Shown: one piece after another, positions 1-64,000 of the stretch | How the letters are laid out: each line of letters opens with the position of its first letter | Position numbering within the stretch: the stretch's first letter is position 1 | Sequence record: KT919972.1 | Direction: 5' to 3' (one strand) | DNA: 64,000 nt | Position numbers and translations under genes: made by a program | The notes under the pieces: generated by a model | Told to the model about the DNA's origin: nothing | The model's database searches: none | The model's input: the letters and a program-made list of their open reading frames with translations, nothing else

Positions 1-56
1 TTTTTTTTGTATTATATCTACATCGAAACGAGATACGAAAACAAAGAGAGAACATT

Positions 57-383
57 ATGCAACTAACTACTAACATGACTAAAGCTCAAAAAACTAAAGT
101 TGTTGAAGGTTTCAACTTCGAGCGCGAAACAAATCAAGGTCAATATAAGTTTCGTAACGGTTCTTATGCTATGGAAGGTTCAGATGTCGCTCGTCGATTC
201 AATCTAATTTCAACTATCGTGACTGGTAAGCCAGCTATTATCGCTGAAGCGACAGTTGCTGATTTCGACCGCATTATTCTTATGCAAACAATGACAGATC
301 AATTCTTAACAATGAGTGCAGGTGCTGCTTCTCTTGAAGAATCTAACGAATTTGGTAAAAAGGTGCTTGCACACTTCGCTTAA
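57..383 (+). CDS. hypothetical early protein
   Basis: 108-aa ORF with SD-like GAGAG upstream, directly after a promoter-like element; no recognisable motif. Confidence 0.7.
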   Translation: MQLTTNMTKAQKTKVVEGFNFERETNQGQYKFRNGSYAMEGSDVARRFNLISTIVTGKPAIIAEATVADFDRIILMQTMTDQFLTMSAGAASLEESNEFGKKVLAHFA

Positions 384-435
384 TTCAATTAGAATACTTA
401 CATCAACTTAAAATCGCTCAAATGGAGACAAAATA

Positions 436-1665
436 ATGGGTTCATTCAACACAACTTGCGCAATCTCACGTACACCTATTCTAGAAGGTCAGAAAGCGCG
501 TGTGTTCTTCTTAGTCATGGACACGTTTGATCAACATTACAACTTGCGCTCGAAATCGCTCTACAGCAATGTTCTAATGGGAAGTAAGTGTTACCCGTGG
601 GATACGTTTAAAGTCATTGGTTACCCGCTTCTAGCTAAGTATGCTGATTACAACAATTACGAATTCGAAGACGCTGATATGGAATCGTTGACGCTCAAGG
701 CGATTAACAACATTTATATGCCGAATCGTGTTCCAGAAGGGAAGTCGCTTGACGACTACAACGAATATCACGATTACATGGAAATTGATGAAATCGAAGA
801 TATGAATCAGCTTCAAGACATGGAACATAGCGGTGCGTTGCGTGTGAAAACGTGTCATGGCGTTAGTCTGATTGCGAAAATGGCAATTCACGAAGAGATT
901 TATCAGCAGATGATTCTCGATGGTACGTATACTACGGGATGGGGTGAAGACGCGAATACATACACGTTTACAGAAGAAGTTGACGAATTTGTAGCGAAAT
1001 ATTCAAAATCTACATCTGATCTTGAAATGATTTCAGCTCGTGGTAGACTTCAAATCGAACGTGCGCGTATTGAACTTGAAAAAGACGATACGAAAACAGA
1101 AGAAGAGAAGAAAGAAATCATTGATAGTTTAATCGAACTGCAAGTTGACATGGTTAAATTTGATACGCAGTTCGAACGCTCAGAATGGTTGACTGAAACT
1201 CACCCGATTGTTGACATGAAAGAAAACGATTTCGGTCAAAAGATTGCTGAAGCATATATCGGTGGTAAATGGACGTCTCGCTTCTTCTTGGTGAATAACC
1301 TTGAATTTATGCCTGCTATGACTTCTGGTCAATGTCACGACATGTGTGCAGACGCTGAACGTCTTCGTAAAATGGCAGACATCATCGAAGATCTACAACC
1401 AGATTGGTATTTTGAAGAATCAGTTCAACTCAAAGTCGAGCGTACAACTCGCCTGACTCTACGCCGCGAAGACCTGCACGAGAAGTTCAGCGAATGGTAT
1501 GACGAAGATGACCAAGAATATCAAGATTATCTTGCTGCCGTTGAATACATGAATGAACAAAGCAGCTTCACAGTCGGTGATAAGAACTGTAAAATGGCTC
1601 AATTCATCGAAGAATACGATGTGCTACGTGATGTAGACGACGGACAAGTAATTAATTTCAACTAA
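436..1665 (+). CDS. hypothetical acidic protein
   Basis: 409-aa ORF, GGAG SD at about 424-427; no family recognised. Confidence 0.8.
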   Translation: MGSFNTTCAISRTPILEGQKARVFFLVMDTFDQHYNLRSKSLYSNVLMGSKCYPWDTFKVIGYPLLAKYADYNNYEFEDADMESLTLKAINNIYMPNRVPEGKSLDDYNEYHDYMEIDEIEDMNQLQDMEHSGALRVKTCHGVSLIAKMAIHEEIYQQMILDGTYTTGWGEDANTYTFTEEVDEFVAKYSKSTSDLEMISARGRLQIERARIELEKDDTKTEEEKKEIIDSLIELQVDMVKFDTQFERSEWLTETHPIVDMKENDFGQKIAEAYIGGKWTSRFFLVNNLEFMPAMTSGQCHDMCADAERLRKMADIIEDLQPDWYFEESVQLKVERTTRLTLRREDLHEKFSEWYDEDDQEYQDYLAAVEYMNEQSSFTVGDKNCKMAQFIEEYDVLRDVDDGQVINFN

Positions 1666-1669
1666 ATAG

Positions 1670-1698
1670 TTGACAACAACGTTGAGTGGCTGTAATAT
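1670..1698 (+). promoter_or_regulatory. sigma70-type early promoter
   Basis: TTGACA (1670-1675), 17-nt spacer, TAATAT (1693-1698). Confidence 0.75.
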
Positions 1699-1729
1699 GT
1701 CACTCAACAACTAACGAGAGAACAATATC

Positions 1730-1990
1730 ATGAAAGATGAAGTAACTCTTCACATTAAAAATCATTGGCTACATCGACGCGCATATGTAGTGCTTCACCA
1801 AAAGCCAATGAAATTCAGAAAGAAAGCATTAGCAGAGTGGGAAGAAAAACGCAGTGAATTCTGGTACGTTGTTCAGCGTCTTAACCCTGAATTTTTTGCT
1901 CAGTGTCCCGAAGGTATGCAACCGTACTTGACTTGCGTGCCACGAGGAACTAATGGCCCACAATACTTCTACATCAAATTTGACAAATAA
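1730..1990 (+). CDS. hypothetical protein
   Basis: 86-aa ORF with GAGAG SD, behind a promoter. Confidence 0.7.
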   Translation: MKDEVTLHIKNHWLHRRAYVVLHQKPMKFRKKALAEWEEKRSEFWYVVQRLNPEFFAQCPEGMQPYLTCVPRGTNGPQYFYIKFDK

Positions 1991-2001
1991 GAGAGAACAT
2001 C

Positions 2002-2721
2002 ATGAAAAAATTAATTGCAATCGTAGCACTAGCAGCATCAGTAGCAATGACTGGTTGTACTGACACTATTGACACTGCATCAACAGATCGTTTAGACGCG
2101 GCAAAACCCGTGCTATCTCAAACTGAAAAAGACATGCTGAACGTGTTTGCTGCGCCGAGTTTTCTAAGTCGTTATGATAACGTGTACGTTGAAATCGTTA
2201 AGAATCGAGTACATTTCGGTCAAGATCCAACGCCTCGTTCAGATGCTGAAGTACCGTTCTGTGATGTCATTGACTCTGTAATTGCAGCAGAGCGTGAGCA
2301 TGGTATGCTCGAACGAGACTACACGTTGAGCAATCAATGGAAACTGAAGTACGGCATCCCGTTGGTTGAGCAATGTAATAAATCTGACCGCGCTCGAATT
2401 GCAATGCAAATCAAACTTGCGAAAGAAGAAGCCGAAGAAATCAAAGATCGCGTCGTAATCGAAGAACAAGAATTCAGCAAGAAAGAAATCAAAGCTGAAA
2501 AAGTAATTGAAGAGTCTGTAGTGATTAATGACGATGTGCTTCTATCACCTGAGCTTGTTCGTGACCTACGTGGTTCAGTTAAAGACTGTAATCGAGCTAA
2601 GGTGAAACTAATGAGCGTAGTCGATGCTGGTGAACCACTAACAACCAAGCATTATGATGAAGTCAAAGGTCTAGTTCTACAGTGTGAAATGCTCAAGTTA
2701 GAAGTTGAAATCAACAAATAA
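2002..2721 (+). CDS. putative lipoprotein
   Basis: N-terminal MKK + hydrophobic stretch + lipobox-like VAMTGC. Confidence 0.75.
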   Translation: MKKLIAIVALAASVAMTGCTDTIDTASTDRLDAAKPVLSQTEKDMLNVFAAPSFLSRYDNVYVEIVKNRVHFGQDPTPRSDAEVPFCDVIDSVIAAEREHGMLERDYTLSNQWKLKYGIPLVEQCNKSDRARIAMQIKLAKEEAEEIKDRVVIEEQEFSKKEIKAEKVIEESVVINDDVLLSPELVRDLRGSVKDCNRAKVKLMSVVDAGEPLTTKHYDEVKGLVLQCEMLKLEVEINK

Positions 2722-2736
2722 TGTGACTTGAATCAC

Positions 2737-2763
2737 AAAAAGCCCCAATTAAGGGGCTTTTTT
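2737..2763 (+). terminator. Rho-independent terminator (bidirectional)
   Basis: AAAAAGCCCC-AATTAA-GGGGCTTTTTT. Confidence 0.85.
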
Positions 2764-2849
2764 CGTTTTAGTGGTTGCATGACAATCAATAAAACCCTAT
2801 TATTACTACATCGAAACGAGATTACATTTTAATAATTGGAGATTATATT

Positions 2850-3356
2850 ATGTTTTACAAATTTACTAACGAAAAGAAAGTAGTCACTAAAACTCGCCCA
2901 CTACGTGTAAATGATAAAGTTTCAATCGTTTTTGAATCAGGTCGTGTAGACGAAAATATGATTAAAGTCCATAGTGACTCATCTTTAAATTCAGCCACGT
3001 TTGTCTCGACAGATACAGGTCATGCATTGTCTGTAGTTGACGGTCTTACTACCACAGGAGCAGAAGTCTCACATTATCTAACTGAGTGGGGTGGTCGTGA
3101 GTGCATTGTTGATAAAAACACGCTTACGTTCGAATACGAAACTACTAAAAACACGCGAGTTAAAGTTCCCTTTCAATCAGGTGAATTTATCAAAGCATGG
3201 GTTAATGATGAATACGTTGATATGCAAGTTCTGTATGCGTCAGATCGAAAGCTGGTAATCATTGATTTTGAATCTGAAGATGAAGATGTATATGAAATCG
3301 AACCAGATCATATGCCAAGCGGGTTTGAATTTGAATTTGAAGTAACGTATGAATAA
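2850..3356 (+). CDS. hypothetical protein
   Basis: 168-aa ORF with GGAG SD. Confidence 0.75.
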   Translation: MFYKFTNEKKVVTKTRPLRVNDKVSIVFESGRVDENMIKVHSDSSLNSATFVSTDTGHALSVVDGLTTTGAEVSHYLTEWGGRECIVDKNTLTFEYETTKNTRVKVPFQSGEFIKAWVNDEYVDMQVLYASDRKLVIIDFESEDEDVYEIEPDHMPSGFEFEFEVTYE

Positions 3357-3384
3357 AAAAAAGGGAGCGATTAGCTCCCCTTTT
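3355..3384. terminator. bidirectional terminator between convergent genes
   Basis: A-tract, GGGAGC-GATTA-GCTCCC, T-tract. Confidence 0.75.
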
Positions 3385-3601
3385 CGTTCTTTTGCATTAA
3401 AGCATTCAGTGAGTTTAATGATTTGATTTCAGGTGCTTGCGGTCGTAAGTCTTCGAGAATATGAATAACTGACTCAAGTGGTAATTCGTGTTCGACTATT
3501 TCACGCGGTAGTACGTGCTTATACACGCAATCATCACCCCAATCAATGACAACAACTTGTTCCCATTTATCAATTGCGAGAATATTGAAATTTGCTTTCA
3601 T
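3371..3601 (-). CDS. hypothetical protein
   Basis: 76-aa ORF in an otherwise empty gap; GAGAG SD; converges on the terminator. Confidence 0.6.
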   Translation of the reverse strand: MKANFNILAIDKWEQVVVIDWGDDCVYKHVLPREIVEHELPLESVIHILEDLRPQAPEIKSLNSLNALMQKNEKGS

Positions 3602-3669
3602 AAAATGTTGACTCTCAGTGTGTTATTGTGTAAAATATATTTTATCGCAAGTAAGAAAGGTATTAAACA

Positions 3670-3873
3670 ATGCGTCTACTTTCACAAGACTTAGTGCGCT
3701 TGCGTGTTGAAGAACTTCCCTTTGTTAAATTAAGTGTTGAACAGCAGATTAAAATATGCGATTATCTCAACACGCTCGATGACGAGACTATCTATACTTT
3801 AGAGAAGCACACTGAAACATCAGCAGGTGCTCGTAAACTATTAAAATTTCTTTTAAAGAAAATTGGAGATTAA
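3670..3873 (+). CDS. hypothetical protein
   Basis: 67-aa ORF with AAGG SD. Confidence 0.6.
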   Translation: MRLLSQDLVRLRVEELPFVKLSVEQQIKICDYLNTLDDETIYTLEKHTETSAGARKLLKFLLKKIGD

Positions 3874-3876
3874 ATT

Positions 3877-4353
3877 ATGCCATATGAATCAGTTTTTAAC
3901 GGTACGAATCGTTACAAAGTTCTACGTGAAGGTCGTGAATACATCAACAAGGTTGCTCATCGACATGGTGCAGTAGACAAAGGTATTTACGTCACGATGG
4001 ACTATCATGTGATTGATCGAATCATGGATCACTCTTTCCCTGCACGTGTGTTTGAAATTATCGTAGGTCGATTGATTAAAAATCACCAAGATGAAATCTT
4101 AAAAATTGCTAACATGCCTGCAAGCGAAAGACCGAAGCATATCAACGTATACGGTAATAAGCCTGATTCACCGTACATGGTTGGCATTACAATTAATAAA
4201 GCTCAGACAGGCAAAGTTTATGTAAACTTGAGAACGTGTTATAAAGAACGTAACAGCAAATACCGTCAACGAATCATCGAAGCATACAAGATTCGAGTGA
4301 AATCATCTGAAGATCTTGAACAAGCTGAAAGTGAGGTTGATTCAGATCAATAA
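3877..4353 (+). CDS. hypothetical protein
   Basis: 158-aa ORF with GGAG SD, immediately upstream of nrdA. Confidence 0.7.
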   Translation: MPYESVFNGTNRYKVLREGREYINKVAHRHGAVDKGIYVTMDYHVIDRIMDHSFPARVFEIIVGRLIKNHQDEILKIANMPASERPKHINVYGNKPDSPYMVGITINKAQTGKVYVNLRTCYKERNSKYRQRIIEAYKIRVKSSEDLEQAESEVDSDQ

Positions 4354-4385
4354 ATAGAAAACAATTAACAAACGAGGGAATTTTG

Positions 4386-6611
4386 ATGCTTGTAGTGAAG
4401 TCTTCTGGCATTACAGAAGAATTTGAAGAAAGTAAATTGATGCGTGTTTTATCAGATGCATGTGAAAACACCAAAATAAATCCACATCAATTACTTGACC
4501 GCGTTATAGCTCAACTTAGCGACGGTATGACGAGCAAAGACATTCAAAAGGCAGCGATTAAGATCGCTGCCGATAGCATTTCAGTAGACGAGCCAGACTA
4601 TCAATATGTCGCGGCTCGTCTTGCTATGTATGGTCTTCGCAAAGATGTATATGGTCAGTTCGACCCTATCCCATTCAAACAATTAATCGAACGAAACACT
4701 GCGATTGAAGTTTACGACTCTGAGATTCTTCAGAAATGGTCAGATGATGAACTTGAATATCTAGAATCGCAAGTGAAACATGAGCGCGACTTTGAATTTG
4801 CATACGCTGGCGTAATGCAGTTGAAAGAAAAGTACCTATGTAAAAACCGCGGTACGGGCGCAATCTATGAATCACCTCAGTATGCTTACATGCTCATTGC
4901 AATGTGTCTTCATCAAGAAGAGAAATATGACCGCATTAAGCACGTTGTTGACTTCTACAATGCAGTTTCGACTCACAAACTTTCATTACCGACACCGATT
5001 ATGGCTGGCGTTCGTACCCCGACACGACAGTTTAGTTCGTGTGTTAAGATTGAATCAGGCGACTCTTTGCATTCAATCAATGAAGTGGCTAAATCAATTG
5101 TAAGTTACATTAGTAAGCGTGCAGGTATCGGTGTTAATGGCGGTGCGATTCGTGCTGAAGGGGCAGTCGTTCGTTCAGGTGAGATTCGTCACACTGGTGT
5201 AATTCCATTCTGGAAACACTTTCAAACTGCGGTTAAATCGTGTTCTCAAGGTGGTGTACGTGGTGGTGCTGCGACTCTAACTTACCCGATTTGGCACTTA
5301 GAAGTTGAAAAACTGTTAGTTCTGAAGAACAACAAAGGTGTTGAAGAAAACCGTATTCGTCATCTTGACTACAGTGTATCAATCAGTCGATTGATGCTTG
5401 AGCGTCTTGTGAATAACGATTACATCACGCTATTCAGTCCTGACGAACGTCATGGTGCTCTATATGGTGAATATCACACAAACCCAGAGCAATTCGAAAA
5501 ACTTTACCTAGAACTTGAAGCTGACCCGAATGTGCGTAAAAAGCGCATCAAAGCAACTGAGCTATTCAGTATGTTTGGTCAAGAGCGTAACGGCACTGGT
5601 CGTATCTACCCGATCTTTGTTGATAACTTGAATGCTCAATCACCGTACATCGAAGCAATCAAGCAATCAAACTTGTGTATGGAAATCGCTCTTCCTACGT
5701 ACCCGTTAGGTTCAGCAGATGAAGAGATTGCACTGTGTACGCTTGCTGCATACAACTTAGGTGCTATCGAATCGCCTAGTGAGTTTGCTCATCTTGCACC
5801 GATCATCATTCGTGCGCTTGATAATCTACTAGATTACCAAGATTACCCTGTTAAAGCAGCGGAAAAAGCGAAATATCGTCGTGCTCTAGGTGTTGGTATA
5901 ACTAACTTTGCTTATTTCTTAGCGAAGAACTTTGTTGGTTACGATGATTCAGCTAAGTATCTCGTGCATGAGTGGATGGAAGCAATGTCTTACTACAACA
6001 TTCAAGCATCGATGATGTTAGCGAAAGAACGAGGGCCGAACAAGTGGCATCGTAAGACTCGATGGGCTCAAGGTAAATTACCGATTGACTGGTACAATAA
6101 AAATGTTGATAAGCTTGTCAAGCCGAATTATAATTTAGATTGGGAAGCACTTCGCGCTGACGTAATTCGTTACGGTATGCGAAATGACACCACTTCAGCT
6201 TTCATGCCTTGTGAAAGTAGCTCTCAGATTAGCAACAGCACAAACGGGATTGAACCGCCGCGTGCTCTAGTCTCGACTAAGCAATCAAAAGACGGTGTAT
6301 TCAACCAAGTTGTACCTGAAGTTGATTTACTGAAAGATGAATACGGTCTAGCATGGAAAGCATGTGGTAAAGACAACTTCGGTTATTTGACTCTTGTAGC
6401 AATCATGCAGAAGTTTGTAGACCAGAGTATTTCAGCGAATGAATACTACGACCCGTCCCAAGTTGCTAACGGTAAGATCGCAATGGAACGAATCTTCGAA
6501 GAGCTTGCGTTCTGTAGCCACTACGGTATCAAAACGCTTTATTATTCTAACACTCGCGACGGTGCTGACGGCAACGAAGGCGATGAAGACTGTGATGGTT
6601 GTAAAGTTTAA
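4386..6611 (+). CDS. nrdA: ribonucleoside-diphosphate reductase class Ia, alpha subunit
   Basis: N-terminal ATP cone (VVKSSG...YQYVAARL), PTPIMAG, FSSC, SNLCMEI catalytic motif, KTLYY, C-terminal CDGC. Confidence 0.97.
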   Translation: MLVVKSSGITEEFEESKLMRVLSDACENTKINPHQLLDRVIAQLSDGMTSKDIQKAAIKIAADSISVDEPDYQYVAARLAMYGLRKDVYGQFDPIPFKQLIERNTAIEVYDSEILQKWSDDELEYLESQVKHERDFEFAYAGVMQLKEKYLCKNRGTGAIYESPQYAYMLIAMCLHQEEKYDRIKHVVDFYNAVSTHKLSLPTPIMAGVRTPTRQFSSCVKIESGDSLHSINEVAKSIVSYISKRAGIGVNGGAIRAEGAVVRSGEIRHTGVIPFWKHFQTAVKSCSQGGVRGGAATLTYPIWHLEVEKLLVLKNNKGVEENRIRHLDYSVSISRLMLERLVNNDYITLFSPDERHGALYGEYHTNPEQFEKLYLELEADPNVRKKRIKATELFSMFGQERNGTGRIYPIFVDNLNAQSPYIEAIKQSNLCMEIALPTYPLGSADEEIALCTLAAYNLGAIESPSEFAHLAPIIIRALDNLLDYQDYPVKAAEKAKYRRALGVGITNFAYFLAKNFVGYDDSAKYLVHEWMEAMSYYNIQASMMLAKERGPNKWHRKTRWAQGKLPIDWYNKNVDKLVKPNYNLDWEALRADVIRYGMRNDTTSAFMPCESSSQISNSTNGIEPPRALVSTKQSKDGVFNQVVPEVDLLKDEYGLAWKACGKDNFGYLTLVAIMQKFVDQSISANEYYDPSQVANGKIAMERIFEELAFCSHYGIKTLYYSNTRDGADGNEGDEDCDGCKV

Positions 6612-6620
6612 AGGTAGATA

Positions 6621-7745
6621 ATGTCTAAAACGATTTTTAATAAAAACCAGGTTGCTCATCTTGAGCAACCTCTTTTCTTGGGCGATGACCCGAATATTTC
6701 TCGTTTCGAAACTGTAAAACATGCAGTATTCGATCAACTCACTGAAAAACAACTTAGTTTCTTTTGGCGACCAGAAGAAGTTGACTTGACTCGTGACTCA
6801 CAAGATTTTGACCGTATGCCCGAGCATTGGAAGTTTGTCTTCACTCAAAATCTAAAATATCAATCTCTGCTTGACTCAGTTCAAGGTCGCGCACCTAATA
6901 TCGCATTCTTGCCTATCTGTAGCGACAATGCTTTTGAAAACTGGGTAACGACATGGGATTTCAGTGAAACGATTCATAGTCGCTCTTACACGCATATTAT
7001 GCGTAACTTGTATGCAAACCCAAGCGCGGTGTTTGACGAGATTGTTCTCGACGAATCTATCATGGCTCGTGCTAGTGCAGTTACAGAGCATTATGATAAA
7101 CTCATCGCTGAAACACAGAAATTGCAACAGCTCAAAGCAATGAATTGTACTTCGTACATCTTGAGTATTCAAGAAACCGCAGTAAAAGAAGCACTATATC
7201 TGTGTATGCACGCAGTAAACGCACTTGAAGCAATTCGTTTCTATGTATCATTCGCATGTACTTTCAACTTTGCAGAGCAAGGTATCATGGAAGGCAACGC
7301 GAAAGTGATGAAACTCATTGCTCGTGATGAACAACTTCACTTGAAAGGTACACAAGCATTACTCAACATCTGGCATGCAGGTAAAGATGACCCAGAAATG
7401 CTTGAGATTGCTCGTCGTCTTCAACCTGAAGCTGAAAAAATCTTCATGCAAGTTGTTGAGCAAGAGAAAGAATGGGCACATTCTTTGTTCTCTAAAGGCA
7501 CAGTTCCCGGTCTGAATGCTCAGATTCTATGTGAATACGTTGAATATCTTGCTGACAGTCGTATGCGTTCAGTTGGTTTAAACAGTCCATACCCTCGCCG
7601 TAAGCACCCATTACCGTGGATTCGCAAATGGCTAAATAGTGATTCAGTACAAGTAGCAGCACAAGAAGCTGAACTGAGTTCGTATCTTGTTGGTCAGATT
7701 GATTCAACTGTACGCGCTGAATTCCTGAAAACGTTAGAGGTGTAA
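6621..7745 (+). CDS. nrdB: ribonucleoside-diphosphate reductase class Ia, beta subunit
   Basis: FFWRPEEVDL, ETIHSRSY (radical Tyr), EAIRFYVSF, IARDEQLH di-iron motifs; uninterrupted ORF. Confidence 0.97.
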   Translation: MSKTIFNKNQVAHLEQPLFLGDDPNISRFETVKHAVFDQLTEKQLSFFWRPEEVDLTRDSQDFDRMPEHWKFVFTQNLKYQSLLDSVQGRAPNIAFLPICSDNAFENWVTTWDFSETIHSRSYTHIMRNLYANPSAVFDEIVLDESIMARASAVTEHYDKLIAETQKLQQLKAMNCTSYILSIQETAVKEALYLCMHAVNALEAIRFYVSFACTFNFAEQGIMEGNAKVMKLIARDEQLHLKGTQALLNIWHAGKDDPEMLEIARRLQPEAEKIFMQVVEQEKEWAHSLFSKGTVPGLNAQILCEYVEYLADSRMRSVGLNSPYPRRKHPLPWIRKWLNSDSVQVAAQEAELSSYLVGQIDSTVRAEFLKTLEV

Positions 7746-7746
7746 A

Positions 7747-8046
7747 TTGTTAGAAATATTTGGTTGGGACGAAAGCGATTTTCGCTGCGTTCCTTGCTTG
7801 AAAGCAAAACGACTAGCTGAAACACGTGGTTTGATTTTCGATTTCATTCCGCTTGCAAAAGAAAAGGTTACAGACGCACACAAACATAACCGTGAAGAAC
7901 TTGAAAGACGAATGCACGAACTTGGTCAAGAGTTAAAGACTCTACCTCAAGTGTTCTTTGATGGTGTTCATGTTGGTGGGTTTGATGACTTCAAGGCAAA
8001 AATTCATGCACTTGAAGAAGCGCGATGGGAAGCGCGTGCAAAATAA
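7747..8046 (+). CDS. nrdC: glutaredoxin/thioredoxin (T4 NrdC-like)
   Basis: CVPC active site, TLPQVF, GGFDD; TTG start directly after nrdB. Confidence 0.88.
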   Translation: MLEIFGWDESDFRCVPCLKAKRLAETRGLIFDFIPLAKEKVTDAHKHNREELERRMHELGQELKTLPQVFFDGVHVGGFDDFKAKIHALEEARWEARAK

Positions 8047-8120
8047 TTAAAAAAAAAGGGTTGACAGATGTCAGCCCTTTTTTGTATCATTCGTGTGCTA
8101 AATCGACAAAGAGATCAAAT

Positions 8121-8693
8121 ATGAAGAAGTTATTTACGCTGCTTTTAGCAGTGTGTGCATTTAATGCAACTGCAAGCAATCAGTGTCACGTGAAATTTAA
8201 CGGTCAAGAATTGTCTGAAAAGCAATGGCATAATGTACGTGCAGTGTTTGTGAATGGTTGGTTTAATGATTTGAGCTGGTCTCTAGCAGCAATCGCAATT
8301 GTCGAATCAAGTGCGGGTGAGCAGATGATAAACCATAGAACGAAAGACTATGGTTTGATGCAAAACAACATCAAAACAGCAACAACGCGCTTGAAGCGAT
8401 GGGAGAAAGCAGGTCGAGATTTCGGTCCGTATGACCTCAATAACCCTGAAGACGTGAAAACAATCTTGCTTACTGATCGTACCGTATCAGTGCAGCTTGC
8501 AATAGAAGAGCTTGAATATTGGAAAAAGATTCGAGGTCATCACAATTGGCGTGAAGTGTATGCAAGCTACAACGGTGGTTTCTACAAAGGTAAACGTTGG
8601 GAACCTCGTGCTGAGAAGTATGCAAGTAAGATAATCAACACAATGCGCAAGTTAAAAGCTTGCAAACCACAATTAATGAGAGGTCTATACTAA
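8121..8693 (+). CDS. secreted lysozyme-fold / lytic transglycosylase-like protein
   Basis: signal peptide MKKLFTLLLAVCAFNATA; IVESSAG catalytic Glu context, YGLMQ and SYNGG motifs of the SLT/lysozyme superfamily. Confidence 0.75.
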   Translation: MKKLFTLLLAVCAFNATASNQCHVKFNGQELSEKQWHNVRAVFVNGWFNDLSWSLAAIAIVESSAGEQMINHRTKDYGLMQNNIKTATTRLKRWEKAGRDFGPYDLNNPEDVKTILLTDRTVSVQLAIEELEYWKKIRGHHNWREVYASYNGGFYKGKRWEPRAEKYASKIINTMRKLKACKPQLMRGLY

Positions 8694-8878
8694 TGAACAT
8701 GATTATATTTCTGGCAGCAGTTCTATTTTTTGTACTGCAAAACCCATGGCTGAAGAAAATCTTTTGTATGTTTGGTTGGCATACGTGGGAATACAAGAAA
8801 GGTAGCAAGCGAGCGTGTACACATTGCAACAAGCGCCAAAGTTTAATTCGCGTCGGTAATGACACTGATTGGAAATAA
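8693..8878 (+). CDS. small membrane-anchored Cys/His-rich protein
   Basis: N-terminal TM segment, then C-x-FGWH-x-W...CxxC. Confidence 0.6.
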   Translation: MNMIIFLAAVLFFVLQNPWLKKIFCMFGWHTWEYKKGSKRACTHCNKRQSLIRVGNDTDWK

Positions 8879-8979
8879 ATTTAAAAAAAATGCAAAAAGT
8901 GGTTGCGTTGGTCTCAAAAATCATTAATATAGACGGTGTTGAAGAGAACAACGCAACTAACTAAAAGAGAGAACATTAT

Positions 8980-9984
8980 ATGCAAGCTATCATCACAAAC
9001 GGTCTTTTTCGTAAAACTGAAATCAACGGCACTTACACTCTTATCGAACGAGTTTGGAATAGTTCAGATGCCGGTGAGAAAAACGGTCGTATGAAGATTA
9101 TGCTTGATGGTGCAGTACGTACTATTCGCGTAAACAAAGAAGACGTACAGTACGTAGACGAAGCTGACGCATCACAAACAGCAGTACCTGCACTTGCACC
9201 AGTCGTTGAAGCTGAAACTGAAGAACAAATTGCAGAGCGTATCACTGAAGCGTTCGAAGCGATGGACATCTTTACTGTCGGTGCAATCGCGGGTCACGTT
9301 AAATCGCTACTTATCTCAGGTGCAGCGGGTGTGGGTAAGACGTTCACACTTGAACGCGAGTTAAATCAAGCTCAAGAACGCGGTGATATCACATTCAAGA
9401 AAGTTGCAGGTACATGTTCTGGTATCGGTCTGTTCACAAAACTATGGGAATGCCGTCACCCTGATTCAGTTCTTCTTCTAGATGACGTAGACGTTTTCAA
9501 AGATGAAGATCAAATGAACGTTCTAAAAGCAGCACTAGACACTGGTGAAGAGCGTTGGGTTTCATGGGCGAAAGCAAGTTCTTACTTAGAAGAGCAAGGC
9601 ATCGATCAAGAATTCTTGTTTGAAGGTACAGTAATCTTTATCTCAAACAAAGACTTTGACCGTGAACTTGAAGCGAATACTAAACTTTCACCGCACTTCA
9701 GCGCACTGATTTCACGTAGCATCTACCTTGACTTAGGTGTACATACAAAAGAAGAAATCATGGTTCGCATCAAGCAAGTTGTAGCAGCAACTACAATGCT
9801 AGAAGATCTAGGTCTAAACGCAGCACAAATCGCTGACATGATAGCTTGGATTGAGAAACACATGCTTGAACTACGTGCTCTATCGCTTCGTACATGTTTA
9901 CACATTGCTGATATGATGCTAACATCACCGACTAAATGGGAAATGCTTGCTAAGATGACTATGCTATCTAAGAAGCGTAAATAA
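8980..9984 (+). CDS. AAA+ family ATPase
   Basis: Walker A GAAGVGKT, Walker B LLLDD, FISN sensor-like segment, SRS. Confidence 0.85.
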   Translation: MQAIITNGLFRKTEINGTYTLIERVWNSSDAGEKNGRMKIMLDGAVRTIRVNKEDVQYVDEADASQTAVPALAPVVEAETEEQIAERITEAFEAMDIFTVGAIAGHVKSLLISGAAGVGKTFTLERELNQAQERGDITFKKVAGTCSGIGLFTKLWECRHPDSVLLLDDVDVFKDEDQMNVLKAALDTGEERWVSWAKASSYLEEQGIDQEFLFEGTVIFISNKDFDRELEANTKLSPHFSALISRSIYLDLGVHTKEEIMVRIKQVVAATTMLEDLGLNAAQIADMIAWIEKHMLELRALSLRTCLHIADMMLTSPTKWEMLAKMTMLSKKRK

Positions 9985-9993
9985 ACTCTTTGA

Positions 9994-10015
9994 GGGGCTG
10001 TAAAGCCCCGTTTTT
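9994..10015 (+). terminator. Rho-independent terminator
   Basis: GGGGCT-GTAA-AGCCCC followed by GTTTTT. Confidence 0.7.
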
Positions 10016-10029
10016 CATACGAGGGAAAA

Positions 10030-11316
10030 ATGCAACGTACATTATCAAGTATTACAAATGATGAAGCGTTAGAATACGCAATGTATACAATCGAGAATCG
10101 AGCACTGGCTAATGGGATTGATGGTCTCAAGCCAGTGCATCGTTTTGTATTGTATAACGTCATCAAAGACGCTAGTACGTCTTTTGACAAGGTCGCAGCG
10201 TTGGGAAGCTCAGTATCAAAGATTGGTTACAATCACGGCGAGACAGCAGCACAAGACGCTCTAGCGCGTATGGCAGCAGAGTGGACAAACAACGTACCGA
10301 TTGTACAAGGTCGCGGTAACTTTGGTTCTCGCATGGTTAAAGTGTCTGCGTCTGCTCGTTACGTTTATGCAAAGCTACATGAAAACTTTGACAAATATTT
10401 CAAAGATATTCATCTATCACCTGAACATAAAGACGTTGAGCATGTACCACCTCAGTTCTATGTGCCTGTTGTCCCGATGGTTCTACTGAATGGTATTGAG
10501 GGTATTGCAACTGGTTTTGCGTGTAACATTCTACCGCATGACCCAGAATGGGTTAAGAAAGCAGTTGTTGAATATCTTTCGGGTAAAGAGATTAGCGAAC
10601 CCGTTCTGAAGTTCCCTGAATTTCACGGCAAGATCGTTAAACTCGAACACAACAAATACGCTCAGATCGGCAACTTTGAAGTTAGCGGTTTGACGGTAGT
10701 TGTTACTGAAATCCCGACTGGTTTCGACCACACGAAATATATCAAAGAACTTGACAAGCTCGTAGAACAAGGTAAAATCAGTAGCTACGTTGATGAAACA
10801 GGTGAAACATTTCAGTTTCGTGTTCGATTCAAGCGCGGTGCAAAAATGACCGAAGACTTCGTAATCAAAACTCTGAAACTGCAAAGCACATTTACACAGA
10901 ACATCAACGTCATCGACGAGAATTATCAGATTCGTCATTTTGACGACGCACGAGAACTTGTGAAGTGGTTCGTTGACTTTCGTCTATCATTCTTACCTAA
11001 ACGAATTAAAGACTCTTCAGAGCGCACAGAGAAGCGTTCATCACTAGCGATTGCTAAAGTTGAGTTCATCAAGCGTGTTGTGTCTGGTAAAATTGTTCTA
11101 TTCGGTAAGAAGCGTGCTGAAGTAGCAGCAGAGCTTAAAGCAGAAGACGCATTTAAAGATCATGTCAACGATCTTCTAAATATGTCGGTTGATAAAATGA
11201 CCGACGACGAGATTGCACGTCTTGAGAAAGATGCAGCAGCAGCACAAAAAGAACTCTTATATTGGAAGAAAACAACTCCACATAAAGAGTTTATCAAAGA
11301 CTTAAAGGCAATATAA
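10030..11316 (+). CDS. gp52: DNA topoisomerase II, GyrA/ParC-like subunit (T4 gp52)
   Basis: DGLKPVHR, YNHGE, GNFGS, SARY catalytic Tyr, NGIEGIATG. Confidence 0.95.
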   Translation: MQRTLSSITNDEALEYAMYTIENRALANGIDGLKPVHRFVLYNVIKDASTSFDKVAALGSSVSKIGYNHGETAAQDALARMAAEWTNNVPIVQGRGNFGSRMVKVSASARYVYAKLHENFDKYFKDIHLSPEHKDVEHVPPQFYVPVVPMVLLNGIEGIATGFACNILPHDPEWVKKAVVEYLSGKEISEPVLKFPEFHGKIVKLEHNKYAQIGNFEVSGLTVVVTEIPTGFDHTKYIKELDKLVEQGKISSYVDETGETFQFRVRFKRGAKMTEDFVIKTLKLQSTFTQNINVIDENYQIRHFDDARELVKWFVDFRLSFLPKRIKDSSERTEKRSSLAIAKVEFIKRVVSGKIVLFGKKRAEVAAELKAEDAFKDHVNDLLNMSVDKMTDDEIARLEKDAAAAQKELLYWKKTTPHKEFIKDLKAI

Positions 11317-11558
11317 TGAACATTATAGTCGAAAACGGCAACATTCAGCCGAACGACCAAGCGACATTATTTGCGGACGAAGAAGTTGTGAGAGTGCCTA
11401 GCACTTTCACACTTACTGACTTAGTTTGTCATCTTGGTCTATACAAATCAAAATCACAAGCCAGACAAGCGAAACGTGTTGGTGAAATCCCTCACGGTTA
11501 CAATGAATTCAAAGGCAATAAGAAAACGCCTTTGTACGTCTGGAACCCAACAGAGTAA
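11316..11558 (+). CDS. small protein with an S4-like RNA-binding motif
   Basis: LTDLVCHLGLYKSKSQARQ resembles the S4-type helix pair at the TyrRS C-terminus. Confidence 0.5.
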   Translation: MNIIVENGNIQPNDQATLFADEEVVRVPSTFTLTDLVCHLGLYKSKSQARQAKRVGEIPHGYNEFKGNKKTPLYVWNPTE

Positions 11559-11566
11559 GGTAATAT

Positions 11567-12451
11567 ATGCAGGTACGATGGACAGAAATGTTTTACAGCG
11601 TTCAAGGTGAAGGCAAATACACTGGTCAAGCTAGTTTATTCTTTCGGTTCTGGGGTTGTAATTTAGAATGTCACGGCTTCGGTCAAGAAGACCCGACGAA
11701 CAAAGACACATGGGTTTTAGATTTCAAAGATTACGACCCGAAAGCAAACAACGTGACTTCAGTTGAAGATCTACCTGTATGGACTCGTGGTTGTGACTCT
11801 TCATACACGTGGGCTAAAAAGTATGCTCATCTTGCTTCTAAGTCTGAAGTACCAGACGTTTGCGAAGCAATGCTTGACAAACTGCCTAATCGAGAATGGG
11901 GAGAAATTCATTGGGTAATTACGGGCGGTGAGCCTATGATGAACCAATCACAGATCATCGAAATGATGAATTACTTCATCGAAATCGACAATTACCCAAA
12001 ACATATCACGATTGAAACAAACGGTACGCGAGATCTCAAGCCCGAATTTTCAGAACGTTGGGCATTGATTCAATGGAAAGCTCGTTCTGAGAAACCACAG
12101 TTGAGCTTCAGTGTATCGTTTAAGTTATTCAACGTAACAGGTGAAGTTGCAGAGAAAGCAATTAAGCCTAAAGTTGTTAACAAATATGCACGCATCGCAG
12201 ACGTTTGGTTGAAACCAGTTGTCGTAGACAAGGAAGCGTGTTGGGACGAGCTTGATACAACAATTGCGTTGTATAAAGTAGAAAACAACTTACACAATGT
12301 TCCAGTGTATATCATGCCATGTGGTGCTACTCAAGAAGAGCAAGAGCAAGATGGTTATATGGCTTCAATTGCAGGGAAAGCATTGGAGCGTGGTTACAAC
12401 GTTTCTGTTCGTGTACACGTATGGATTTGGGGTAACGCGGTGGGCACATAA
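11567..12451 (+). CDS. queE: 7-carboxy-7-deazaguanine synthase (radical SAM)
   Basis: EMFYSVQGEG, GCNLEC...CDS (CxxxC + displaced third Cys), VITGGEP, IETNGT, VRVHVWIWG. Confidence 0.9.
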   Translation: MQVRWTEMFYSVQGEGKYTGQASLFFRFWGCNLECHGFGQEDPTNKDTWVLDFKDYDPKANNVTSVEDLPVWTRGCDSSYTWAKKYAHLASKSEVPDVCEAMLDKLPNREWGEIHWVITGGEPMMNQSQIIEMMNYFIEIDNYPKHITIETNGTRDLKPEFSERWALIQWKARSEKPQLSFSVSFKLFNVTGEVAEKAIKPKVVNKYARIADVWLKPVVVDKEACWDELDTTIALYKVENNLHNVPVYIMPCGATQEEQEQDGYMASIAGKALERGYNVSVRVHVWIWGNAVGT

Positions 12452-12486
12452 GTGCCCTTTCATTCCCTTTAAAGTGAGAAATTAAT

Positions 12487-12741
12487 ATGATTCTTTTTGG
12501 TCACGTAGTTGGTACTATCGGTATGATTCTAATCTGTCTGGCATTCTGGATGGTGACGAGTGAGAAATATAAGCCTACTGATAATAAGTACTTGTGGACT
12601 AATATGTCGGGTGCTATACTACTTACGATTAGTTTACTAATCAACTTCAACCTAGGTAGCTTCATGATTGAGCTATTCTGGATTTACATCAGTGGTACCG
12701 CACTGTATAAGAACTACAAAAAGACGAAAACAGCTAAATAG
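12487..12741 (+). CDS. small three-helix membrane protein
   Basis: three hydrophobic segments, YLWTNMSGAILL pattern. Confidence 0.7.
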   Translation: MILFGHVVGTIGMILICLAFWMVTSEKYKPTDNKYLWTNMSGAILLTISLLINFNLGSFMIELFWIYISGTALYKNYKKTKTAK

Positions 12742-12806
12742 TAGTTGATAAAAATGTCGATTCGTGTATAATTAATTGCGAATCGACATATAAAATGGAG
12801 AATCTA

Positions 12807-12962
12807 ATGTCTAAAAATAAAGAGAACAACAAACCTCAAAACTTTGTTGCGAAGCACATGAACACTTTCAATCACGCTTCTGTTGAAGAAGATCGAAAGA
12901 AAAAATCGAAACGTTTGACTAAGCGCAAGATGAAACATAAAGGGAAAGCCTATGATGAATAA
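12807..12962 (+). CDS. small basic protein (not in the ORF track)
   Basis: GGAG SD; MSKNKENNKPQNFVAKHMNTFNHASVEEDRKKKSKRLTKRKMKHKGKAYDE* (51 aa), stop overlaps the next start. Confidence 0.7.
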   Translation: MSKNKENNKPQNFVAKHMNTFNHASVEEDRKKKSKRLTKRKMKHKGKAYDE

Positions 12963-13251
12963 TGTTTTAGCTGGTATACCCATGCCACCCCAAAAGCCCA
13001 AGTTCATACCCGAGTCCGACGATCATCAATTCTTTCATGATTGTGAAGGGTTCGATTGGTATCATGAATTCAGTGATTCTCACTCGAAGTGGGAACAGGG
13101 ACGAAAGAATTTGCGAATATTGAAATCTAGAATTTGCAATGAACGTCGTAATGAAATCTTTGATGCGTGGTGTAAGTACATGTTCAGTGGACCGAATTTC
13201 GGTACTGAGCAACTACCTCGACCAACTTGGGATGACTTTAAAGATGCATAA
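12952..13251 (+). CDS. hypothetical protein
   Basis: 99-aa ORF in a translationally coupled run. Confidence 0.7.
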   Translation: MMNNVLAGIPMPPQKPKFIPESDDHQFFHDCEGFDWYHEFSDSHSKWEQGRKNLRILKSRICNERRNEIFDAWCKYMFSGPNFGTEQLPRPTWDDFKDA

Positions 13252-13513
13252 AGATGTGCTCGGCAACGTTATTGAAATGAAAGATATTGTGTTTCGTCTT
13301 TCAAAAGAACGATTGTGCGTCGAGCCATGCATAGTCACGGGTTTTACGCAGTACAAAGTGCTGTTAAATGATGGTCTACAATGCGACCCAAATCGCGTCG
13401 TTGTTGTGACTGAACAGATTCAAAATAACGGTATCGACTTGTGGTCAAACACGCTCGAATACAAATATCGTGAATACATTATCAAAGGCTATAAACGCCT
13501 ACAACAGAAGTGA
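13244..13513 (+). CDS. hypothetical protein
   Basis: likely start MHKDVLG overlapping the previous stop. Confidence 0.65.
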   Translation: MHKDVLGNVIEMKDIVFRLSKERLCVEPCIVTGFTQYKVLLNDGLQCDPNRVVVVTEQIQNNGIDLWSNTLEYKYREYIIKGYKRLQQK

Positions 13514-13520
13514 GAAAAAC

Positions 13521-13793
13521 ATGACATTCTTTCAAAAACTAGTAGCAATCTTTACAAATACTCCACGTCCAACTGAAGACATTCTTGACGACATGAATCA
13601 AAAAGCAAATGAGCTTCGCGCACGTGCTCAGTTCGATCAAGAACAGATTGAAGCAAACGAAGCGGAAGAGCGTCGTGCCCGTGAAGAAGTTGAGCGCCGC
13701 GCACAAGAGCTTGCAGCACAGAACAACGTACATGCACAGTCTAAAGAACGCGCCGAACGAGTTGCGAAGCGAGTTGAAGAATTCACCTCGTAA
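13521..13793 (+). CDS. coiled-coil hypothetical protein
   Basis: GAG SD before MTFFQK; E/R/A-rich heptads. Confidence 0.7.
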   Translation: MTFFQKLVAIFTNTPRPTEDILDDMNQKANELRARAQFDQEQIEANEAEERRAREEVERRAQELAAQNNVHAQSKERAERVAKRVEEFTS

Positions 13794-13809
13794 ACGATGA
13801 CAGTTTCAT

Positions 13810-13834
13810 AAAGCCCCTTAATTGGGGCTTTTTT
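13810..13834 (+). terminator. Rho-independent terminator
   Basis: AAAGCCCC-TTAATT-GGGGCTTTTTT. Confidence 0.85.
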
Positions 13835-13870
13835 GTGTCTGACATAAATACAAGTAAAATGAGGTATTGT

Positions 13871-14980
13871 ATGAAAAATCTAAAATCTTTTATGGAAGAA
13901 CTTCAGTTAGTCACTGAGGTTTTTATTCGCGGCGGGCGACCACGAAACGGCTCAAAAGTACTTGCTAACGGTAAGAATATTTGGGTATGGAATAACGATA
14001 GAGAGTTTGAACGTCTAGTGTCATTCATCAATCGCGAGTTAGGCACTGACTTCGAGGAAGAATACGATCTAGACGAATGGTATAGAGAAGGCGCACAAGC
14101 GGTATACGCGACGATTGAGAACGGCAGACTAGATATGTTCGGGGATTCTGCTTACCGACCGTCTGTAACGTCTGACACGCTTCGTAAGACGATCAAAGCA
14201 CTTAATCTAAACGGTGTAACTCGTCGCACGCAATCATTTAACCCTGATTACGATGAAGTTGAGCACGATTTCGAAACAGATCGATATGAATTCAACAAGA
14301 AACTGTCACAAAAGACGTTTTATCATGGCACATCGACAGCATACATCGAATCAATGTTGAAGTTTGGTCTGAAGCCGAACCCAGGCGAAACTCAATTTGA
14401 TAATATTGAACATGCTGATAAAGTATTCATTACGACTGAACTTGATAAAGCAATGTTTCATGCGACACACTCAGCGAACCGAAACAACTCGTTCCCTGTG
14501 ATAATCGAGATTCGTATACCAGACGAAAGCAAGCTTGTGTCTGATTATGACGTTGTAATTGATGTACTAGGTGCAAATTCAGAAGAAGCAAGCGAACTCG
14601 GTTATGCTGACATATTCTATCAATTACCACATCAACGCGGAGACGGGACGAAGTATCACAAAGATGATATTGAAAGTCGATTCGGCAAACGTCTGGGTGG
14701 GTTGAGTACTCGCATAGGTGTATTCGGGTACAAAGGTCGAATTCCTGCAAGTCATTTCAATTTCATCTACGCTGACGGTGACGTAATTGAAGAATCAATG
14801 CCAGAAATGTATTGGGAAATGGACGGCGAATTTGATATGGCAGAAATGCGCACTGAAACGGTAAACCATCGTTCGTTCGATTACTGGGACCAGTACAAGC
14901 CAGAGAAATTCATTGCTCACTTTGAAGAACTGTGGGATGACCTCGCAGATGAATTCGAAGACGAAGATGACGACTACTAA
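13871..14980 (+). CDS. late protein with an ADP-ribosyltransferase-fold (H-G-T type) domain
   Basis: FYHGTS...GL...VFITT...AMFHA...VIIEIRI; GAGG SD; CATAAATA late promoter at 13843-13850; N-terminus MKNLKSFMEE resembles a capsid-targeting sequence. Confidence 0.65.
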   Translation: MKNLKSFMEELQLVTEVFIRGGRPRNGSKVLANGKNIWVWNNDREFERLVSFINRELGTDFEEEYDLDEWYREGAQAVYATIENGRLDMFGDSAYRPSVTSDTLRKTIKALNLNGVTRRTQSFNPDYDEVEHDFETDRYEFNKKLSQKTFYHGTSTAYIESMLKFGLKPNPGETQFDNIEHADKVFITTELDKAMFHATHSANRNNSFPVIIEIRIPDESKLVSDYDVVIDVLGANSEEASELGYADIFYQLPHQRGDGTKYHKDDIESRFGKRLGGLSTRIGVFGYKGRIPASHFNFIYADGDVIEESMPEMYWEMDGEFDMAEMRTETVNHRSFDYWDQYKPEKFIAHFEELWDDLADEFEDEDDDY

Positions 14981-14986
14981 ATACTA

Positions 14987-15010
14987 GGGAGCAATAACGC
15001 TCCCTTTTTT
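14987..15010 (+). terminator. terminator-like hairpin
   Basis: GGGAGC-AATAAC-GCTCCC-TTTTTT. Confidence 0.7.
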
Positions 15011-15021
15011 AGGACTGAATC

Positions 15022-15507
15022 ATGTATAAATGTAAACACTTTAAAATTCAAGAACTCGTGACACCTCAAATGTATAGAAATTGGGGTGAAAAATGTTGGA
15101 CACTTTTTGATGACCGTCTATTACGCACGCTAGACGCTCTCAGAGAACGATTCGGTCCCTGCACCATAAACGATTGGAGTTGGGGCGGTTCGTTTGATGA
15201 CAGCGGTATGAGAGACGAGAACTTCTATGGTTCCGCTCAAAAATATCTTGCTAGTCGTTCTCAGCACAAATACGGTCGTGCGGCTGATTGTAAATTCAGA
15301 GATATTGCTGCTCATGAAGTGCGTAAATACATCTTAGAGAACCCAGATGAATTCCCATACGTGAAATTCATTGAATGTGGACCGTTGAAGAGTGGTAATG
15401 CGATGACGTGGGTTCACATCGACGTTCGAAACGGCACAGATGTATATTGTTGGTCACCGAAAGAAGGTGTGATTAGTCACAGCGAAGTCATTCGCCGTCA
15501 ACTTTAG
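15022..15507 (+). CDS. peptidase M15 family endolysin
   Basis: SQHKYGRAAD and WVHIDVR Zn-binding motifs. Confidence 0.85.
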   Translation: MYKCKHFKIQELVTPQMYRNWGEKCWTLFDDRLLRTLDALRERFGPCTINDWSWGGSFDDSGMRDENFYGSAQKYLASRSQHKYGRAADCKFRDIAAHEVRKYILENPDEFPYVKFIECGPLKSGNAMTWVHIDVRNGTDVYCWSPKEGVISHSEVIRRQL

Positions 15508-15569
15508 TTTAACATCTAGGTTATTGAAGTTACTATAAAATTGTCAACACACAACAAAAGGTCTACTAC

Positions 15570-16274
15570 ATGGGCAAAAAGAAAAAAGAAGAGCGCATTC
15601 AAGAACGTGTTACACTGAAATCTTTCAATCAAGAGCAATATGCAGATGCGATTTGGGAAGAAGTCGGTGAAGACGGTTCGGGTGCGTTTGTATTTGCGAT
15701 TGGGTCTGCGGGTACCGGTAAGACATGGCTTGCTACTACGTTAGGCGCAGACATGTATTCAGCATTCGAATACGCTCAATTCGTTATCTTGAAACCGACA
15801 CTCTCATGCGGTGAAGAACTTGGTTACCTCCCGGGTACACTCGAAGAAAAAATGGAACCATGGATTCAAACAGTAACACAGCCTTTGAAAGACCGCCTAG
15901 GTGATGATAAGTTCAAGTGTGATTGGGGTAAACGCATTCACGCAGAGCCGATTCAATTCGTGCGCGGGAAGACATTTGACAATTGTTTTATCATCGTTGA
16001 TGAAGCTCAGAACTTAACAAAGACTGAAATTCAGACTATTATGACTCGTATCGGTGAGAATACGAAAATGATTTTCTGTGGCGATTTGAAACAAGACGAT
16101 CACAAGATGATTTATCGCACCGGTCAGAAAGAACTCAGTGGTCTAGCGTGGATGGTTAATGAAATTCGTAACCAACAACGTTCAGGCATTGAAATCATCG
16201 AATTCACTAATAAAGACGTAGTACGTTCTGGCGCTTGTAAAATGGCACTAGATATTATCGACAAGGCTCAGTAA
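15570..16274 (+). CDS. phoH: PhoH family ATPase
   Basis: GSAGTGKT, LGYLPG, FVRGKTF, VDEAQN, TRIGEN, GDLKQ, VVRS. Confidence 0.95.
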   Translation: MGKKKKEERIQERVTLKSFNQEQYADAIWEEVGEDGSGAFVFAIGSAGTGKTWLATTLGADMYSAFEYAQFVILKPTLSCGEELGYLPGTLEEKMEPWIQTVTQPLKDRLGDDKFKCDWGKRIHAEPIQFVRGKTFDNCFIIVDEAQNLTKTEIQTIMTRIGENTKMIFCGDLKQDDHKMIYRTGQKELSGLAWMVNEIRNQQRSGIEIIEFTNKDVVRSGACKMALDIIDKAQ

Positions 16275-16582
16275 TGGCAAAACTTATCGACAACCAAACG
16301 GTTAAAATAATCGATGTCGGTAACTTCAACATTCTAGTCAAGCAATGGTATGAACTTGAGACTAAAGAAATAACCGAAAGTCTTCAGCTCGAAGAAGGTG
16401 AGATTGTGAACATCAAGATCTATGATGACGCAACAGTACCTGGTGGCGTGTATTCATTAGTCACTAAGACCTCAAAGCATTACACAACTGCTTTAGGTTC
16501 TATCATTCATGACCGCAACTCGCCTGACTATGATATGAAGAAAGACCGACATAGAGTTCAGATTACATCGAAACTAAATTAA
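16274..16582 (+). CDS. hypothetical protein
   Basis: 102-aa ORF coupled to phoH. Confidence 0.7.
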   Translation: MAKLIDNQTVKIIDVGNFNILVKQWYELETKEITESLQLEEGEIVNIKIYDDATVPGGVYSLVTKTSKHYTTALGSIIHDRNSPDYDMKKDRHRVQITSKLN

Positions 16583-16583
16583 C

Positions 16584-16607
16584 AAAGCGCCTTCGGGCGC
16601 TTTTTTT
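16584..16607 (+). terminator. Rho-independent terminator
   Basis: AAAGCGCC-TTCG-GGCGCTTTTTTT. Confidence 0.9.
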
Positions 16608-16655
16608 GTTTAGAACTAAGAGGTTTTGACATAAAATAGTTAGACGGAGGTGACG

Positions 16656-16856
16656 ATGAAAGAAAATCAACAATTGAAAGTTCGATGTTCAATTCAAATC
16701 GCAGAGCAGTTACAACAGTTGCCCGAATTTCGTGATATGTCAGTTACGAAAATTTTCCACACACTATCTACAAATTATCTCAACAAGAGTGCGTTTCAGC
16801 ACATCGGGGCGATTAATGGAAAGAACAGAAATCATCATTCCTACGAAGAACGTTAG
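16656..16856 (+). CDS. small hypothetical protein
   Basis: strong GGAGG SD before ATG at 16656. Confidence 0.6.
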   Translation: MKENQQLKVRCSIQIAEQLQQLPEFRDMSVTKIFHTLSTNYLNKSAFQHIGAINGKNRNHHSYEER

Positions 16857-17547
16857 GAATGCGGGGTATGAGTTCGAAGTGATCGACACTAGCAAACTTG
16901 ATCACTATCACGTGCGTTGTGTAACAAACACATTGTACGACAATAGAATCAAAGGGTCGAAATTAGACGGGTTTCGCGCAGAGATAACATTAATGGACGC
17001 TGAATCACTCATCTTTTTAAACTCGATGAATCTATATGCTAATTTCACTGAATCAAACAGAGCCAATAACGGCATGAAACGTATCAAATCAGCAAGATAC
17101 GAGCATCATCATTATTATCAACAGCAAGAAGATTGGTTTAAATCAATATTGCGACAGAACAAAATCAAAGTAAAGTACCCGAACGGAGATACACGTGATA
17201 AATTACCGACGTTTTACACGTGCGGTTTACGTCTTTCTAATGTTCGACGTTCAGCCGATAGAGCATGTGCAATGCTAGTTCTCGACGAGAATCAAAAACC
17301 CAAGCTGTACGCATTTGCAATCGGTAAGTTACGGTATGTAGTAGATGCCTATGACAAGACTCAAAACATCAACTGTCCTGCTCAGATCGGGAAGAAAACG
17401 GTTGACGTTATTGAGTGTTTAGACTATAATGATGAAGACGATTGGAATGACGAAAATGAACTCGAAGAAGTTCATAAAAAATGTGTTATTCCAGATGTAT
17501 CTGATTTAGACAAAGTATTAATGTCGCTAGACGAAGAAGAGTTTTAA
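16816..17547 (+). CDS. hypothetical protein
   Basis: likely start MERTEII; acidic C-terminal tail. Confidence 0.7.
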   Translation: MERTEIIIPTKNVRNAGYEFEVIDTSKLDHYHVRCVTNTLYDNRIKGSKLDGFRAEITLMDAESLIFLNSMNLYANFTESNRANNGMKRIKSARYEHHHYYQQQEDWFKSILRQNKIKVKYPNGDTRDKLPTFYTCGLRLSNVRRSADRACAMLVLDENQKPKLYAFAIGKLRYVVDAYDKTQNINCPAQIGKKTVDVIECLDYNDEDDWNDENELEEVHKKCVIPDVSDLDKVLMSLDEEEF

Positions 17548-17552
17548 TTATT

Positions 17553-17852
17553 ATGAATGAAGTATCAACAACAACTTACAAAAGCACAACACAACTAGCT
17601 CTTGACATTGCAGCATATGCATCACTGTTAGTCAAGATGGGATTTGATGAGTGCGTCACAAATCAAAAACTCTTTGTAGAAATGTGTAACGAAGCTGGGT
17701 TTAGAACTACAACTGGTAAAGAATTCACACAGATGTCATTCAGACAGATGTTTGCTCGATTACCGCACGGTACTAAACGCGAAGTTCGCGAAACATTTTC
17801 ATGGGGGAATATCCCTCAAGGTGAATCAATTTTAGAAAGTATCTACGTATAA
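17553..17852 (+). CDS. hypothetical protein
   Basis: 99-aa ORF in an operon. Confidence 0.7.
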   Translation: MNEVSTTTYKSTTQLALDIAAYASLLVKMGFDECVTNQKLFVEMCNEAGFRTTTGKEFTQMSFRQMFARLPHGTKREVRETFSWGNIPQGESILESIYV

Positions 17853-17861
17853 GGTAAAAAT

Positions 17862-18158
17862 ATGGATTTCGGAAATGCACTAATTTCTTTAAAAGCAGGT
17901 CGCAAGATTTCTCGCGAAGGTTGGAATGGTCAAGGTATGTTTATTGTGTTAATGCCAGCACTTTACTTACCGCCGTTTAACACTCAAGATACAATGCGAA
18001 AAGTCAATGATCGCACTGCTAAACATATCGGTGAAGATACACCGTTAGATAGTCAACCGTATATCGCAATGTTTACGGCTGAACAGAAATGGCAACCAGG
18101 GTGGGTAGCATCTCAAGCAGACATTTTAGCTGAAGATTGGGTCGTCCACGACGAATAA
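17862..18158 (+). CDS. DUF2829 / Thoeris anti-defence Tad2-like nucleotide sponge
   Basis: MDFGNAL..LKAG..ISREGWNGQGMF...W.ASQADILAEDW matches the DUF2829/Tad2 signature (F.EAL..LK.G..V.R.GWNG..MF...W.PSQ.D.LAEDW). Confidence 0.85.
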   Translation: MDFGNALISLKAGRKISREGWNGQGMFIVLMPALYLPPFNTQDTMRKVNDRTAKHIGEDTPLDSQPYIAMFTAEQKWQPGWVASQADILAEDWVVHDE

Positions 18159-18161
18159 ACG

Positions 18162-18189
18162 AAAGGAGAGCAAATGCTCTCCTTTTTTT
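18162..18189. terminator. bidirectional terminator
   Basis: AAAGGAGAGC-AAAT-GCTCTCCTTTTTTT between convergent genes. Confidence 0.85.
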
Positions 18190-18191
18190 GG

Positions 18192-18767
18192 TCACTGTAC
18201 TTTCTTAGTTCGTTTGTCAATCTCATCCACTTTAGTTTCAAGATTATCAATACGATTGTTAAGCATATCACCGTCTTTACCAGTAAAGCGGTCAGACGAA
18301 TCAATGTTTATTAATGTCTCGACTCTGGCTAAATCAGTCTCAATCTTGGAATATCGTGAATGGGTACCATCTATCTTAGATAGAATATCAGTTTGTGAGT
18401 TTTTTAAACTGTTAACTGAATTCACTAGATTTTTGTCGCCCAATTCAGACGTATTCCTCAATGCTCTTACTTCGCTCTCAAGCCTACCATAGTTCACAAG
18501 CACTTCATCTTGTTTCTTAACCAAAAGGGCTTGTGACCCTTCTAAGCTAATCAACTGTTGCGCTTGTGTCGCGTTTGTTAGTTTGATGTCAGTTATTTCT
18601 TGCATGATCTTAGCGTTTTGGGCTACAGCGGTTTTTCCTTGTTCTTGTACAACTTGTAATGCTTCCTGCATTCCGCCGTAGTTTGTCGCCACGCTCATTG
18701 AGGTGATAGCCAGAGGTATAAGAATAGTACCGATAATAGCTAATAACACTTGTGCTATCTTGCTCAT
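18192..18767 (-). CDS. single-TM coiled-coil late protein (possible holin or i-spanin)
   Basis: N-terminal TM segment, long heptad region, canonical TATAAATA late promoter at 18814-18821, downstream of the fibre genes; function is a positional guess. Confidence 0.5.
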   Translation of the reverse strand: MSKIAQVLLAIIGTILIPLAITSMSVATNYGGMQEALQVVQEQGKTAVAQNAKIMQEITDIKLTNATQAQQLISLEGSQALLVKKQDEVLVNYGRLESEVRALRNTSELGDKNLVNSVNSLKNSQTDILSKIDGTHSRYSKIETDLARVETLINIDSSDRFTGKDGDMLNNRIDNLETKVDEIDKRTKKVQ

Positions 18768-18816
18768 AGTATTGGTTCCTATGTTGGTTGTCTTATTCTC
18801 TGACTGTCAGGTGTAT

Positions 18817-21800
18817 TTATAAACGAAGCAACTTCTTCCACCATGGGCGTTTGAGTTCTTGTACTTCGTTCTGAAGCGAATCGACTTTCTCATTAAGCTC
18901 TTTAATAGCTTCAATCAAAAGACCGTTCATGTTACCATACGCCACTGATAGAATATGATCTTCGTCACTTTCCATCACAGCTTCTGGTAGCACCTTTTGC
19001 ACTTCTTGCGCGATTACACCAGTTTCACGAGTAAACTCATCTGAGTCTAATGATTTGCGCTTATCATATGTATACCCGCTTAATTCACCTACCTTATTGA
19101 GTGCATTGTCAATAATCTTGACATTCTCTTTCAAACGTGCATCGGAGTACGCTGTAACGTTACCCTGAGCAGTCAAGCTACCTGCATTAACTTCTACGTA
19201 ATTAGAACGACGGTTAGTGTAGAAACGCATACGACCATCAGAATTTGATAGAATCTGAATACCTGCACGAATGTTACTACTGTTGTAATAAGAAGCAAAT
19301 GCCCAGTGAGCACCGACAGTATCTGGGTTGTTTACACTAAATGCAGCAGTTCCGTTACCGCCCCACGTCGAGTCGTAAAAGTTATCGGCAACTCTAGCTG
19401 ATTTATTCGAGCCAGACCACGAACCTGAAGTGATTTGACCATCTGTACGTAGCAATGAACTACCACAATAAATCCCAGAGCTGAAATCAGCATATGGGTT
19501 CAATCTCAACCACGCGCCTTCATTGTTTCTGAAAGCTCGCTTCCCACCCAATAGAATGTTTTTGTTTAATAATACATCAACATCCGAGGCGAAGTTGAAT
19601 TTACTGTATGAATAGAACCCATTAGTTGCATTAGTCTCCATGTGAGCATATGACGAATTACGACAACCGATCCATGCAGATTTACTATTATTACCGTTGT
19701 AAACAGTTAACACTCTAGTCGAATCATAAGTCAAGTTAATTTTCGATGCCAACTGAACTGTACCACCGTTAGCATACAGATTCCCGCCAACGAACACATT
19801 AGAAGTACCACGAGGGATTGTCAGTGCAGTAGTATCTACATCACTCTGACGTGTACCAATTTTAAATTCATTGGTCGTAGCCCCTAGATAGTGAATAAAC
19901 CCACCATGAGCTGCCCCATCTTCTGACATTCGAATTATAGAATCGTAGTTCGCATCAGTTTCAATTTTAAACAAACCGTGATTTGAACCAGACGCTAAAT
20001 TCATCTCCCCTGTATTCAGCTTGTAACGAGTCGCTGAACTTGATGTATATCTACCAGACTGTGAGAAGTACGCAAACATAGTAGCATTAGTTGCAGCACC
20101 CAATGGATTTGAAATTCCCGCAGGGAAAACTGAACCACCGAAAGAGTAATCTGACGTATACACTTGAGCGCGAGAGTTACTACGCAGATCTATACGTTGA
20201 CCACCACGAACGTAGATAACAACACCCGTGAATCCCTGAGTACCTTCCCATATTGAATGTATGTTTGTTTCTGAATCAACATACTTCTGCATAATCAAGT
20301 CATAATATGCATTGTGGTCTGACCAACCGCCACCACGTGCAACACCTGTTAACGTGTTATTGTTATATGGTGAGCTGCCCTGCCCTGAACCAACAGACAG
20401 TGTGAATTCACACGTATAACCAGCAGTATTGTTCGCATCAAACACGACTGGGTAGAATTTAGTCGAATCTAAACCATCTAGGCTGATTACGTTATTGACT
20501 ACATCATTCGCCGTTGGTTTATTCGCTTCATGGTAAATACTGCGCCTTGTGGAATCGTCTGGGGTACGAACATAAAGTGAATCAACACCCGAGCCGTCCA
20601 TTCCAATGTAACCAGATTTACCAATATCTGTTTGATCAAACAACAAGAACGGGTCAGTACCTTGAATAGACAGACTCGTTGCACCAGTCCCTTCTCTACG
20701 TACAACGGCGCCAGCTCCGCCAACCTCGAACAATCGATTCGATGCTGTTGATAAGTCTGCATTTGTACCAATACCAAACCCTGCACCATTCGTGAACGAA
20801 CCTGCATACCACGATTCACCTAGAGCATTTCCATCAGTACTCTTTCCTTGGAAACGAATATTAACGTTCGGAACTGAAGATTCTTCAACACGATGTACTG
20901 AAAGTGGAGTTGAAGATGATGCATTCAATGCCATTACACCCGACGTGTTAAGCGATGCTGCAAAATCGCTCGATGCATTAGCACTAACGCCCTGTGGACA
21001 TAAGTAAATTGCTCCCAACCCACTTCCACCTAGTCGAGTAGTACCACCACTATACATCAACAGACCTTGTTCTGTGTTTGCATCATTCAACAACGCGCTT
21101 GTATGAATTGCATCTGTAAACACTGTACGATCTGAGTACATTGACATTATGTTTTCAGCAGTAGTCCCATCAGAGGCATTCAAACGAAACTGCAATGAGC
21201 CATCAACTCGATTCCAGTAGATTTTACCACGAGTTTCACCAGTATCATTATTCAACTGAATAGACGGGTTTGATTCACCAACTCGATTGATGTTCAATAC
21301 GTTGTCAATGTGATCGACCGATGCATTTAGAGTAACGTTTGAGCTACCATCGATAGATACTGAACCGCTTAACTCGCCAGCTAGTGATAATGAACGAGCA
21401 GTTGTCCACTTGTCGGCATATGGGTGATAATCTGTGTGATACATATGAACCCAGTCTTCCCACTGACCGCTGTATCGAGTACGCATCGCGATAGTACCAA
21501 CATTACCCAACAACCCATACGAATACGCAACTTGAGTAGTATTACCTGTCGTACCGTAAGACATGTTCTGAACATACCAGTAGCCAGTAAACCCGCTTGG
21601 TCTATTTGTACCTTGTGAAAGTTTATTGTAAAATCCCGGCGTAGTTAGTGTATCCCAATCAACCGACGAATCAACACCTGCAACAGTGCGACCCGTTGCT
21701 ATAAAGTCCGAGTCACTTGAACGCAGTCCAACCTCAGCAAACGTAGGGTAATTATCGATACTCGGAATTGATGCGTTCAACGTAACGTTTGAGCTACCGT

Positions 21801-23016
21801 CAAACGATACAGATCCGCTTAAATCACCACTCAATGATATTGTTCGTGCTGTTGTTAGTTTGTCTGCATTTGGGTGATATGCGTCGTGAAACACACGCTG
21901 ATTAACTTTCGCGAAAATTTCACCTTGCACTTCAAGACCAGCAATCGATGCAGTCGGTCCGTTATCGCGAATAATCAACGCTTGACCGTTACCACCATCA
22001 GTGTTGATGTCAACATCACTAACCTCATGAATTAATTCCAGATTCTGATTCGCACCTGTAATCCAGTTAATACCCGAGTTTTCGGTTGCATAGAGAGTCT
22101 CGTTAAAGCTTAAACGCGCACCTGCTTTGCTGATCGCAACGTTTCCAGTGAATGTATCGCCTGTAACATTTGCAAATCGTGCATCGGATTCTGCTTCAGT
22201 GTAGTATCTACCGTCATGCGTGTGTGAATCGTTCGCTACAGTCGCTGTAACAGTCACAGTCGCGTTAGCCGACCCATCAATAGTCATAGACGCAGAACCG
22301 CTTACATCGCCCGTTAGAGTCGTTGTAAGAGTGCGTGCAGATGTCCATTTGTCTGCATTTGGGTGGTAAGCATCGTTGAATACATTATTCCCTTTATATG
22401 TAAATGCAGAAGAGTTGACACTCATTGTAGAACCAGCATTGCCGATATGCAACGTTCCATCTGTACGTAATAGAGAGCTTCCGTAATAAACCCCAGACGC
22501 AAACTCATTCTGATCATTGATTCTCAACCAATCATCAAACCCACGCAATGCTGTTTTCATGTTGATATCAATACTATCAACAGAAAAGTCGGCAGCAGTA
22601 GCATCAATTCTGAAGCGAGTAGTGACTACATCATTTTCTCGAATACTGAAACTATCAGTCGAGTTCATAATGTACCAGTTTTTTGAGTTGTCGTTGTCGC
22701 GCAACAACAGACGTGGCGACGCTCCGTTGATCTCAATTTCGTTTGCCGTGTTCGTCAATTTACCTGACATTGTATCGCCAGTTTTCTTCACGTAGCCGCC
22801 AGCAGCAATTGGAGCAAAACGAGCATCAGATTCAGCTTTCGTGAATGCAGAAGTCGTTCCACCGTTACCTAATTCGCCTGGTAGTGGTGTATCATGTTCT
22901 GTATAAATTTTGTGGCCTTGGTAGCGAATTGTCTCGCCTTGCGGGTCAAAGCGAAGATTCCCTCCGTGCCAAACTATGTTACCACCAATTGCGGTAGTTG
23001 ATCTTAGTTCTGCCAT
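18817..23016 (-). CDS. long tail fibre subunit with C-terminal intramolecular chaperone (peptidase S74-like)
   Basis: repeated DAYHPNADKWT...L.GD.SG modules, DSHTHDGRY, C-terminal SDARLKENV...GVIAQEV...VAYGNM..LLIEAIKEL. Confidence 0.9.
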   Translation of the reverse strand: MAELRSTTAIGGNIVWHGGNLRFDPQGETIRYQGHKIYTEHDTPLPGELGNGGTTSAFTKAESDARFAPIAAGGYVKKTGDTMSGKLTNTANEIEINGASPRLLLRDNDNSKNWYIMNSTDSFSIRENDVVTTRFRIDATAADFSVDSIDINMKTALRGFDDWLRINDQNEFASGVYYGSSLLRTDGTLHIGNAGSTMSVNSSAFTYKGNNVFNDAYHPNADKWTSARTLTTTLTGDVSGSASMTIDGSANATVTVTATVANDSHTHDGRYYTEAESDARFANVTGDTFTGNVAISKAGARLSFNETLYATENSGINWITGANQNLELIHEVSDVDINTDGGNGQALIIRDNGPTASIAGLEVQGEIFAKVNQRVFHDAYHPNADKLTTARTISLSGDLSGSVSFDGSSNVTLNASIPSIDNYPTFAEVGLRSSDSDFIATGRTVAGVDSSVDWDTLTTPGFYNKLSQGTNRPSGFTGYWYVQNMSYGTTGNTTQVAYSYGLLGNVGTIAMRTRYSGQWEDWVHMYHTDYHPYADKWTTARSLSLAGELSGSVSIDGSSNVTLNASVDHIDNVLNINRVGESNPSIQLNNDTGETRGKIYWNRVDGSLQFRLNASDGTTAENIMSMYSDRTVFTDAIHTSALLNDANTEQGLLMYSGGTTRLGGSGLGAIYLCPQGVSANASSDFAASLNTSGVMALNASSSTPLSVHRVEESSVPNVNIRFQGKSTDGNALGESWYAGSFTNGAGFGIGTNADLSTASNRLFEVGGAGAVVRREGTGATSLSIQGTDPFLLFDQTDIGKSGYIGMDGSGVDSLYVRTPDDSTRRSIYHEANKPTANDVVNNVISLDGLDSTKFYPVVFDANNTAGYTCEFTLSVGSGQGSSPYNNNTLTGVARGGGWSDHNAYYDLIMQKYVDSETNIHSIWEGTQGFTGVVIYVRGGQRIDLRSNSRAQVYTSDYSFGGSVFPAGISNPLGAATNATMFAYFSQSGRYTSSSATRYKLNTGEMNLASGSNHGLFKIETDANYDSIIRMSEDGAAHGGFIHYLGATTNEFKIGTRQSDVDTTALTIPRGTSNVFVGGNLYANGGTVQLASKINLTYDSTRVLTVYNGNNSKSAWIGCRNSSYAHMETNATNGFYSYSKFNFASDVDVLLNKNILLGGKRAFRNNEGAWLRLNPYADFSSGIYCGSSLLRTDGQITSGSWSGSNKSARVADNFYDSTWGGNGTAAFSVNNPDTVGAHWAFASYYNSSNIRAGIQILSNSDGRMRFYTNRRSNYVEVNAGSLTAQGNVTAYSDARLKENVKIIDNALNKVGELSGYTYDKRKSLDSDEFTRETGVIAQEVQKVLPEAVMESDEDHILSVAYGNMNGLLIEAIKELNEKVDSLQNEVQELKRPWWKKLLRL

Positions 23017-23086
23017 GTTATTCTCTCATTGAGTACGTTTTATCATTTATTTATCATGTATAAAAAAAGCTCCCGTAGGAGCCTTT

Positions 23087-24817
23087 TTAGTTAAGTAGTT
23101 TTTCTAGTTTTTCTAGACGTTTTTCAAGTTCTTCGCGTTTTCGTTTCTCTTCTTTAATACCTTCAATCAACAACCCAACCATGTTTCCGTATGAAACAGA
23201 ATACATGTTGTTTTGCTCAACAACTGCTTCTGGCAGAACTTCAATAACTTCTTGAGCAATCACACCAGTTTGACGAGGCCCGTCAATATCAGTACGCTCA
23301 TACGTATAACCATTCAGACTGTCAATTTTTTCAAGAGGGTTTAGAATGCGCTTGATATCAGTTTTTATTCTTATATCAGAATACGCAGTGATATTACCCG
23401 GGGCGGTAAAATTACCGCCCGTAGATAATGTAAACGTCTTCCGACTGCCCCACGACTGAGCATTAGTGTACATGAATATTGTACCATCAGACCCCGCGTG
23501 CAAATCTTCCCCTGTATTTCCTGACAATACTGCATTAGCGCCAGTTGACTCACCAGAACCGATTACTAGATTACCACCGGGTGATAAAATCAAGTTCGTG
23601 CCGTTCACACCACCATCTAATGCTTTAATCGACGCTCCAGCGTGTGAACCTGCTTTTAGTTTCAATTCACCTGTCATCGTATCGCCAGACTTATACACGT
23701 ATCTTGAATTCGACTCTGATTCTGTGTAATAACGACCGTCGTGAGTATGAGAATCGTTAGCAACAGTAACGGTTAAAGTCACGTTCGAACTACCGTTAAT
23801 TGAAACTGAGCCGCTTGCATCGCCATTCAACGACAGCGTACGAGATGTAGTCCAACGGTCTGCATTTGGGTGATAGTTATCTGCAAATACGCGATTCCCT
23901 TGCAGACGCATGATCGCAGTTCCGCTAACTCTGTCAAAGTTCACGCTACTAGACGATGCACTGACATTAATGTAATCAGACCCATCATACCAAGCATGTC
24001 GAAAGTTACTAGTCGCACCCGTGTCTGAACGACCATACCAATGCAATCTAGAGTAATTGGTGTCATCGCTTCTAGCATCAGCCCGCTGTATAGCAGGAGT
24101 TGTACCTACCCTCATCATCAATGCAGAGTTTATATAAACGTCGCCAGTGAACGTATCGCCTGATACATTTGCAAATCGCGCATCAGATTCATCTTCAGTA
24201 TAATATCTACCGTCATGCGTGTGTGAATCGTTGGCAACTGAAGCTGATAACGTGACGTTAGAACTACCATCAATAGATACGGTTCCACTCAAATCACCAC
24301 TCAATGTCAATGTTCGTGCATTAGTCCATTTGTCGGCATTTGGGTGATAGGCATCATTAAAAAGTTTATATACACCACCACTCATGATCCACTCAGGATT
24401 GGTGCTTGTTGCTAATTGTAACCCTGCACGTCCAGTCGAGCCTAGATACGCAGAATCCCCATTAACTTGTAGTAACGGTTTGCCATCTGAGCCGCCAATT
24501 GACCCACTTAGAATATTATCGTTATACGGTTGTGTTTTACTAATATATTGAGTTTCGTGAGTATGTGAGTCGTCTGCTACTGTGACGTTTAATGTAACAT
24601 CTGAGCTACCATCCCATGAGACGCTACCACTCGCGTCGCCGCTTAAATTCAACGTACGAGCGGTAGTCCATTTGTCTGCATTTGGGTGATAGGCATCATG
24701 AAACACCTTTTGCGTGTTTTGTGCAAAAAGCTCAGTATCAACAACTAGACTCCCGACTTGTGCCATTGACGATACGTTCAACGTACCGAAAATGTTAGTA
24801 GGACCTAATTTTGCCAT
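23087..24817 (-). CDS. tail fibre protein with C-terminal intramolecular chaperone (peptidase S74-like)
   Basis: same fibre repeats; SDIRIKTDI...GVIAQEV...SVSYGNMVGLLIE. Confidence 0.9.
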   Translation of the reverse strand: MAKLGPTNIFGTLNVSSMAQVGSLVVDTELFAQNTQKVFHDAYHPNADKWTTARTLNLSGDASGSVSWDGSSDVTLNVTVADDSHTHETQYISKTQPYNDNILSGSIGGSDGKPLLQVNGDSAYLGSTGRAGLQLATSTNPEWIMSGGVYKLFNDAYHPNADKWTNARTLTLSGDLSGTVSIDGSSNVTLSASVANDSHTHDGRYYTEDESDARFANVSGDTFTGDVYINSALMMRVGTTPAIQRADARSDDTNYSRLHWYGRSDTGATSNFRHAWYDGSDYINVSASSSSVNFDRVSGTAIMRLQGNRVFADNYHPNADRWTTSRTLSLNGDASGSVSINGSSNVTLTVTVANDSHTHDGRYYTESESNSRYVYKSGDTMTGELKLKAGSHAGASIKALDGGVNGTNLILSPGGNLVIGSGESTGANAVLSGNTGEDLHAGSDGTIFMYTNAQSWGSRKTFTLSTGGNFTAPGNITAYSDIRIKTDIKRILNPLEKIDSLNGYTYERTDIDGPRQTGVIAQEVIEVLPEAVVEQNNMYSVSYGNMVGLLIEGIKEEKRKREELEKRLEKLEKLLN

Positions 24818-24847
24818 TTCATATTCCTATTAGTTGTTTTATAATAT

Positions 24848-27800
24848 TTATGACTCACTCAATGACACAACAGACACTGCACCATTTTTATTGAAACTCG
24901 CAGACTCAAGCAAAAGCTTGTGTTCGCGCTCAATTTCAATATCACTTAATGCCTTTGTGTGCAATTTACCTTTATGAGTCACACCATTAAAGCGAAAATC
25001 TTCACTCGTTGATGAGTTATACCCAAATGTAATGTCATGATCAGATTTAAATTCTATGAAATCGTCATCTAGTGTCGCAGTATCTAGTAATGAACCATTC
25101 ACATACAATCTAAACAGTTTCGCTTTTTTAACGAGCGATATAGCAGTTATCTCGTTCACTGTATGCGGGATACCTGCAAGAGTATACCACCGATCACCAG
25201 ATGTCTCAGATACTGAAATACGAGCGTCATATCGACCGTTATTTGCAACGATACCAGTATGAAAACCCCTACTCGCCATGATTAACGATTCGGTATCTTG
25301 AGTCTCAGATAGTGCAGTACACAGAACAGTCATCGTAAACTCACTCGTATCCCAATCTGCATCACTAAAAGTAACATCTAGTGAATTATCAATAAGTACA
25401 CCACCATTAGCAGCTAATGTACCATCAGTGTACAACCCACCTTTATCAATCAACGGGTTATTGAATTGAGTGATTGACGTTCTTGACATCGATTTGTCTG
25501 TAAACGGCTCAATGTCAGTAAAATCAAGATATGCATATAGTGAATCGGTATTACCGACTTCATCAAACACGCCTGCATATGTTGTACCATCTTTATTGAC
25601 ATTTGGCTTATTGAAACTACCGCGCAAGAAAGATGTACGAGTGTAGTTAATACGTTCACCTAGTTCGTTATAACGGCGACCTTCTTTTTCTTCGAGAAGC
25701 TTTTGACCGTTTTTAAACCCAATCAACGACCACGTACCGCGAGTGATAATTTCACTCGGACCATAATCAGCACTGAAGTACGTTTTGAAATACTCATCGA
25801 GTGTACCATCTTGCGCAGAAGAAGCATCACAACGCGCAATACTCAATAACCAACCATCTTCCATCTTATCAATAGCGTGCTTAACCCAGTTGTGCGCGTC
25901 TTGTGCGTCTGTAACTTCAGAACCCGTAGAAATGTATACGTCACCGTCAAACTCGTAGTACTGAGAGACTACAGTCCCTGCGTATGTGTCGAGGTTACCA
26001 AATGCACGCAAGTTCATCCCGTGGTCGAAAATACAGAAATTTAACCCGCGTCTCGATAAAGGAGTCCCTTGTTTAACACCGTCAATGAACGTAGCTGTAC
26101 CATCATCAAATGACTCAGAACTCGAACGAATCTGAATTTCTGTTTCAGCAGAGTCATCCCACCCCTCGACTAAACGCGAGCTATTAAGCTGACCTTTATT
26201 GTCGATACTTGTTTTTACGTTCATCAACTCTTGAATTTCCGATTGTTCAAGAGCTTTCGCATAAATCTTATAATCAGCAACGCCACCGTAGAAGCCTTCA
26301 CTAATAGAATCTCTAAACGCACCAGTATTGAGAACTTTAAGATACCCGACACCAAGACCGATGTCACGCGGGCTTCCGTTGTGAGTTTTAGTCACAACCC
26401 CATTAACATACCATTTTGTAATACCAGTTTCACCATCGAATACTACAGCACAATGTCTCCATTCATTAAGAGTACCTGGCAAACCGTCAGAGCCGCCCGA
26501 AGATACACGCTCACCCGCAATACCTGCGTAGTTCGAATCTCCCCAACCATAGCCGATTTCGAACCCACTTGATGTATCCCAGCCATCACCACAAGATACC
26601 AGAACTGAGTCACGAGAACGTTGATTGCGTTTATTGATCCATGCCATCCACGTAAAACTATCTTCAGGTGGCACGTAACCGTCAACAACCCACGCACAAG
26701 GAGTTCCTTGAGTTCGTTCATAGCCATTAGAACTATACCATATTGCGTCACTTCCCGGTGACCAGTATGTAGTATGACCGACAGGAGATGGTTTTATATC
26801 TCGCTCGCTGAAAAGATAATATACAGATGGCTGTTTCGTGTTATTAATCGACATATGAGAATAAGAAACTGAAGTGTAATCTCTAGCCTCAACATCGGGG
26901 TGATTGATATACTCAGCGTCATGATTAAAACCAGATGCGTCGTGTAGATTATACTGAGCTGGGTTAATGAAACGACCTGTAGTATTTGATACCTTGTAAT
27001 CATTTGCACGGTCAGTCATCAATTCAAGCTGAACATTCTTGAAGTACTTCGGACCCGTTGGCCCATAATGTCCATAAAAGTAAATCGTTGCGCTTGAATT
27101 AGAACTCCAATCCCACTGAGCGTCGATCTCAAATTCGACTTGAATTCGTTCCCATGCTTTTGAGCGAGTCGGTCTTACGTACATACGCTTCGCAAACGAA
27201 CGATTACCGCCAATCACTGGTCTATATAACCCGATATCCCAATACGGAATACCACTCCCAACATCTTCAGTGTAAACGTCAAGAGATAAAATCATCTTAC
27301 GACCGATACGACGATCATTAGGTGAACCATTTGGGTCAGTTTCTAAACCTGGGTCTAGTAATTCATTATTAAGAGTCGTGTGTGTTAAACCAAGCCAGCC
27401 ACCATCTATGTTATTCGCATACCCGACAGTTTCACCTTGAAATTCTTTAAAGTGTGCATGAATTCGATCATTATCAGGGTCTGAACCACCATTCCAACCA
27501 CTAGACCATCCCGGTACGATTAGCGCGTCTTTATGCAGATCGGGATTCCACCCAATGTTGGTATGCACTAACGGGTCAAACGGAACTGCACCTAGCAATG
27601 AGCTATTCACAATTCGATTTTCAAATCCCGGTTCTATGTCGTCAAACGTATAATGCACCTGAAGACCACGAGCAAGTTCTTTGATTTCAGCAGTTGAAAG
27701 CGCGTGATCGTATACACGCACGTCATTCAACTTACACGTCGGGCGATAATTACTCGCGCCTAGGTATGTAGTAGACCATGCAAACAGTGCGATATAGTCT

Positions 27801-28306
27801 TCTTGATATGCCATGTCATAAGAGAAAGTTCTCTCAACTACCCCATCAACCCACAGCGTCACAACACCGTCATTATATCTCATAACACAGTGATGCCATT
27901 TCAAGTGCATATTAGTCGTACCGTAGTACGTGTGATATGTACGAGACGTACCATTGCCTGTATTACAACTCAATAGAGCCGAAGTAACACTGTCACATTT
28001 AAGTGTCAACCCAGGTCCCGTGTCGTCGGAGTGACTGTGCAGAGTAACTAGACCGTTAGCCGTTGAAAGATGATAATTACCCATTGGCTTAACCCATGCA
28101 GTCAACGTAAAGTCTTTTGTTAATTTTACCTTACGCTCACTGCGTAGATGATCAATAGTATTATATACCGTGCGCTCTTGGCACATACCCAATTTACCTT
28201 GACCTTCTTCAAGCGCACCAGTATCGTTATAAAGACTCAAGTGATTTTCATTACCACTCCAGTCTTTAAGATCTTTATGTAAAGGGTACCATGCAATTAA
28301 TGCCAT
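24848..28306 (-). CDS. large multi-LamG (concanavalin-like) tail-associated protein
   Basis: LamG motifs (FTLTAWVK...WHHCVMRY...LWVDG...LNDVRVYDHALS; FTWMAWI...WRHCAVVFDG...WYVNG...ADYKIYAKAL) plus a GLNFCIFD...NLDTY segment. Confidence 0.8.
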   Translation of the reverse strand: MALIAWYPLHKDLKDWSGNENHLSLYNDTGALEEGQGKLGMCQERTVYNTIDHLRSERKVKLTKDFTLTAWVKPMGNYHLSTANGLVTLHSHSDDTGPGLTLKCDSVTSALLSCNTGNGTSRTYHTYYGTTNMHLKWHHCVMRYNDGVVTLWVDGVVERTFSYDMAYQEDYIALFAWSTTYLGASNYRPTCKLNDVRVYDHALSTAEIKELARGLQVHYTFDDIEPGFENRIVNSSLLGAVPFDPLVHTNIGWNPDLHKDALIVPGWSSGWNGGSDPDNDRIHAHFKEFQGETVGYANNIDGGWLGLTHTTLNNELLDPGLETDPNGSPNDRRIGRKMILSLDVYTEDVGSGIPYWDIGLYRPVIGGNRSFAKRMYVRPTRSKAWERIQVEFEIDAQWDWSSNSSATIYFYGHYGPTGPKYFKNVQLELMTDRANDYKVSNTTGRFINPAQYNLHDASGFNHDAEYINHPDVEARDYTSVSYSHMSINNTKQPSVYYLFSERDIKPSPVGHTTYWSPGSDAIWYSSNGYERTQGTPCAWVVDGYVPPEDSFTWMAWINKRNQRSRDSVLVSCGDGWDTSSGFEIGYGWGDSNYAGIAGERVSSGGSDGLPGTLNEWRHCAVVFDGETGITKWYVNGVVTKTHNGSPRDIGLGVGYLKVLNTGAFRDSISEGFYGGVADYKIYAKALEQSEIQELMNVKTSIDNKGQLNSSRLVEGWDDSAETEIQIRSSSESFDDGTATFIDGVKQGTPLSRRGLNFCIFDHGMNLRAFGNLDTYAGTVVSQYYEFDGDVYISTGSEVTDAQDAHNWVKHAIDKMEDGWLLSIARCDASSAQDGTLDEYFKTYFSADYGPSEIITRGTWSLIGFKNGQKLLEEKEGRRYNELGERINYTRTSFLRGSFNKPNVNKDGTTYAGVFDEVGNTDSLYAYLDFTDIEPFTDKSMSRTSITQFNNPLIDKGGLYTDGTLAANGGVLIDNSLDVTFSDADWDTSEFTMTVLCTALSETQDTESLIMASRGFHTGIVANNGRYDARISVSETSGDRWYTLAGIPHTVNEITAISLVKKAKLFRLYVNGSLLDTATLDDDFIEFKSDHDITFGYNSSTSEDFRFNGVTHKGKLHTKALSDIEIEREHKLLLESASFNKNGAVSVVSLSES

Positions 28307-28317
28307 ATGAATTCACC

Positions 28318-29856
28318 TTATGAGAAAATAAAGTCGATTGATTCACTCGTTGAGTTATACACAATCGACGCCACACCATCGTCGAATTTCATTTCACTTC
28401 GACCGTCGTGCTGAACCACGCTACCGTTATACGTTATATTGTCTGTATGCGTCGCAGCAGCGTTTGATTTAACTTTTAATACGTTTACACCCGCCTCGAC
28501 GTTAACCGCTTCTACAGTGCTATTAGAGTCGGTATCCGCTGAAATGAACACACTCGAAGGTGTAACCAATTCAGCATTACCGCTTAACTTCAAGTATCTA
28601 CTCGTCGATGAACCGTAAATGAGATTTTCATTTATCGTCAGATTTCCAGTCATCGAGTCGCCAGCGGCGTTTACGTAACGACCATCTAGATTTGTCGTGT
28701 AGTTTCCTGTGTGTAGTACAGTATTAGAATTGAACTTTAATGCACTTGCACTGTTCTGAGCACCACCATCAATAGTCAACGAGTTTAACCCAGCAATCAA
28801 GTTCAAATGACGAGTCGTTTCATTGTCGTTTGAGTCAGCTTCAATTGTAATGTCACCAATAGATGACATGTGAATATCAGTACTATTGAAATCTAAGAAG
28901 TACTCGCTTGTTCGACGAATACCAAATCCCACATCAAACAATAAATGCCCAGACATCGTATCACCTGATTTAAGAACACGAGTATTCGCGTTATCATTTG
29001 CTGTCTTAGCGGCAGTCGCAGATGCATATACAGTCGAGCTTGTTGTGCTAACCGAGTCAGTGATGTTTCTGTTATTTGGGCTGAATACTCGATTACCTCG
29101 TTCCCTCAATTCACGTTCAGCGTCCACATATGAATTTGCACCAACACCAACTGTCAATGCAGTTATCTGACTACTATCTTCGATTTTGAATGCTTTGTCG
29201 GTACTTTCACTTGAAAGATATAACACCGCCCCAGCACCGATACCGCGAGTCTGAAAGTTCCACGGTCTAGATGAAGGGAAACGAAGTTGTCTAGACCCTT
29301 CGTTAGTCTCTGCCGCAGTTAACGTATTGAAAACACCCGTCATTGAATCACCAGACGCATTTATAAATCGAGCGTCAAGTAAAGACTGATTCCCGGTATG
29401 CAGCATAGTTCGATGAGTTGAACCATCGTAATATTCCATATTACCTAGATGATCAAACGACCAGTATCTACCTGATTGATCAGATTCAATCATGAATTCG
29501 TTGCCGTCATTGCCAGATGAAGTACCACGATATTTCAAATTCCACGCATATGCATTATTACCTATATAAATCCATGCGTCAGCGCCCCCAAGATTGTCAC
29601 CTTGACCATCCGAGTAACCACCATCAAATCTCATTACTTCGCCGAGTGCATTAACTTTCAATTCACCCGACATTGAATCACCAGCACGCTTAACAACAGA
29701 TTCGGTTAAATCGGTATGCGGGTCTGGCTTGTCATGTTCTGTATAAATTTTGTAGCCGTTGTAAAGAACAGTTTCACCTTGTGGGTCAAATCGTAAATTA
29801 CCTCCGTGCCAAACTAGTTTACCGCCGATTGCGGTAGTTGATCTTAATTCTGCCAT
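28318..29856 (-). CDS. tail fibre subunit
   Basis: repeated V...GDSMSG/GDTMSG fibre motifs; N-terminus nearly identical to that of the 1399-aa fibre. Confidence 0.8.
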   Translation of the reverse strand: MAELRSTTAIGGKLVWHGGNLRFDPQGETVLYNGYKIYTEHDKPDPHTDLTESVVKRAGDSMSGELKVNALGEVMRFDGGYSDGQGDNLGGADAWIYIGNNAYAWNLKYRGTSSGNDGNEFMIESDQSGRYWSFDHLGNMEYYDGSTHRTMLHTGNQSLLDARFINASGDSMTGVFNTLTAAETNEGSRQLRFPSSRPWNFQTRGIGAGAVLYLSSESTDKAFKIEDSSQITALTVGVGANSYVDAERELRERGNRVFSPNNRNITDSVSTTSSTVYASATAAKTANDNANTRVLKSGDTMSGHLLFDVGFGIRRTSEYFLDFNSTDIHMSSIGDITIEADSNDNETTRHLNLIAGLNSLTIDGGAQNSASALKFNSNTVLHTGNYTTNLDGRYVNAAGDSMTGNLTINENLIYGSSTSRYLKLSGNAELVTPSSVFISADTDSNSTVEAVNVEAGVNVLKVKSNAAATHTDNITYNGSVVQHDGRSEMKFDDGVASIVYNSTSESIDFIFS

Positions 29857-29912
29857 TAGCGTTATTCCATGTATGTGAAATTAGAATATATGACAGTATT
29901 TAGTATAGCCGT

Positions 29913-29940
29913 AAAAAAGGGCGCTATTTGCGCCCTTTTG
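29913..29940 (-). terminator. Rho-independent terminator
   Basis: AAAAAAGGGCGC-TATTT-GCGCCCTTTT (+ strand view). Confidence 0.8.
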
Positions 29941-30454
29941 TTTTTTGTTTCTTTGCTTTTCGTTTAGCTCGTCTAAGTTCTTTTCGTTTAGCGATTTTAT
30001 CTGCTCTTCGAACTGCGTCGTAATCAGCAGCACAAGACGCAGCAAACGCATCAGGTTTGAACACGGGCTCTTGACCAACATATCCCAATATAGTACCTTT
30101 AGCTTCGTTATAGGCAACGTGAGATTTGTGTGTGGGGTCAGGGTTGATGTCAACGTGAACTTCAAAGCCTCTAGTACCGCACATTGGCTTAACCATTAGT
30201 GCAGTTTCACCCGCTTTGTATACTTCATTCATCAATCGACTTCTGATACCATCTTTACATGATAAGTATGCAGGTTCAGTCTCAACTGCTTTAAACACTT
30301 GAGCACCTTTACTACCTTCAAGATGAATTATGATCACAGTCGCGTAACTAATCATGTCACTTTTACGCTTACTATCACACCCAACGTATATTGTGCTATT
30401 TGGATGACTGTTATTGATAGCTGTTTCTATCGCTTCCCAATCGAACATTTTCAC
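29924..30454 (-). CDS. RNase H-fold protein, YkuK/DUF458-like
   Basis: IYVGCDS...YATVIIIH...SRLMNEV...EVHVDIN...KP.AFAAS.AAD; basic C-terminal tail. Confidence 0.75.
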   Translation of the reverse strand: MKMFDWEAIETAINNSHPNSTIYVGCDSKRKSDMISYATVIIIHLEGSKGAQVFKAVETEPAYLSCKDGIRSRLMNEVYKAGETALMVKPMCGTRGFEVHVDINPDPTHKSHVAYNEAKGTILGYVGQEPVFKPDAFAASCAADYDAVRRADKIAKRKELRRAKRKAKKQKTKGRK

Positions 30455-30461
30455 CTCTTAC

Positions 30462-30488
30462 AAAAAAGGGCAGCACAATGCCGCCCTT
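30462..30488 (-). terminator. terminator after the DUF2828 gene
   Basis: - strand: AAGGGCGGCA-TTG-TGCTGCCCTTTTTT. Confidence 0.75.
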
Positions 30489-30497
30489 ATCACTTAT

Positions 30498-31934
30498 TTA
30501 AAAACTGTAGCGTTCGACGCCTACAGTTTTCATCATGATCTTGATTGGCTCAAGCTCACCACCCAACAGTGAAGTCAAGATAGATGGGCTACAACCAGAT
30601 ACCAGTGCAGTACCCGCTTCACCAGCTTTAACCGGAACGTTGCCAAGACGACCACGAATGTTCCAGAAGACCAGTTGTGGCATTTCATAACCAGCACGTG
30701 CGTACTTGGCTTTGATTGCATCGAAGTTCGCAGGTTCACCGCGACCGTACCAACCACCACCAGTGTTTGCTTGATCGAATTCCATGTCACTCATGATAAG
30801 CAACTTGGTTGGCATATCTTCTTGTGAAAGATTTGCACGCTTCGCACGCTCTAGCAGAACATCAAAGCACTTACCGATGTTCGTACTCATGTCTTCGCCT
30901 GAACGATTCATGTTATCAAGACGCTCTTTCAATGAGCTACCGCGCAACTGGTGGAAGTGCGGGTCGCTTGAGAACGAAATGAATTGATCTTTGAAGATGC
31001 CTTCATTGCGTTCAGCAACATAAATCCCAAGAGACATTGCAACTTGCTTACAAGTCACACCTGAATGGTCTGTACCTGCGTTGATTGGCGTGCTCATAGA
31101 GCCAGACACGTCAACAACAGGGATGATGCGTTCATCAGAACCTTCCATGTAGTTTGGCAGAGCTTTCCATTGCTCGTTCGCTACAGACGCATTACCGTGA
31201 CTAACGCTCTTAACGACATCGTATGGGAACAATGCGCCAGCGTTGATCTTCGCTTCACCTTTTTGAAGTGACTCGATGTAGCTTGTGTAACGAGCTGAAG
31301 CGTTACGACCGAATGCTTGTTGATAACGAGCAGACGCTACAGAAGGCAACTTACCGAAGTCGATTGCATCCCATTTTTGCGCACACATCTTCTGCTCAAC
31401 AGTGTCAGACAGAAGCGACAGAATCTTACGCCACTGCTTCGCAGTCACGCCAAGAGACTTGATTGTGCGCTTGAACACATGACCGTTTTTGCTGTTTTCA
31501 CGTGGGAACCACTTCGCAGCAAGACCATTCTTGTCATTGACAATTGCGTTCGACCACATTGTAATCGCATCTTTTTCAAGACGTGTACCGAAAGCAGAAA
31601 TCAAGTCATCGTAACGACCTAGTTCTGGAATTTTCGACATTACAGCACGAGCTACGTCAGGCTGTTCATTACAAAGTTTAGTGAATAGAGTACGGAAAGT
31701 ACCACGTTCACCCGCACCACCTCGAACATCACGAGACCACAAAAGAATGCGAGTCGCTAGTTCTGGGTTTTCTGCAAACGCACGACCGAACAGTGTTTTA
31801 GACTGATCGTTGCCACGCATAGCAGCAATACCGAAGAACAAGTTTAGACACTCGTTACCTGAAGTGCTGTGAGTAACTGCACCGTTTGCTGTGCGTGAAT
31901 CGTTTGTTTGCATTGCGTTCATAAATACTGACAT
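30498..31934 (-). CDS. DUF2828 family helical-domain + vWA protein (Ro60/TROVE-like architecture)
   Basis: RDVRGGAGER, GRYDDL, AAKWFPRE in the helical part; vWA MIDAS DVSGSM, LLIMSDMEFD, LVFWN. Confidence 0.88.
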   Translation of the reverse strand: MSVFMNAMQTNDSRTANGAVTHSTSGNECLNLFFGIAAMRGNDQSKTLFGRAFAENPELATRILLWSRDVRGGAGERGTFRTLFTKLCNEQPDVARAVMSKIPELGRYDDLISAFGTRLEKDAITMWSNAIVNDKNGLAAKWFPRENSKNGHVFKRTIKSLGVTAKQWRKILSLLSDTVEQKMCAQKWDAIDFGKLPSVASARYQQAFGRNASARYTSYIESLQKGEAKINAGALFPYDVVKSVSHGNASVANEQWKALPNYMEGSDERIIPVVDVSGSMSTPINAGTDHSGVTCKQVAMSLGIYVAERNEGIFKDQFISFSSDPHFHQLRGSSLKERLDNMNRSGEDMSTNIGKCFDVLLERAKRANLSQEDMPTKLLIMSDMEFDQANTGGGWYGRGEPANFDAIKAKYARAGYEMPQLVFWNIRGRLGNVPVKAGEAGTALVSGCSPSILTSLLGGELEPIKIMMKTVGVERYSF

Positions 31935-31970
31935 TGTTCATTTCCTCATAATTAATTGCTGTAAAATGTC
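31930..31970 (-). promoter_or_regulatory. 5'-leader hairpin covering the DUF2828 start codon
   Basis: GACATT-TTACAGCAA-TTAATTATGAGGAAATGAAC-AATGTC; the 3' strand contains the ATG; T4-type early promoter GTTTACA..TATAAT (-10 at 31983-31988) just upstream. Confidence 0.6.
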
Positions 31971-32024
31971 TTTGATGAAGTGATTATACGCGAATTTTAA
32001 TGCATGTAAACACTTTTTTTTAAT

Positions 32025-32339
32025 TTATCGATAATGACGACTGATATTCGTACCATTTTTGAATATTTCAACAGATACATAACCACCAGATTCATAGCAA
32101 GTGCGTAAATTTCGGTAGCCATGCTGTTCGAAGAATGCACGAATGAAACCAGAACCTTTCTTATCACAGTCACTAATGTGAATTGGTACTTTGATTTTAA
32201 TCGGGAAAAAAGCCCCGTTTTCAACTGCATGTGTGAATTCTTTTTCACACTCGCCATTATAATGTTCGCTAAGAACTTTACGAGCTATTTGCTCTCGTTG
32301 ATTAATTTGTTTTGAAAGTTCGTCATGACTAAGCATCAT
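32025..32339 (-). CDS. hypothetical protein (paralogue of the neighbour)
   Basis: FPIKIKV...CD...G.RN pattern shared with 32336-32671. Confidence 0.7.
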   Translation of the reverse strand: MMLSHDELSKQINQREQIARKVLSEHYNGECEKEFTHAVENGAFFPIKIKVPIHISDCDKKGSGFIRAFFEQHGYRNLRTCYESGGYVSVEIFKNGTNISRHYR

Positions 32340-32671
32340 TGAAACCCCGCTTGTTTATTTTCTCGAATTGTCAATTTCACAAAAGAATATGAATAGTCTC
32401 TCACATCACGAGGGTCGCCAGAATAATGACCGAACTGTGCATCGAAATTGTGAAATCCCTCACGTCGCATGACACTCTTGATGAGAGTCATCATTTCATC
32501 ACAACATTCATTTCGTTCAAGATTAACTTGAATCGTAATCGGGAACTGAAATCCCGAAACACCACCGATCTTACGCTCAATTGATTTACGCATTTCAACG
32601 ACGAACAATTCTTCGCGTTTTGAACGATTCTGCTTGACTCGTTGAGTTAAAATATCATATAGATTGCTCAT
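32336..32671 (-). CDS. hypothetical protein (paralogue of the neighbour)
   Basis: FPITIQV...CD...G.HN; overlapping start/stop. Confidence 0.7.
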   Translation of the reverse strand: MSNLYDILTQRVKQNRSKREELFVVEMRKSIERKIGGVSGFQFPITIQVNLERNECCDEMMTLIKSVMRREGFHNFDAQFGHYSGDPRDVRDYSYSFVKLTIRENKQAGFQ

Positions 32672-33033
32672 AGATATTCCTTAATTGGTTTTGAAAAATG
32701 TCGAATGCATGAACTATCGAGACGAGGACGACCATCACCGTCAATATCTGGTAGCGTGTACCCATCATTGAATGGTTGACCGCTTTCTTTCGCGAGTTCA
32801 TAAGCATCAGCGCGATTGAAGTATTCACCACAATAATTGATGAATCCCTGCCCACGATCACCAAGTTCGCTTCGATGTTCATATGTACAGCCAAGTTCTT
32901 TCAATAGCTTAAACACGCCTTGCATGTTTCGACCAAAATGGCAGCTATCTGCAACAACAATATCCCTCTCTTCGCCATTTGGTAAAGTGACTCTAATTGC
33001 ATTTGCAGCAGCAGAAATTACGTTTAAGTGCAT
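32668..33033 (-). CDS. conserved-looking phage hypothetical protein
   Basis: QGFIN..GEYFNR.DAYELA..SGQ pattern; coupled to neighbours. Confidence 0.65.
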   Translation of the reverse strand: MHLNVISAAANAIRVTLPNGEERDIVVADSCHFGRNMQGVFKLLKELGCTYEHRSELGDRGQGFINYCGEYFNRADAYELAKESGQPFNDGYTLPDIDGDGRPRLDSSCIRHFSKPIKEYL

Positions 33034-33371
33034 GTATCTTGCCTCATAAAGATAGAACCCACACGTTTATATTGAAGTGTACTCATCAACATCATAGTCA
33101 TCTTAGAGTGAGCAACAGGGTTACTCGTTACTAGAACAACTGTGCGTGGGAAGTTACGATGATCAATTGCATGAGAGAGAATATCATATCCCTCATGACC
33201 AAGAGCACCGCCTAGATCATTGTCCATGAATAAAGTAATATCTGTAAGATTCGTATGTTTGACGAATTTCATACCGTCTTCATACGTACGCAAAACAAGC
33301 TTCTGATCTGCGGAAATTTCAGGCGCAGTGAAATTATCGATATCACGCATATCATCAATCATTACAAACAT
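33024..33371 (-). CDS. cyclic-phosphate-processing receiver-like domain protein
   Basis: MIDDMR...LFMDNDLG...EGYDIL...LVTSNP..H..M matches the xxDDxR / DHDLG / GYD / HS.NP signature. Confidence 0.7.
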   Translation of the reverse strand: MFVMIDDMRDIDNFTAPEISADQKLVLRTYEDGMKFVKHTNLTDITLFMDNDLGGALGHEGYDILSHAIDHRNFPRTVVLVTSNPVAHSKMTMMLMSTLQYKRVGSIFMRQDTCT

Positions 33372-33436
33372 AGTAAATTCTCGTTAGTTATTTCCGATAA
33401 ATACATGATACAGGTTTAACAACAGGAAGTCAACAC

Positions 33437-33808
33437 ATGAATGACGAAAAAATAAAATCTTTTGAAGAGTACCTAAACGAAGGTTGGTTTGAAAGACAAT
33501 GGTCTAGATACAAAGCAGGGGCTGACTCGCGCAGCATTAAGAAACTAGCCAAGATGCACACTAAATTGTTGCATATCGAACAGAAAGCCAAGCAAAACAA
33601 ATATCGATATGAAGCAGTGCGATATAATTACGAACACATCAAGATGAACGTGTTAGACGCGAAGAGGCTGATCAATAAGCTACGCTATAAGAAAGGTATT
33701 AGTGATGAACTAAGAATGGCAATGGACAAGTTAGATGTCGAGCTAGATAGGCTGAATGATTTTGCAGTTGAAGGTTTACATGAGCTAATGATTCAACATA
33801 AGCTATAA
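33437..33808 (+). CDS. late protein with a capsid-targeting-like N-terminus
   Basis: GATAAATA late-type promoter about 33396-33403; KIKSFEEYLNE. Confidence 0.7.
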   Translation: MNDEKIKSFEEYLNEGWFERQWSRYKAGADSRSIKKLAKMHTKLLHIEQKAKQNKYRYEAVRYNYEHIKMNVLDAKRLINKLRYKKGISDELRMAMDKLDVELDRLNDFAVEGLHELMIQHKL

Positions 33809-33812
33809 AAAT

Positions 33813-33838
33813 AAAAGCCCCAATTAAGGGGCTTTTTT
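33813..33838. terminator. bidirectional terminator
   Basis: AAAAGCCCC-AATTAA-GGGGCTTTTTT, same hairpin as at 2737. Confidence 0.85.
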
Positions 33839-33839
33839 G

Positions 33840-34052
33840 TTAGTGTGAATGGCGTAACTTTTTTTCGATCATTCGATCTACAATCGTGGAGTACATAAGA
33901 TGTTCTTTATAATATTTCTCATCAACTCGGTTACATTGAAAGTCTCGAAAATCTTTGCGCAGACGTGCAATAAATTTATTAAGCGTTTTGCGTACTTTGC
34001 AAACTTCAGACAATTCCATGCTTTTTAGTGTTTCTTCAGAAAGTATTTCCAT
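33840..34052 (-). CDS. hypothetical protein
   Basis: GAGG SD, 70 aa. Confidence 0.65.
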   Translation of the reverse strand: MEILSEETLKSMELSEVCKVRKTLNKFIARLRKDFRDFQCNRVDEKYYKEHLMYSTIVDRMIEKKLRHSH

Positions 34053-34080
34053 GATTGCTCACCTCTTAGTTAATAGAATA

Positions 34081-34126
34081 CGGGAGACACAGGAATCGAA
34101 CCTATTGCCTTGACCACATATCTCCC
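34081..34126 (-). ncRNA. miniature tRNA-like element (acceptor stem + T arm only)
   Basis: GGGAGAT-ATGTGGTCAAGGCA-ATAGG-TTCGATT-CCTGT-GTCTCCC-G. Confidence 0.55.
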
Positions 34127-34150
34127 ACTGAGAAGTTACGCCAATTCAGA

Positions 34151-34378
34151 TTAATGCGCTATGCTTTGTAAACGGCGCATACGCTCACGCTGCGATAACT
34201 CATCGAGATTGGGTTTATCAATCTCTTCGTCTTTCTCTGCGGCTTCTGCTTCCTTTTTAATCTTTTCAGCATTGGGACCAATGTTCTTCCAAAGAGGTGC
34301 GTTGCGCCAATTTTCATTATGCCCGTTACCCGAACCACGCCCTTCACGAGCATGAGACTTTTGGTGAATGTTCTTCAT
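34151..34378 (-). CDS. small hypothetical protein
   Basis: 75 aa, coupled to the upstream ORF. Confidence 0.6.
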   Translation of the reverse strand: MKNIHQKSHAREGRGSGNGHNENWRNAPLWKNIGPNAEKIKKEAEAAEKDEEIDKPNLDELSQRERMRRLQSIAH

Positions 34379-34584
34379 TATTCGTTAGATTTCTTTGTTA
34401 CTTGAGTTGCAAGACCTACCGCAGCAGCACCAGCGGCTACTTTAGCGCCTGTTTTCGCAGCTTTACCCGCTTTCTTTGCACCAGACTTGACACGATCTTT
34501 TACTGAACGTTTCTTTTTCTTTTTATCTTCTGGCTGTTGTTCTTGTAGTTCAGACATGAACTTATCGAATGTTTTATCACTCAT
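34378..34584 (-). CDS. small basic protein with a capsid-targeting-like N-terminus
   Basis: GGAG SD, TAAATA upstream (about 34616-34621), MSDKTFDKFMSE, K/A-rich tail. Confidence 0.7.
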   Translation of the reverse strand: MSDKTFDKFMSELQEQQPEDKKKKKRSVKDRVKSGAKKAGKAAKTGAKVAAGAAAVGLATQVTKKSNE

Positions 34585-34689
34585 GACATTTCTCCAATTG
34601 ATTTGAGTTCATCTGTATTTAGAAGATATTTCACATCATTCACTCTATGATGATAAATACGTAAAGTAAACAATAAAAGAGAATCGACA

Positions 34690-35028
34690 ATGGCATTCAC
34701 TAAGATCGAACTCCCTGCAAAGAGAAGCAGAAGAAGCATTTATATACCTGCGGGTCAGTACTATGCAGATCTAGACATGACACATCCACAGCAGCGTGAT
34801 GGGAATTATTTTTCAGTTCTTGCAACGTTTGGGGATGTGCAGATTGCATTCGGCGGGAGATGGTATGACAAGAAAAACCCACAAGACCCCGATGACCCAT
34901 TGCCTTTATTCCCAGAAGATTTCATTTTAGTTTCGTATAATGGACATTATGAAGCACAAGGCAATTTATTCAACACGAGCACTAGAATTTGGTTTAGTTC
35001 GATTTCTGGTTGCACACTACTATATTAA
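34690..35028 (+). CDS. late hypothetical protein
   Basis: GATAAATA upstream (about 34652), GAG SD. Confidence 0.7.
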   Translation: MAFTKIELPAKRSRRSIYIPAGQYYADLDMTHPQQRDGNYFSVLATFGDVQIAFGGRWYDKKNPQDPDDPLPLFPEDFILVSYNGHYEAQGNLFNTSTRIWFSSISGCTLLY

Positions 35029-35037
35029 GGACACAAA

Positions 35038-36753
35038 ATGAGTTCTATTAATTTACCTGGCGGAGGACAACCTCTACCAAAATACGTCGAAGAAGCGCCT
35101 GTAAATGGGTTACTATACGGTCGTAAAGATGAAGCATGGGAGCCAATCCCTGAAGATTCACTAACACCGTTTCCATTAGGAACGACACCTAATTCATTCG
35201 ATGCAGAGACTGGCGACAGAGCCGCAGCAATCGCTCTAAGAGACGCTTATGCATCAGCAAACCCGTCATGGGTTGCGTTTTATGTAAACAACCCGACATC
35301 TGCGATTGACCTTGTATATGAAGACATTTCTGTTGGCGGGACAGTTGCTGAAAGACAAACGTATACAGGAACACAATGGATTTCACAGCGTATTGTTGAA
35401 GGGATACCCGGGCCAATCGGGCCATCAGGTGAAGGGTCAATCCCTCCATTCGCGTCGATTGCTGAACGCGATTCTTTCTTCGCGTCATCAGGGAATAAAT
35501 CACTATTGAAAAAAGGATTACCTGTATTCGTTCAGGAATTTGAAGGTCGAGCAAGCTCATATTATTGGAGAGGCGAGACAAACCCAAATACGTACGATGC
35601 TTCTAAGTTCTCACTAGCCGCAGTTCAATCAGGGAACGGTGATTTATACTTAGCAAATGCGCATAAGATATCTTCGTCAGGTCAGAATATAGCAATAACC
35701 AATATTATCGACAACGTGAGCTTTCACCCCGTATGGCAGACATACGAAGAAGGGAATACTGCAACGGTACGTGTGCGTTCCATCGAGTCTGTTAATGAAT
35801 ATTCTGATAAATCAGCACAGATAACTAACCCGCGTTGGGAACTAGTGCAGATGCCAAACAACAGAACGTTATACTCAGTTGTGGTTGATTTTGTCAATGC
35901 ATACGATGAAATTGATGTTGTCGTTTATAAAAACACAGATGAATATTACCAAACTAAAATATTCGATATTACACCGGGCGAAGTTGATGTATTAATCGAA
36001 CCACCGTTTGACATTCGTTCAATGGACGTGCTTGAGCTTGAGTTGCGCAACCCGAACTTAGATGTTGTAGTATGGGGTAACTTATCAACAGGAATCCCAT
36101 GGAATAAACCAACAACACGTGATTTTACCGATGAGACTGTTGTGATTCAACCTGATTTAGATGCAGTCGAAACAAGAGTAAGTGACATCGAAGCAAACGC
36201 GATTGTCACTGGGGATAATGTTTCTGAACTGACAAATGACGCGGGATATATTAGCGACAAAGACATCATTTTCCAGAAGAGCAATAATACTGGAACTAAC
36301 GTGTTAACGCTAAACGGGACAGGTGAGGAGGGTACTATCCCACTATCGCAAACCGATGAAAATGGGGTGTTATTCGAATACTCGTCAACTACTGATAATT
36401 TCAGACCACTTGAAGATAAACCAATGCACATCAAACTTAGAATAAGTATTGATCGTTCTGGTGGCGGGTCAGACCCTGAGATTATAACGTGGGTTGAATC
36501 AGCAGCGACAGACACAACAGTTCCTAATGCATTTACACAAGAAACATCAGCATTTCGAATGGTTGATCTGCAAACCGACCGTACATTATTTTTAATCGAT
36601 ACGATTTTAAATATGGACTCAAGTCGTTATTATCGCATAAGACTTCGTAATTTAAACGGCGACAATTTTGATGTTGATACATTCGGCCCGTTTACAACAA
36701 GTTCGGGTAATGATATTTTTGCACCCGCAGTTGAGTTTATGCTTAGTCGATAA
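35038..36753 (+). CDS. putative trimeric virion appendage protein with an N-terminal foldon-like motif
   Basis: [22 protein letters not shown] resembles the fibritin foldon [33 protein letters not shown] fibre-type motif. Confidence 0.6.
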   Translation: [571 protein letters not shown]

Positions 36754-36778
36754 AAGAGCCGAAAGGCTCTTTTTTTAT
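36754..36778 (+). terminator. Rho-independent terminator
   Basis: AAAAGAGCC-GAAA-GGCTCTTTTTTT. Confidence 0.9.
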
Positions 36779-36789
36779 TTTGAAGAAAC

Positions 36790-36814
36790 AAAAAAACCTG
36801 CTCAAGGCAGGTTT
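36790..36814 (-). terminator. terminator ending the tRNA/ncRNA transcript
   Basis: - strand: AAACCTGC-CTTGA-GCAGGTTTTTTT. Confidence 0.8.
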
Positions 36815-36829
36815 AGATGTGCAATACAC

Positions 36830-37073
36830 AGACATTCGAGAAGTGTTTTATCGTCTTTCCTTAAATCTCATTTGACTATAACGATGTTTCTCATCGGAAA
36901 AATACCCATGATTCGGCATGAGTCCTATTTCGTTTGACAGTACGAACACCGTCTTAATGGTCATTTCCTACCATGAGAATGCGTCAGGCTCACGTCATCA
37001 CTGAGAAAGCAGCTAGTGCGCCTCATTACTATTAAAGTTTGCTTTGATTTGTAATGATTGCTGTACAATGTCT
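36830..37073 (-). ncRNA. structured ncRNA A (244 nt, helix+ACAGCAA family)
   Basis: ends pair (AGACATT/AATGTCT); ACAGCAA follows the 5' strand; 39-nt 3' block shared with ncRNA B. Confidence 0.65.
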
Positions 37074-37084
37074 TATTGCGAATT

Positions 37085-37173
37085 TGGCGGAGATACTGAG
37101 ATTCGAACTCAGAGAACGCTATTAACGTCCGACACCTTAGCAGGGTGCTGTCATACCTTTAGACCATATCTCC
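37085..37173 (-). tRNA. tRNA-Ser(GCT)
   Basis: cloverleaf, long variable arm, loop CT-GCT-AA, encoded CCA. Confidence 0.93.
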
Positions 37174-37178
37174 GTAGA

Positions 37179-37358
37179 TCATTTCTTACCACGCTCTGCT
37201 TTGCTAATCTCGACAGCAGCGATTTGCGCGTTGGCTTCTTTCTCAGTGTCATGAGTACCAAGTACTCGACCTTTAAATGAAAGAGCAACCCATTTGTCGC
37301 CACGCTTCTCGACTTTCTCAACAAGCTTGTGATATTCATCAAATGTTTTAAGTTTCAT
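37179..37358 (-). CDS. small late protein with a capsid-targeting-like N-terminus (not in the ORF track)
   Basis: MKLKTFDEYHKLVEKVEKRGDKWVALSFKGRVLGTHDTEKEANAQIAAVEISKAERGKK* (59 aa); GAGGG SD; TATAAATA at 37384-37391. Confidence 0.8.
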   Translation of the reverse strand: MKLKTFDEYHKLVEKVEKRGDKWVALSFKGRVLGTHDTEKEANAQIAAVEISKAERGKK

Positions 37359-37410
37359 GTGTCATCCCTCAGTTATTTTATTGTATTTATAACTGAACGA
37401 CTTTTAAACA

Positions 37411-37606
37411 GTGGCATGCTGCTCCCATGCTCAGACACATATTTGCTCTTAATGCAGGCGTGTGCCACGCGCAGCGCAGATCCCATTCGATAGTTTAACG
37501 ACCAGCGGGACTCTTAGCAGGTCTACACATAGCCTTTCAGCTATATCTTCTTTCAAGACCATAGTGTCGTACGGTCTATTCACTCTCTTTCGATTCGCGT
37601 TGCTAA
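37411..37606 (-). ncRNA. unidentified structured RNA
   Basis: several hairpins and no coherent ORF, directly 3' of tRNA-Leu(CAA). Confidence 0.45.
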
Positions 37607-37613
37607 GTGAATT

Positions 37614-37690
37614 TGGTGCCCAACCCGAGATTCGAACTCGGAACTCCTAGTGTTTGAAACTAGTGCCTCTGCCAATTGGACTAGTTGGGC
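37614..37690 (-). tRNA. tRNA-Leu(CAA), short variable loop
   Basis: cloverleaf, CTAGT-TTCAAAC-ACTAG, CCA. Confidence 0.9.
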
Positions 37691-37701
37691 TTGAATAAAC
37701 T

Positions 37702-37793
37702 GCCGCGACTCTTTAATCCCTAACACCTGTCAGCTTTCGCTCGGCTGAGACCGTTTTTCAACGGCGGTAGTCTAGCTTCGTATAGAACGCGGC
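37702..37793 (-). ncRNA. unidentified four-way-junction-like RNA
   Basis: closing GCCGCG/CGCGGC with three internal hairpins. Confidence 0.5.
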
Positions 37794-37806
37794 TTATGCT
37801 AGAATT

Positions 37807-37883
37807 TGGTACGCACGGGCGGATTCGAACCGCCATCCCTGAGATTTTAAGCCTCATGCCTCTGCCAATTGGACCAAGTGCGC
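37807..37883 (-). tRNA. tRNA-Leu(TAA), short variable loop
   Basis: TGAGG-CTTAAAA-TCTCA, CCA. Confidence 0.92.
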
Positions 37884-37885
37884 AT

Positions 37886-37959
37886 TGGAGCTCGAACAGG
37901 GAATCGAACCCTGACCTGCGGATTTGCAATCCGTCATACTTCCATTATACGATTCGAGC
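37886..37959 (-). tRNA. tRNA-Cys(GCA)
   Basis: loop TT-GCA-AA, U73, CCA. Confidence 0.92.
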
Positions 37960-37971
37960 ATAAATGTACTT

Positions 37972-38048
37972 TGGGGTGACAGACGGGGATCGAACCCGCA
38001 TCTTCCGGAATCACAACCCGGGGGTATTTCCACTTCACCCACTGCCAC
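37972..38048 (-). tRNA. tRNA-His(GTG)
   Basis: loop TT-GTG-AT, C73, CCA; the encoded -1 base is T rather than G. Confidence 0.88.
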
Positions 38049-38174
38049 ACCAAAGTACACTTAAAAGTTTGCATTATGTCTTGGAGAAATAGATAAATCT
38101 ACTAGCAACACCGCCGTCGCTACCTGCAATACTTTGGGATGTTTACGACATCAAACGAATGCGCTTCCTGTGCA

Positions 38175-38414
38175 TTAATCAGTTTTCTTTAAGTAGATTC
38201 TATCAGGCGATAGTTCTCTTGTAAACATGTTTTTGAAATAAATTTCGATATCTGCTTCAGTCGTTGAAGACTCAATTTCAAGAGCACGCTCAAGAATCTT
38301 GTTACGCTTAAACCCAGCGCGCCAACAGTCAAACATAAGTCTGTCCATGCGTTGAAGCTTTTCAATTTGATTCGGGTTTACGTATTCGTGAGTTTCAAGT
38401 AATACAGGAGTCAT
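38175..38414 (-). CDS. hypothetical protein
   Basis: 79 aa, GAG SD. Confidence 0.7.
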   Translation of the reverse strand: MTPVLLETHEYVNPNQIEKLQRMDRLMFDCWRAGFKRNKILERALEIESSTTEADIEIYFKNMFTRELSPDRIYLKKTD

Positions 38415-38439
38415 AATTTATTTCTCATCATATAAAGAA

Positions 38440-38513
38440 TGGTAGTCCCTAGTGGAATCGAGCCACTTCTTTCTCTGTGTAAAAGAGACGTACTGCCATT
38501 ATACTAAGGGACC
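38440..38513 (-). tRNA. tRNA-Val(TAC)
   Basis: TCTCT-TTTACAC-AGAGA; T loop CTCGA variant; CCA. Confidence 0.88.
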
Positions 38514-38519
38514 AAAATT

Positions 38520-38593
38520 TGGAGCGGGTACACGGACTCGAACCGAGACGAACGACTTGGAAGGACGTCATGCTACCATTACATCATACCCGC
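38520..38593 (-). tRNA. tRNA-Gly(TCC)
   Basis: loop CT-TCC-AA, GCG acceptor, U73, CCA. Confidence 0.9.
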
Positions 38594-38782
38594 ATTGTTA
38601 ATCTGAAGCGTCGAACAAATCACGTATTGCACGTAAATTCGTAAGCTCTACAGTAAGTGTTCTAATATAGAACGGGTTGGTCTCATTCGCGAGACATTTT
38701 TCAACATATCGAATTTTATCGCGTATGTTGCCCTTGCTTAGTGTAAAGTAGTCATGCTTCGTAACCTCTTTGTTTTTGAATT

Positions 38783-38858
38783 TGGAGGTGACACCGATAC
38801 TCGAAATCGGATCTTACGCCGTATGAAAGCGTTGCTCTGCCACTTGAGCTACATCACC
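38783..38858 (-). tRNA. tRNA with CAT anticodon (Met or Ile2)
   Basis: ACGCT-TTCATAC-GGCGT, CCA; identity ambiguous. Confidence 0.8.
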
Positions 38859-39091
38859 AATTGCAGTAATTAACTCATTTAATCGCACACTGGCTGACAC
38901 CATATATTCATGGTCTGAGTGAGGAACCACATAGTGGGTACTGTTACCTCTGCTTAGTTTTGATTGTTTTACATGACGATAACTAGAAACGTTCATAATA
39001 ATGCCACGCGATACATCCTATATCGCTACTAACATCTAAGTTAGCGTATCTTGCCTTTCGGCTGTAGTGTCGTTTCCGACGAATTAAGTAC

Positions 39092-39319
39092 AGACAATAC
39101 CGAAGTGTTTTTTCGTCTTTTGCATAAATCGGAGTTGACTAGCTTATTGTTTCTCAACAAGCAAATATCGTCTGTTTCAGCGACGCGCCTATCTGACTAT
39201 TTCTAGACAGAGAGAATCTTTCCTTTCAAGCTGCGCCTAAGCAAGCTCAGGTTAAAATCAGCCCAGGTTAAGATCATCACTTCTTTTAAGTAATTTCAAT
39301 TGTTTGCTGTATATTGTCT
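39092..39319 (-). ncRNA. structured ncRNA B (228 nt, helix+ACAGCAA family)
   Basis: ends pair (AGACAATA/TATTGTCT); ACAGCAA follows the 5' strand; 3' block shared with ncRNA A. Confidence 0.65.
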
Positions 39320-39382
39320 CTCTCACCATGCTCGTGATATGCCGAAGCAAAGTATCATTTGTCGCATGATAAGAGCTTAATA

Positions 39383-39458
39383 TGGCACGCCGTATGAGAT
39401 TCGAACTCATAACCCCATCCTTAGAAGGGACGTGCTCTTCCAATTGAGCTAACAGCGC
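39383..39458 (-). tRNA. tRNA-Arg(TCT)
   Basis: loop CT-TCT-AA, CCA. Confidence 0.92.
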
Positions 39459-39532
39459 ATTGAAAAGATTCGAACCATGAACTAGTGTAGACGATGGTAG
39501 TAAAGAGAGTCTACGCTCATGTGTTCGAAATT

Positions 39533-39607
39533 TGGTGGACACGCAGGGAGTCGAACCCTATCTTCCTCATTGCAAGTGAGGCGCTTTCCCAATTAAGCTA
39601 ACGGCCC
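39533..39607 (-). tRNA. tRNA-Ala(TGC)
   Basis: CCTCA-CTTGCAA-TGAGG, G3:U70; irregular lower acceptor stem. Confidence 0.82.
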
Positions 39608-39615
39608 ATATTTTT

Positions 39616-39828
39616 TTACAACTGTGTGATTGAAATATATTCCCAACCGTATAAACCTTCAAGTTCTTCAATCGGCTCACCAACAATGTCAGAAATATAT
39701 TCAGCAACTTTTGCTTCAACTTCTTCATTAGATAATTCTTCACTAACGGAAAAAACATCTTCGTTATTGTTGCCACCGAAATCCCCACCAATGTCATATT
39801 CACACCATACAGAAATATATACCATTAC
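39616..39828 (-). CDS. small acidic hypothetical protein
   Basis: ORF between a tRNA and a late gene. Confidence 0.6.
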   Translation of the reverse strand, partial: VMVYISVWCEYDIGGDFGGNNNEDVFSVSEELSNEEVEAKVAEYISDIVGEPIEELEGLYGWEYISITQL

Positions 39829-39840
39829 AATCACCAATTT

Positions 39841-40116
39841 TTACATATATTCAATAATATCAAAGTTGCCATGAAGCATGAAATTAGTTGCTTCTTGATC
39901 AAGCTCTGAGAAGAACTTTCGTACTTTATCTCGTGTAGAAAGCTTCAATTCACCGTTCGAATCAAGCTTCATACCTATTGACGATACGAAATCAGCAAAT
40001 GCAGCAGCGTCTTTACTGTCAGCGTATACATACGGAATCTTACCGTCATGAGTGTCTACGCCAGACCCACGATGCTTTGCTTCGTTAAGATATTCAGAAA
40101 ATGTTTTAATAGACAT
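39841..40116 (-). CDS. late protein with a capsid-targeting-like N-terminus
   Basis: MSIKTFSEYLNEA; GAGG SD; TATAAATA at 40147-40154. Confidence 0.8.
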   Translation of the reverse strand: MSIKTFSEYLNEAKHRGSGVDTHDGKIPYVYADSKDAAAFADFVSSIGMKLDSNGELKLSTRDKVRKFFSELDQEATNFMLHGNFDIIEYM

Positions 40117-40179
40117 GTTATTACCTCTAAAATGTAGTTACATGACTATTTATATCATGATAACACTTTCTAATCAATA

Positions 40180-40254
40180 TGGTGCTCCCGTTCGGAATCG
40201 AACCGAATTCTGCGGTTTACAAGACCGCTGCATCGCCATCAATGCTTCAGGAGC
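40180..40254 (-). tRNA. tRNA-Thr(TGT)
   Basis: GCGGT-CTTGTAA-ACCGC, CCA. Confidence 0.93.
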
Positions 40255-40260
40255 GTAACT

Positions 40261-40375
40261 GAGTGTTATTACTAGCGTCGTCCAGACCAGTGATACCGAC
40301 ACTGAAGAGGAATCGAACCTCGAACTTTTCTTTTCATCAGAAGAATATTAGTAAATTGTTTGCTGAAAACACTCT
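40261..40375 (-). ncRNA. circularly permuted tRNA-mimic (YrlA-like) RNA
   Basis: closing GAGTGTT/AACACTC + TCAGCAA; then T arm GAGG-TTCGATT-CCTC, looped acceptor-like stem CAGTG/CACTG, GG-containing D-like hairpin. Confidence 0.65.
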
Positions 40376-40383
40376 ATGGTATT

Positions 40384-40457
40384 TGGCTGGGGATAACAGA
40401 TTCGAACTGATACCAACGCATTCAAAGTACGTTATGCTGCCTTTACACCAATCCCCA
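40384..40457 (-). tRNA. tRNA-Gln(TTG)
   Basis: T1-A72, loop CT-TTG-AA, G73, CCA. Confidence 0.92.
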
Positions 40458-40476
40458 ATTGTTCTTAAATTATCTT

Positions 40477-40552
40477 TGGCGGAACCGACGGGTTTCGAAC
40501 CCGCTACCTTCTCCGTGACAGGGAGACATGCAACCTTTTACACCTCGGCTCC
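40477..40552 (-). tRNA. tRNA-Asp(GTC)
   Basis: TCTCC-CTGTCAC-GGAGA, G73, CCA. Confidence 0.93.
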
Positions 40553-40621
40553 CCAAAGACAACTTAAATTAGTTGCTTTGTTTTTTCAAGTTCACACTTA
40601 ACGGTAGTGACTCTCCGAATT

Positions 40622-40697
40622 TGGCGCTTCATGTTGGACTCGAACCAACGACTCTCTGATTAACAGTCAGACACTCTACCAACTGAGTTAATGAAGC
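40622..40697 (-). tRNA. tRNA-Asn(GTT)
   Basis: TCTGA-CTGTTAA-TCAGA, G73, CCA. Confidence 0.93.
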
Positions 40698-40698
40698 G

Positions 40699-40773
40699 TG
40701 GCGGGCGTGGAGAATTTCGAAATCTCGACTTGCAAGTTAACAGCTTGCTACTCTGCCTCTGAGTTACACACCC
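40699..40773 (-). tRNA. tRNA-Asn(GTT), second copy
   Basis: GCAAG-CTGTTAA-CTTGC, G73, CCA. Confidence 0.88.
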
Positions 40774-40785
40774 TTGAATTTAAAC

Positions 40786-40843
40786 AGTAATCCTTTTTGC
40801 TTTTTCCAAATAAAAGTTTTGTATTGTTTGCTGTAAGATTACT
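40786..40843 (-). ncRNA. minimal helix+ACAGCAA RNA (58 nt)
   Basis: AGTAATCT/GGATTACT closing helix, TACAGCAA, internal CTTTT-ATTTGGA-AAAAG hairpin. Confidence 0.55.
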
Positions 40844-40848
40844 TAAAC

Positions 40849-40922
40849 TGGCAGGGGCATAGAGATTCGAACTCTAACGAACGGGTTTGGAATCCGTCAT
40901 GCTGCCTTTACATCATGCCCCT
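40849..40922 (-). tRNA. tRNA-Trp(CCA)
   Basis: loop TT-CCA-AA, G73, CCA. Confidence 0.9.
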
Positions 40923-40928
40923 AAAATT

Positions 40929-41002
40929 TGGTAGTCCCTAAGAGAATCGAACTCTTACCAAGCGATTATCGGTCGCACGCTCTACCGTTGAGCTAAGGGA
41001 CT
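40929..41002 (-). tRNA. tRNA-Ile(GAT)
   Basis: loop CC-GAT-AA, CCA. Confidence 0.9.
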
Positions 41003-41065
41003 AAAGTGTGCGCATTTCAGCGCACTGTTAATCGGTTAAGTGACTAAACTTCCCGGTTAACTAAT

Positions 41066-41164
41066 TGGCGGAAGACTAGGGATTCGAACCCTAACATCAC
41101 CTCCCGGTGACCGACGGTTTTCAAGACCGTTGCCGCTACCCAGAATCTTTCGGCTAAGCCTTCC
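41066..41164 (-). tRNA. tRNA-Ser(TGA), enlarged D loop
   Basis: ACGGT-CTTGAAA-ACCGT, long variable arm, 99 nt, CCA. Confidence 0.9.
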
Positions 41165-41171
41165 ATTAATT

Positions 41172-41248
41172 TGGTTGCGTGGGGCTGGATTCGAACCAAC
41201 GACCTTGAGCTTATGAAACTCACGAGCTGACCACTGCTCTACCCCGCA
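41172..41248 (-). tRNA. tRNA-Met(CAT), initiator-like body
   Basis: (T)GCGGGG-TA-GAGC..., loop TT-CAT-AA, ACCA; one extra base in the acceptor 3' strand, and the GGG/CCC anticodon-stem triplet is absent. Confidence 0.8.
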
Positions 41249-41258
41249 ATTATTCAAC

Positions 41259-41345
41259 AGCTTGCGTTCTTTGGTCTGTTTATCGCTGTCTGAACTGAGT
41301 TCGTCGAGTGATCAATAGATTAAGTTGAATTGCAGTATGCAAGCT
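41259..41345 (-). ncRNA. small helix+ACTGCAA RNA (87 nt)
   Basis: AGCTTGC/GCAAGCT closing helix followed by AT-ACTGCAA. Confidence 0.55.
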
Positions 41346-41350
41346 AAAAC

Positions 41351-41436
41351 TGGTGGAGCGTAGAGGAATCGAACCTCTCTACCCGTTAAGGGTCAGGGAT
41401 TTACAGTCCCCTGTCTCACCTTGAGACGTACGCTCC
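41351..41436 (-). tRNA. tRNA-Tyr(GTA)
   Basis: loop CT-GTA-AA, long variable arm, CCA. Confidence 0.93.
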
Positions 41437-41442
41437 AGAATT

Positions 41443-41517
41443 TGGTTCTCCCGACGAGATTCGAACTCGCGCACTTCACCTTGAAAGGGTGATGACCTAC
41501 CGTTAGTCCACGGGAGA
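41443..41517 (-). tRNA. tRNA-Glu(TTC)
   Basis: TCACC-CTTTCAA-GGTGA, CCA. Confidence 0.92.
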
Positions 41518-41580
41518 ATTAAATTGTATATTGATTTGCAAGCTAATCAACTCGCAAAGCGATACACAATGTATCTAATT

Positions 41581-41657
41581 TGGTACGCCGCCCTGGACTC
41601 GAACCAGACACCTGAGAGTTAAAAGCTCCCTGCTCTTCCATGATGAGCTACCGACGC
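41581..41657 (-). tRNA. tRNA-Lys(TTT)
   Basis: GGGAG-CTTTTAA-CTCTC, CCA. Confidence 0.92.
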
Positions 41658-41668
41658 ATTATAAAATC

Positions 41669-41742
41669 TGGTGGGTCCACAGAGATTCGAACTCTAACTG
41701 AGGGATTAAAAGTCCCATATGCTACCGTTACATCATAGACCC
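41669..41742 (-). tRNA. tRNA-Lys(TTT), second copy
   Basis: loop CT-TTT-AA, different body, CCA. Confidence 0.9.
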
Positions 41743-41748
41743 AGAATG

Positions 41749-41823
41749 TGGTGCACCCCCTCGGAATCGAACCGAGCACTGCGGGACTTCAATCCGCCGC
41801 TTTTCCTGATAAGCTAAGGGTGC
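41749..41823 (-). tRNA. tRNA-Phe(GAA)
   Basis: loop TT-GAA-GT (G37), CCA. Confidence 0.88.
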
Positions 41824-41824
41824 A

Positions 41825-41902
41825 TGGTACGCAAGAAGAGATTCGAACTCTTAACTTCTGGTTTCTAAGACCAGTGCCTCTGCCAGATTGGGCTACTTGC
41901 GC
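41825..41902 (-). tRNA. tRNA-Leu(TAG), short variable loop
   Basis: CTGGT-CTTAGAA-ACCAG, CCA. Confidence 0.92.
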
Positions 41903-42111
41903 ATTAATTCGTTTTCATCGATTACGGAAATTTCTATTGATGACGGAATAACAATTGAGTTAGTAATTCCCGCTTCTTTCAATAAATCGACTAAATTTTG
42001 TATATACTGATTAGCTTTCGATGCTGGTAAATCACCGACATCAACTCTAAACACTACACGTTCGTTTTCTTTCAGTGTCAATTTTGACACATCTTTAATT
42101 ATGTCATTCAT
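41893..42111 (-). CDS. small protein resembling a segment of the T4-type portal (gp20)
   Basis: RVVFRVDVGDLPASKANQYIQNL; AGAAG SD; downstream of tandem early promoters; stop overlaps the tRNA-Leu 5' end. Confidence 0.65.
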   Translation of the reverse strand: MNDIIKDVSKLTLKENERVVFRVDVGDLPASKANQYIQNLVDLLKEAGITNSIVIPSSIEISVIDENELMRK

Positions 42112-42115
42112 GTTC

Positions 42116-42244
42116 TTCTCTATTGTACATGATGTTTATATCGTTGTAAACATCTTTTTGAAAAAACTTTTCATTCAGCTTTGAATGATATTTCGCTTTT
42201 CTCTATTGTACATGATGTTTTCGTCATTGTAAACATCTTTTTTG
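42116..42244 (-). promoter_or_regulatory. two tandem T4-type early promoters (direct repeat)
   Basis: AAAAAGATGTTTACAA...CATCATGTACAATAGAGAA occurs at about 42116-42160 and 42199-42244. Confidence 0.8.
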
Positions 42245-42448
42245 AATTTATTTTGAAGAACTTAACGTTTTCATTTTCTATGTGTTAATATTAACACTCG
42301 CTCAAGACATCATAAACACTAATTTATGAAAAGTTCGCTAAATTCTATCATCTCGACAGTACTTAACGAGATACGGTCCTAAGCGTATCAATTCGTAGAA
42401 GCAGTTTCGGGAATGTGCGAAAGCGAGCTTCAATCAAACAACACTAAC

Positions 42449-42524
42449 TGGCACCCAATACAAGATTCGAACTTGTAACCTTCGCCTTCGTAGGGCGCTG
42501 CTCTTCCAATTGAGCTAATCGGGC
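42449..42524 (-). tRNA. tRNA-Arg(ACG)
   Basis: loop CT-ACG-AA, CCA. Confidence 0.92.
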
Positions 42525-42532
42525 ATTAAAAC

Positions 42533-42609
42533 TGGTCCGTGACAAGCGATTCGAACGCTTAACTTCTCCGCCCCAAACGGAGTACTCTACCAGATTGAGC
42601 TAGTCACGG
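42533..42609 (-). tRNA. tRNA-Pro(TGG)
   Basis: CTCCG-TTTGGGG-CGGAG, C1-G72, A73, CCA. Confidence 0.93.
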
Positions 42610-42618
42610 ATTTTAAAT

Positions 42619-42692
42619 TGGTCGGGACGAAGAGACTCGAACTCTTACCACATGCTCCCAAAGCATGAACGCTACCTTTACGCCACGTCCCG
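42619..42692 (-). tRNA. tRNA-Pro(TGG), second copy
   Basis: CATGC-TTTGGGA-GCATG, C1-G72, A73, CCA. Confidence 0.92.
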
Positions 42693-42769
42693 TTTGTTCT
42701 TTAACTTTGTTTATCATACTCTGTAATCAAAGTACGTTAAACAAAATTTCTTAACTTTCTTACGCCCAT

Positions 42770-42793
42770 AAAAAAAGGACGCTATTTGCGTCC
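42770..42793 (-). terminator. Rho-independent terminator
   Basis: - strand: AGGACGC-AAATA-GCGTCCTTTTTTT. Confidence 0.8.
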
Positions 42794-43064
42794 TCAAGTA
42801 TACTTCTATGTTATACTATCGGACTACAAGAGGGTATCCCACTTCTGGTTCGCAATCGGATTCGCTAGATACACGAATTCTGAGCGCAGAAAATCGCTGC
42901 GTAATGTCTCAGATGAATGTGTAAACGAATGCGTCATTGAATGCTCTCTTGAAATAAAAATTAAAATTTGTTTTGTTTCTTTATAGTACTTATAACACTA
43001 AATCTGACGATTTGCGGTATTTTCGCAGAAAATTGAAAAAAAATTTCAACTTTCTGCGATTTTA

Positions 43065-43301
43065 TTAACCTAAGTGTTTTCGCTTGTTCATTTCAACAAG
43101 AATTTCGTCGTTATAGTGCTTATTAAGCTCAACGAATTTCTTGTGTTGATCTGAAGTCAATTCGTTTGTATCGTTCAGATGCTTCAAAAAACCAAGAGGC
43201 TTACGAAACGACTTGCGATATTCATTTAGACGCTCATCTGTTAGATTGCGCAATTGTTTCGGAGTCAGTAACGTTTTGTTGATATTAAATGTTCCGCTCA
43301 T
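43065..43301 (-). CDS. hypothetical protein
   Basis: GAGG SD before MSGTFNINK. Confidence 0.7.
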   Translation of the reverse strand: MSGTFNINKTLLTPKQLRNLTDERLNEYRKSFRKPLGFLKHLNDTNELTSDQHKKFVELNKHYNDEILVEMNKRKHLG

Positions 43302-43327
43302 GTTATACCTCACTAGTTTATCAAAAA

Positions 43328-43443
43328 TGGTAGTCGGGGCTGGATTCGAACCAGCGACCACGTGCTTAACAGGCAATTGAAGGAGTGCTGGAGCGATACT
43401 TGTCAGTATCATTCTTCGTGCTCTACCACTGAGCTACCCGACT
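43328..43443 (-). ncRNA. tRNA-Asn(GTT) body with a 41-nt structured insertion at position 28/29
   Basis: removing 43376-43416 gives a regular 75-nt cloverleaf with CGTGC-CTGTTAA-GCACG and CCA. Confidence 0.8.
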
Positions 43444-43448
43444 ATAAA

Positions 43449-43745
43449 TTATTTGTCTTGCAATTGAGTGTAGTCACCTTTCATGAACGCATCCATGAAT
43501 TCACGTGTACTACTAAACTCTTTGAAATCACGCGGGCCATCATATTTCGTAATATAACGAACTTTCCCATCTCTAACCGTGATTTTACCATGACCCCAAT
43601 TCACAGAATCAGTTTTCTTACTAATTTGAACTTGCTTCTTCTGCAACCTGCGAACAAGTTCTTCTAAAAATCTACTGTCATCAGCAGCGCCAGATTGAAA
43701 TCCGCCGCCACCAAATTCAATTAGGAATTCACCAAACGTTTTCAT
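43449..43745 (-). CDS. late protein with a capsid-targeting-like N-terminus
   Basis: MKTFGEFLIE; GAGG SD; CATAAATA at about 43774-43781. Confidence 0.8.
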   Translation of the reverse strand: MKTFGEFLIEFGGGGFQSGAADDSRFLEELVRRLQKKQVQISKKTDSVNWGHGKITVRDGKVRYITKYDGPRDFKEFSSTREFMDAFMKGDYTQLQDK

Positions 43746-43776
43746 ACTTCTTCCTCTAAACTCTAAAAGAAAGTAT

Positions 43777-44301
43777 TTATGATTTCGTTTTGAACTTCAA
43801 ATTTCGATATTCAAAGTTTCGTTTGTCTTTTTTATTGTAATACGTATCCCAATCAATAGAAACAGGACAGTTCTTACTACCCACACGAGATAAGAAAACG
43901 TCGTGAGTGTCTTTGTAAGCTTCTCTGAGAGACTTTACTTGTTTCTCATGATGAGTTATGTACTCAGCACACGCTTTGTTGTACTCAGCTTTAGAGAAGC
44001 GATCATCGCCCGTGAAATTACCGTTTAGATACGGTCGAATAACACGAACACGTTCTTTAGACCATCCCATACTAAAACTATTTTCAATTCGACCGATGAT
44101 TTCACCAGTCTTTTTACATCGTGCAAGAATAACCCAGCAACGCTCTCTTCGAAAGTCTTTTCGAGTGAATACATTGATGTACTTATCAACATACTCTTGA
44201 TAGCGTTCGTTATATATTTTACGAAGTCTGCTACGTTCTTCAATCGTCATAGCAGCACGTTCTTCTTTAGAGAACGCTTCAACGAACTTCAATGGTTTCA
44301 T
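43777..44301 (-). CDS. hypothetical basic protein
   Basis: GAGG SD before MKPLKF. Confidence 0.75.
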   Translation of the reverse strand: MKPLKFVEAFSKEERAAMTIEERSRLRKIYNERYQEYVDKYINVFTRKDFRRERCWVILARCKKTGEIIGRIENSFSMGWSKERVRVIRPYLNGNFTGDDRFSKAEYNKACAEYITHHEKQVKSLREAYKDTHDVFLSRVGSKNCPVSIDWDTYYNKKDKRNFEYRNLKFKTKS

Positions 44302-44314
44302 TATAATTTCCTCT

Positions 44315-44419
44315 TGGCGCCGCTCGTGTGAATCGAACACACGTCAAACACAACACCTCTTCCACCCAATTAGAGTTTCGAAGTAAGAGCTAATCAGCAT
44401 TTCAGAGCAGCCGAGCGTT
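44315..44419 (-). ncRNA. atypical tRNA-like RNA
   Basis: T arm GTGTG-TTCGATT-CACAC, partial acceptor CGCTC/GAGCG, 3' GCCA; interior does not form a normal D/anticodon arm. Confidence 0.55.
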
Positions 44420-44559
44420 ATTTCTACATACAAGACTTCGACATCTCACATGCACTTTCTACTCGGTCCCAGTGATTCGGTACCAACGTAGGTTGCGAGC
44501 CTACGTCTGCACTAATGTTGGGAATACACTGTGTATTGTACGCCAGTTAGCGGCATTTT

Positions 44560-44790
44560 TTAAAGATAGCTGTCAAAAACATCATCACTGACTTCTTCAA
44601 TCTTGATGTCAGCGTAACATTCGTTCGCAACTGCTCGAATTTCATCTATTGAAACTGTACCTGAGTACAAAACAACAGAGTCGTTCGGAATCACAACATC
44701 ACACATGTATCTGTCAAACATTTCAGTTCTGAAATCGTAATCGACGTAGCAACCGTGCATTGATGTGATAACTAGCAATTTATGTGACAT
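44560..44790 (-). CDS. hypothetical protein
   Basis: GAGG SD; promoter TTGACA at about 44845-44850 upstream. Confidence 0.7.
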   Translation of the reverse strand: MSHKLLVITSMHGCYVDYDFRTEMFDRYMCDVVIPNDSVVLYSGTVSIDEIRAVANECYADIKIEEVSDDVFDSYL

Positions 44791-44868
44791 AATGTTTTCC
44801 TCGTGTAGTTGATAATGTGTATACTACACGTTGATGAAACGTCTGTCAACAACTTTTTCAATTTATTT

Positions 44869-44946
44869 TGGTGACCCCAACAGGACTCGAACCTGTAACC
44901 TACCGATTATGAGTCGGTTGCTCTAACCGTGTTGAGCTATAGGGCC
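44869..44946 (-). tRNA. tRNA-Ile2(CAT, lysidine type)
   Basis: GGCCCTA acceptor, ACCGA-CTCATAA-TCGGT; body resembles bacterial ileX. Confidence 0.88.
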
Positions 44947-44947
44947 A

Positions 44948-45316
44948 TCATTTCTCCAGAAATCGACCAACTTTCGCAGCGAAGATGTTTGCTTCTTCTG
45001 TAATACGAGCAGTCGATTTAATTTGATGAAAAGCGTCTTGTTGATGTAGCTCATCGAGCTTATCTGCACATTTCATCAATTCTTTTATAGTTTGCATAAT
45101 CTCAATATTATCAAACTGACTTGTATCAGGGTGATAATTTAGATTGTCTAATATCGGCAGAACTTGTTGATAGCAACCCATGCCAATGAAGTTTATCATA
45201 AGTCTATACTGCATTTCAACAGCAAATGTACAATATTTTCGAAGATTGCGCTTTACAATCTCACAACGATGCAATATACAATCAAGTTCGTCATTTATGT
45301 CATTAAACTTATTCAT
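44948..45316 (-). CDS. hypothetical protein
   Basis: GAGGG SD before MNKFND. Confidence 0.7.
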   Translation of the reverse strand: MNKFNDINDELDCILHRCEIVKRNLRKYCTFAVEMQYRLMINFIGMGCYQQVLPILDNLNYHPDTSQFDNIEIMQTIKELMKCADKLDELHQQDAFHQIKSTARITEEANIFAAKVGRFLEK

Positions 45317-45330
45317 AAACCCTCGAAAAT

Positions 45331-45455
45331 TGGAGGAGAGTACGGGATTTGAACCACGTGACAAAAAGATTTACCTAGTTATTAAGGTTTGCAGCATGAA
45401 TGCTTGTCAGTATTCTTTAACATTCTTTTGCTCTACCAGACTGAGCTAACTCTCC
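45331..45455 (-). ncRNA. tRNA body with the anticodon loop replaced by a ~54-nt module
   Basis: GGAGAGT acceptor, D arm, AAAGA/TCTTT stem enclosing GAATACT-GACA-AGCATTC-ATGCTGCAAA, T arm, TCCA. Confidence 0.7.
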
Positions 45456-45461
45456 AGAATT

Positions 45462-45580
45462 TGAAGGTGAAGTGCAGGACTCGAACCTGCGACCTCCGGC
45501 GTGCATGTGAATGCAGAATGAAATCTTATCAGACTTCGTTTTTTTTGGCCGGCATTCTAACCAACTGAACTAACTTCACC
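45462..45580 (-). ncRNA. Asp-like tRNA body with the anticodon loop replaced by a ~47-nt module
   Basis: D arm GTTC-AGTTGGTTA-GAAT, CCGGC/GCCGG stem enclosing GAAGTCT-GATA-AGATTTC-ATTCTGCAT; no CCA. Confidence 0.7.
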
Positions 45581-45594
45581 AATGTAAAAACATA

Positions 45595-45719
45595 TTGAGC
45601 AGGGTGCAGGATTCGAACCTGCGTCACGATCTTGGAAATGATATGCTAAATTGATTGCAGAATACAAACTTAACAGCTTGCGTTTATGCTACGTGTGCTA
45701 GCCACTACACCAACCCTGC
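45595..45719 (-). ncRNA. Gly-like tRNA body with a 49-nt insertion at position 28/29
   Basis: GCAGGGT acceptor, U73, residual loop ATTTCCAA; insert holds a hairpin + ATTCTGCAA; 17-bp extended acceptor duplex. Confidence 0.75.
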
Positions 45720-45793
45720 TCAATATGTTCTTGAGAGTGCTTGTGATTAACCACAAGCACCAAAAATCCTCTAGTTATATTTGCCTTAGCTAA

Positions 45794-45952
45794 TCAACAC
45801 AACCTGAAATCGTGCGCTTTATTTACGGGATGAATGACCCGTTCGCATATGATTAGCGCAAAAGTATGAATGCGCACCTTTTCTTCTTCAATGTCCAAGG
45901 CAAAGAGGACGATGAATACTAGTGCGAGAAGATATACAATCAAATTGTTCAC
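45794..45952 (-). CDS. possible small membrane protein
   Basis: GAG SD + GTG start, hydrophobic N-terminus. Confidence 0.4.
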   Translation of the reverse strand: MNNLIVYLLALVFIVLFALDIEEEKVRIHTFALIICERVIHPVNKAHDFRLC

Positions 45953-45976
45953 CTCGCTTGATAAGTGAGAGTACAT

Positions 45977-46099
45977 TGGTCGAGTGTAACGGAATCGAAC
46001 CGTTCCCACGATCTCCCTATGATATGCGTAAATTGGTTGCTGAATATAATCATGTCTGATTACAGTATGCTACGTGTGCTGCCACTACACCAACACTCG
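45977..46099 (-). ncRNA. Pro-like tRNA body (AGG) with a 49-nt insertion at position 28/29
   Basis: C1-G72, A73, CCA; loop AT-AGG-GA; insert holds a hairpin + ATTCAGCAA; 21-bp extended acceptor duplex. Confidence 0.75.
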
Positions 46100-46120
46100 A
46101 CCAATGTACTCTCGATATTT

Positions 46121-46259
46121 TAAATGTGCGCTACTTGCACGCCGACTGAGCGAATTTTAACTCAGCTAGTTTTTGATTGAGAATTCGTCCGCTAAGAGTA
46201 TCCCTGCACGCCAGAACGTATACTGGCTCCATGTATTCATTGCGGCTAACGCACATTTA
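46121..46259 (-). ncRNA. structured RNA with a long closing helix (variant GCCGCAA)
   Basis: TAAATGTGCGTTA/TAGCGCACATTTA, then GCCGCAA and two internal hairpins. Confidence 0.55.
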
Positions 46260-46266
46260 AAATATT

Positions 46267-46371
46267 ACTCATCTTCAGAGAAGAGGCAGAAACGATGAGT
46301 TTAGTCTGCTTAATCAATATTGTTCATCTTCAATAAGAGGCGAGAACGATGAACTTAGCTCGCTTAATCAA
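46267..46371 (-). repeat. tandem pair of ~50-nt pseudoknot-forming repeats
   Basis: two copies with compensatory stem changes, at the 5' end of the RNA-gene transcript. Confidence 0.75.
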
Positions 46372-46377
46372 CTGTGT

Positions 46378-46512
46378 TAATCTTAACATCATTTCAGTGT
46401 AAGTCAACAACTTTTTTTTCAAATATTTCATCGAGTTGAAAGTTTGTGTTCTGTCTCTCGACTCGATGAAATACATTCTACATGCTTTTCAGAATAAGTC
46501 AACAACTTTTTG
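46378..46512 (-). promoter_or_regulatory. tandem sigma70 promoters for the RNA-gene cluster
   Basis: two copies of AAAAAGTTGTTGACTTA followed by TAGAAT and TAAGAT -10 boxes, separated by a 13-bp inverted repeat (TATTTCATCGAGT/ACTCGATGAAATA). Confidence 0.75.
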
Positions 46513-46519
46513 AAAGTTT

Positions 46520-46774
46520 TTATACTGAAAGAATGATACCGCTTTCTGTCTCACCTCGTTCAAGCGCAGCGTGCTTGATTTGAAGCTGAGATACAGCTTG
46601 CTGAAGCTCAGTGATAGCTTTATCGTAAAGTTTGTTGTTCTCTTTAAGTAAAGCAATCTGATCGGTCTGCATACCGATGATATACGTCAATAATACAACG
46701 TTCTCTTCAGTAGTTAGAGTTTCGGGAGCTTCATTGTACTTCTTTAATACTGCTTCAGTAGATAAATCAGTCAT
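46520..46774 (-). CDS. coiled-coil hypothetical protein
   Basis: start overlaps the gp57B stop. Confidence 0.7.
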   Translation of the reverse strand: MTDLSTEAVLKKYNEAPETLTTEENVVLLTYIIGMQTDQIALLKENNKLYDKAITELQQAVSQLQIKHAALERGETESGIILSV

Positions 46775-47222
46775 TACTATCAACCCAATTTAAATCAAGT
46801 GGTTCAAGATATTCATCAACAAGCCGAACTTCAGCGTTGACGGACATAGGTGTGATCGCGTCGTCATAAGACAACGTAACGTGAGGGGTATAGTCAGGGT
46901 AGTCGTGAGTACCACCGATAGAGATAAGATCATCGTGACGTTCTACAAGTTCTGGACATACCATCTTAGCAACAACTGCATATTTGCCGTCTTGCGTTTT
47001 CCAACAGTCGATATGTTCAACAGTAGCAACGAAAGTGGTATCGACAACAGGTACATCAATTTGCTTACGACTATAAAGCACAGTCACGTGAAATTTATCT
47101 GGTTCTAACGGATTTTTTAGACGAAGCGTTTTCTGCAATCGAACTAACTCTTGCTTACTCGCCTCGTCTAATCTGATACCAACGTAAGTTCCCTGACTTT
47201 CAAGGAACTTAGATAGTTTCAT
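46767..47222 (-). CDS. acb1: 2H-phosphoesterase, T4 gp57B / anti-CBASS nuclease Acb1
   Basis: two HxT motifs (KFHVTVLYSR, YTPHVTLSY), WKTQDG and THDYPDY as in T4 57B; synteny 1-57A-57B. Confidence 0.9.
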   Translation of the reverse strand: MKLSKFLESQGTYVGIRLDEASKQELVRLQKTLRLKNPLEPDKFHVTVLYSRKQIDVPVVDTTFVATVEHIDCWKTQDGKYAVVAKMVCPELVERHDDLISIGGTHDYPDYTPHVTLSYDDAITPMSVNAEVRLVDEYLEPLDLNWVDSND

Positions 47223-47488
47223 TATTCAGCGTCTTTTTCTTGTTCGCCGTCGCCTTCAGCAGGACGTTCAGCTTTACCGGTTAGAATTGCGATTTCGTCA
47301 ACGTAGTTCTGTAGAGAACTTGCTTGCGTCTGATCGAAATCGAGTAGTTGAGCTAGTACACCCACGAACTGACCAAAAGAATTGCGCTCTTCTTGAAGAG
47401 TCTCTTGTAGGTCAAAGGTACGCACTTTAAGATCTTTGATTTGTGCGTCTTTCTGTTCGATTACTTGTTCAGCAGTTTGTTGTGACAT
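47222..47488 (-). CDS. gp57A: tail-fibre assembly chaperone
   Basis: LKVRTFD..E coiled coil; position between gp1 and 57B. Confidence 0.8.
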   Translation of the reverse strand: MSQQTAEQVIEQKDAQIKDLKVRTFDLQETLQEERNSFGQFVGVLAQLLDFDQTQASSLQNYVDEIAILTGKAERPAEGDGEQEKDAE

Positions 47489-47492
47489 GTTT

Positions 47493-48137
47493 TCACCTTA
47501 AATTTAAATTATCAATTTGTTCATACAGTTCTTCAAGAGAACCGTTATTGTCTATTTGAATAGCGTCTTCAATAAAACCCAATTCGGTATCGCTAATGTG
47601 ATTAGATGCCAGAGAACCTTCTCGGTTAACTTGTAACATCGTGCCACCAAGCTCATATACTAAATTCATTTCGTTTTCAAAACGAACATCAGTAATTATA
47701 AAGAGCAAGTCGGGGTTGTTAAACACTAACTGATTGTATTTATCACGTGCATAATTGATCCAATGCTGATCGTTAAGAGAACGTGCAACATCAGTACCTG
47801 TCATTTGTAAGAGATCTCGAATACTAAAAAGACCAGTGTGTGGAAGTAGAGTAAAGTATACGTAATCATAATCAGCATCTACGTTTGCGTAGTCACAGCA
47901 CTTCAATACAAGTTCAATTGCTTCGTCTAACGTAAATACTGGAACTTCGCGGTCACAATCTGTTTGACCGTCTATGTCTGCATAATCATAGCCATATTCT
48001 TTTAACCCAATGAACAACCCTTCTTTAATCGGGTCGGCAAATTTGTAAATGTAAGTGCTATCACTATGAGATTTTTTAATGGCAGCAGCAAGGGTATCTT
48101 TCCCTGAACGCTTTTGTCCATTGATTCCTATAATCAT
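47493..48137 (-). CDS. gp1: deoxynucleoside monophosphate kinase
   Basis: IIGINGQKRSGKDT, FADPIK, RDLLQMTGTD, ITDVRFENE, HISD. Confidence 0.93.
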   Translation of the reverse strand: MIIGINGQKRSGKDTLAAAIKKSHSDSTYIYKFADPIKEGLFIGLKEYGYDYADIDGQTDCDREVPVFTLDEAIELVLKCCDYANVDADYDYVYFTLLPHTGLFSIRDLLQMTGTDVARSLNDQHWINYARDKYNQLVFNNPDLLFIITDVRFENEMNLVYELGGTMLQVNREGSLASNHISDTELGFIEDAIQIDNNGSLEELYEQIDNLNLR

Positions 48138-48220
48138 AATGAGTTACCTATTAATAGTGTGTTTCGTCTCACGATTATACGACAGATCTGGTGGTTTCTA
48201 AACAATGCGACAAGGTGCCT

Positions 48221-48274
48221 ATTCTCTAATATTACTAATACCTCTAACTTCACTAAAACTACTAATACTACTAA
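48221..48274. repeat. six tandem 9-bp units sharing CTAA/TTAG
   Basis: ATTCTCTAA TATTACTAA TACCTCTAA CTTCACTAA AACTACTAA TACTACTAA. Confidence 0.7.
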
Positions 48275-48335
48275 GATGATGCCCAATTTTTGGGCCTCAC
48301 ACCAAATTCTGCCGCTTCGCTCTAGATTCAGATAC

Positions 48336-48358
48336 AAAAAAGCCCCGAAAGGGGCTTA
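48336..48358 (-). terminator. Rho-independent terminator
   Basis: - strand: AAGCCCC-TTTC-GGGGCTTTTTT. Confidence 0.85.
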
Positions 48359-48366
48359 ATTGCTTT

Positions 48367-48903
48367 CTATGAACCCATATAGGGTGTTATTACTTCTTCT
48401 TTGCCATCGACTTTATGAATCATTTCAAAATATGAATATTCAAACTCGACATCACAAGTTACGACTTCAACATCACCAGATTCAGTATAGTTCCATTCTA
48501 CAGCACTGAGTGACTTTGGGAATGCATTGACAAAACGATATGTTGCTACAATTTTATCTTTGTTGTTGTCTAGAACATGTAGAAGCATAGTAACTGGAAC
48601 AATCCCGTCACTTGTACTAGCACCTGTTGGGTTGTTCATTGTGATCAACCATCTATACAGCTCTGCATACGTACGCATTTCTTCATCGACTAGGAATTGG
48701 ATCGAAAGATCGTCATATGATGTACCAGAACCTGCAACATGGTTATTTGCTAGTTTGGCATACTTCGGACCACGAGTAATGCTTGCAATTTCCATCGTAA
48801 CACCCGGGATAGTGGCAGTTTGTATCTGCCACTGAAACGTTTGAGTTGCGTTATTATCAGGAATGTCGATTCGGAAATTATTCTTCATCGTTAAGTTTTT
48901 CAT
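48367..48903 (-). CDS. gp3: tail tube terminator / sheath stabiliser
   Basis: Q.ATIPG, YDDLSIQFLVDEEM..Y..LY.W, LHVLDNNK, F.NAFP..LS.VE, F.YSYF. Confidence 0.88.
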   Translation of the reverse strand: MKNLTMKNNFRIDIPDNNATQTFQWQIQTATIPGVTMEIASITRGPKYAKLANNHVAGSGTSYDDLSIQFLVDEEMRTYAELYRWLITMNNPTGASTSDGIVPVTMLLHVLDNNKDKIVATYRFVNAFPKSLSAVEWNYTESGDVEVVTCDVEFEYSYFEMIHKVDGKEEVITPYMGS

Positions 48904-50876
48904 TAATTCACCGTTCTTCTATTTGGTGAAGGCACTTTCGCTTCACTGTTTACGCTTAACGGTCTATTGAAGTTCGTTGTATTCTGAACTGAATTGACCG
49001 CATTGTTCACGAAGTTAGTTCCAACCTCTTTCGTTTGCTGTGCTGCTCGGAATGCTGCTTCTCGCGCTGCGACAGCTTCTAAGATGATTGAACGCTTAAC
49101 TTCTTGCATTGGCTTAATGATCCCCTCATTGATCATACGTTGACGTTCAGCCGCTACAATTGCGTCTTCTGCTATTTGCTTCTTCTCAACTTCAGCTTGC
49201 AAGAACTTGTCAAGAGATTCGGCAGACGTTGCTAAATTCTTAGCAGGGTCTTTGATAGCATCAGCAGCGTTCTTAGCACCGTCTATAACCGCTTGTGCTG
49301 TATTCTTAGCCCCATCAACGATCATATCCCCAGCTTTGCCTAGATAGTCTGTTTGATAACGCGCATTGAGTCTTTCACGAACTTCAGCTTTGTCAGCATC
49401 TAGTTTCGCTCTTTTACCTTCAATGTCAGCATCGGCTATGAACTTGTCCATGCCTTCTGAACGCATCCAGTCTGGTAATGCATTTAATGCATCAACTACA
49501 AATGATTTAACGTTTAACATCAAGTCATCTATTGCTAACATAAGCAATCTAAACGAATCAGGAATTGATAACCAACCAGCTATGATTTTGTTAATTGCAT
49601 TAACGTACATTCGGAAAGCTTTCTTAACGAAAGATACCACTGCATTGAAGCCAGATACAATTCCATCAACTGCACCTTCTGGTACTGCTTCTTGAATATT
49701 TTCACTGACAATACCGAACCATTCTCCGATACCTCGAACCATATCGCTAAACCAATTCGACACTATATTAAACAACATTTCCCGTTTTTCGGGGTCGCTG
49801 AAAATACTTTTCAATGCAACGAAGATTCGGTCGATTTCTTCTTCGAATAGCTTGTAAATACCATAACCTGCAAGCATACCTGCTAGTGCGAGTGGGTTTA
49901 GCATGATTGAAATCATACGACCTAGTCCTAAGAATGTTTGACGAACAACTGCCCACATCCATTTTTTGACCGTACCTCTCATGTCAGTTGCAAGGTCTTT
50001 GATGATTCCACCCGTCCCTTGACTAAACTTACCAAACCCTAATAGAATGCTTGAAGCAATACGACCTAGTCTACCGAATTTACTAGCCGTTGATGCAGCA
50101 TCTGCCATAGATGTTGAAAACTTTACTAATTGACCGCCTAGCATTATTAGACCTACACCAACTAGTCTGAACAACTTGGCAATCCACCCTAGCTTTTCAC
50201 CTGTTAAGTGATTCGCGATTCGACGTAGATCACTCGCTTGGTTGCGTTGTACTTTCATGTTTTCTTTGTAACGAAATTGCTCAGTTTTACGAGCACGAGT
50301 ATCAGTAACGACTTGATATGCAAATATCTTCTTGTATAACGCGCTTATAAAGCCCACAGTAAGCGGAGAGTTGTTACCCGCACCGTTCGTCAAGAAACTA
50401 TTTAAATCGTCGGCAGTCGTCTTCTGAAGCCCGATTATTCGCTTCATGTCATTGACTCTGAAGATCAGTCGTTCAAACCATCGAGTAAACCCCTCCTGCA
50501 TACGAGCAAACTGCATTTTTGCAGTCAATCGCATCTCTTGAATACCGCGATCAATTCTAGACAAGTGACCTTTGAAATCTAAAGTAGTTTTGATGATATC
50601 AGTTAGTGATATAATCGAAGCGCGGACTCTGTTTGATGTCTGTTCGAAGTTTTCAATGACGCGCTGAAATAGATTTTTCTGTTGTGCAACTGCCTTTTCG
50701 TTAGTTTTGAAGACCGATTGCATTGTTTCGAGCATCGTTGACGTTGTTATATCAATGTTGTTGATATGACGAGCCACACGCTGCATCGTGTAAACTTCAG
50801 GTCGGTCTTCTTGTTGGAGAATCAAATGATCTAATCTTCCGATTATCTCATTCATCTTTTTTTCATCAGCCGCCAT
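48903..50876 (-). CDS. tape measure / baseplate hub subunit (gp29-like)
   Basis: 657-aa helical A/G-rich protein with central hydrophobic segments, next to gp51/gp26. Confidence 0.6.
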   Translation of the reverse strand: MAADEKKMNEIIGRLDHLILQQEDRPEVYTMQRVARHINNIDITTSTMLETMQSVFKTNEKAVAQQKNLFQRVIENFEQTSNRVRASIISLTDIIKTTLDFKGHLSRIDRGIQEMRLTAKMQFARMQEGFTRWFERLIFRVNDMKRIIGLQKTTADDLNSFLTNGAGNNSPLTVGFISALYKKIFAYQVVTDTRARKTEQFRYKENMKVQRNQASDLRRIANHLTGEKLGWIAKLFRLVGVGLIMLGGQLVKFSTSMADAASTASKFGRLGRIASSILLGFGKFSQGTGGIIKDLATDMRGTVKKWMWAVVRQTFLGLGRMISIMLNPLALAGMLAGYGIYKLFEEEIDRIFVALKSIFSDPEKREMLFNIVSNWFSDMVRGIGEWFGIVSENIQEAVPEGAVDGIVSGFNAVVSFVKKAFRMYVNAINKIIAGWLSIPDSFRLLMLAIDDLMLNVKSFVVDALNALPDWMRSEGMDKFIADADIEGKRAKLDADKAEVRERLNARYQTDYLGKAGDMIVDGAKNTAQAVIDGAKNAADAIKDPAKNLATSAESLDKFLQAEVEKKQIAEDAIVAAERQRMINEGIIKPMQEVKRSIILEAVAAREAAFRAAQQTKEVGTNFVNNAVNSVQNTTNFNRPLSVNSEAKVPSPNRRTVN

Positions 50877-51043
50877 TATTGTTGTTCCTTATTCTTTTCT
50901 TTGATGTGATGTATAAGCTGTGCGGCATAGATTTCGCGCTCGAATAGAACCATTGTCTCTAAATCGTATAGCGAAAAATTGCCATGAGTGATCATGGCAA
51001 AGTTTTCTTTGTAATACTCTTCGAGTGAGTATCTACCGAGCAT
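50876..51043 (-). CDS. baseplate hub assembly protein (gp51-like; not in the ORF track)
   Basis: MLGRYSLEEYYKENFAMITHGNFSLYDLETMVLFEREIYAAQLIHHIKEKNKEQQ* (55 aa). Confidence 0.75.
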   Translation of the reverse strand: MLGRYSLEEYYKENFAMITHGNFSLYDLETMVLFEREIYAAQLIHHIKEKNKEQQ

Positions 51044-51891
51044 TATACGAAAAAATCTTCGATGCCTCGTAGAGTTACTTTCTCTGCGTTACCACACTTA
51101 GGACATTTAACGTCAACATAAGTGGTGATTCGCGGCACTGCATCGACGAAAGTTTGAACTTTCTTGAATGCAGCAGTGTCTAGTTCACCCATGATATTGA
51201 TCAACTGACCTTGTGCGGCAAGCTCTTCTTTGCTGTACACAGTATCACCAACGTGAACTTCTTTGATCGATTCAACAGCAATATTGAACAGACCTTCAGG
51301 AGTGTTAGGGTCGTTGTTCTCATACACGCGAATATTCGGGTGTTGGAGTTTGATTAATACTTGTTTGTTAACACGAACTGTATCTTCACCAGTGAATGCA
51401 GGCACAAACGCAGCGTTTAGGTCTATATTTGCCGTGATTCGTTCACCGCATAGACGCTTGTCAGGTGCGAATACTGCTTCGATTGCCTCTTCGTTTGATT
51501 GATTAACAATCTCTGCGAACAAGTCATCGGCAGATTTCTCAAGTTCAGCTTCTTCTTGTGCGTCTAGCTGTTTGAGTTCTTCTTCTGGCTTATCTGCACA
51601 GCAGTTGTATTCCGCTTGAATTTCAGTTACGCCATTGCTGTTCATATACATGTGCATGAACAAGTATTCAGCATCACCAACCGTTAGATCTTCCATCTTG
51701 ATGTCTGAAACAATACAGTTTTCAAGACATTGCTCGATTGCATCAACCTTTTCATCTGATTCGTTAGCGATCAACAGTGTTTTATGCTCTTTTGCAAGCA
51801 TGGCACGTAACTTGATCTCTTCGCCAGTAGATGGTAGTTTTACAGTATATTGAGGCGCAGCAAGTACGCTCAAATCAAATGGTTTTGTCAT
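51043..51891 (-). CDS. gp26: baseplate hub subunit
   Basis: YTVKLPSTGEEIKLRAMLAKEHKTLL, D.EYLF, C-terminal CPKC...LRGIEDFF. Confidence 0.88.
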   Translation of the reverse strand: MTKPFDLSVLAAPQYTVKLPSTGEEIKLRAMLAKEHKTLLIANESDEKVDAIEQCLENCIVSDIKMEDLTVGDAEYLFMHMYMNSNGVTEIQAEYNCCADKPEEELKQLDAQEEAELEKSADDLFAEIVNQSNEEAIEAVFAPDKRLCGERITANIDLNAAFVPAFTGEDTVRVNKQVLIKLQHPNIRVYENNDPNTPEGLFNIAVESIKEVHVGDTVYSKEELAAQGQLINIMGELDTAAFKKVQTFVDAVPRITTYVDVKCPKCGNAEKVTLRGIEDFFV

Positions 51892-51903
51892 GATATTTTT
51901 GCC

Positions 51904-52650
51904 TTAAAATAAGTTTGGGAATGTTTCTGCCGCAGTATTGTAAATGCTGTTATATGTTTTTTCGAAATTCTGTGTTATATCTAACGTGTCTGCGATTGTG
52001 CTAGATAAATCTTCAGTCATGTACGTTGCACTTTCGTAAACAAATTCAACCTCGAATTCGGCAACTGCATTGCTATTTTCATAGCCCAACTGAACTCCAC
52101 CGACTCGAATAGGAAACGCATTTTTTAAACTGGTCATAGTAACCATGTTCGCGTTGCGGTCGTACGTGTAAATCTCGATAGTGCGTGCGTAATTCGAGAA
52201 GAACCCGACTTGCGCAGAATCGTTTGAATAAATCTGTTTGAACCAACCTAATAGCATTTTACGCTCAGGGTGTGAGGGTGAAAGATACAGCGACATCGTT
52301 ACCGTTTCATCAGTTTTCGTTTTGATTACATGATGCGGACGTCTTCTCGATCTATCAATATCTGTTTCGTATGATGACCCAGGTATATTTACTGATTTAA
52401 CCATCATCCCGATGTTTCGCTCGAATTCAAACCCACTACCGAATAACGCAGCAGTCGAGGCTAATGCATCTTTAACCCCGATACCGTTTACTCTAGTCGA
52501 TGCAGCATTCGAGAACGTTTCACCAGTGTTCATTAACTGCTTTGCTGTATCTTGCAGCGATGCAAAACGCACCGCATACAAGTTTTGTCTTGCTAAATCG
52601 TTCTTATTGATCTGAGATAAGAACTTTTTAACGTCAATACCGATTGCCAT
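51904..52650 (-). CDS. gp54: baseplate-tail tube initiator
   Basis: D.ARQNLY.V.F, MVKSVNIPG, IEI..YDRN, N.FP..VGGVQL.YE...EFEVEF.Y. Confidence 0.82.
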   Translation of the reverse strand: MAIGIDVKKFLSQINKNDLARQNLYAVRFASLQDTAKQLMNTGETFSNAASTRVNGIGVKDALASTAALFGSGFEFERNIGMMVKSVNIPGSSYETDIDRSRRRPHHVIKTKTDETVTMSLYLSPSHPERKMLLGWFKQIYSNDSAQVGFFSNYARTIEIYTYDRNANMVTMTSLKNAFPIRVGGVQLGYENSNAVAEFEVEFVYESATYMTEDLSSTIADTLDITQNFEKTYNSIYNTAAETFPNLF

Positions 52651-52653
52651 TCG

Positions 52654-53250
52654 TTATCTCCTTCTATAACGATCATCGTACGCACGAACAGCAGAAATGT
52701 TACGACCATTTTTAGCAACGAATTGCTGTAGTGGCATGTGAATAACATTGTACCAATCATGTGGTTTGACTTCTTCAAGTGAACCTTTAATTCGCTTTAG
52801 AATGTACAATTTAACCATATGTTTACTGAACTTGATGTTTTTCACTCGACCCCAATCAACCGATAGTCGAGTTGTGTTACTTACTGTTTTTGTAGTTGCG
52901 TATCGTAGTAAAATTGTTAAAAACTTCTCGCGATCTTTCGGTGGGATGTAGTGCAAGTTCAAGCCTAACATATATCCCTTTTCGACCCCGAGACAGATAA
53001 TACACGGGAATTTATCCCAATACGGAAGTTTGTCTTTGTGTTTAGCATCATATGCGAATACATACATGTTGCCTTTGTGTGGTCGCTGTACTTTTCGACT
53101 ACGTATTGCATCATGAACACGCTTTTTGAACCATGCTAATGATTTGCGTTGATTCTTCGCGATTGGTTGACGACCAAGCTCGTGCGTTTGAGCTTTGAAG
53201 CTATCAAGCAAACTTTCTTTTTTCTTCTTTGCTCGTTCTGGTCTAGCCAT
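52654..53250 (-). CDS. gp2: DNA end protector protein
   Basis: G.MY.F.YDAKHKDKLPYWDKFP, GLNLHYIP, K.Y. Confidence 0.93.
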   Translation of the reverse strand: MARPERAKKKKESLLDSFKAQTHELGRQPIAKNQRKSLAWFKKRVHDAIRSRKVQRPHKGNMYVFAYDAKHKDKLPYWDKFPCIICLGVEKGYMLGLNLHYIPPKDREKFLTILLRYATTKTVSNTTRLSVDWGRVKNIKFSKHMVKLYILKRIKGSLEEVKPHDWYNVIHMPLQQFVAKNGRNISAVRAYDDRYRRR

Positions 53251-53253
53251 TAA

Positions 53254-53646
53254 TTACCCCTTGTTGTGCTTGCGTCTGCAACTCGGCTCGTGCTGAGCCA
53301 TATTTGGTTTGGCGTATGATTTACCGCAATGTGGGCAAGGTGTTTTTGGTCGAGAACTTGCAGCCTTTCTATAAGCAGCTTTTGCTTCATCCGTGCGCTT
53401 CTTACCGCGATTTCCTTTACTGATCTTTTGCTTATATTCTTCTGTCTGCATGTATTCTGCACGACGTTCTATTTGATAATTTTTGTAGTCATCGTCAGCC
53501 CACATTTCAACTGCTTGTTCAGATGAAATTCCCGCTGGTTTGTTTACACCGTTTTGCTTCGCATAATCAAGTGTTAATGACAAGTCCGCTTCAGGTACAT
53601 AATATGCACGCTCTTCGACCCACGATTCATCAAGGTGTTCGTTCAT
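53254..53646 (-). CDS. NUMOD3 + Zn-finger protein (homing-endonuclease remnant?)
   Basis: KISKGNRGKKRTDEAK, CPHC...H...C; no GIY-YIG or HNH core seen. Confidence 0.6.
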   Translation of the reverse strand: MNEHLDESWVEERAYYVPEADLSLTLDYAKQNGVNKPAGISSEQAVEMWADDDYKNYQIERRAEYMQTEEYKQKISKGNRGKKRTDEAKAAYRKAASSRPKTPCPHCGKSYAKPNMAQHEPSCRRKHNKG

Positions 53647-54098
53647 ACTCTCAACCCTATCAATTTTCTCAATCCGTGCTCGGTGAGCACTTTAAAAATC
53701 CACCCCTTCTGCTTTGCGAATTTGATCGCGGCAGTCCACTTATCTTGATTCACTTGAAACGTGTAAACTTCTTTTAAAAGACGTTTCTTTGCTTTCTCTG
53801 TGAGTCTTTTTGGTTTCTCGGGTGGCATCGTTTCTTTGTGTGGTTTAATCTCAAAAATAAACTTTCTACCGTCAGATAGTTCTACAAAAAAGTCCATGAA
53901 ATATCTACGTTTTTTCCCGCCGTCGGCAGAACTAACATACGGGATTACAATCTCTTCAGAATTCCAGCGAACTACGTGTGGGTTGTTGTCACACCAACGC
54001 ATAAACGACAATTCCCATGAGCTTCTATACTCAATCTTTTGATAATTGCCTTTGTATTTTGACTTGTTCGACGGAACAAATTTTCCAGAATATGCCAT
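53643..54098 (-). CDS. gp4: head completion nuclease
   Basis: YSGKF.P.N..KY.G, YRSSWE..FM.WCD.NP....WNSEE, RRYFMDF, EIKP, KW.AA. Confidence 0.95.
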   Translation of the reverse strand: MAYSGKFVPSNKSKYKGNYQKIEYRSSWELSFMRWCDNNPHVVRWNSEEIVIPYVSSADGGKKRRYFMDFFVELSDGRKFIFEIKPHKETMPPEKPKRLTEKAKKRLLKEVYTFQVNQDKWTAAIKFAKQKGWIFKVLTEHGLRKLIGLRV

Positions 54099-54166
54099 GT
54101 AGCGCCTCCTTTCATATATTTAGTATCGCATCTAAATACAGATATATATTTTTAAAAAAGGAGATC

Positions 54167-55303
54167 ATGAAAATGAATCTTACTAGTACAATCGCTGCAA
54201 AAAGTAGCACTCTAGTAGAAACAATATCAGGAGGAGTTCAAAGTACTACACAAGAGCTTTCGACAGGTGAAGATGTTACTAAACTCGGTCGTGACTCGAA
54301 TAATGTAGCATTGACATACCCGCTTAATTTAGGGGCTGAGTCTGGACACCCGAATTTCTTTATTTTTAGAGCGTATGACTTGGCACACACAACAAAACAA
54401 CACTATACGGACATGCGTAGTTCGTTTACTGCCGCGCAAACTGAAAATGAACAATCTGGTGAAGTTCCTAGCGAACTGAAGGCTACACTTGCACTTTACG
54501 CGCCTAATATCGTTGAAGAAGTGTCTCACGAATATGATAAAACACCGACTTCAGTGTTAAATGACTTTCTTGCTAGTGCAGCTTCAGCAGCGGGTTCAGA
54601 TACAGTGTCTGAGGGTGTTGATCGCGGTAAACGAGCAGTCGCGACAGCAGCAGGTGCAACACTAGCTCAGATTAAACGTTCATTCATTCAATCGAATGCA
54701 GCAGGGCAGTTGGAGAAGAACAGCAGCGTCGTAACAGACAACGTAACTGTAACTGCGTATAAAGGTACAGCGCAGCGTACACAAACAATGGTATATCAAT
54801 TCCACCCTAAGTCGTTAGACGAACTGAAAGTAGTTGCAGAGATTATAAAGACGTTCTATGGGCTATCGTTGCCAGTGAAAGGTCAGATTGATTCGCAGTT
54901 ATTAGATACAGGGACAGCAAATTTAGGCTCGGGTTTTGCAGCAGGTTTTGCGAAATACGCGACGTTATTGAAAACTCCGCCTGTATGGATGATTGAAGAA
55001 GTGTCAGACACAGACGCGACGCGATACACACCTCGCTTTATTTTCGGTCCAGCGGGTATCACATCTGTGAAGTTAAATCGTACACCCGATCAGTACTGGC
55101 GCACATTTAGAGGTACGGCTGGTGACCCAGCGGGTATTGAACTTGAGATTACATTTAGCGAACTTATCCCACTTGATCGTGCTATGTATCAACGCGACCT
55201 TAACAGTAATGTTCGAGGTTATGACAGTGGAACGAAAACGGCTAGTGGTAGTAATACAAACTCTGGTTCGTTCTTTGGTGATATTGAGGGATTGATTAAA
55301 TGA
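54167..55303 (+). CDS. gp48: baseplate tail tube cap
   Basis: YPL...F.FRAYD, LY.P...E..SH.Y, W.IE, ITSV..N, LEITF.E; TAAATA late promoter at about 54133. Confidence 0.8.
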   Translation: MKMNLTSTIAAKSSTLVETISGGVQSTTQELSTGEDVTKLGRDSNNVALTYPLNLGAESGHPNFFIFRAYDLAHTTKQHYTDMRSSFTAAQTENEQSGEVPSELKATLALYAPNIVEEVSHEYDKTPTSVLNDFLASAASAAGSDTVSEGVDRGKRAVATAAGATLAQIKRSFIQSNAAGQLEKNSSVVTDNVTVTAYKGTAQRTQTMVYQFHPKSLDELKVVAEIIKTFYGLSLPVKGQIDSQLLDTGTANLGSGFAAGFAKYATLLKTPPVWMIEEVSDTDATRYTPRFIFGPAGITSVKLNRTPDQYWRTFRGTAGDPAGIELEITFSELIPLDRAMYQRDLNSNVRGYDSGTKTASGSNTNSGSFFGDIEGLIK

Positions 55304-55878
55304 TTTTTTCGATATTTGAAAAGACTGATTATCAAGGGGTTGAAACTGCGGACATATTCAAGAATTTGAATTATTATCATAAGCAGATCATCCCGTCGTT
55401 TACGACGATTCAGTATAAAATCAGGGGCGATTATCGCCCTGAACAAATTGCATATGAATTGTACGGTGACACGTCGTTGTATTGGTTGATATTACTTCTC
55501 AATCAGCGCGTTGACCCGTTTTATGATTGGGTTCAGCCCAATGAATCTGTAGCTGAGAATGCTATTTATCGTTATCAATATATTGGTGGGAATGAGCAAG
55601 TTCATCATCACGTCGATGAACAAGGTCGTTGGTGGTTTGATATGATTGAAGACCCTGAAAACCCGCGTAATTGGTATAACAAGTTCGACTGGGAAAATAA
55701 TGTCCCTGAAGAAGGTCAGGAAGATTTTCGAGAACTGTTGTATCACGGCGTTATGATTCCAGTATCAGTTGATGAATTTGAGTTCAATAAGAATGAAACG
55801 AATCGCGTGATTAACATTCTTTCGCGTGACGATATTAGTACATACATCAGCACGTTTATGAAATTAGCAGGGGTATAA
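55300..55878 (+). CDS. gp53: baseplate wedge subunit (LysM-like)
   Basis: RPEQIAYELYGDTSLYWLILLLNQRVDPFYDW, HHHVDE.G. Confidence 0.9.
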   Translation: MIFSIFEKTDYQGVETADIFKNLNYYHKQIIPSFTTIQYKIRGDYRPEQIAYELYGDTSLYWLILLLNQRVDPFYDWVQPNESVAENAIYRYQYIGGNEQVHHHVDEQGRWWFDMIEDPENPRNWYNKFDWENNVPEEGQEDFRELLYHGVMIPVSVDEFEFNKNETNRVINILSRDDISTYISTFMKLAGV

Positions 55879-55879
55879 C

Positions 55880-57151
55880 ATGTTTGAAATGCGCTCCGCT
55901 AACCCAATTGAGAACTTTGTGGTTAGCAAAATTCACATTCGTGGTGTTGATTTCGCCTCGGCTGTTGAAAATGAAATCACACACATGGAAATTTATGAGT
56001 CGCTTGACGGGTTAGTTTCGGGCATGTTCATGTTCACAGATTCAGTCGGAATCGTTGACACTGTTCGAATGACGGGGTTTGAAGCTATCGATGTTGATTT
56101 TGCTTCATATGTCGGGGAGCAAGCAAACAAGGTATATCGAAAAACGTTTCGTGCGACTGGTATATCAAGAATGCCGTCAACGACTGGTGGGTTCGAAACT
56201 ATAATTGTTCGTTTTACTAATAACCTATTGACATTGAATGATTACGTTAAACGCCCGTATGTGTTCAAGAAAACTAGTATATCGAACATAATCAAAACGA
56301 TTTTAGACAATTTGGGTGATGAGAAGCCCGTGTATGAAATTGAATCTTCTCTTTATCAACGTGATTACGTGACCCAGATCGGTAAACCTTACGACATCAT
56401 CAGCAGTCTTGTAGACCATGCAAGTACTGACGTGAATAACAGTTGTAAGTTCATGTTTTACGAAGATCGGGACTCGGTTAAATTCACGTCTCTTGGTACG
56501 ATCAGAAACAAAGATTACGATTATATAATTCGTAAAGGTGCTGATACAGGTGACGGTAAATGGACATCTGGTCGCGGTAAAACAATCACAGCATTGCGCG
56601 TTGTGGTGAAAGAACAGTCTAATATGCATGAGATTTCTAGTGGTTTATTCGGTTCTAGAACATATTCTCATAGTTTAATTCGCAAAAAGTTGACGACTAA
56701 AGATGTTCGTCGTGGTGATTATATTGAAAAGGTTGGGATTTTAAATGACAAAGCTCATATGTACACGAGCGAATCAGAATTTCCTAGTGAAGTTCCAGTA
56801 ACAGAACAACCGTTGAATAGCATTCAATTGATATCAAACGATGGCTTTTACGAGCATGACAATAAACACCCTCTAGGGTCTGTTCATGGCGTTTCATTAA
56901 TGGAAGAAACGTACTTGAATGCAAAACAGATACTTGTAGAAATACCAGGTAATACGAACATTACAGTTGGTGATGTTGTGTTTCTTGACTATCACGCAGT
57001 AACTGGTGACAACCATTCGAGTCTTGATGTGTCAGGGAAATGGATTGTTCATGAATTGAAGCATCGCGTTGAGCCTAATTCATTCATTACTACGCTTGAA
57101 TTATCAAGTGATTCGTCGATGAATGTAGCAGTTGCGGGGAGCAAGAAATAA
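55880..57151 (+). CDS. gp27: baseplate hub subunit
   Basis: VgrG/gp27-like beta-rich pattern, IPGN..I.VGD.V.L, G.W.V.EL.H; position before gp5. Confidence 0.72.
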   Translation: MFEMRSANPIENFVVSKIHIRGVDFASAVENEITHMEIYESLDGLVSGMFMFTDSVGIVDTVRMTGFEAIDVDFASYVGEQANKVYRKTFRATGISRMPSTTGGFETIIVRFTNNLLTLNDYVKRPYVFKKTSISNIIKTILDNLGDEKPVYEIESSLYQRDYVTQIGKPYDIISSLVDHASTDVNNSCKFMFYEDRDSVKFTSLGTIRNKDYDYIIRKGADTGDGKWTSGRGKTITALRVVVKEQSNMHEISSGLFGSRTYSHSLIRKKLTTKDVRRGDYIEKVGILNDKAHMYTSESEFPSEVPVTEQPLNSIQLISNDGFYEHDNKHPLGSVHGVSLMEETYLNAKQILVEIPGNTNITVGDVVFLDYHAVTGDNHSSLDVSGKWIVHELKHRVEPNSFITTLELSSDSSMNVAVAGSKK

Positions 57152-58368
57152 TGTTTATGGGATTAGATGGGTTTGATTGGTGGACTGGGGTCGTTGAAGA
57201 TAGAACAAGCGACCCACTCAAACTCGGTAGAATTAAAGTCAGAATGATTGGGTTTCACCCCGAGAAGAAAAGTTCAAATCAAGGTATTCGAACTGAAGAA
57301 CTTCTTTGGGTTCACCCTATGCAGTCGCTTGATAACGCTGCGATGAACGGGATTGGTAATACACCAATAGGGGTAGTTGAAGGTACATGGGTATTCGGCT
57401 TTTTTAGAGATAAGTTGCATCAAGATGCAATTGCGATGGGTGTTTTGCCTGGTATACCTGAAGAATTAGCTAACGGCAGTAAGGGGTTTAATGACCCAAA
57501 CGAAAAATACCCGTTAGCTGATAAACTTAATGAGCCCGATACAAACCGTTTAGCTCGAAACGATGTAGATCCCGATGTGTATGATGAAAATCAATCTCAG
57601 AGCGATTTTGATAGTGGCGATGCGCCTTATGTGTATAGACCACATGAAATAATCGCTAGTAAACGCGCAGCCGAAGAGAAAGACATTCCGATTGCGGGAT
57701 ATAATCAAAACGGTCCCGTTTATAACGAGAAAGAGACGCCGTACGCAGCGCAGTACCCGTTCAATCATGTACACGAGTCTGAATCTGGGCACATCAGAGA
57801 GGTTGATGACACTGTGGGTGCAGAGCGTTTACATACGTATCATCGAACAGGTACATTTGAAGAAATTCATCCTGACGGCAGTAAAGTTACAAAGATTGTT
57901 GGTGATGATTTTGAGATTGTTCAAAAAGATCAGAATGTCTTTATCAAAGGGAACTTGAATATAACCGTTGTCGGTGACGCGACGTTCTATTGCCAGCAAA
58001 ATGTCACGCAGCAAGTTGATGGTGATTTGAAGCAGCATGTTAAGGGTAATGTTGATCAGCATGTTGAAATGAATGTTACTCAAACAGTTGATAAAGATGT
58101 TAGTCAGACAGTGCATCAGAACGTCACACAGAACGTTGACGGGAATGTTAATCAAACTGTGGGCGGGAATGTTCAAAGTAACGTCACGGGCGATTACACG
58201 CAGAATATCAGCGGTAATTACACAATAACAGTCGGTGGCTCGATGTCAGAAAGCGTTAGTTCGTCTTATACACGTTCGGCGTCATCAATTAGTGATGACG
58301 GTGGTGGCGCAACGCTTAGTCTCGCAGGAGCTGCGGCATTAGACGGTTCAACAGTGAGCCTAGGGTAA
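57151..58368 (+). CDS. gp5: baseplate central spike (no lysozyme domain)
   Basis: OB fold WWTGVVEDR.DPLKLGRIKVR, YPFNHV.ESESGH..E.DDT.G.ER, C-terminal 8-residue V.GN beta-helix repeats. Confidence 0.93.
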   Translation: MFMGLDGFDWWTGVVEDRTSDPLKLGRIKVRMIGFHPEKKSSNQGIRTEELLWVHPMQSLDNAAMNGIGNTPIGVVEGTWVFGFFRDKLHQDAIAMGVLPGIPEELANGSKGFNDPNEKYPLADKLNEPDTNRLARNDVDPDVYDENQSQSDFDSGDAPYVYRPHEIIASKRAAEEKDIPIAGYNQNGPVYNEKETPYAAQYPFNHVHESESGHIREVDDTVGAERLHTYHRTGTFEEIHPDGSKVTKIVGDDFEIVQKDQNVFIKGNLNITVVGDATFYCQQNVTQQVDGDLKQHVKGNVDQHVEMNVTQTVDKDVSQTVHQNVTQNVDGNVNQTVGGNVQSNVTGDYTQNISGNYTITVGGSMSESVSSSYTRSASSISDDGGGATLSLAGAAALDGSTVSLG

Positions 58369-58372
58369 TTGA

Positions 58373-58858
58373 ATGGCTAGTATTACACCAATCACTTTAC
58401 CGATCATTGCAGAAGGGGAGAACGTCGATGTGACGTTCTCCGCTGTCATGGACGAAGGTGAGACACTTGTTCAGATATCAATAACTGACCATCGAGCGAA
58501 TGCGGGTATTAGTGTCTCAGGCGCAAGATATTACGGTCAGTATCAAGATTCGTTTGATCTGGGACCTAGTGGTCTGAAATACAGAGATACACGAGACAAT
58601 AGCTATCATGAAGTGAGTAGATTTAGCGATCTACCGAACAACCCTGAACATGGTCACGTGTATCGATTCGAAGCGCCGAGCGTGTTATCAACTGACTACA
58701 CATATACAGTTACAGTTGATTACGAATACGAAGACCCGCTTGTACCGGGAGTAATTGAAGAGCGCCAGCTCGTTGAATCATTCACTCAGAACGTTAAAGG
58801 TAAGTGGGATACATGGGCGCAGCAACTTAGAGATTATATAGCAGCAGGAGGTAACTAA
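58373..58858 (+). CDS. gp5.1: gp5.1-like protein
   Basis: position after gp5; C-terminal W..W..QLRDYI. Confidence 0.7.
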   Translation: MASITPITLPIIAEGENVDVTFSAVMDEGETLVQISITDHRANAGISVSGARYYGQYQDSFDLGPSGLKYRDTRDNSYHEVSRFSDLPNNPEHGHVYRFEAPSVLSTDYTYTVTVDYEYEDPLVPGVIEERQLVESFTQNVKGKWDTWAQQLRDYIAAGGN

Positions 58859-59154
58859 TGCCAGCTTTAGCAGGTGCAGATGAACCAACAACAGGTCATG
58901 GGACATACCCGCCAACAGTAGTAACGGGTGGGAGTGGGAAAGTAACAGTACAAGGTAAACCTGCGTTGTCTAAAGATAACTTAGTTCACGTAACGCACTG
59001 TAATACAGTACCTAACTATGATTGTCATGCAGGTAGCGCAGCATCGTTCAGTTCGAAAGTGTTTATCGAGGGGAGCAATGCAATCCGTATCGGTGACACG
59101 TTAACATGCGGCGATACGGTTGCTGGTGGTGCAGGGAAGGTTACTAGCTCTTAG
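58858..59154 (+). CDS. gp5.4: PAAR-type spike tip
   Basis: TTGHGTYPPT, H.TH, IGD.L.CGD.V..G..KV. Confidence 0.88.
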   Translation: MPALAGADEPTTGHGTYPPTVVTGGSGKVTVQGKPALSKDNLVHVTHCNTVPNYDCHAGSAASFSSKVFIEGSNAIRIGDTLTCGDTVAGGAGKVTSS

Positions 59155-59500
59155 AGTGTTCTTTGATTCGCTCTTCGTTGTCTAGTGTAGTAACGTCAAC
59201 ATCTTCAGCCTTAAATGATTTATCCTCAAGTACAGGCGCTTCAAGCTCGGTGAATGCGTCTACTTTATACTTGTCAGTGTCATTAATCGCCTCGTTTACA
59301 GTAGGTCGAGTAATCGGTGATGTTGCAATTTTAAAACCACTCGCAGCAACTGTAAGTAGAAGCGCAGCAGTGATGATTTTACCGTAAGGTAGTTTGATGT
59401 CTAGCTTGAAAATCTTCGCCATGGAGAAAGACACTGCTAGAATTAGAAGTAAGATTACAAACATGCCAATTATTGGCAAAACAGGTAGAAGAAATTCCAT
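59144..59500 (-). CDS. two-TM membrane protein
   Basis: two hydrophobic helices; downstream of the SPFH gene. Confidence 0.7.
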   Translation of the reverse strand: MEFLLPVLPIIGMFVILLLILAVSFSMAKIFKLDIKLPYGKIITAALLLTVAASGFKIATSPITRPTVNEAINDTDKYKVDAFTELEAPVLEDKSFKAEDVDVTTLDNEERIKEHSKS

Positions 59501-59551
59501 TACGTTTCCTTTTTTTAAAGAAGGGCAGTGATTTACTGCCCTTTGTGGTTA

Positions 59552-60427
59552 TTACTTGATTGGTGTTTGTACTGCGATATCATCAAGCATTTTCGTCGGC
59601 ACGAACACTTTGTTGTTTGACTTCGCAAGCTCACGTAGAGTTTTTTGCTCTTCGATGAATCGTACGTTAGAGTTCATCAGTTTGTCAGCCACTAGCTTTT
59701 TGGTTTCAGCTTCGTATAGCTCGATCTCACGCTGACGCTTTGATACTTCTTCACGGGTTGCGATTTGTAGTAAGTCTAGCTTACGTTGTGCTTTAACTGT
59801 GTCTTCTTCTTGACGACGTTCAGCAGATTTGATTTGTGCGTCTGTGATTGTCTTAGGGTAATCTACGTTAGTAACACCTACGACTTTAAGAACGAACGGC
59901 GTATCTTTCAGCTCTTGATTCAAGCGATTAAGAACGAACGAGTTCAGTTTTTGACGTTCAGACGCAACCTGTTTGATGCTGTATTCAGCTACAATACTAG
60001 GTACAATCGTATTCAGTTTAGCTTTCGCATAACGTTTAAACACGTCTTTCTGATCAATTACACCTAGCTGATCTGTCTGTGCTCGGAACGGTACTTTAGC
60101 GAATACGAAGTTGTACTTCGCAGGGTCAATCGCCATCGTCATTTCGACTGAGTAAGCAAGCATAAGCTCATCTTTTGGCATGAACGTGTTGAAGTTCATT
60201 TGGTAGAAGCTGTCAGATACGTCAAGAAGTACTAGACGATCTGGGTAGCGCCATGCCCAATCGAGACGAAATTTAGACGGTTGTCGCGGCTCTGCTTCTA
60301 AATTGAAGCCATTAGGCGTTTGAATCTTACCGACGAAACCCGTTGGGATTTCAGCAGGTGTGCCACAGCCTACAAGTGCTAGACCTAGCGCAGATACTGA
60401 TAATAGTTTTGCAAGTTTCTTAAACAT
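59552..60427 (-). CDS. SPFH / band-7 domain lipoprotein
   Basis: lipobox LVGC; V.V..VDYP..I..A...AE coiled-coil tail. Confidence 0.78.
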   Translation of the reverse strand: MFKKLAKLLSVSALGLALVGCGTPAEIPTGFVGKIQTPNGFNLEAEPRQPSKFRLDWAWRYPDRLVLLDVSDSFYQMNFNTFMPKDELMLAYSVEMTMAIDPAKYNFVFAKVPFRAQTDQLGVIDQKDVFKRYAKAKLNTIVPSIVAEYSIKQVASERQKLNSFVLNRLNQELKDTPFVLKVVGVTNVDYPKTITDAQIKSAERRQEEDTVKAQRKLDLLQIATREEVSKRQREIELYEAETKKLVADKLMNSNVRFIEEQKTLRELAKSNNKVFVPTKMLDDIAVQTPIK

Positions 60428-60538
60428 GTTTTGCTCTCTTAGTTAATGAAGTTAATATCACAATCTATTTTGTTTGTGCGCTTCGTTGCGCTGAGGAGTA
60501 CATAATAGGTAAATAAGATATGCCTGTCAACACTTTTC

Positions 60539-60546
60539 TATAAATA
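60539..60546 (+). promoter_or_regulatory. T4 late promoter
   Basis: TATAAATA upstream of gp25. Confidence 0.8.
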
Positions 60547-60569
60547 AATTTAAAATCGGAGAAAAAACT

Positions 60570-60989
60570 ATGGCAATTGCAGAGTTGAACACGTTAAAGC
60601 CAGGGAGTTTCTATTTCAGTGACATCCCTGCAAACTTTAATAAAAGTGTTGTAAACAATGACTTGAGCGCATCGTATGACTTAAAAGCAATACAAGAATC
60701 TATCGTAGGTATCGTGAGTACGAATAAGGGAGAACGACCGTTCAACCCTGAATTCGGCTGTGACATTAACAATCAATTGTTTGAGAATATTTCTCCAGCA
60801 AGCGCGTTCTCAATCAAATATAGTATTGAAAACGCGATTTCAAGATGGGAACCTCGTGTTGCTATTCAGCGAATTGATGTCATCCCTGTATATGATGAAA
60901 ACACGTATGACGTGTCTATACAGTATCACTTGAAAACTAACTTCGATAGATTGTTTGCCTTGTCAACTAGACTAGTAAATCGTCTATAA
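60570..60989 (+). CDS. gp25: baseplate wedge subunit
   Basis: AIQESIVGIVSTNKGERPFNPEFGC, I..AISRWEPRV. Confidence 0.93.
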   Translation: MAIAELNTLKPGSFYFSDIPANFNKSVVNNDLSASYDLKAIQESIVGIVSTNKGERPFNPEFGCDINNQLFENISPASAFSIKYSIENAISRWEPRVAIQRIDVIPVYDENTYDVSIQYHLKTNFDRLFALSTRLVNRL

Positions 60990-61074
60990 ACGATAGCCCG
61001 CTCATTGAGTGGGCTTTTTTGTATATTAAATATAAGAAACGAAATTTACATAATTTTACCAACAGGGGAATAAC

Positions 61075-63033
61075 ATGACAACTAACTCGAATTTGCCTGT
61101 TAGTTCTGGCTCGTTTGAGACAATCAAGCAAGACCTTATTCAATATCTGAAAGGTCAAGATGAGTTCAAGGATTATGACTTCAAGGGAAGTCGTCTGAAC
61201 GTACTAACAGATTTGCTTGCATACAGCACAATGTACATGCAGCACTACTCGAATGCAGCATTGTTCGAGAGTTTTATTCGCACTGCTCAAAAACACAGCA
61301 GTGTAGTTCAGCACGCTCAAGATATGGGTTACGCGCCTAGTTCTTTATCGGCAGCAACACATACAATCGGTATCAAAGCGTATCACGCTGAAAACCCAGT
61401 TGAAATTACGCTAGGTACGGGTACTCGTTTCAGTGCTGACGTTGACGGGGTTGATTACTACAGCTACATCGTGTGGGAACCTCACATTCTAATCGGTGCA
61501 AAGCAGGACCCATTAGACCCACAAAGCCCGCTTGTATATCAAGACCAGATAGACCTCGTTCAAGGCACTCTAGGTCGATATGAGGCGCTATTTAGTGAAA
61601 CCGAATCGATTACGATCAAAGACCCAGATTTAGATCGAAACTATGTGCGTGTGTTCGTTGATAACACGGAATGGACTAACTGGACAGACAAATCGATAGT
61701 CAATGTAACAGGCGGTTCAAACGTATTCTATCTGCGTGAAACTGTAGATGGTTACACTGAGGTTTACTTCGGTGAAGGCGAACTAACTGACTTTGTAGAA
61801 AGTGGTGGTGCTTACGACCCGGGTTATATCGGCGGTCTGCGTCCAATCGAAGGTCAGCGCATTCGTGTTCAATATGTGAAAACACAGGGACCAGTTGCGA
61901 ACGGCTCAAAACGATTCACATGGGCAGATGACATTCCTAACTTCCAGTTAGATGATAAAAACATCGACGATAACCCGAATAACGATGAAAACTTTGTTGG
62001 TTCGATTGGTGGTGGTTATGCTGAAGGCACGGAGCGTATTCGCGAACTAGCCCCTATTTTCAGAGAGTCGCAGCGTCGTTGTGTTACTAAACTTGACTAT
62101 GAAACATTTGTTTCTCAGAAGTTCGGTAACATCGTTCAGTCTGTTCAGGCGTTTGGAAGCTCAGATAAGCCAGGTTATGTGTTTATCTCGATTAAGCCGA
62201 AGAGCGGGTTGACACTTCCACAAGTAGCGCGACAAGACATCGAAGAATATTTGAAAGAATTCAATATTGTTACAGTGACGCCTAAAGTTGTTGACCCCGA
62301 TTACTTGTATGTAAAACACAATCTAAGAATCAACTACCGTACAGGTTCATTGGCTGAAGGTGCTGATTATTTGAAAGCTCAAATTATCAATGCGATTTCA
62401 GATTATTACTACAATGATGTTGAGATCTTCAATGCATCGTTCCATGTTTCTAAAATGTTGAGCTATGTTGATGAAGCTCACCCGTCAATTCTAGGTTCTA
62501 GATGTGACATCAGTTTAATTCGTGAATTAGCGAATTTTGCTCAAACGCCTATGAGTGGCTATAGTTTCTTAAACCCGATTACTGAGCGTTCTGTAAAATC
62601 AGAAGATATCATGTTCACACCGGGCGGTTATGACGTGCAGATCAGAACGACAGCCGCACGAACTGCACCGACCGAAGAAGATATCGGTACGATGTTATTG
62701 GGTCCATTTGCACCCGGTGATATTACAAACCCGCTAGACCCAGAAACTGGCTTGCCTACGGGTGCTTATACTGATAACGACTTTGATCGTGAAGTAATCG
62801 GCTCGCGCAGCTTATACTACCGAATTGGTACTATCAACTACGCATCAGGTATGATGGACTATGATTTCATCAACTTGGGGATAAACTCAGCAGATTGGGA
62901 TGTGACTGGTAATTTGATTGTATCAGCTTCGCCTACACGATCTAATATATACACAGATGACGGTAGCTTGATCGTATATGAGAACGAGCTTCGTCCTCAA
63001 TACACAGATATCGTTCTTGAGGGTATTTCTTAA
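61075..63033 (+). CDS. gp6: baseplate wedge subunit
   Basis: FKDYDF.GSRLNVL.DLLAY, ESF..TA...SSVVQ.AQ..GY.P, E..ERIRELAP...Q.RCVT..DY. Confidence 0.95.
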   Translation: MTTNSNLPVSSGSFETIKQDLIQYLKGQDEFKDYDFKGSRLNVLTDLLAYSTMYMQHYSNAALFESFIRTAQKHSSVVQHAQDMGYAPSSLSAATHTIGIKAYHAENPVEITLGTGTRFSADVDGVDYYSYIVWEPHILIGAKQDPLDPQSPLVYQDQIDLVQGTLGRYEALFSETESITIKDPDLDRNYVRVFVDNTEWTNWTDKSIVNVTGGSNVFYLRETVDGYTEVYFGEGELTDFVESGGAYDPGYIGGLRPIEGQRIRVQYVKTQGPVANGSKRFTWADDIPNFQLDDKNIDDNPNNDENFVGSIGGGYAEGTERIRELAPIFRESQRRCVTKLDYETFVSQKFGNIVQSVQAFGSSDKPGYVFISIKPKSGLTLPQVARQDIEEYLKEFNIVTVTPKVVDPDYLYVKHNLRINYRTGSLAEGADYLKAQIINAISDYYYNDVEIFNASFHVSKMLSYVDEAHPSILGSRCDISLIRELANFAQTPMSGYSFLNPITERSVKSEDIMFTPGGYDVQIRTTAARTAPTEEDIGTMLLGPFAPGDITNPLDPETGLPTGAYTDNDFDREVIGSRSLYYRIGTINYASGMMDYDFINLGINSADWDVTGNLIVSASPTRSNIYTDDGSLIVYENELRPQYTDIVLEGIS

Positions 63034-64000
63034 TGGCAAACGTATTACAAGCACCTCCAATTATGGGGGTGTCTATTGACAAATTGACGCGAAACTATGC
63101 GGAACTTTCATGGTCAACCGTGGGCGAAAACTTTCGCTACGAGATTCATGTTCGTTCGGCTGTTAGTGCAGAAATTCTTCTAACACAAAGTTTCACAGCG
63201 TTATACCCTAACCCGTTTACTAGCGAAACGAGGTTGTTTACGAATATTAACAGTTCTGTTCGTTATTATCAATGGAGAATTCGTTCTGTTTACAAGGGTT
63301 TTGAACCGAGTGAGTGGGTTACATCTGATATCGGGTATACGTCGGACACAAACGATTACGACATCACGACTCAAGACGAATTCATTCCCGCATCTTCATT
63401 CATTGAAGAGCGTTTGAATAACGACAACGACCAATACCTAAACAGTCGCAACAACCTGCAAGCTACCCTAGTACGACCAGGTTTTGAATTTGACCCTAAT
63501 ATGTTTAACGTCGAATCAGCGGCATATTGGTTTGTTACAAATCCCGGTTTTAGTGCAAATTATGGCAAAGTCCCAACTGTATGTCAGAACGTTGATCGCG
63601 TAATCCCTGTTGTTATAGACGATGTTATATATGCGTTCGAACGCTGGCAACAAGTTTGTAAAGTGTCTAACGACGGCGGTAGAACATGGCAGACATATAA
63701 AGCAACGAACTCAAGACTAGGGAACCCAGTCTATGATTGCATCTGTAAGCAGTCTAACGCATTTAGTTACCTACTAGGGTATGATTACCTTATTCAAGGC
63801 GTACAATCGAATGACGTTGATTACTCGCACGATAATGGGCTTGAATATTCACATGCATCGGTTGATTTGACGTTCGATAAACTAGACTTCGACTTAGGGT
63901 TTGGGTTCGATGTTGAGCGTTTCAAAGATTTGGCTATATTACCACCACAAGTGCGTAACAAAGCAGACGCTTTCGGCGTTGATGATGTAATGTCCGTTGT
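63033..64000 (+). CDS. gp7: baseplate wedge initiator, N-terminal part (runs off the window)
   Basis: ATG overlapping the gp6 stop; MANVLQAPPIMGVSIDKLTRNYAELSWSTVGENFRYE resembles the T4 gp7 N-terminus; open to the window end. Confidence 0.85.
   Translation, partial: MANVLQAPPIMGVSIDKLTRNYAELSWSTVGENFRYEIHVRSAVSAEILLTQSFTALYPNPFTSETRLFTNINSSVRYYQWRIRSVYKGFEPSEWVTSDIGYTSDTNDYDITTQDEFIPASSFIEERLNNDNDQYLNSRNNLQATLVRPGFEFDPNMFNVESAAYWFVTNPGFSANYGKVPTVCQNVDRVIPVVIDDVIYAFERWQQVCKVSNDGGRTWQTYKATNSRLGNPVYDCICKQSNAFSYLLGYDYLIQGVQSNDVDYSHDNGLEYSHASVDLTFDKLDFDLGFGFDVERFKDLAILPPQVRNKADAFGVDDVMSV

What the first reader, a model, noticed from the sequence alone, without database searches (positions are those of the whole stretch)
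40261..40375. Circularly permuted tRNA mimic with YrlA-like T-arm, acceptor, D-arm order
Seen (- strand): GAGTGTT-T-TCAGCAA...a short hairpin...GAGG-TTCGATT-CCTC (T arm), CAGTG-TCGGTAT-CACTG (stem closed by a loop where an acceptor stem would be), GTC-TGGAC-GAC (GG-containing D-like loop)...AACACTC closing the ends. It sits between tRNA-Gln and tRNA-Thr and has no CCA. Established: YrlA Y RNAs are permuted tRNA mimics whose ends lie at the anticodon-arm position, whose acceptor stem is closed by a loop, and whose terminal stem binds Ro60. Inference: this is the permuted counterpart of the tRNA chimeras at 43.3-46.1 kb and the closest structural link to known Y RNAs, though its protein-binding end carries CAGCAA rather than the canonical Ro60 bulged-helix signature.
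Basis: partly seen in the sequence, partly recalled or inferred. Interest (0 to 1): 0.78.

Follow-up and report, generated by a model that had tools for sequence, protein, structure and literature searches.

The report
Phage Y-RNA-like permuted tRNA mimic
A conserved 114-nt structured RNA inside a vibriophage tRNA gene array is a worn-down, circularly permuted tRNA look-alike of the bacterial Y RNA (YrlA) type. The same window encodes the Ro60-like protein it most likely binds, which points to a widespread phage RNA-protein particle whose RNA partner had not been defined.

Summary
At window 40261-40374 (- strand; Vibrio phage phi-Grn1, KVP40-like) lie a 7-bp terminal stem, an invariant UUCAGCAAAC, a hairpin, a canonical T arm, a 5-bp hairpin and a small GG-loop hairpin. 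Thirty related phages conserve the element, with compensatory changes.

The YrlA-like reading is supported by new evidence:
- Better-preserved relatives in other large-phage tRNA arrays share the 5' module. After the T arm they carry an acceptor-like hairpin and a textbook D arm.
- Rfam's YrlA model matches those relatives full length, but below threshold (35-43 bits; threshold 69).
- The phi-Grn1 copy itself gets no YrlA hit.
- The window encodes, 8.3 kb away on the same strand, a DUF2828+vWA protein (30498-31934). Its predicted fold matches phage Ro60.
- Homologues of this protein accompany the RNA family (21 of 36 RNA-bearing loci against 0 of 84 without the RNA), and the RNA often abuts the gene.
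- The stem-plus-CNGCAA module recurs in a 56-nt mini RNA (40787-40842) and in the Ro-like gene's own leader. Two of the long "tRNA chimeras" carry the 16-mer UUCNGCAANCAAUUUA exactly and a third holds CUGCAAAC; they are the opposite circular permutation.

Best reading: a Y RNA for a phage Ro60-like protein, released by tRNA processing. Verdict: new variant of a known kind. Binding and function are untested.

The parts
40368..40374 (-). 5' strand of the terminal (closing) stem, GAGUGUU
   Evidence: Pairs with 40261-40267. Almost invariant among close relatives: one U-A to U-G change. All 7 pairs change on both sides across 16 diverse members.
40352..40367 (-). Single-stranded junction motif UUCAGCAAACAAUUUA, the proposed binding site for the Ro60-like protein
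   Evidence: UUCAGCAAAC (10 nt) is invariant in 9 variants; the AAUUUA tail varies in KVP40 and nt-1. CAGCAAA sits 2 nt after the stem in unrelated phage lineages, including copies not selected by the search pattern. The same 16-mer recurs exactly at 45647-45662 and 46029-46044.
40328..40345 (-). V hairpin UUCUU-loop-AAGAA, upstream of the T arm
   Evidence: The stem is invariant and the loop varies among close relatives. All 5 pairs covary across the family. It corresponds to the 'V' stem-loop of YrlA.
40307..40321 (-). T arm: 4-bp stem with T loop UUCGAUU
   Evidence: Stem variants GAGG/CCUC, GGGG/CCCU, AGGG/CCCU and CGGG/CCCG. The loop UUCGAnU is kept.
40288..40304 (-). Acceptor-position hairpin (AS): 5 bp, 7-nt loop UCGGUAU
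   Evidence: Stem variants CAGUG/CACUG, CAGAG/CUCUG and UAGAG/CUCUA. In relatives this is a 6-8 bp hairpin abutting the T stem.
40277..40287 (-). D-like hairpin GUC-UGGAC-GAC with an invariant GG
   Evidence: Only a U-A to U-G change among close relatives. It occupies the place where relatives have canonical D arms such as UAGCUCAACUGGUAGAGC.
40261..40267 (-). 3' strand of the terminal stem, AACACUC, preceded by an A-rich junction (40268-40276) and followed by AGU
   Evidence: The 3' tail (A/U)G(U/A) recurs in the family.
30498..31934 (-). Gene phiGrn1_0037, 478 aa: Ro60-like protein (HEAT-repeat ring plus vWA domain with DxSxS), the proposed partner
   Evidence: Pfam DUF2828 2.7e-29 and DUF7788 2e-46. 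AF2 model pLDDT 77.5. Foldseek PDB top hits are 9kop 'Trove domain' (E 7.8e-8) and 9l5y Ro60 of Thermus phage phiLo (E 4e-7), both full length, TM 0.55. Homologues co-occur with the RNA family.
40787..40842 (-). Second, short RNA with the same module (GUAAUCU-UA-CAGCAAAC ... GGAUUAC, then UGUU); it has no T arm
   Evidence: Conserved in 31 phages. KVP40 carries a compensatory U-A to C-G change, and phage F86 has CUGCAAAC.
31930..31970 (-). Leader of the Ro60-like gene folded as the same module: GACAUU-UUA-CAGCAAUU, a loop holding the Shine-Dalgarno sequence, then AAUGUC containing the start codon
   Evidence: Conserved in VH7D and KVP40. Equivalent modules lie just upstream of the gene in Campylobacter phage PC14 and many IMG/VR loci.
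45598..46099 (-). Two long tRNA-likes (45598-45719 and 45980-46099) that carry the same 16-mer inside an anticodon-arm insert; they are the opposite circular permutation

Best explanation
The element is a Y RNA of the YrlA class: a small non-coding RNA whose middle mimics the T-arm/acceptor/D-arm elbow of a tRNA in permuted order, and whose paired ends plus an adjacent single-stranded motif form a protein-binding module.

Proposed mechanism, step by step:
1. It is transcribed as part of the polycistronic tRNA array. It is released as an RNA of about 115-125 nt by the enzymes that mature its neighbours: RNase P cutting at the 5' end of tRNA-Thr, and 3' maturation of tRNA-Gln. This step is inferred from position.
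2. The 7-bp terminal stem and the flanking UUCAGCAAAC are bound by the phage's Ro60-like ring protein phiGrn1_0037. This is inferred from co-occurrence, from the motif recurring in the gene's own leader, and by analogy with the GNCGAA/CGAA motif of known Y RNAs.
3. The tRNA-like part serves as a handle for a tRNA-recognising or RNA-degrading host factor. The particle would then redirect or block RNA turnover, repair or a tRNA-directed defence during infection, as Ro60-Y RNA-PNPase complexes do. This step is speculative.
4. The protein probably also binds the look-alike module that encloses its own start codon and so limits its own translation. This is a hypothesis.
For: Structure:
- The helices are conserved and covary.
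- No conserved ORF spans the element, and no promoter or terminator lies within it.

Family:
- Model R1 finds full-length relatives in tRNA arrays of many unrelated large phages, always on the tRNA strand.
- It also finds them in a Felixounavirus and a mycobacteriophage.
- Relatives show T arm, acceptor-like hairpin, UA and a canonical D arm.
- They get full-length sub-threshold YrlA hits lying between complete tRNAs, so they are not tRNA-dimer artefacts.

Protein:
- A Ro60-like fold is encoded on the same strand in the window.
- Among 120 loci fetched by the DNA pattern alone, all 21 that carry the protein have an R1 hit, and none of the 84 loci without the RNA carry it (Fisher p = 4e-14).
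- The RNA abuts the gene in at least 7 loci.
- In mycobacteriophage LeBron the RNA lies just downstream of the 'RNA-binding protein' gene and has GGACUCU-AG-CAGCAAUU.

Motif:
- It recurs in the mini RNA, in the gene leader and in the chimeras.

Literature:
- YrlA features (PMC4201824).
- Phage phiLo Ro60 binds two upstream Y-like RNAs through a stem plus a bulge with CGAA, and engages PNPase (PMC12135203).
- Bas63 gp130 is Ro60-like, sits next to the tRNA genes and counters the ppl defence; the authors guessed that some 'tRNAs' are Y RNAs (bioRxiv 10.1101/2024.10.10.617714).
- In Listeria phage CKA15, abundant ncRNAs lie upstream of an Rsr-like gene (PMC12282133).
Against: - The phi-Grn1 copy gets no YrlA hit, and no Rfam hit of any kind, at E<=10.
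- Its D-like hairpin is only 3 bp with a 5-nt loop, and it lacks U8/A14 equivalents.
- Its T stem has 4 bp and is offset by 2 nt from the next hairpin, so a tRNA-like elbow is not assured.
- The canonical Ro60 motif GNCGAA is absent.
- The protein gene is 8.3 kb away, whereas YrlA typically lies within 4 kb of its Ro60 gene.
- The protein resembles Ro60 only at fold level (TM 0.55); PDB sequence and profile searches did not reach Ro60.
- There are no expression or binding data for this phage.
- The loci in the co-occurrence test are partly redundant (about 12 distinct lineages).
- L023 has two good RNA copies but no detectable protein gene in the 14 kb held.
Confidence: 0.7

Rival explanations
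1. It is an inert remnant: a decayed tRNA, or fused tRNA halves, left as spacer in the array, with no function of its own.
For: It lies in a tRNA array that also holds pseudo-tRNAs. It has only a T arm with clear tRNA identity. The MFE is not better than shuffles, and Rfam finds nothing.
Against: Compensatory changes keep four helices. A 19-nt stretch is invariant across relatives that are 81% identical overall. The same architecture recurs in unrelated phages next to a specific protein gene.
Confidence: 0.05
2. It is a tRNA-like decoy or sponge that acts without the Ro60-like protein. For example, it could soak up a host anticodon nuclease or another tRNA-directed defence enzyme. The 5-bp/7-nt-loop hairpin (U[U/C]GGUAU, anticodon-loop-like) or the T arm would be the bait.
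For: The hairpin between the T arm and the D-like hairpin has anticodon-arm dimensions, with U33- and purine-37-like positions, and its loop is nearly invariant: one U/C position differs among 9 variants. Phage tRNA arrays are thought to offset tRNA-cleaving defences (PMC7824862).
Against: In other lineages this hairpin varies in length and loop (3-7 nt). What is conserved family-wide is instead the stem plus the CAGCAAA module, which tracks the protein gene. The rival does not explain the same motif in the protein's own leader.
Confidence: 0.12
3. It is a processing or architecture element of the precursor: a tRNA-like handle (T arm plus terminal stem) that guides RNase P, RNase E or the CCA enzyme and helps neighbouring tRNAs mature. 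This would resemble the T4 stable RNAs C and D, which are co-processed with tRNAs.
For: It sits 9 nt after tRNA-Gln and 6 nt before tRNA-Thr. T4 rnaC also ends in a T arm plus an acceptor-like strand within its tRNA cluster.
Against: R1 does not hit the T4 RNAs. The T arm is not adjacent to the terminal stem, so it does not form the acceptor/T minihelix that RNase P reads. Short family members lack the T arm altogether yet keep the stem and motif.
Confidence: 0.08
4. It is an ordinary-order, D-arm-less tRNA-like RNA. On this reading the terminal stem is the acceptor, the V hairpin is the anticodon arm, and the two hairpins after the T arm are lineage-specific inserts. It would not be a permuted mimic.
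For: The 7-bp terminal stem followed by UU resembles an acceptor stem plus U8. Some members (L093, L030) have little or nothing after the T arm.
Against: The V loop varies in length (6-8 nt) and sequence. A linker of 8-10 A-rich nt always separates the last hairpin from the 3' strand. Well-preserved members have a canonical D arm after the T arm, and full-length YrlA alignments.
Confidence: 0.05

Closest known systems
YrlA (Y RNA-like A) of Salmonella Typhimurium, Mycobacterium smegmatis and mycobacteriophages; Rfam RF02553; Chen et al. 2014 (PMC4201824)
   Same: The ends pair into a stem with an adjacent conserved single-stranded motif. The V, T, acceptor-like and D stem-loops come in that 5'-to-3' order, and the T loop is canonical. 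The partner is a Ro60-type ring protein with a vWA domain, encoded on the same strand. Relatives of the element score 35-43 bits, full length, with RF02553.
   Different: The element itself is not detected by RF02553. The motif is UUCNGCAAAC, not GNCGAAN0-1G. The D arm is reduced to 3 bp with a 5-nt loop, and the acceptor-like hairpin is 5 bp and offset from a 4-bp T stem. The RNA sits inside a tRNA array, 8.3 kb from the protein gene. The protein belongs to Pfam DUF2828/DUF7788; the scan returned no other family for it.
Yrl1/Yrl2 with Ro60 of Thermus phage phiLo (PMC12135203; PDB 9KOP, 9L5Y)
   Same: Phage-encoded Ro60-like protein with phage-encoded Y-like RNAs. The RNAs have a 5'-3' stem flanking a large bulge with a short conserved motif. 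It is the best structural match of the phi-Grn1 protein model.
   Different: The RNAs lie directly upstream of the gene, and their motif is CGAA. About 15% sequence identity to the phi-Grn1 protein. No tRNA array context is described.
Bas63 gp130 (Felixounavirus), a Ro60-like counter of the ppl defence (bioRxiv 10.1101/2024.10.10.617714)
   Same: Felixounaviruses carry a 45-46% identical homologue of phiGrn1_0037, lying just upstream of their tRNA genes. One of them holds a family member, and a mini copy, in the tRNA array.
   Different: No RNA partner was identified there; the authors only conjectured that some 'tRNAs' are Y RNAs. I examined phage humlepung, not Bas63 itself.
Phage T4 stable RNAs, species 1 (rnaC) and species 2 (rnaD)
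   Same: Small stable RNAs co-transcribed and co-processed with phage tRNAs. rnaC carries a T arm.
   Different: No match to model R1 and no CAGCAAA module. In rnaC the T arm abuts the 3' acceptor-like strand, so the order is normal rather than permuted.
Deinococcus radiodurans Yrn1 with Rsr and PNPase (the RYPER complex)
   Same: A Y RNA with a T-arm-like hairpin that tethers a Ro60 ring to an exoribonuclease. This is the model for step 3 of the proposed mechanism (as summarised in PMC4201824 and PMC12135203).
   Different: The opposite orientation of the T and D elements, and a canonical Ro60-binding helix. It is cellular, not viral.

Membership tests
YrlA / Rfam RF02553 | Scores at or above the family's gathering threshold (69 bits) with the covariance model | tested here: not met
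   No hit at E<=10 on 40230-40400. Relatives reach 35.5-43.3 bits, full length but below threshold. The only YrlA hit in the window (45430-45494, 32 bits) is a tRNA-dimer junction.
YrlA / Rfam RF02553 | T stem-loop with the tRNA T-loop consensus | tested here: met
   UUCGAUU loop. The 4-bp stem has two covarying pairs.
YrlA / Rfam RF02553 | Order V, T, acceptor-like (AS) and D stem-loops, 5' to 3', with the RNA ends paired | tested here: met
   All five helices are present in that order. The order is kept across the family.
YrlA / Rfam RF02553 | Near-invariant D stem-loop (4-bp stem, loop with GG, U8/A14-type residues allowing tRNA tertiary pairs) | tested here: inconclusive
   Only a 3-bp stem and the 5-nt loop UGGAC. 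GG is invariant, but no linker nucleotides precede the stem. Relatives have canonical D arms at this position.
YrlA / Rfam RF02553 | GNCGAAN0-1G motif near the 5' end (the presumed Ro60 contact) | tested here: not met
   The motif is absent. UUCAGCAAAC occupies the position.
YrlA / Rfam RF02553 | Encoded within about 4 kb of, and on the same strand as, a Ro60 (TROVE) gene | tested here: inconclusive
   Same strand, but 8.3 kb away. The protein is Ro60-like by fold, and Pfam returned only DUF2828/DUF7788. In many relatives the RNA abuts the gene.
YrlA / Rfam RF02553 | Bound by Ro60/Rsr in vivo; pseudouridine-55 and dihydrouridine made by TruB and DusA | not testable with these tools
   This needs immunoprecipitation and modification mapping.
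tRNA (Rfam RF00005 / ARAGORN) | Cloverleaf in normal order with an anticodon arm; detected by the tRNA models | tested here: not met
   ARAGORN tRNAs in the window but none here. There is no RF00005 hit at E<=10.
Ro60 / TROVE proteins (for the partner phiGrn1_0037) | HEAT-repeat ring followed by a vWA domain with a MIDAS DxSxS motif | tested here: met
   The model is helical over roughly residues 28-258 and alpha/beta over 270-446. DVSGSM at 275-280 is invariant in 10 homologues. Full-length Foldseek matches to 9kop and 9l5y, probability 1.00.
Ro60 / TROVE proteins (for the partner phiGrn1_0037) | Sequence-level match to the TROVE family or to solved Ro60 proteins | tested here: not met
   Pfam returns only DUF2828 and DUF7788. 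phmmer and a profile search of PDB sequences do not reach Ro60.

The most novel reading that the evidence does not exclude
The stem-plus-UUCNGCAAAC module marks the RNA clients of a separate, phage-wide branch of Ro60-like proteins (the DUF2828/vWA type, present in at least 711 phage records). In phi-Grn1 one protein would serve a small regulon:
- a permuted tRNA mimic;
- a minimal 56-nt RNA;
- up to five tRNA bodies that carry the motif (or, in two of them, only a weaker variant) in the anticodon arm, the opposite circular permutation;
- the protein's own mRNA leader.

The particle would use tRNA-shaped handles to intercept a host tRNA- or RNA-directed defence. That would explain why a Felixounavirus homologue counters the ppl system.
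Probability: 0.4. Interest if true: 0.85.

Novelty: new variant of a known kind. Interest (0 to 1): 0.72.

Why it matters
Ro60-Y RNA particles are known in animals, bacteria and a few phages. The DUF2828-type Ro-like protein, however, is found in hundreds of phages: Felixounavirus, KVP40-like and Aeromonas T4-like phages, and Campylobacter, Listeria, Staphylococcus and mycobacterial phages. I found no paper that defines its RNA partner. Two recent papers only guess at one (Bas63 gp130; Listeria phage CKA15).

This element, its relatives and the shared motif give a concrete and testable candidate for the RNA partner and its binding site. They also show that some unannotated gaps and 'pseudo-tRNAs' in phage tRNA arrays are Y-like RNAs. 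Finding the same RNA design in two circular permutations within one genome is a rare natural experiment on how tRNA mimicry and protein binding combine. If the particle is an anti-defence device, it links phage tRNA arrays to Ro60 biology.

Tried and rejected
- **Rfam on the element itself:** nothing at E<=10.
- **IMG/VR scan with the invariant 17-mer:** apart from VH7D and KVP40 it returned only chance matches in unrelated sequence, some apparently coding. A scan with T loop, GGTATC and GTC gave 5 loci, not followed up.
- **T4 rnaC/rnaD as homologues:** fetched and searched with R1, no hit.
- **My crude closing-stem statistic** (G-U pairs allowed, wide distance window) had high background, 38 against 7-19 in controls. 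I do not rely on it.
- **Hammerhead reading** of CUGAUGA...GAAA in the V loop: not conserved in KVP40, VH7D or nt-1.
- **Other readings by inspection:** a k-turn at the junction and promoter readings of the motif do not fit the sequence. The promoter scan finds no site in the element on the - strand.
- **Coding potential:** only artefactual ORFs that run through the tRNAs.
- **Sequence-level link of the protein to solved Ro60:** none. phmmer hits only designed armadillo repeat proteins, and the profile search finds nothing.
- **The 514-aa ORF between the two RNA copies in L023:** not a Ro-like protein.
- **Listeria phage AG20 locus:** no R1 hit.
- **Literature:** Burroughs & Aravind 2016 and the supplements of Chen et al. 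2014 are not held. No expression data for KVP40-like phages were found.
Full report
**Source and setting.** The window is Vibrio phage phi-Grn1 (KT919972.1, same coordinates), a KVP40-like T4-related phage of 248 kb. The finding lies on the - strand inside an array of 28 tRNA genes, in the 129-nt gap between tRNA-Gln (40384-40457) and tRNA-Thr (40180-40254). No record among 30 related phages annotates an RNA there; a few place a hypothetical CDS over the gap.

**Observation.**
- terminal stem 40368-40374 with 40261-40267;
- UU+CAGCAAAC at 40358-40367;
- hairpin UUCUU/AAGAA, 40328-40345;
- T arm GAGG-UUCGAUU-CCUC, 40307-40321;
- hairpin CAGUG-UCGGUAU-CACUG, 40288-40304;
- GUC-UGGAC-GAC, 40277-40287.

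There is no CCA. Only artefactual ORFs running through the neighbouring tRNAs overlap it. No promoter- or terminator-like site lies within it on the - strand; the nearest strong candidates bracket the array at about 42.2 kb and 36.9 kb.

Folding energy is unremarkable (z = -0.72). Comparison is decisive:
- 30 records keep the element at 81-100% identity.
- In 7 distinct variants every proposed pair forms. The T stem appears as GAGG/CCUC, GGGG/CCCU, AGGG/CCCU and CGGG/CCCG. The next hairpin appears as CAGUG/CACUG, CAGAG/CUCUG and UAGAG/CUCUA.
- RNAalifold predicts the same five helices.
- The first 19 nt (stem plus UUCAGCAAACAA) are invariant.

**A family, not a one-off.** A covariance model of the seven variants (R1) was run on loci that an IMG/VR scan for TTCAGCAAAC-N25-50-GGTTCGA had fetched (over 120 matches, many of them chance).
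- R1 aligned dozens of them full length. Each had a 7-bp closing stem of different sequence placed exactly 2 nt upstream of CAGCAAA, for example GGUUGGU/ACCAACC, GGAACAU/GUGUUCC and AGACCUU/AAGGUCU.
- Several copies differ from the search pattern (UACAGCAAAU, UGCAGCAAAA). They were found only because they lay in the flanks, so they are independent evidence.
- All sit in tRNA arrays on the tRNA strand.
- In 16 diverse members 95.8% of cells pair, and 20 of 24 pairs change on both sides, including all 7 pairs of the closing stem. This far exceeds the shuffled and slid controls. The alignment is model-fitted, which favours the structure.

**Permuted tRNA mimic.** The better-preserved members settle the architecture. 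After a 5-bp T arm comes a 6-8 bp hairpin directly abutting the T stem. Then come UA and a textbook D arm: UAGCUCAACUGGUAGAGC in L024, UAGCCAAGUUGGUAAGGCA in L023, UCGCCUAAUGGUAGGGCA in L030. An A-rich linker and the 3' closing strand follow. This is the order AC-stem 3' strand, V, T, acceptor (closed by a loop), D, AC-stem 5' strand. It is the YrlA design of Chen et al. 2014.

Rfam's YrlA model (RF02553, threshold 69 bits) matches these RNAs below threshold, three of them over the full length of the model:

| Locus | Coordinates | Bits | E-value |
|---|---|---|---|
| L024 | 2776-2892 | 43.3 | 2.5e-6 |
| L049 | 2242-2364 | 43.3 | 2.5e-6 |
| L024 | 1946-2059 | 37.0 | 0.00016 |
| L125 | 9825-9887 (partial) | 40.9 | 1.2e-5 |
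| L023 | 9600-9668 (partial) | 35.5 | 0.00045 |

The E-values are those of the 57-kb search. The L024 hits I checked lie between complete tRNAs, so they are not the tRNA-dimer artefact that paper warns of. The one YrlA hit in the window, 45430-45494, is such an artefact.

The Vibrio and Aeromonas T4-like copies are worn-down versions: a 4-bp T stem, a 2-nt gap, a 5-bp/7-nt-loop hairpin, and a 2-3-bp D-like hairpin that keeps GG. This explains why the phi-Grn1 copy gets no Rfam hit. I considered reading the RNA as a normal-order, D-arm-less tRNA-like molecule. I rejected that reading because of these relatives.

**The partner protein.** Many of the RNA-bearing loci contain a 480-530-aa ORF on the same strand. 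Nine of ten tested are Pfam DUF2828 + DUF7788.
- The window has a homologue, phiGrn1_0037 (30498-31934, - strand, 478 aa, annotated hypothetical). It is 32-46% identical to those ORFs.
- Ten homologues share an invariant DVSGSM, a MIDAS-type DxSxS motif.
- An AlphaFold2 model (pLDDT 77.5, pTM 0.73) finds as its only strong PDB matches the 'Trove domain' 9kop (E 7.8e-8) and Ro60 of Thermus phage phiLo, 9l5y (E 4e-7). Both align over the full length, with TM 0.55.
- Viral predicted structures named DUF2828, vWFA and 'Ro-like RNA binding protein' also match.
- Sequence searches of the PDB do not reach Ro60. The link to Ro60 therefore rests on fold and domain architecture.
- tblastn finds the protein in 711 phage records. 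Several are annotated 'Ro-like RNA binding protein' or 'RNA-binding protein'.

**RNA-protein association.** The 120 loci were chosen by DNA pattern alone.
- 36 have an R1 hit and 21 carry the protein. All 21 are among the 36, and none of the other 84 carries it (Fisher p = 4e-14). The loci are partly redundant, representing roughly a dozen lineages.
- The RNA and the gene are on the same strand. In L093, L125, L131, L116, L082, L030 and L108 the RNA ends within about 20-250 nt of the gene start.
- Felixounavirus humlepung has the gene directly upstream of its tRNA array. It has a family member in an unannotated gap (L147 5394-5523, 32.7 bits) and a T-arm-less mini copy (L147 4920-4977).
- Mycobacteriophage LeBron has GGACUCU-AG-CAGCAAUU...T arm directly downstream of its 'RNA-binding protein' gp53. 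That RNA gets a full-length YrlA hit of 39.8 bits.
- In Aeromonas phage Ah1 the RNA and the gene are about 10 kb apart, much as in phi-Grn1.

**The motif elsewhere in the window.** Three further observations make the stem-plus-CNGCAA module the likely protein-binding site.
1. *A mini RNA.* A short RNA at 40787-40842, between tRNA-Asn and tRNA-Trp, has GUAAUCU-UA-CAGCAAAC...GGAUUAC-UGUU and no T arm. It is conserved in 31 phages, with a compensatory U-A to C-G change in KVP40 and CUGCAAAC in phage F86.
2. *The gene's own leader.* The leader of phiGrn1_0037 folds as GACAUU-UUA-CAGCAAUU, then a loop holding the Shine-Dalgarno sequence, then AAUGUC, which contains the AUG (31930-31970). It lies downstream of a TTTACA-N16-TATAAT promoter. 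VH7D and KVP40 conserve it. Equivalent modules with different stems, and with CAGCAAA, CGGCAAAC or CCGCAAAC, sit just upstream of the gene in Campylobacter phage PC14 and many IMG/VR loci.
3. *The chimeras.* The 16-mer UUCNGCAANCAAUUUA occurs exactly three times in the window, all on the - strand: in the element and in two of the 113-122-nt 'tRNA chimeras' (45647-45662 and 46029-46044). Fourteen specified bases in 128 kb of sequence give a chance expectation of roughly 5e-4 by my arithmetic. The segment from the motif through V to the T arm aligns between them. In the chimeras the acceptor, D and T arms are normal. The helix 5' of the motif is a closed hairpin with an anticodon-like loop.

**Mechanism.**
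- *Shown:* a conserved, covarying structure; the YrlA-like architecture of the family; a Ro60-like protein gene in cis; strong co-occurrence; recurrence of the motif.
- *Inferred:* release from the tRNA precursor by tRNA-processing enzymes; binding of the protein to the stem and motif, by analogy with GNCGAA/CGAA in known Y RNAs (PMC4201824, PMC12135203); autoregulation through the leader.
- *Speculative:* the biological role.

Known Ro60-Y RNA particles gate or tether exoribonucleases such as PNPase. Phage phiLo's particle binds host PNPase and damps its activity (PMC12135203). The Felixounavirus homologue gp130 counters the ppl defence (bioRxiv 10.1101/2024.10.10.617714). Listeria phage CKA15 makes very abundant ncRNAs just upstream of its Rsr-like gene (PMC12282133). 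The neighbours of phiGrn1_0037 are an RNase H-like DUF458 protein (29924-30448) and a cREC domain protein (33024-33371). The latter family is predicted to process cyclic phosphates and is linked to RNA ligases (PMC7824862). Both fit an RNA repair or turnover context.

**Comparison and novelty.** The element works like a YrlA-type Y RNA. As a member of RF02553 it fails two tested features, the model score and the GNCGAA motif. Two others, the D arm and the distance to the gene, are inconclusive. It is best filed as a new variant of a known kind: a Y-like RNA family with its own binding motif, tied to the DUF2828 branch of Ro60-like proteins and embedded in tRNA arrays. I found no paper that defines this RNA. 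Two papers conjecture Y RNAs for the same protein family without identifying them.

**Limits.** There are no expression or binding data. The D-like hairpin of the phi-Grn1 copy is weakly supported. The co-occurrence test is not a full genome census. One 424-kb phage locus has two RNA copies but no protein gene in the 14 kb held.

Noticed in passing
window 40787-40842 (-): A 56-nt T-arm-less RNA with the same module (GUAAUCU-UA-CAGCAAAC ... GGAUUAC-UGUU) lies between tRNA-Asn and tRNA-Trp. It is conserved in 31 phages, with one compensatory change in KVP40.
   Followed up: yes
window 31930-32010 (-): A sigma-70-like promoter (TTTACA-N16-TATAAT) is followed by a leader that folds as the same stem+CAGCAA module. 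The fold encloses the Shine-Dalgarno sequence and start codon of the Ro60-like gene, which suggests autoregulation.
   Followed up: partly
window 43331-43443, 45334-45455, 45466-45579, 45598-45719, 45980-46099 (-): Five long tRNA-likes have normal acceptor, D and T arms and a 46-54-nt insert at the anticodon arm. The insert holds an anticodon-like hairpin followed by a related motif: two carry the exact 16-mer UUC(A/U)GCAAnCAAUUUA, a third has CUGCAAAC, and two have only weaker variants (CUGCAUUC, CCAGCAC).
   Followed up: partly
window 39205-39323 (-) and 36898-37078 (-): Two more unannotated stretches in the array contain UACAGCAA(A/U)C next to possible closing helices. The second follows the last tRNA-Ser and ends in a terminator-like hairpin (36904-36923). 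I did not check them in relatives.
   Followed up: no
window 29924-30448 (-) and 33024-33371 (-): The neighbours of the Ro60-like gene are an RNase H-like DUF458 protein and a cREC (cyclic-phosphate-processing receiver) domain protein. DUF458 homologues also occur in four other RNA-bearing loci (L027, L089, L090, L127).
   Followed up: partly
window 40180-40254, 40625-40773, 41066-41151, 41351-41436: The GenBank record omits tRNA-Thr, the second tRNA-Asn, tRNA-Ser(UGA) and tRNA-Tyr. It labels the GTT-anticodon tRNA at 40625-40697 as Asp. ARAGORN calls all of these; Rfam's tRNA model confirms tRNA-Thr and both tRNA-Asn but reports no hit over the Ser(UGA) and Tyr spans.
   Followed up: partly
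window 45430-45494 (-): Rfam's YrlA model gives a 32-bit partial hit spanning the T arm of one long tRNA-like and the D arm of the next. This is the tRNA-dimer false positive described by Chen et al. 2014.
   Followed up: yes
L147 5394-5523 and 4920-4977 (Escherichia phage humlepung, Felixounavirus): Unannotated family members, one long with a T arm and one short without, lie in the tRNA array about 0.5-1 kb downstream of the Ro60-like 'vWFA protein' gene. They are candidates for the RNA partner of Bas63 gp130-type proteins.
   Followed up: partly
L024 4214-4281: A sub-threshold match (38.4 bits; threshold 44) to the HDV-like ribozyme model RF02682 lies inside another phage's tRNA array.
   Followed up: no
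window 40293-40299 (-): The loop of the acceptor-position hairpin, U(U/C)GGUAU, has anticodon-loop form (U33-like, purine-37-like). Apart from that one U/C position it is invariant in the 9 variants. Other lineages have short, variable loops there.
   Followed up: no

What the first reader, a model, noticed from the sequence alone, without database searches (positions are those of the whole stretch)
43328..43443. An otherwise perfect tRNA-Asn interrupted by a 41-nt insertion at position 28/29
Seen: AGTCGGG-TA-GCTC-AGTGGTA-GAGC-A-CG [AAGAAT-GATACT-GACA-AGTATC-GCTCCAGCACTCCTTCAAT] TGC-CTGTTAA-GCACG-TGGTC-GCTGG-TTCGAAT-CCAGC-CCCGACT-A-CCA. Deleting 43376-43416 yields a regular 75-nt cloverleaf with a GTT anticodon. 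The insert is a GACA-loop hairpin followed by a CAGCA variant of the family motif. Established: bacterial tRNA introns are self-splicing group I/II introns; short protein-spliced introns at non-canonical sites are an archaeal/eukaryal feature. Inference: either a permanently grafted protein-docking arm (a Y-RNA-like chimera that keeps an anticodon) or a new kind of short removable tRNA intron in a phage. Discriminator A73 differs from the G73 of the two regular Asn tRNAs here, so charging is uncertain.
Basis: partly seen in the sequence, partly recalled or inferred. Interest (0 to 1): 0.8.

Follow-up and report, generated by a model that had tools for sequence, protein, structure and literature searches.

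The report
tRNA-shaped Y-RNA partner of phage Ro
The "interrupted tRNA-Asn" is real, but it is most likely a stable tRNA-shaped RNA whose extra arm docks a Ro60-like ring protein encoded 11 kb away in the same phage, and is unlikely to be a tRNA with a new kind of intron.

Summary
The window is Vibrio phage phi-Grn1, a KVP40-like relative of T4. On the minus strand, 43443->43328 is a 116-nt tRNA-like gene. Deleting 43376-43416 gives a 75-nt tRNA-Asn(GTT).

It is not a pseudogene. It is 97-100% conserved where flanks are about 87% identical, and divergent relatives keep every stem through compensatory changes.

The insert is a module shared by four paralogues in the window: a 7-bp hairpin with a GNNA loop, 3 nt, then CNGCA(A). 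The same "7-bp helix + 3 nt + CAGCAA" lies beside a DUF2828/vWA gene in Felixounavirus, Listeria, Campylobacter and Mycobacterium phages and in metagenomic phages. Two of those RNAs match Rfam YrlA below its gathering score, with CAGCAA at or beside the place where YrlA has its Ro-binding motif.

The window encodes that protein at 30498-31934 (minus strand). Its AlphaFold model matches only Ro60 structures over its full length.

Best reading (0.68): a Y-RNA-like tRNA mimic in native tRNA topology with an internal, capped docking module. The intron reading is unsupported: no BHB motif, too short for a self-splicing intron, and three paralogues have no anticodon loop.

Protein binding, processing, charging and the role of the conserved Asn-like hairpin are untested.

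The parts
43328..43443 (-). Element A: the 116-nt tRNA-like RNA gene of the finding. Acceptor strands 43443-43437 / 43338-43332, D-arm 43434-43420, T-arm 43355-43339, A73 at 43331, encoded CCA 43330-43328.
   Evidence: Rfam tRNA 49.8 bits. Over 10 orthologues 99.5% of cells pair and 6 of 7 acceptor pairs show compensatory changes. It is 97-100% identical in KVP40, nt-1, QD01 and VS2, where the surrounding 4 kb is about 87% identical.
43394..43411 (-). Hairpin-1 of the insert: 7-bp stem (43411-43405 with 43400-43394) capped by the GACA loop (43404-43401). Proposed helix of the docking module.
   Evidence: The geometry is constant in all family members. Over 28 distinct modules 96.4% of cells pair, 7 of 7 pairs have compensatory changes, and the covariation score is 0.94 against 0.29 in shuffles, 0/500. 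G-U pairs form only on the minus-strand transcript.
43385..43393 (-). 3-nt spacer (43393-43391) and CNGCA motif (CAGCAC, 43390-43385). Proposed single-stranded recognition motif.
   Evidence: C, G, C and A are invariant in 28 modules. The same helix + 3 nt + CAGCAA lies beside DUF2828 genes in 5 other phage lineages: 2-4 copies against 0.06-0.16 expected, 0/300 shuffles.
43361..43375 (-). Hairpin-2, TGC-CTGTTAA-GCA (43375-43363), plus CG (43362-43361). With C-G at 43418-43417 it rebuilds a 5-bp Asn-type anticodon arm.
   Evidence: Phage D479 keeps it with a compensatory change (AGC...GCT), but its loop reads CCGTTAA, so U33 is lost.
43376..43416 (-).
   Evidence: It sits at the same site in every orthologue, with length 38-52 nt.
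45331..45455 (-). Paralogue B: tRNA-like RNA with an ATGTTAA (Asn-like) loop followed by the module, so the insert lies at 38/39. CCA is encoded.
45463..45579 (-). Paralogue C: tRNA-like RNA with stem CCGGC/GCCGG closing a 47-nt loop that holds the module. It has no anticodon-like loop.
45595..45719 (-). Paralogue D: tRNA-like RNA with the module. Its terminal stem extends to 15 bp beyond the acceptor.
45968..46112 (-). Paralogue E: tRNA-like core 45977-46099 with the module. Leader and trailer pair for 13 further bp across the ACCA end.
30498..31934 (-). Gene for the 478-aa DUF2828 + DUF7788 (vWA) protein, the proposed Ro60-like partner of the RNAs.
   Evidence: Pfam E = 2.7e-29 and 2e-46. 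It is 36% identical (E = 2e-101) to the homologue that abuts the tRNA-like cluster in L013. The AlphaFold2 model has pLDDT 81 and pTM 0.77. The top six Foldseek PDB matches are all Ro60, probability 1.0, TM 0.49-0.57.
31956..31971 (-). The same module (AGACATT + TTA + CAGCAA) in the 5' leader of the Ro-like gene. A partner strand AATGTC overlaps the start codon at 31934.
   Evidence: This is read from sequence only, and autoregulation is an inference.
46122..46258 (-). Terminal-stem-type module RNA: a 10-bp end stem, TAG, then CCGCAA at 46245-46240.
40785..40843 (-). Short spacer RNA between tRNA-Trp and tRNA-Asn: AGTAATC + TTA + CAGCAA ... GATTACT + G.
   Evidence: One search gave only a weak chance-level Rfam match here.
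41257..41347 (-). Spacer RNA between tRNA-Tyr and tRNA-Met: AGCTTGC + ATA + CTGCAA ... GCAAGCT + G.

Best explanation
Element A is a stable non-coding RNA of the Y-RNA kind, a tRNA mimic that serves as partner RNA for the phage's own Ro60-like ring protein (DUF2828/vWA, window 30498-31934). It keeps a native tRNA topology: acceptor stem with free ends, often an encoded CCA, and D- and T-arms that should give the L-shape and make it a substrate for RNase P and other tRNA enzymes. Its anticodon stem opens into a three-way junction. One branch is the docking module, a 7-bp helix capped by a GNNA loop, then 3 nt and the single-stranded CNGCA(A) motif. The other branch is a truncated Asn-type anticodon hairpin. 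By analogy with Ro60/Y RNA particles, the module would hold the ring protein while the tRNA-shaped body recruits or occludes a tRNA-recognising effector. That would direct RNA quality control, repair or decay during infection. Shown here: the structure, its conservation and covariation, the family, the link between module and DUF2828 genes across phages, and the Ro60-like predicted fold. Inferred: that the protein binds the module, that the RNA is processed like a tRNA and not spliced, and what the particle does.
For: (1) It is a selected RNA, not debris. It is 97-100% identical where the surrounding 4 kb is about 87% identical. The acceptor, T and hairpin-2 stems keep pairing through compensatory changes in 6E35/K566, D479 and the metagenomic phages L011-L020. 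(2) The insert is a module with fixed geometry that recurs in 5 paralogues here and in 28 distinct copies overall, with strong covariation and invariant C, G, C and A. (3) The same helix + 3 nt + CAGCAA lies on the gene's strand within 1.3 kb of DUF2828 genes in Felixounavirus, Listeria LP-124, Campylobacter CPX, Mycobacterium Appletree2 and metagenomic L013 (2-4 copies each), with a single copy (not significant) in L025. The enrichment over shuffles holds for the first five (0/300), and the T4 tRNA region has none. (4) Two of these RNAs match Rfam YrlA over the full model, below the gathering score: L023 at 39.8 bits and L027 at 32.4 bits. CAGCAA lies at or just before the 5' end of the match, where canonical YrlA has the GNCGAA Rsr motif (Chen et al. 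2014, PMC4201824; phiLo Yrl CGAA motif, PMC12135203). (5) Read round the circle, A has the same order of parts as YrlA: helix strand, motif, variable region, T-arm, acceptor, D-arm, helix strand. Only the position of the ends differs. (6) The window's DUF2828 protein has a Ro60-like predicted fold: Foldseek's top 6 are all Ro60 and the next hits match the vWA domain only. A weak profile hit also goes to the phiLo TROVE protein. It sits beside RNA-repair-type domains, PF04308 and cREC_REC.
Against: There is no binding, expression or processing data. In KVP40-like phages the protein gene is 11.4 kb from A and not adjacent. A's motif (CAGCAC here, CCGCAT/CCGCAC in relatives) departs most from the CAGCAA consensus. 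The equivalence of a capped hairpin and a terminal stem is my inference. The docking idea does not explain why A, and B in another position, keep a conserved GTT anticodon-like loop. The modules used for covariation were picked with at most one mismatch allowed, so the percentage paired is partly built in. The Rfam YrlA hits are below the gathering score.
Confidence: 0.68

Rival explanations
1. A is a true tRNA-Asn gene with a new kind of short intron. A phage or host nuclease cuts the 41 nt out, an RNA ligase (Rnl or RtcB type) seals the ends, and a functional tRNA results.
For: Exact removal gives a perfect 75-nt tRNA-Asn(gtt). The 2 + 3 bp of the split anticodon stem are kept, with one compensatory change in D479. 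B also keeps a GTT loop next to its module. From my own knowledge, T4-like phages carry RNA ligases and a polynucleotide kinase.
Against: No bulge-helix-bulge pairing can be drawn at the junctions (sequence). At 41 nt and inside the stem, it cannot be a group I or II intron. C, D and E carry the same module but no loop that excision could restore. U33 is lost in D479's A and in the 6E35/K566 copies of B. The discriminator varies A/G whereas the regular Asn tRNAs have G73. The phage already has two ordinary tRNA-Asn genes. No insert-less homologue exists in IMG/VR. The module occurs outside any tRNA in other phages.
Confidence: 0.07
2. The tRNA-like RNAs are functional, but the module serves something other than the Ro-like protein. 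Examples are a decoy or sponge for a host anticodon nuclease or other defence factor, or a site for a different phage protein. The link with DUF2828 would then be indirect.
For: The cluster lies in a counter-defence neighbourhood next to the Acb1/57B gene. A and B display Asn-type GUU loops that could bait enzymes acting on GUN anticodons. No binding data exist.
Against: DUF2828 is the only gene seen beside the module in all the unrelated lineages examined. The module also lies in the leader of the DUF2828 gene itself. Canonical Ro60 proteins, including a phage one, bind RNAs built as a helix followed by a short motif (PMC4201824, PMC12135203).
Confidence: 0.17
3. A is a decaying tRNA pseudogene, as annotated in KVP40 ('tRNA-Pseudo-3'), and the cloverleaf after deletion is a remnant.
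For: This is the standing database annotation. The phi-pp2 and phi-Grn1 genome papers list such RNAs as low-scoring 'pseudo-forms' (PMC3468402, PMC5107563).
Against: It is far better conserved than its surroundings. Compensatory changes occur in the acceptor, T, hairpin-1 and hairpin-2 stems. It is retained, insert included, in distant phages.
Confidence: 0.02

Closest known systems
YrlA, the bacterial and phage Y RNA-like tRNA mimics (Rfam RF02553; Chen et al. 2014, PMC4201824; structure preprint 10.1101/312249)
   Same: It has a tRNA-like D-arm, T-arm and acceptor helix. The Ro-binding part projects from the anticodon-stem position. It is built as a helix followed by a short single-stranded motif. 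It is encoded with a Ro60-type ring protein, several copies per genome. DUF2828-linked RNAs in L023 and L027 match the YrlA model.
   Different: YrlA is circularly permuted: its ends form the Ro-binding stem and its acceptor is closed by a loop. A has native tRNA ends, a CCA in several lineages, and a docking helix capped by a GNNA loop. The motif is CNGCA(A) and not GNCGAA. The partner belongs to the DUF2828 branch and is not an annotated TROVE protein. A also keeps an anticodon-like hairpin. It does not match the Rfam model: the only hit in the window, 32 bits at 45430-45494, is an artefact that spans two adjacent genes.
Thermus phage phiLo Ro60 with Yrl1/Yrl2 (PMC12135203; PDB 9KOP, 9L5Y)
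   Same: It is a phage-encoded Ro60-type ring with vWA domain plus small RNAs encoded beside it. The RNAs have a 5'-3' stem flanking a bulge with a 4-nt core motif, and mutating that motif weakens binding. These structures are the best structural matches to the window's protein.
   Different: The phiLo RNAs are not tRNA-shaped and use CGAA. Sequence identity to the window's protein is only about 15%.
Deinococcus radiodurans Yrn1 and the Ro-Y RNA-PNPase particle (as described in PMC4201824)
   Same: It is a Y RNA with tRNA-like features that tethers the ring protein to an effector nuclease. It is the working model for the mechanism proposed here.
   Different: It has a different orientation of the tRNA-like arms, a different motif and a cellular origin. 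No effector is known for the phage system.
Phage T4 stable RNAs C and D (species 1 and 2 RNAs)
   Same: They are small stable RNAs of unknown function at the edge of the tRNA cluster, in the same gene order (gene 1, 57A, 57B..., tRNAs).
   Different: No regular tRNA body and no module were found. Homology is not evident.
Archaeal/eukaryal intron-containing tRNAs and bacterial tRNA group I introns
   Same: A tRNA gene is interrupted in its anticodon arm, and removing the insert gives a canonical cloverleaf.
   Different: There is no BHB motif. The size and position are wrong for group I or II introns. The insert is a conserved functional module that also occurs outside tRNAs.

Membership tests
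Y RNA / YrlA-type tRNA mimic | Encoded together with a Ro60-type ring protein (HEAT-repeat ring plus vWA domain) | tested here: met
   The DUF2828/DUF7788 gene at 30498-31934 lies on the same strand, 11.4 kb away. Its predicted fold matches only Ro60 over the full length. In L013 the homologue directly abuts the tRNA-like cluster.
Y RNA / YrlA-type tRNA mimic | tRNA-like D- and T-arms and an acceptor helix able to form the L-shape | tested here: met
   Rfam tRNA 49.8 bits over the whole model. The G18G19 and TTCGAAT loops are present, and 99.5% of cells pair across orthologues.
Y RNA / YrlA-type tRNA mimic | Helix plus conserved short motif that binds Ro (GNCGAA / CGAA in canonical members) | tested here: inconclusive
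   The architecture is present (7-bp helix + 3 nt + motif), but the motif is CNGCA(A) and not GNCGAA. In L023, CAGCAA lies immediately 5' of the YrlA match, whose first positions fall where the model carries its cGaAUG stretch. In L027 it lies within the first positions of the matched interval; that alignment was not inspected.
Y RNA / YrlA-type tRNA mimic | RNA ends form the Ro-binding stem and the acceptor is closed (permuted topology) | tested here: not met
   A ends at the acceptor stem with ACCA, and its docking helix is capped by GACA. The circular order of parts is the same.
Y RNA / YrlA-type tRNA mimic | Match to Rfam RF02553 at the gathering score (69 bits) | tested here: not met
   There is no hit on A. 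The only hit in the window is a 32-bit partial match that spans genes C and B.
Y RNA / YrlA-type tRNA mimic | Physical association with the Ro-type protein | not testable with these tools
   This needs RIP/CLIP or EMSA.
Protein-spliced (BHB) tRNA intron | Bulge-helix-bulge structure at the two junctions | tested here: not met
   The 4-nt exon segment upstream of the 5' junction (GCAC or AGCA) has no complement at the 3' end of the insert (TTCA, CTTC or TCAA). This was read directly from the sequence.
Protein-spliced (BHB) tRNA intron | Removal of one segment restores a canonical tRNA in all members that carry the insert | tested here: not met
   This holds for A and formally for B, but not for C, D or E.
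Protein-spliced (BHB) tRNA intron | A splicing endonuclease encoded by the phage or host | not tested
   I did not scan the whole phage or host genome for one.
Self-splicing group I/II intron in a bacterial tRNA | Ribozyme core of a few hundred nucleotides, inserted in the anticodon loop | tested here: not met
   The insert is 41 nt and lies in the stem at 28/29. No Rfam intron family matched.
tRNA pseudogene | Neutral decay: conserved no better than the flanks, with stems broken in relatives | tested here: not met
Elongator tRNA-Asn | Continuous 5-bp anticodon stem, 7-nt loop with U33, and G73 | tested here: not met
   The stem is interrupted, so ARAGORN finds nothing. Phi-Grn1, KVP40 and nt-1 have A73. 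D479 has C33.

The most novel reading that the evidence does not exclude
A, and B in another register, is a two-headed adaptor. It would be a Ro-docking Y RNA that also presents a genuine tRNA-Asn anticodon arm and a CCA end. The ring protein would then be brought specifically to enzymes that act on GUN-anticodon tRNAs, such as an anticodon nuclease, the queuine-inserting enzyme or AsnRS. Alternatively, the module is removed under some conditions to release a working tRNA-Asn. More broadly, the native-topology RNAs could be the missing link showing how permuted Y RNAs arose from tRNAs.
Probability: 0.12. Interest if true: 0.85.

Novelty: new variant of a known kind. Interest (0 to 1): 0.62.

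Why it matters
These RNAs have been annotated as "tRNA pseudogenes" or miscalled tRNAs since at least the deposited KVP40 record. If the reading is right, they become a family of natural tRNA-scaffolded Y RNAs.

It also gives a candidate RNA recognition code for the DUF2828 branch of Ro60-like proteins: a 7-bp helix, 3 nt, then CAGCAA. That branch is very large, with at least 7,500 homologues at E <= 1e-10 and matches in 706 phage records. I found no RNA partner for it described in the searchable literature.

Unpermuted (KVP40-like) and permuted (L027, mycobacteriophage) versions carry the same motif. That makes the idea that Y RNAs evolved from tRNAs directly testable. A leader copy of the module on the protein's own mRNA suggests an autoregulatory loop. 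In practice, genome annotators should stop calling these RNAs tRNA-Val, Ile, Phe, Cys or pseudogenes.

Tried and rejected
- **Archaeal-type intron.** I looked for bulge-helix-bulge pairing at both junctions and found none.
- **Group I/II intron or small ribozyme.** The size and position are wrong, and no Rfam family other than tRNA matched.
- **The YrlA hit at 45430-45494.** This is an artefact of the T-arm of gene C lying next to the D-arm of gene B.
- **Homology with T4 rnaC/rnaD.** They lie in the same neighbourhood but have no regular tRNA body and no module.
- **tmRNA-like reading of "GCA" as a resume codon.** There is no G3-U70 alanine identity and no consistent short reading frame across orthologues (by eye).
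- **Anti-Shine-Dalgarno resemblance of CACUCCUU after the motif.** It is not conserved in nt-1 or 6E35.
- **Similarity to the SRP RNA domain IV tetraloop plus AGCA, P22 boxB and CRISPR repeats.** The stem length, the variable stem sequence and the lack of a 5' partner do not fit.
- **Neighbouring small ORFs** (43065-43301, 43449-43745, 43777-44301, 44560-44790, 44948-45316). None has an informative domain.
- **First structure prediction.** The 26-sequence alignment worked.
- **Sequence search of the PDB.** It gave only a marginal TROVE hit (E = 0.007). The fold comparison was needed.
- **The loose search for terminal-stem modules.** It was too permissive and was replaced by a strict version with shuffles.
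- **Literature.** The KVP40 genome paper is not held. I found no transcriptome for these phages.
Full report
**Source and observation**

The window is identical to Vibrio phage phi-Grn1 (KT919972.1), a KVP40-like member of the T4 family (Schizotequatrovirus), and window coordinates equal record coordinates. The finding lies on the minus strand at 43443->43328. Rfam's tRNA model matches it from end to end at 49.8 bits (E = 4e-9), with 54 nt in place of the inner anticodon arm. ARAGORN in default mode misses it.

Removing 43376-43416 in silico gives a 75-nt sequence that ARAGORN calls tRNA-Asn(gtt) with a regular cloverleaf. The insert contains a 7-bp hairpin with a GACA loop, then CTC and CAGCAC. 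The two ordinary Asn tRNAs have G73 and this RNA has A73.

Annotation programs disagree on what the gene is. GenBank (tRNAscan) says tRNA-Val here and tRNA-Ile in phi-ST2. KVP40's record says 'tRNA-Pseudo-3'. ARAGORN with its intron option says tRNA-Ile with a 22-nt intron. The two genome papers that mention such RNAs list them only as low-scoring pseudo-forms (PMC3468402, PMC5107563).

**It is a selected RNA, not a pseudogene**

Element A is 97-100% identical in KVP40, nt-1, QD01 and VS2. The 4-kb region around it is about 87% identical in the same genomes.

More distant phages keep the gene with its insert at the same site:
- The 6E35.1a/K566 group and D479.
- Eight metagenomic contigs from IMG/VR.

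Across ten orthologues 99.5% of base-pair cells are standard pairs, and 6 of 7 acceptor pairs, 2 T-stem pairs and 1 hairpin-2 pair show changes on both sides. The covariation score is 0.415, against 0.145 in shuffles (0/500) and at most 0.06 for slid registers. A pattern search for the same tRNA without the insert found nothing in IMG/VR.

**The insert is a shared module**

Four more long tRNA-like genes lie on the same strand:
- B, 45331-45455
- C, 45463-45579
- D, 45595-45719
- E, 45977-46099

All have regular acceptor, D and T arms, and all carry the same thing in the anticodon arm: an A-rich linker, a 7-bp hairpin with a G-N-N-A loop, 3 nt, then C-N-G-C-A, usually followed by A. The distance from loop to motif is constant.

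In 28 distinct copies from nine phage genomes (eight lineages) the stem sequence is free but stays paired. Pairing is 96.4%, all 7 pairs have compensatory changes, and the score is 0.94 against 0.29 in shuffles (0/500) and at most 0.17 for slid registers. C, G, C and A of the motif and the first loop G are invariant. One caveat applies: copies were collected allowing at most one mismatch, so the percentage paired is partly built in. The variety of pair types is not.

G-U pairs occur only in the minus-strand sense, so the structure acts as RNA.

C, D and E have no anticodon-like loop that removing a segment could restore. B has A-T/C-GTT-A/G-A just before its module, and U33 is lost in the 6E35/K566 copies. 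D479's copy of A reads CCGTTAA. A general 'intron' reading therefore fails, although A and B clearly descend from, or imitate, tRNA-Asn.

**The lead to a protein**

In the metagenomic phage (L012/L013) at least five such modules sit in tRNA-like scaffolds. They lie next to a 516-aa gene of PHROG 850 ('RNA-binding protein'), which Pfam resolves as DUF2828 + DUF7788 + vWA. tblastn finds homologues in 706 phage records, including 56 Vibrio phages. Mycobacteriophage annotators call them 'Ro-like RNA binding protein'.

The window encodes one at 30498-31934 on the minus strand. It is 36% identical to the L013 protein (E = 2e-101). It lies beside a PF04308 RNase-H-like gene, with a cREC_REC (cyclic-phosphate-processing receiver) gene about 1.1 kb further on. 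The DUF2828-PF04308 pair recurs in another T4-like phage, L027.

Sequence searches of the PDB gave only a marginal hit to the Thermus phage phiLo TROVE protein (E = 0.007). An AlphaFold2 model built on 26 homologues (pLDDT 81, pTM 0.77) was more informative. Over its full length it matches only Ro60 structures: phiLo Ro60 (9KOP, 9L5Y) and Xenopus Ro60 (2I91, 1YVP), with probability 1.0, E = 6e-7 to 2e-4 and TM 0.49-0.57. All further hits cover just the vWA domain.

**The module travels with this protein**

I fetched the DUF2828 neighbourhood in four unrelated phages and in two metagenomic contigs. In six of the seven other DUF2828 neighbourhoods examined (these six plus L013), the non-coding DNA beside the gene, on the gene's strand, holds copies of one design. 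The design is the 5' strand of a 7-bp stem, 3 nt, CAGCAA, a variable stretch, then the 3' strand of the stem, usually followed by G.

| Locus | Phage | Copies |
|---|---|---|
| L021 | Felixounavirus (between tRNA genes) | 4 |
| L022 | Listeria LP-124 | 3 |
| L023 | Mycobacterium Appletree2 | 3 |
| L024 | Campylobacter CPX | 2 |
| L025 | metagenomic contig | 1 |
| L013 | metagenomic contig | 4 further copies |

With the strict definition the expectation from shuffles is 0.06-0.16 per locus. No shuffle in 300 reached the observed count in L013, L021, L022, L023 or L024. The single copy in L025 is not significant on its own (shuffle fraction 0.12). L027 has no strict module near its gene; its one strict match, about 2.6 kb from the gene, is at chance level. 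The T4 tRNA region has none. The stems differ between copies by compensatory changes, for example AGACCAA/TTGGTCT against AGACCGT/ACGGTCT in L021.

**The link to Y RNAs**

One of the Appletree2 RNAs (L023 5535-5643) matches Rfam's YrlA model over its whole length at 39.8 bits, E = 1.7e-7 in the local search. This is below the gathering score of 69. CAGCAA lies immediately 5' of the match, where canonical YrlA carries its GNCGAA motif.

In L027 the RNA at 881-1012 matches YrlA over the full model (32.4 bits, E = 3e-5). It reads: stem strand GAGTGAT, TA, CAGCAA, T-arm, closed acceptor hairpin, D-arm, stem strand ATCACTC.

Chen et al. (PMC4201824) proposed GNCGAA as the Rsr contact. [quoted passage not shown] The YrlA structure paper (10.1101/312249) shows that the Ro-binding part extends from the anticodon-stem position. 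For phage phiLo Ro60, mutating any base of the CGAA motif weakens binding 3- to 4-fold (PMC12135203).

Read round the circle, element A has the same order of parts as these RNAs: helix strand, 3 nt, motif, linker, variable loop, T-arm, acceptor, D-arm, linker, helix strand. The only difference is where the chain is open. YrlA is open at the docking helix and closed at the acceptor. A is open at the acceptor, like a tRNA, and its docking helix is capped by the GNNA loop.

The window also holds terminal-stem versions of the module:
- 46122-46258.
- Two spacer RNAs inside the tRNA array, 41257-41347 and 40785-40843.
- One in the leader of the Ro-like gene itself (31956-31971), whose partner strand overlaps the start codon.

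**Mechanism proposed**

Shown: a conserved L-shape-competent tRNA body; a conserved and covarying docking-type module in its anticodon arm; co-inheritance of that module with a Ro60-like protein across phage lineages; and the same protein in this genome.

Inferred: A is cut from its polycistronic transcript like a tRNA. Its gene begins 6 nt after the upstream ORF and ends 27 nt before the next one. A promoter-like site lies at 44849->44821 and a terminator-like site at 42795->42775. It would persist unspliced and bind the ring protein through the helix and the CNGCA motif. Its tRNA-shaped part would then tether or gate the ring towards a tRNA-recognising effector, as Y RNA does for Ro60 and PNPase. 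A role in tRNA/RNA repair, quality control or diversion of host RNA decay during infection is plausible. The neighbouring RNA-repair-type domains fit this, as do RtcB or RNA-ligase genes a few kilobases from the homologue in Listeria LP-124 and L025.

Unexplained: why A keeps a near-invariant Asn-type hairpin, with a compensatory stem change in D479; why B keeps GTT in a different place; and why D and E extend their terminal stems by 8 and 13 bp beyond the acceptor.

**Comparison, novelty and verdict**

Functionally and architecturally this is a Y RNA of the YrlA kind. It fails three formal membership tests:
- It does not match the Rfam model.
- Its topology is unpermuted.
- Its motif differs.

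Its partner belongs to the DUF2828 branch and is not an annotated TROVE protein. I therefore class it as a new variant of a known kind. I found no paper in the searchable library that links DUF2828 proteins, or the KVP40 'pseudo-tRNAs', to Y-like RNAs or to a CAGCAA motif. The library lacks most subscription journals, so prior description cannot be excluded.

My confidences are:
- 0.68 for the docking-RNA reading.
- 0.17 that the RNAs are functional but serve another factor.
- 0.07 for a removable intron.
- 0.02 for a pseudogene.

Interest is 0.62. This single locus is one member of a family. The family reading turns long-standing 'pseudogenes' into partners of a very widespread phage protein, and it offers a testable recognition code and an evolutionary bridge between tRNAs and Y RNAs.

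Noticed in passing
window 45331-46112 (minus strand): There are four paralogous long tRNA-like genes (B, C, D, E) with the same hairpin + CNGCA module. D and E have leader-trailer pairing that extends the acceptor helix to 15 and about 20 bp. GenBank calls them tRNA-Asn, Phe, Cys and pseudo.
   Followed up: yes
window 31956-31990 (minus strand): The leader of the Ro-like gene carries AGACATT + TTA + CAGCAA. A complementary AATGTC overlaps the ATG at 31934, and the Shine-Dalgarno sequence lies in the enclosed loop. This looks like a binding site for translational autoregulation.
   Followed up: partly
window 40785-40843, 41257-41347 and 46122-46258 (minus strand): Three further small RNAs of the terminal-stem type (7-10 bp end stem + 3 nt + C-N-GCAA) are present. 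Two fill spacers between ordinary tRNA genes, as in Felixounavirus.
   Followed up: partly
window 29924-30454 and 33024-33371 (minus strand): A PF04308 RNase-H-like gene lies next to the Ro-like gene, and a cREC_REC (cyclic-phosphate-processing receiver) gene about 1.1 kb beyond it. The DUF2828-PF04308 pair is also adjacent in the T4-like contig L027.
   Followed up: partly
window 46262-46510 (minus strand): Two strong sigma-70-like promoters (46502->46475 and 46407->46380) are each followed by hairpin-forming sequence. They include two tandem units of about 55 nt (46371-46317 and 46316-46262). These may be further small RNAs of unknown function upstream of E.
   Followed up: no
window 46767-47222 (minus strand): The gene annotated '57B / RNA ligase' in relatives matches Pfam Acb1 (anti-CBASS 2H phosphoesterase) at E = 7e-46. 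The tRNA-like cluster therefore lies next to a counter-defence gene.
   Followed up: no
window 40625-40697 and 39536-39607 (minus strand): GenBank labels 40625-40697 tRNA-Asp, but ARAGORN reads anticodon GTT (Asn). Rfam finds a 44.9-bit tRNA at 39536-39607 that ARAGORN does not report.
   Followed up: no
L022 2471-3022 (Listeria phage LP-124): A ROOL RNA match (87.4 bits, E = 2e-16, just under the gathering score) lies between the tRNA genes and the DUF2828 gene. An RtcB ligase gene lies 1.3 kb downstream.
   Followed up: no
L027 881-1012 and L023 5425-5720: Permuted YrlA-type RNAs with CAGCAA in place of GNCGAA lie near DUF2828 genes in a marine T4-like contig and in Mycobacterium phage Appletree2. 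Appletree2 has three motif-bearing RNAs in a row.
   Followed up: yes
L009 5137-5177 (Vibrio phage D479): D479 has a sixth module copy (ATTATTCT-GGAA-AGAATAGT + TG + CGGCAA) with no counterpart among the five in phi-Grn1. Its scaffold was not examined.
   Followed up: no

What the first reader, a model, noticed from the sequence alone, without database searches (positions are those of the whole stretch)
45331..45580. Two adjacent tRNA bodies whose anticodon loops are entirely replaced by the module
Seen: 45331-45455 has a normal acceptor, D arm, 5-bp AAAGA/TCTTT stem and TCCA end, but about 54 nt in place of the loop, including GAATACT-GACA-AGCATTC-AT-GCTGCAA. Its GACA-loop hairpin closely resembles the one in the Asn chimera (GATACT-GACA-AGTATC). 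45462-45580 has an Asp-type D arm and CCGGC/GCCGG stem enclosing GAAGTCT-GATA-AGATTTC-AT-TCTGCAT, with no CCA. No usable anticodon is apparent in either. Inference: these cannot decode, so they are best read as tRNA-shaped carriers (elbow + acceptor) for the protein-binding arm, a non-permuted YrlA equivalent. Automated tools would label them pseudo-tRNAs.
Basis: partly seen in the sequence, partly recalled or inferred. Interest (0 to 1): 0.66.

Follow-up and report, generated by a model that had tools for sequence, protein, structure and literature searches.

The report
tRNA-shaped phage RNAs with docking arm
Two neighbouring "pseudo-tRNA" genes of a KVP40-like Vibrio phage are conserved tRNA-shaped RNAs that carry a small hairpin-plus-CUGCA tag in the anticodon arm. 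The same tag lies beside genes for a Ro60-like protein in many phages, so they are probably that protein's RNA partners rather than dead genes.

Summary
The window is Vibrio phage phi-Grn1 (KVP40-like). Both tRNA bodies exist on the minus strand at the stated coordinates. KVP40 annotates their orthologues as tRNA-Pseudo-4 and -5.

They are two of exactly five genes in the window with one fixed module: a 7-bp hairpin, a 4-nt loop, 3 nt, then C(A/U)GCA. All seven stem pairs covary.

One correction: gene B (45331-45455) still holds an intact Asn-type loop sequence, AUGUUAA. Gene C (45462-45580) has no anticodon in any of five orthologues.

The motif (a helix, 2-4 nt, then CNGCAA) also occurs in two other settings:
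- in the mRNA leader of the phage's DUF2828/DUF7788 protein;
- within 260 nt downstream of that gene family in 49 of 69 unrelated viral loci, against 8-14 of 62-72 in control windows.

The protein's predicted fold matches Ro60 over about 400 residues (Z 14-17), but its sequence does not.

Best reading (about 0.55): stable tRNA-shaped carriers of a docking arm for this Ro60-like protein. They work like YrlA but are not YrlA members. A protein-dependent intron remains possible (about 0.15). No RNA data were available.

The scan has flagged the same system before in sister phages (KVP40, ValKK3). I found no description in the literature I could search.

The parts
45331..45455 (-). Gene B: a tRNA-shaped RNA (KVP40 tRNA-Pseudo-4 orthologue). 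It has an acceptor stem, D arm, AAAGA/UCUUU stem, T arm and encoded CCA, with 54 nt between the anticodon-stem strands.
   Evidence: Rfam tRNA 48.2 bits. Sequence read. Seven orthologues are 84-94% identical.
45417..45423 (-). AUGUUAA in B, an Asn-type anticodon-loop sequence directly 3' of the AAAGA strand. In the primary transcript no stem closes it.
   Evidence: GUU is invariant in 7 orthologues. Position 33 is C in K566/D482.
45385..45417 (-). Module in B: GAAUACU-GACA-AGCAUUC, then AUG, then CUGCAA.
   Evidence: Model R1 scores it 40.7 bits, E 8.5e-9. It is a row of alignment A6.
45462..45580 (-). Gene C: a tRNA-shaped RNA (KVP40 tRNA-Pseudo-5 orthologue). It has an 8-bp acceptor with G-1:C73, a D arm, a CCGGC/GCCGG stem and a T arm. 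It has no CCA and no anticodon.
   Evidence: Rfam tRNA 53.6 bits. RNAalifold consensus over 5 orthologues.
45507..45539 (-). Module in C: GAAGUCU-GAUA-AGAUUUC, then AUU, then CUGCAU.
   Evidence: Model R1 scores it 43.8 bits, E 1.2e-9.
45502..45515 (-). Second hairpin of C, UGCAU-UCAC-AUGCA. It stacks on the CCGGC/GCCGG stem and its 5' strand overlaps the CUGCA word.
   Evidence: The stem is invariant and the loop varies (UCAC, UUAC, UU-U).
45596..45719 (-). Gene D, a paralogous tRNA body. Its module (45651-45683) is inserted after nucleotide 28 of a split anticodon stem. The loop is 7 or 8 nt and holds different triplets in different orthologues.
   Evidence: 44 bits.
45981..46099 (-). Gene E, a paralogous tRNA body with its module at 46033-46065. 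It is 98-100% identical across the KVP40, nt-1, CZ01, VS2, QD01, PVA8 and V09 relatives.
   Evidence: 37.9 bits.
43331..43446 (-). Its module (43381-43413) is inserted after nucleotide 28. The UGC-CUGUUAA-GCA anticodon hairpin is intact.
   Evidence: Rfam tRNA 49.8 bits. (38.1 bits).
40785..40842 (-). Free copy of the motif: terminal helix GUAAUC/GAUUAC, then UUA, then CAGCAAACAAU.
   Evidence: Rfam Dictyostelium Class I RNA 31.8 bits, below the 41.5-bit threshold. Sequence.
40255..40384 (-). Free copy: helix GAGUGUU/AACACUC, then UU, then CAGCAAACAAU, with an internal T-arm-like hairpin.
31930..31970 (-). Leader of the DUF2828 gene: GACAUU, UUA, CAGCAA, then AAUGUC. The helix encloses the ribosome-binding site and the start codon.
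   Evidence: Conserved in KVP40, VS2, nt-1, K566 and F86.
30498..31934 (-). phiGrn1_0037, a 478-aa DUF2828 + DUF7788 protein with a predicted Ro60-like fold. It is the candidate partner of the module.
   Evidence: Pfam E 2.7e-29 and 2e-46. PHROG 850 'RNA-binding protein'. Foldseek's top 11 hits are all Ro60. VIA-align Z 14-17.

Best explanation
B and C are expressed, stable, tRNA-shaped non-coding RNAs.

The tRNA body (acceptor, D arm and T arm, that is the elbow) lets them be cut out of the tRNA-cluster transcript and stabilised like tRNAs. The anticodon arm carries a docking module: a 7-bp hairpin, 3 nt, then single-stranded C(A/U)GCA(A).

This module is recognised by the phage's DUF2828/DUF7788 protein, which is predicted to have the Ro60 ring-plus-vWA fold. 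The resulting particle would be a phage counterpart of Ro60-Y RNA. In it the tRNA-like part stays free to engage tRNA-binding enzymes, and the protein also binds its own mRNA leader.

Shown:
- the anatomy of the genes;
- their conservation, and covariation of the hairpin;
- the protein's predicted fold;
- the genomic association of the motif with this gene family.

Inferred:
- transcription and processing;
- physical binding;
- what the particle does.
For: 1. The module is a distinct, selected structure.
- The window holds five copies with identical 7-4-7-3 geometry and no others.
- On 21 distinct paralogue and orthologue copies, 95.9% of cells pair, against 68.8% when shuffled.
- All 7 pairs show changes on both sides, and 0 of 500 shuffles reach this. 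Sliding the partner column drops pairing below 50%.

2. The genes are conserved. B is 84-94% and C 91-95% identical among relatives. E and A reach 97-100% even where the region as a whole is about 89% identical. Every relative keeps B or C at this site.

3. The same motif occurs where nothing could be spliced.
- Free RNAs in the tRNA cluster carry it.
- So does the leader of phiGrn1_0037.
- In 80 viral loci chosen only for a DUF2828 homologue, CNGCAA lies within 260 nt downstream on the gene's strand in 49 of 69 distinct loci. In 31 of them a helix of at least 6 bp sits in the right register.
- Five control windows give 8-14 of 62-72 loci, and 0-4 with a helix.

4. An unrelated 183-kb contig has two adjacent module-bearing tRNA bodies about 500 nt downstream of its DUF2828 gene. 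The first has a B-like body but no GUU. A 233-kb contig has two more.

5. The protein model (pLDDT 78, pTM 0.75) matches Ro60 chains at Z 11.8-17.3 over 374-408 residues. The next class of hits is vWA domains only, at Z 8.9 or less.

6. Several points argue against decoding.
- C has no anticodon.
- D and E carry different triplets and loop lengths in different orthologues.
- A and B duplicate two intact tRNA-Asn genes.
- Their discriminator base is A or U, where the intact phage tRNA-Asn genes have G.
Against: - There are no RNA data, so expression, ends and unspliced stability are unproven.
- Binding is inferred from gene neighbourhood only.
- The protein resembles Ro60 in fold but not in sequence. 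Pfam TROVE finds nothing in the genome, and a profile search against PDB sequences gives Ro60 only E = 1.7.
- The intact Asn loop is kept in A and B. CUGUUAA is also kept in a distant Aeromonas-type relative. A mere scaffold does not explain this.
- Five viral contigs found by a strict module pattern have no DUF2828 gene. All are 4-74% complete fragments, so this is not decisive.
- B and C have little covariation of their own. The covariation comes from comparing paralogues and from D and E.
Confidence: 0.55

Rival explanations
1. The module is a removable insert, a protein-dependent tRNA intron. An endonuclease, perhaps recruited by the DUF2828 protein, would excise it. The phage's Rnl1-type ligase would then rejoin the halves, giving working tRNAs (Asn from A and B).
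For: - Removing 47 nt from B, or 41 nt from A, restores a canonical 5-bp stem and 7-nt loop with U33, GUU and A37.
- GUU is invariant in the B orthologues.
- CUGUUAA is kept in a distant relative.
- Module-bearing bodies elsewhere keep GUA and GUC loops.
- phi-Grn1 encodes a T4 Rnl1-type RNA ligase.
Against: - C, and both bodies in the 183-kb contig, have no anticodon to restore.
- D has 8-nt loops, and the triplets of D and E differ between orthologues.
- The insertion site differs: after nucleotide 28 in A, D and E, and after 38 in B.
- The motif also occurs in free RNAs and in an mRNA leader.
- The genome has no splicing endonuclease (PF01974) and no RtcB.
- Inserts of 41-54 nt are far too small for a group I intron.
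- Intact isoacceptors are always present alongside.
Confidence: 0.15
2. These are tRNAs with a permanent extra arm that still use their anticodon hairpin. They might be charged and decode. Or they might act as decoys or sponges for enzymes that read GUN anticodon loops, such as anticodon nucleases or tRNA-guanine transglycosylase.
For: - The retained loops are mostly of the GUN family: Asn twice, Asn in the Aeromonas-type contig, Tyr and Asp.
- C has a His-like G-1:C73 acceptor.
- Phage tRNAs are known to counter tRNA-cleaving defences (PMC11555353, PMC11464382).
Against: - In B the loop is not closed by a stem unless the 47-nt insert loops out.
- C has no loop.
- D and E are not of the GUN family.
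- K566/D482 B has C at position 33.
- Nothing here tests a link to nucleases.
- I judge an arm in the anticodon stem likely to clash with the ribosome, but this was not tested.
Confidence: 0.12
3. They are decaying tRNA pseudogenes disrupted by a repeat, and have no function.
For: - KVP40 and phi-Grn1 annotate several of them as pseudo or 'OTHER'.
- ARAGORN rejects them.
- B or C can each be missing in some relatives.
Against: - The genes are strongly conserved, with compensatory changes in the insert hairpin.
- The module has identical geometry in five paralogues whose stem sequences have diverged.
- The same arrangement occurs in unrelated phage lineages.
Confidence: 0.05

Closest known systems
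YrlA / bacterial Y RNAs bound by Ro60 (Rsr) (Chen et al. 2014, PMC4201824; phage phiLo Ro60 with Yrl1/2, PMC12135203)
   Same: A tRNA-like domain is joined to a protein-binding element. The RNA is encoded near a gene for a ring-shaped HEAT + vWA protein. Examples are known in phages.
   Different: - YrlA's tRNA domain is permuted: its ends emerge from the Ro-binding stem. B and C have normal tRNA ends and carry the element in the anticodon arm.
- The binding element here is a hairpin plus single-stranded CNGCAA, not the Ro-binding helix or the CGAA motif.
- The protein is DUF2828/DUF7788, not Pfam TROVE.
- The Rfam YrlA threshold is not reached.
Dictyostelium Class I RNAs (Rfam RF01414; Kjellin et al. 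2021, PMC7919456)
   Same: A short terminal stem of about 6 bp, whose sequence varies with compensatory changes, is directly followed by a conserved single-stranded motif ending in CAGCAA. The free copy at 40785-40842 matches the full Rfam model at 31.8 bits.
   Different: - That score is below the 41.5-bit threshold.
- Class I RNAs are eukaryotic and are reported as restricted to dictyostelids.
- Their known binder is the RRM protein Rnp1A.
- In B and C the helix is a capped hairpin placed 5' of the motif, a permuted arrangement, and sits inside a tRNA body.
Phage T4 species 1 and 2 RNAs (rnaC, rnaD)
   Same: They are small stable RNAs of unknown function of 119-139 nt. They are encoded in the syntenic tRNA cluster next to 57B, gene 1 and gene 3. 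rnaC has a T arm.
   Different: Model R1 gives no module hit in rnaC or rnaD, even at E up to 10 with filters off.
Engineered 'tRNA scaffolds', in which an RNA of interest is inserted in the anticodon arm for stable expression (recalled from memory: Ponchon and Dardel 2007)
   Same: The design is the same: a tRNA body provides processing and stability, and the cargo replaces or extends the anticodon arm.
   Different: That design is man-made. Here it is natural and conserved, and the cargo is one specific module.
Intron-bearing tRNA genes (archaeal/eukaryal bulge-helix-bulge introns; bacterial group I introns)
   Same: An insert in or next to the anticodon loop whose removal would restore a tRNA (true of A and B).
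   Different: - The genome encodes no splicing endonuclease.
- The insert is too small for a group I intron.
- Some members have nothing to restore.
- The insert also exists outside tRNAs.

Membership tests
tRNA (Rfam RF00005) | Cloverleaf with acceptor, D and T arms that scores above the 29-bit gathering threshold | tested here: met
   B scores 48.2 bits and C 53.6 bits, both matching the full model with a long insertion.
tRNA (Rfam RF00005) | A 5-bp anticodon stem closing a 7-nt loop that holds an anticodon | tested here: not met
   B has 54 nt and C 46 nt between the stem strands. C has no candidate loop in 5 orthologues. B has the loop sequence, but no stem closes it.
YrlA (Rfam RF02553) | Score at or above the 69-bit gathering threshold within one RNA | tested here: not met
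   The hit scores 32 bits (E 9e-4) and covers model positions 27-81 only. It spans the 3' half of C and the 5' half of B.
YrlA (Rfam RF02553) | Encoded next to a TROVE-domain Ro60 gene | tested here: not met
   Pfam TROVE has no match in the whole phi-Grn1 record at E <= 0.01, while the control genomes do match. A protein with a Ro60-like fold (DUF2828/DUF7788) lies about 13.4 kb downstream on the same strand.
Ro60/TROVE protein family (for the partner protein) | HEAT-repeat ring plus a C-terminal vWA domain | tested here: met
   The AF2 model (pLDDT 78) aligns with 9 Ro60 entries at Z 11.8-17.3 over 374-408 residues. Foldseek gives E 2.7e-6 to 2.4e-4.
Ro60/TROVE protein family (for the partner protein) | Detectable sequence homology to TROVE | tested here: not met
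   Pfam gives only DUF2828 and DUF7788. A profile search against PDB sequences gives Ro60 E = 1.7.
Dictyostelium Class I RNA (RF01414) | Score at or above the 41.5-bit threshold, with a terminal stem and the 11-nt motif | tested here: not met
   Only the free copy at 40785-40842 matches, at 31.8 bits. B and C do not match.
tRNA with bulge-helix-bulge intron | A splicing endonuclease is available | tested here: not met
   PF01974 is absent from phi-Grn1 and present in 4 archaeal control genomes. From general knowledge, bacterial hosts lack it.
tRNA with bulge-helix-bulge intron | A bulge-helix-bulge fold at the two junctions | not tested
   I ran no formal scan. None was evident by eye in the folds.
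tRNA with group I intron | A self-splicing core of about 200 nt or more | tested here: not met
   The inserts are 41-54 nt, and Rfam finds no intron family at E <= 1.

The most novel reading that the evidence does not exclude
DUF2828/DUF7788 proteins form a very large phage family: more than 7,500 clusters were found in one search. Together with RNAs tagged by 'helix + CNGCAA' they would make an undescribed class of RNA-protein particle parallel to Ro60-Y RNA.

B and C would be its non-permuted tRNA-mimic subunits. They would link the particle to tRNA-handling enzymes, or to defences directed at tRNAs. The tag would be the same device as in the unexplained Class I RNAs of social amoebae.
Probability: 0.45. 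Interest if true: 0.8.

Novelty: new variant of a known kind. Interest (0 to 1): 0.68.

Why it matters
- It turns genes carried as 'pseudo-tRNAs' in KVP40-type genomes into candidate functional RNAs.
- It gives a very abundant phage protein family of unknown function (DUF2828, PHROG 850) a specific RNA partner that can be tested.
- It extends the Ro60/Y-RNA idea, a ring protein plus a tRNA mimic, to a second protein lineage that is unrelated in sequence and to a new RNA architecture.
- It shows that nature uses the 'tRNA scaffold' design.
- If the rival reading is right instead, it would be a new kind of tRNA intron in bacterial viruses. One small-RNA sequencing experiment would separate the two.

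Tried and rejected
- **RNA evidence.** No listed run holding this DNA is on record as RNA. The four runs I laid were contigs with DNA-like, even coverage, from relatives or metagenomes. Their joints came from host tRNAs or from indels in relatives. Splicing and expression could therefore not be tested.
- **Pfam TROVE.** No match in the phi-Grn1 genome.
- **Rfam YrlA hit.** Rejected as an artefact of two adjacent tRNA halves.
- **Bare CNGCAA in gene leaders.** It occurs in the 130 nt upstream of DUF2828 genes in 11 of 76 loci, which is chance level. About six of these have the helix in register. The real enrichment is downstream of the gene.
- **Genome-level co-occurrence.** I scanned viral contigs with a strict module pattern. 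Of 81 matches, those with a perfect hairpin were all in tRNA bodies. Five such contigs had no DUF2828 homologue, but they are 4-74% complete, and five control contigs also had none. The test is inconclusive.
- **T4 rnaC and rnaD.** They are syntenic but have no module.
- **Other motif words in the genome.** Those at 148101 and 155202 of the record lie inside coding genes and are taken as chance.
- **The 571-aa ORF at 35038-36753 beside the cluster.** No Pfam or PDB match, and no motif in its leader.
- **Origin of the bodies.** A to E are not recent copies of any canonical tRNA in the cluster.
- **Alternative pairing in B.** GAAUGUU can pair with AGCAUUC and RNAalifold predicts it, but the pairing is broken in K566/D482.

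Full report
**Where we are.** The window is identical to Vibrio phage phi-Grn1 (KT919972.1, same coordinates), a KVP40-like member of the genus Schizotequatrovirus. A tRNA cluster runs on the minus strand from about 46100 to 37085. ARAGORN finds 28 tRNAs there and none in 45331-45580. The cluster is syntenic with the T4 tRNA region next to genes 57B, 1 and 3.

**The observation.** I read both genes on the minus strand.
- Gene B (45455->45331) has a 7-bp acceptor stem, a D arm, an AAAGA/UCUUU stem, a T arm and an encoded CCA. There are 54 nt between the two stem strands.
- Gene C (45580->45462) has an 8-bp acceptor that includes a G-1:C73 pair, a D arm, a CCGGC/GCCGG stem enclosing 46 nt, and a T arm. 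It has no encoded CCA.
- Rfam's tRNA model matches both over its full length, at 48.2 and 53.6 bits.
- KVP40 annotates the orthologues as tRNA-Pseudo-4 and -5. GenBank labels phi-Grn1's own copies tRNA-Asn and tRNA-Phe.

One correction is needed. The first 7 nt of B's insert read AUGUUAA, a canonical Asn anticodon-loop sequence, so B's anticodon has been displaced rather than replaced. C has no such loop.

**The module.** Five genes in the window share one layout: a 7-bp stem, a 4-nt loop, 3 nt, then C(A/U)GCA. I call them A (43331-43446), B, C, D (45596-45719) and E (45981-46099).
- A covariance model built from 21 distinct copies finds exactly these five in 64 kb, at 37.9-44 bits. The next hit scores 12.8 bits.
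- The stem sequences differ between paralogues and orthologues but stay complementary. 95.9% of cells pair, all 7 pairs show changes on both sides, and 0 of 500 shuffles reach this. Slid controls pair below 50%.
- One caveat: I collected the copies with a filter allowing at most one stem mismatch. However, the BLAST orthologues I aligned all pass it.
- Rfam 15 has no family for the module.

**Where the module sits.**
- In A, D and E it interrupts the 5' strand of the anticodon stem after nucleotide 28. A small anticodon hairpin is left intact: CUGUUAA in A, and 7- or 8-nt loops in D and E.
- In B it follows position 38.
- In C it lies between the anticodon stem and a second 5-bp hairpin capped by a variable 3-4 nt loop.

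**Conservation.**
- Orthologues exist in ten fetched relatives.
- A and E are 97-100% identical even to KVP40 and nt-1, whose whole region is about 89% identical.
- In B the hairpin and AUGCUGCAA are invariant, while a second small hairpin varies by indels.
- In C the A-rich linker and the loop of the second hairpin vary, and everything else is fixed.
- Every relative keeps B, C or both at the same site.
- This rules out simple decay.

**Do they decode?**
- C cannot.
- D carries UUCC, UUC, UCU or UCAU in loops of 7 or 8 nt, and E carries AGG or UAG, depending on the phage. True orthologous tRNAs do not change like this.
- B keeps GUU in all seven orthologues, but K566/D482 have C at position 33.
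- A and B duplicate two intact tRNA-Asn genes in the same cluster.
- Their discriminator base is A or U, where the intact phage tRNA-Asn genes have G.
- From memory, G73 matters for AsnRS recognition. I did not test this.

**The same motif outside tRNAs.**
- CAGCAAACAAU occurs three more times on the same strand inside the cluster. At 40785-40842 and 40255-40384 it directly follows the 5' strand of a terminal helix. The first of these matches Rfam's Dictyostelium Class I RNA model end to end at 31.8 bits, below the threshold.
- It also lies in the leader of phiGrn1_0037 (30498-31934, minus strand). There GACAUU-UUA-CAGCAA is followed by AAUGUC, which contains the start codon. The helix encloses the ribosome-binding site. 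This leader is conserved in five relatives.

**The protein.**
- phiGrn1_0037 is a DUF2828 + DUF7788 protein and belongs to PHROG 850, 'RNA-binding protein'.
- Its family is huge: more than 7,500 clusters were found in one search.
- An AlphaFold model (pLDDT 78, pTM 0.75) has Ro60 structures as its top 11 Foldseek hits.
- It aligns with Ro60 at Z 11.8-17.3 over 374-408 residues. Other proteins match only through the vWA domain, at Z 8.9 or less.
- Sequence methods do not see this relationship.

**Association test.** I fetched 80 viral loci chosen only for a DUF2828 homologue of 46-54% identity, plus one close relative.
- CNGCAA lies within 260 nt downstream on the gene's strand in 49 of 69 distinct loci. 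It is usually 20-100 nt past the stop codon, often occurs twice, and is preceded by a helix strand and 2-4 nt. In 31 loci a Watson-Crick helix of at least 6 bp is in register.
- Five control windows gave 8-14 of 62-72 loci, with 0-4 helices. The controls were the opposite strand, +1.5 kb, +2.5 kb, inside the gene, and upstream.
- A subset of loci carries the motif in the leader instead. Their helices differ in sequence but stay complementary, and in some a permuted tRNA-like domain sits inside.
- In one 183-kb contig, two adjacent module-bearing tRNA bodies lie about 500 nt downstream of the DUF2828 gene. The first has a B-like body without GUU.
- A 233-kb contig has two more. One of them keeps CUGUUAA.

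**An independent scan.** I scanned 2.9 million viral contigs with a strict module pattern.
- All matches with a perfect hairpin were in tRNA-like bodies inside large tRNA clusters. Some keep GUA or GUC loops, and each cluster also has the intact isoacceptor.
- The five contigs I tested from this scan's hairpin-passing matches had no DUF2828 gene, but all are fragments.
- Genome-level co-occurrence therefore remains unproven.

**The intron reading.**
- For it: excision would restore canonical Asn arms in A and B. The GUU loop is conserved over a long evolutionary distance. The phage has a T4 Rnl1-type ligase.
- Against it: the genome has no splicing endonuclease and no RtcB. The inserts are too small to self-splice. 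Some members have nothing to restore. The insertion sites are not uniform. The motif is present in free RNAs and in an mRNA leader.
- No RNA run was available to look for joined reads.

**Literature.**
- YrlA-type Y RNAs beside true Ro60 genes are known in bacteria and phages (PMC4201824, PMC12135203, PMC7824862).
- In the searchable library, DUF2828 appears only in gene lists from plant studies and one tardigrade genome paper.
- I found nothing on module-bearing phage tRNAs.
- The original KVP40 genome paper could not be read.
- Class I RNAs are described as a 6-bp terminal stem plus an 11-nt motif, and as restricted to dictyostelids (PMC7919456).

**Verdict.** B and C are real, conserved, tRNA-shaped RNA genes carrying a selected module. 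That module is genomically tied to a protein with a Ro60-like fold. They work like Y RNAs but belong to no described family. Earlier agents of this scan reached similar readings on sister phages. I re-derived the key points here and also weighed the intron alternative.

Noticed in passing
window 45417-45428 and 45397-45403 (- strand): In B the heptamer AAAGAAU is duplicated. The copy that holds GUU (GAAUGUU) can pair with the hairpin's 3' strand AGCAUUC better than the module's own 5' strand can, since the latter has an A.C mismatch. RNAalifold predicts this alternative. The pairing is broken in K566/D482.
   Followed up: partly
window 43331-43446 and 45331-45455; L074:8060-8170; L121:2340-2480; L169:2890-3004: Anticodon loops retained in module-bearing tRNA bodies are mostly of the GUN (queuosine) family: Asn three times, Tyr and Asp. 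C has a His-like G-1:C73 acceptor. D and E do not fit this pattern.
   Followed up: partly
window 45331-45580 compared with L002-L011: B and C look interchangeable. phi-Grn1, KVP40 and V09 have both. nt-1 and QD01 have only C. CZ01, PVA8, VS2, K566, D482 and F86 have only B. The gene always sits next to the homologue of ORF 44948-45316.
   Followed up: partly
window 39180-39385 and 36940-37090 (- strand): Two further CAGCAA copies lie at 39299-39311 and 37053-37063, the second with one mismatch. Their helix partners are less clear. They are possibly more free partner RNAs.
   Followed up: partly
window 29924-30448 (- strand): An RNase H-like DUF458 protein (Pfam PF04308, E 4e-17) is encoded directly downstream of the DUF2828 gene. 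I did not check whether this pairing recurs in other phages.
   Followed up: no
window 39536-39607 (- strand): A tRNA-like gene that ARAGORN misses (Rfam tRNA 44.9 bits). Its loop reads CUUGCAA and its acceptor stem is mismatched. GenBank flags it as pseudo.
   Followed up: no
window 40625-40697, 43331-43443, 45466-45579, 45598-45719: The GenBank labels look wrong. 40625-40697 is called tRNA-Asp, but ARAGORN reads Asn (gtt). A is called Val, C is called Phe and D is called Cys; these appear to be guesses made by treating the insert as an intron.
   Followed up: partly
L002:4280-4397 (KVP40), and run X10's relative at window 45581-45602: KVP40 and another relative carry about 118-120 extra bases between C and D. 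The KVP40 stretch shows no tRNA shape by eye.
   Followed up: no
L121:3197-3272: A jumbo-phage fragment encodes a tRNA with a CTA anticodon (amber-reading), which ARAGORN calls 'Pyl'.
   Followed up: no
window 35038-36753 (+ strand): A 571-aa ORF that abuts the tRNA cluster has no Pfam match and no PDB sequence match.
   Followed up: partly
L047:3870-4000 and L075:1560-1690: Directly upstream of some DUF2828 genes, the motif's helix encloses a permuted tRNA-like domain in which the T arm comes before the D arm. This is a YrlA-like layout paired with a protein that is not a TROVE protein.
   Followed up: partly
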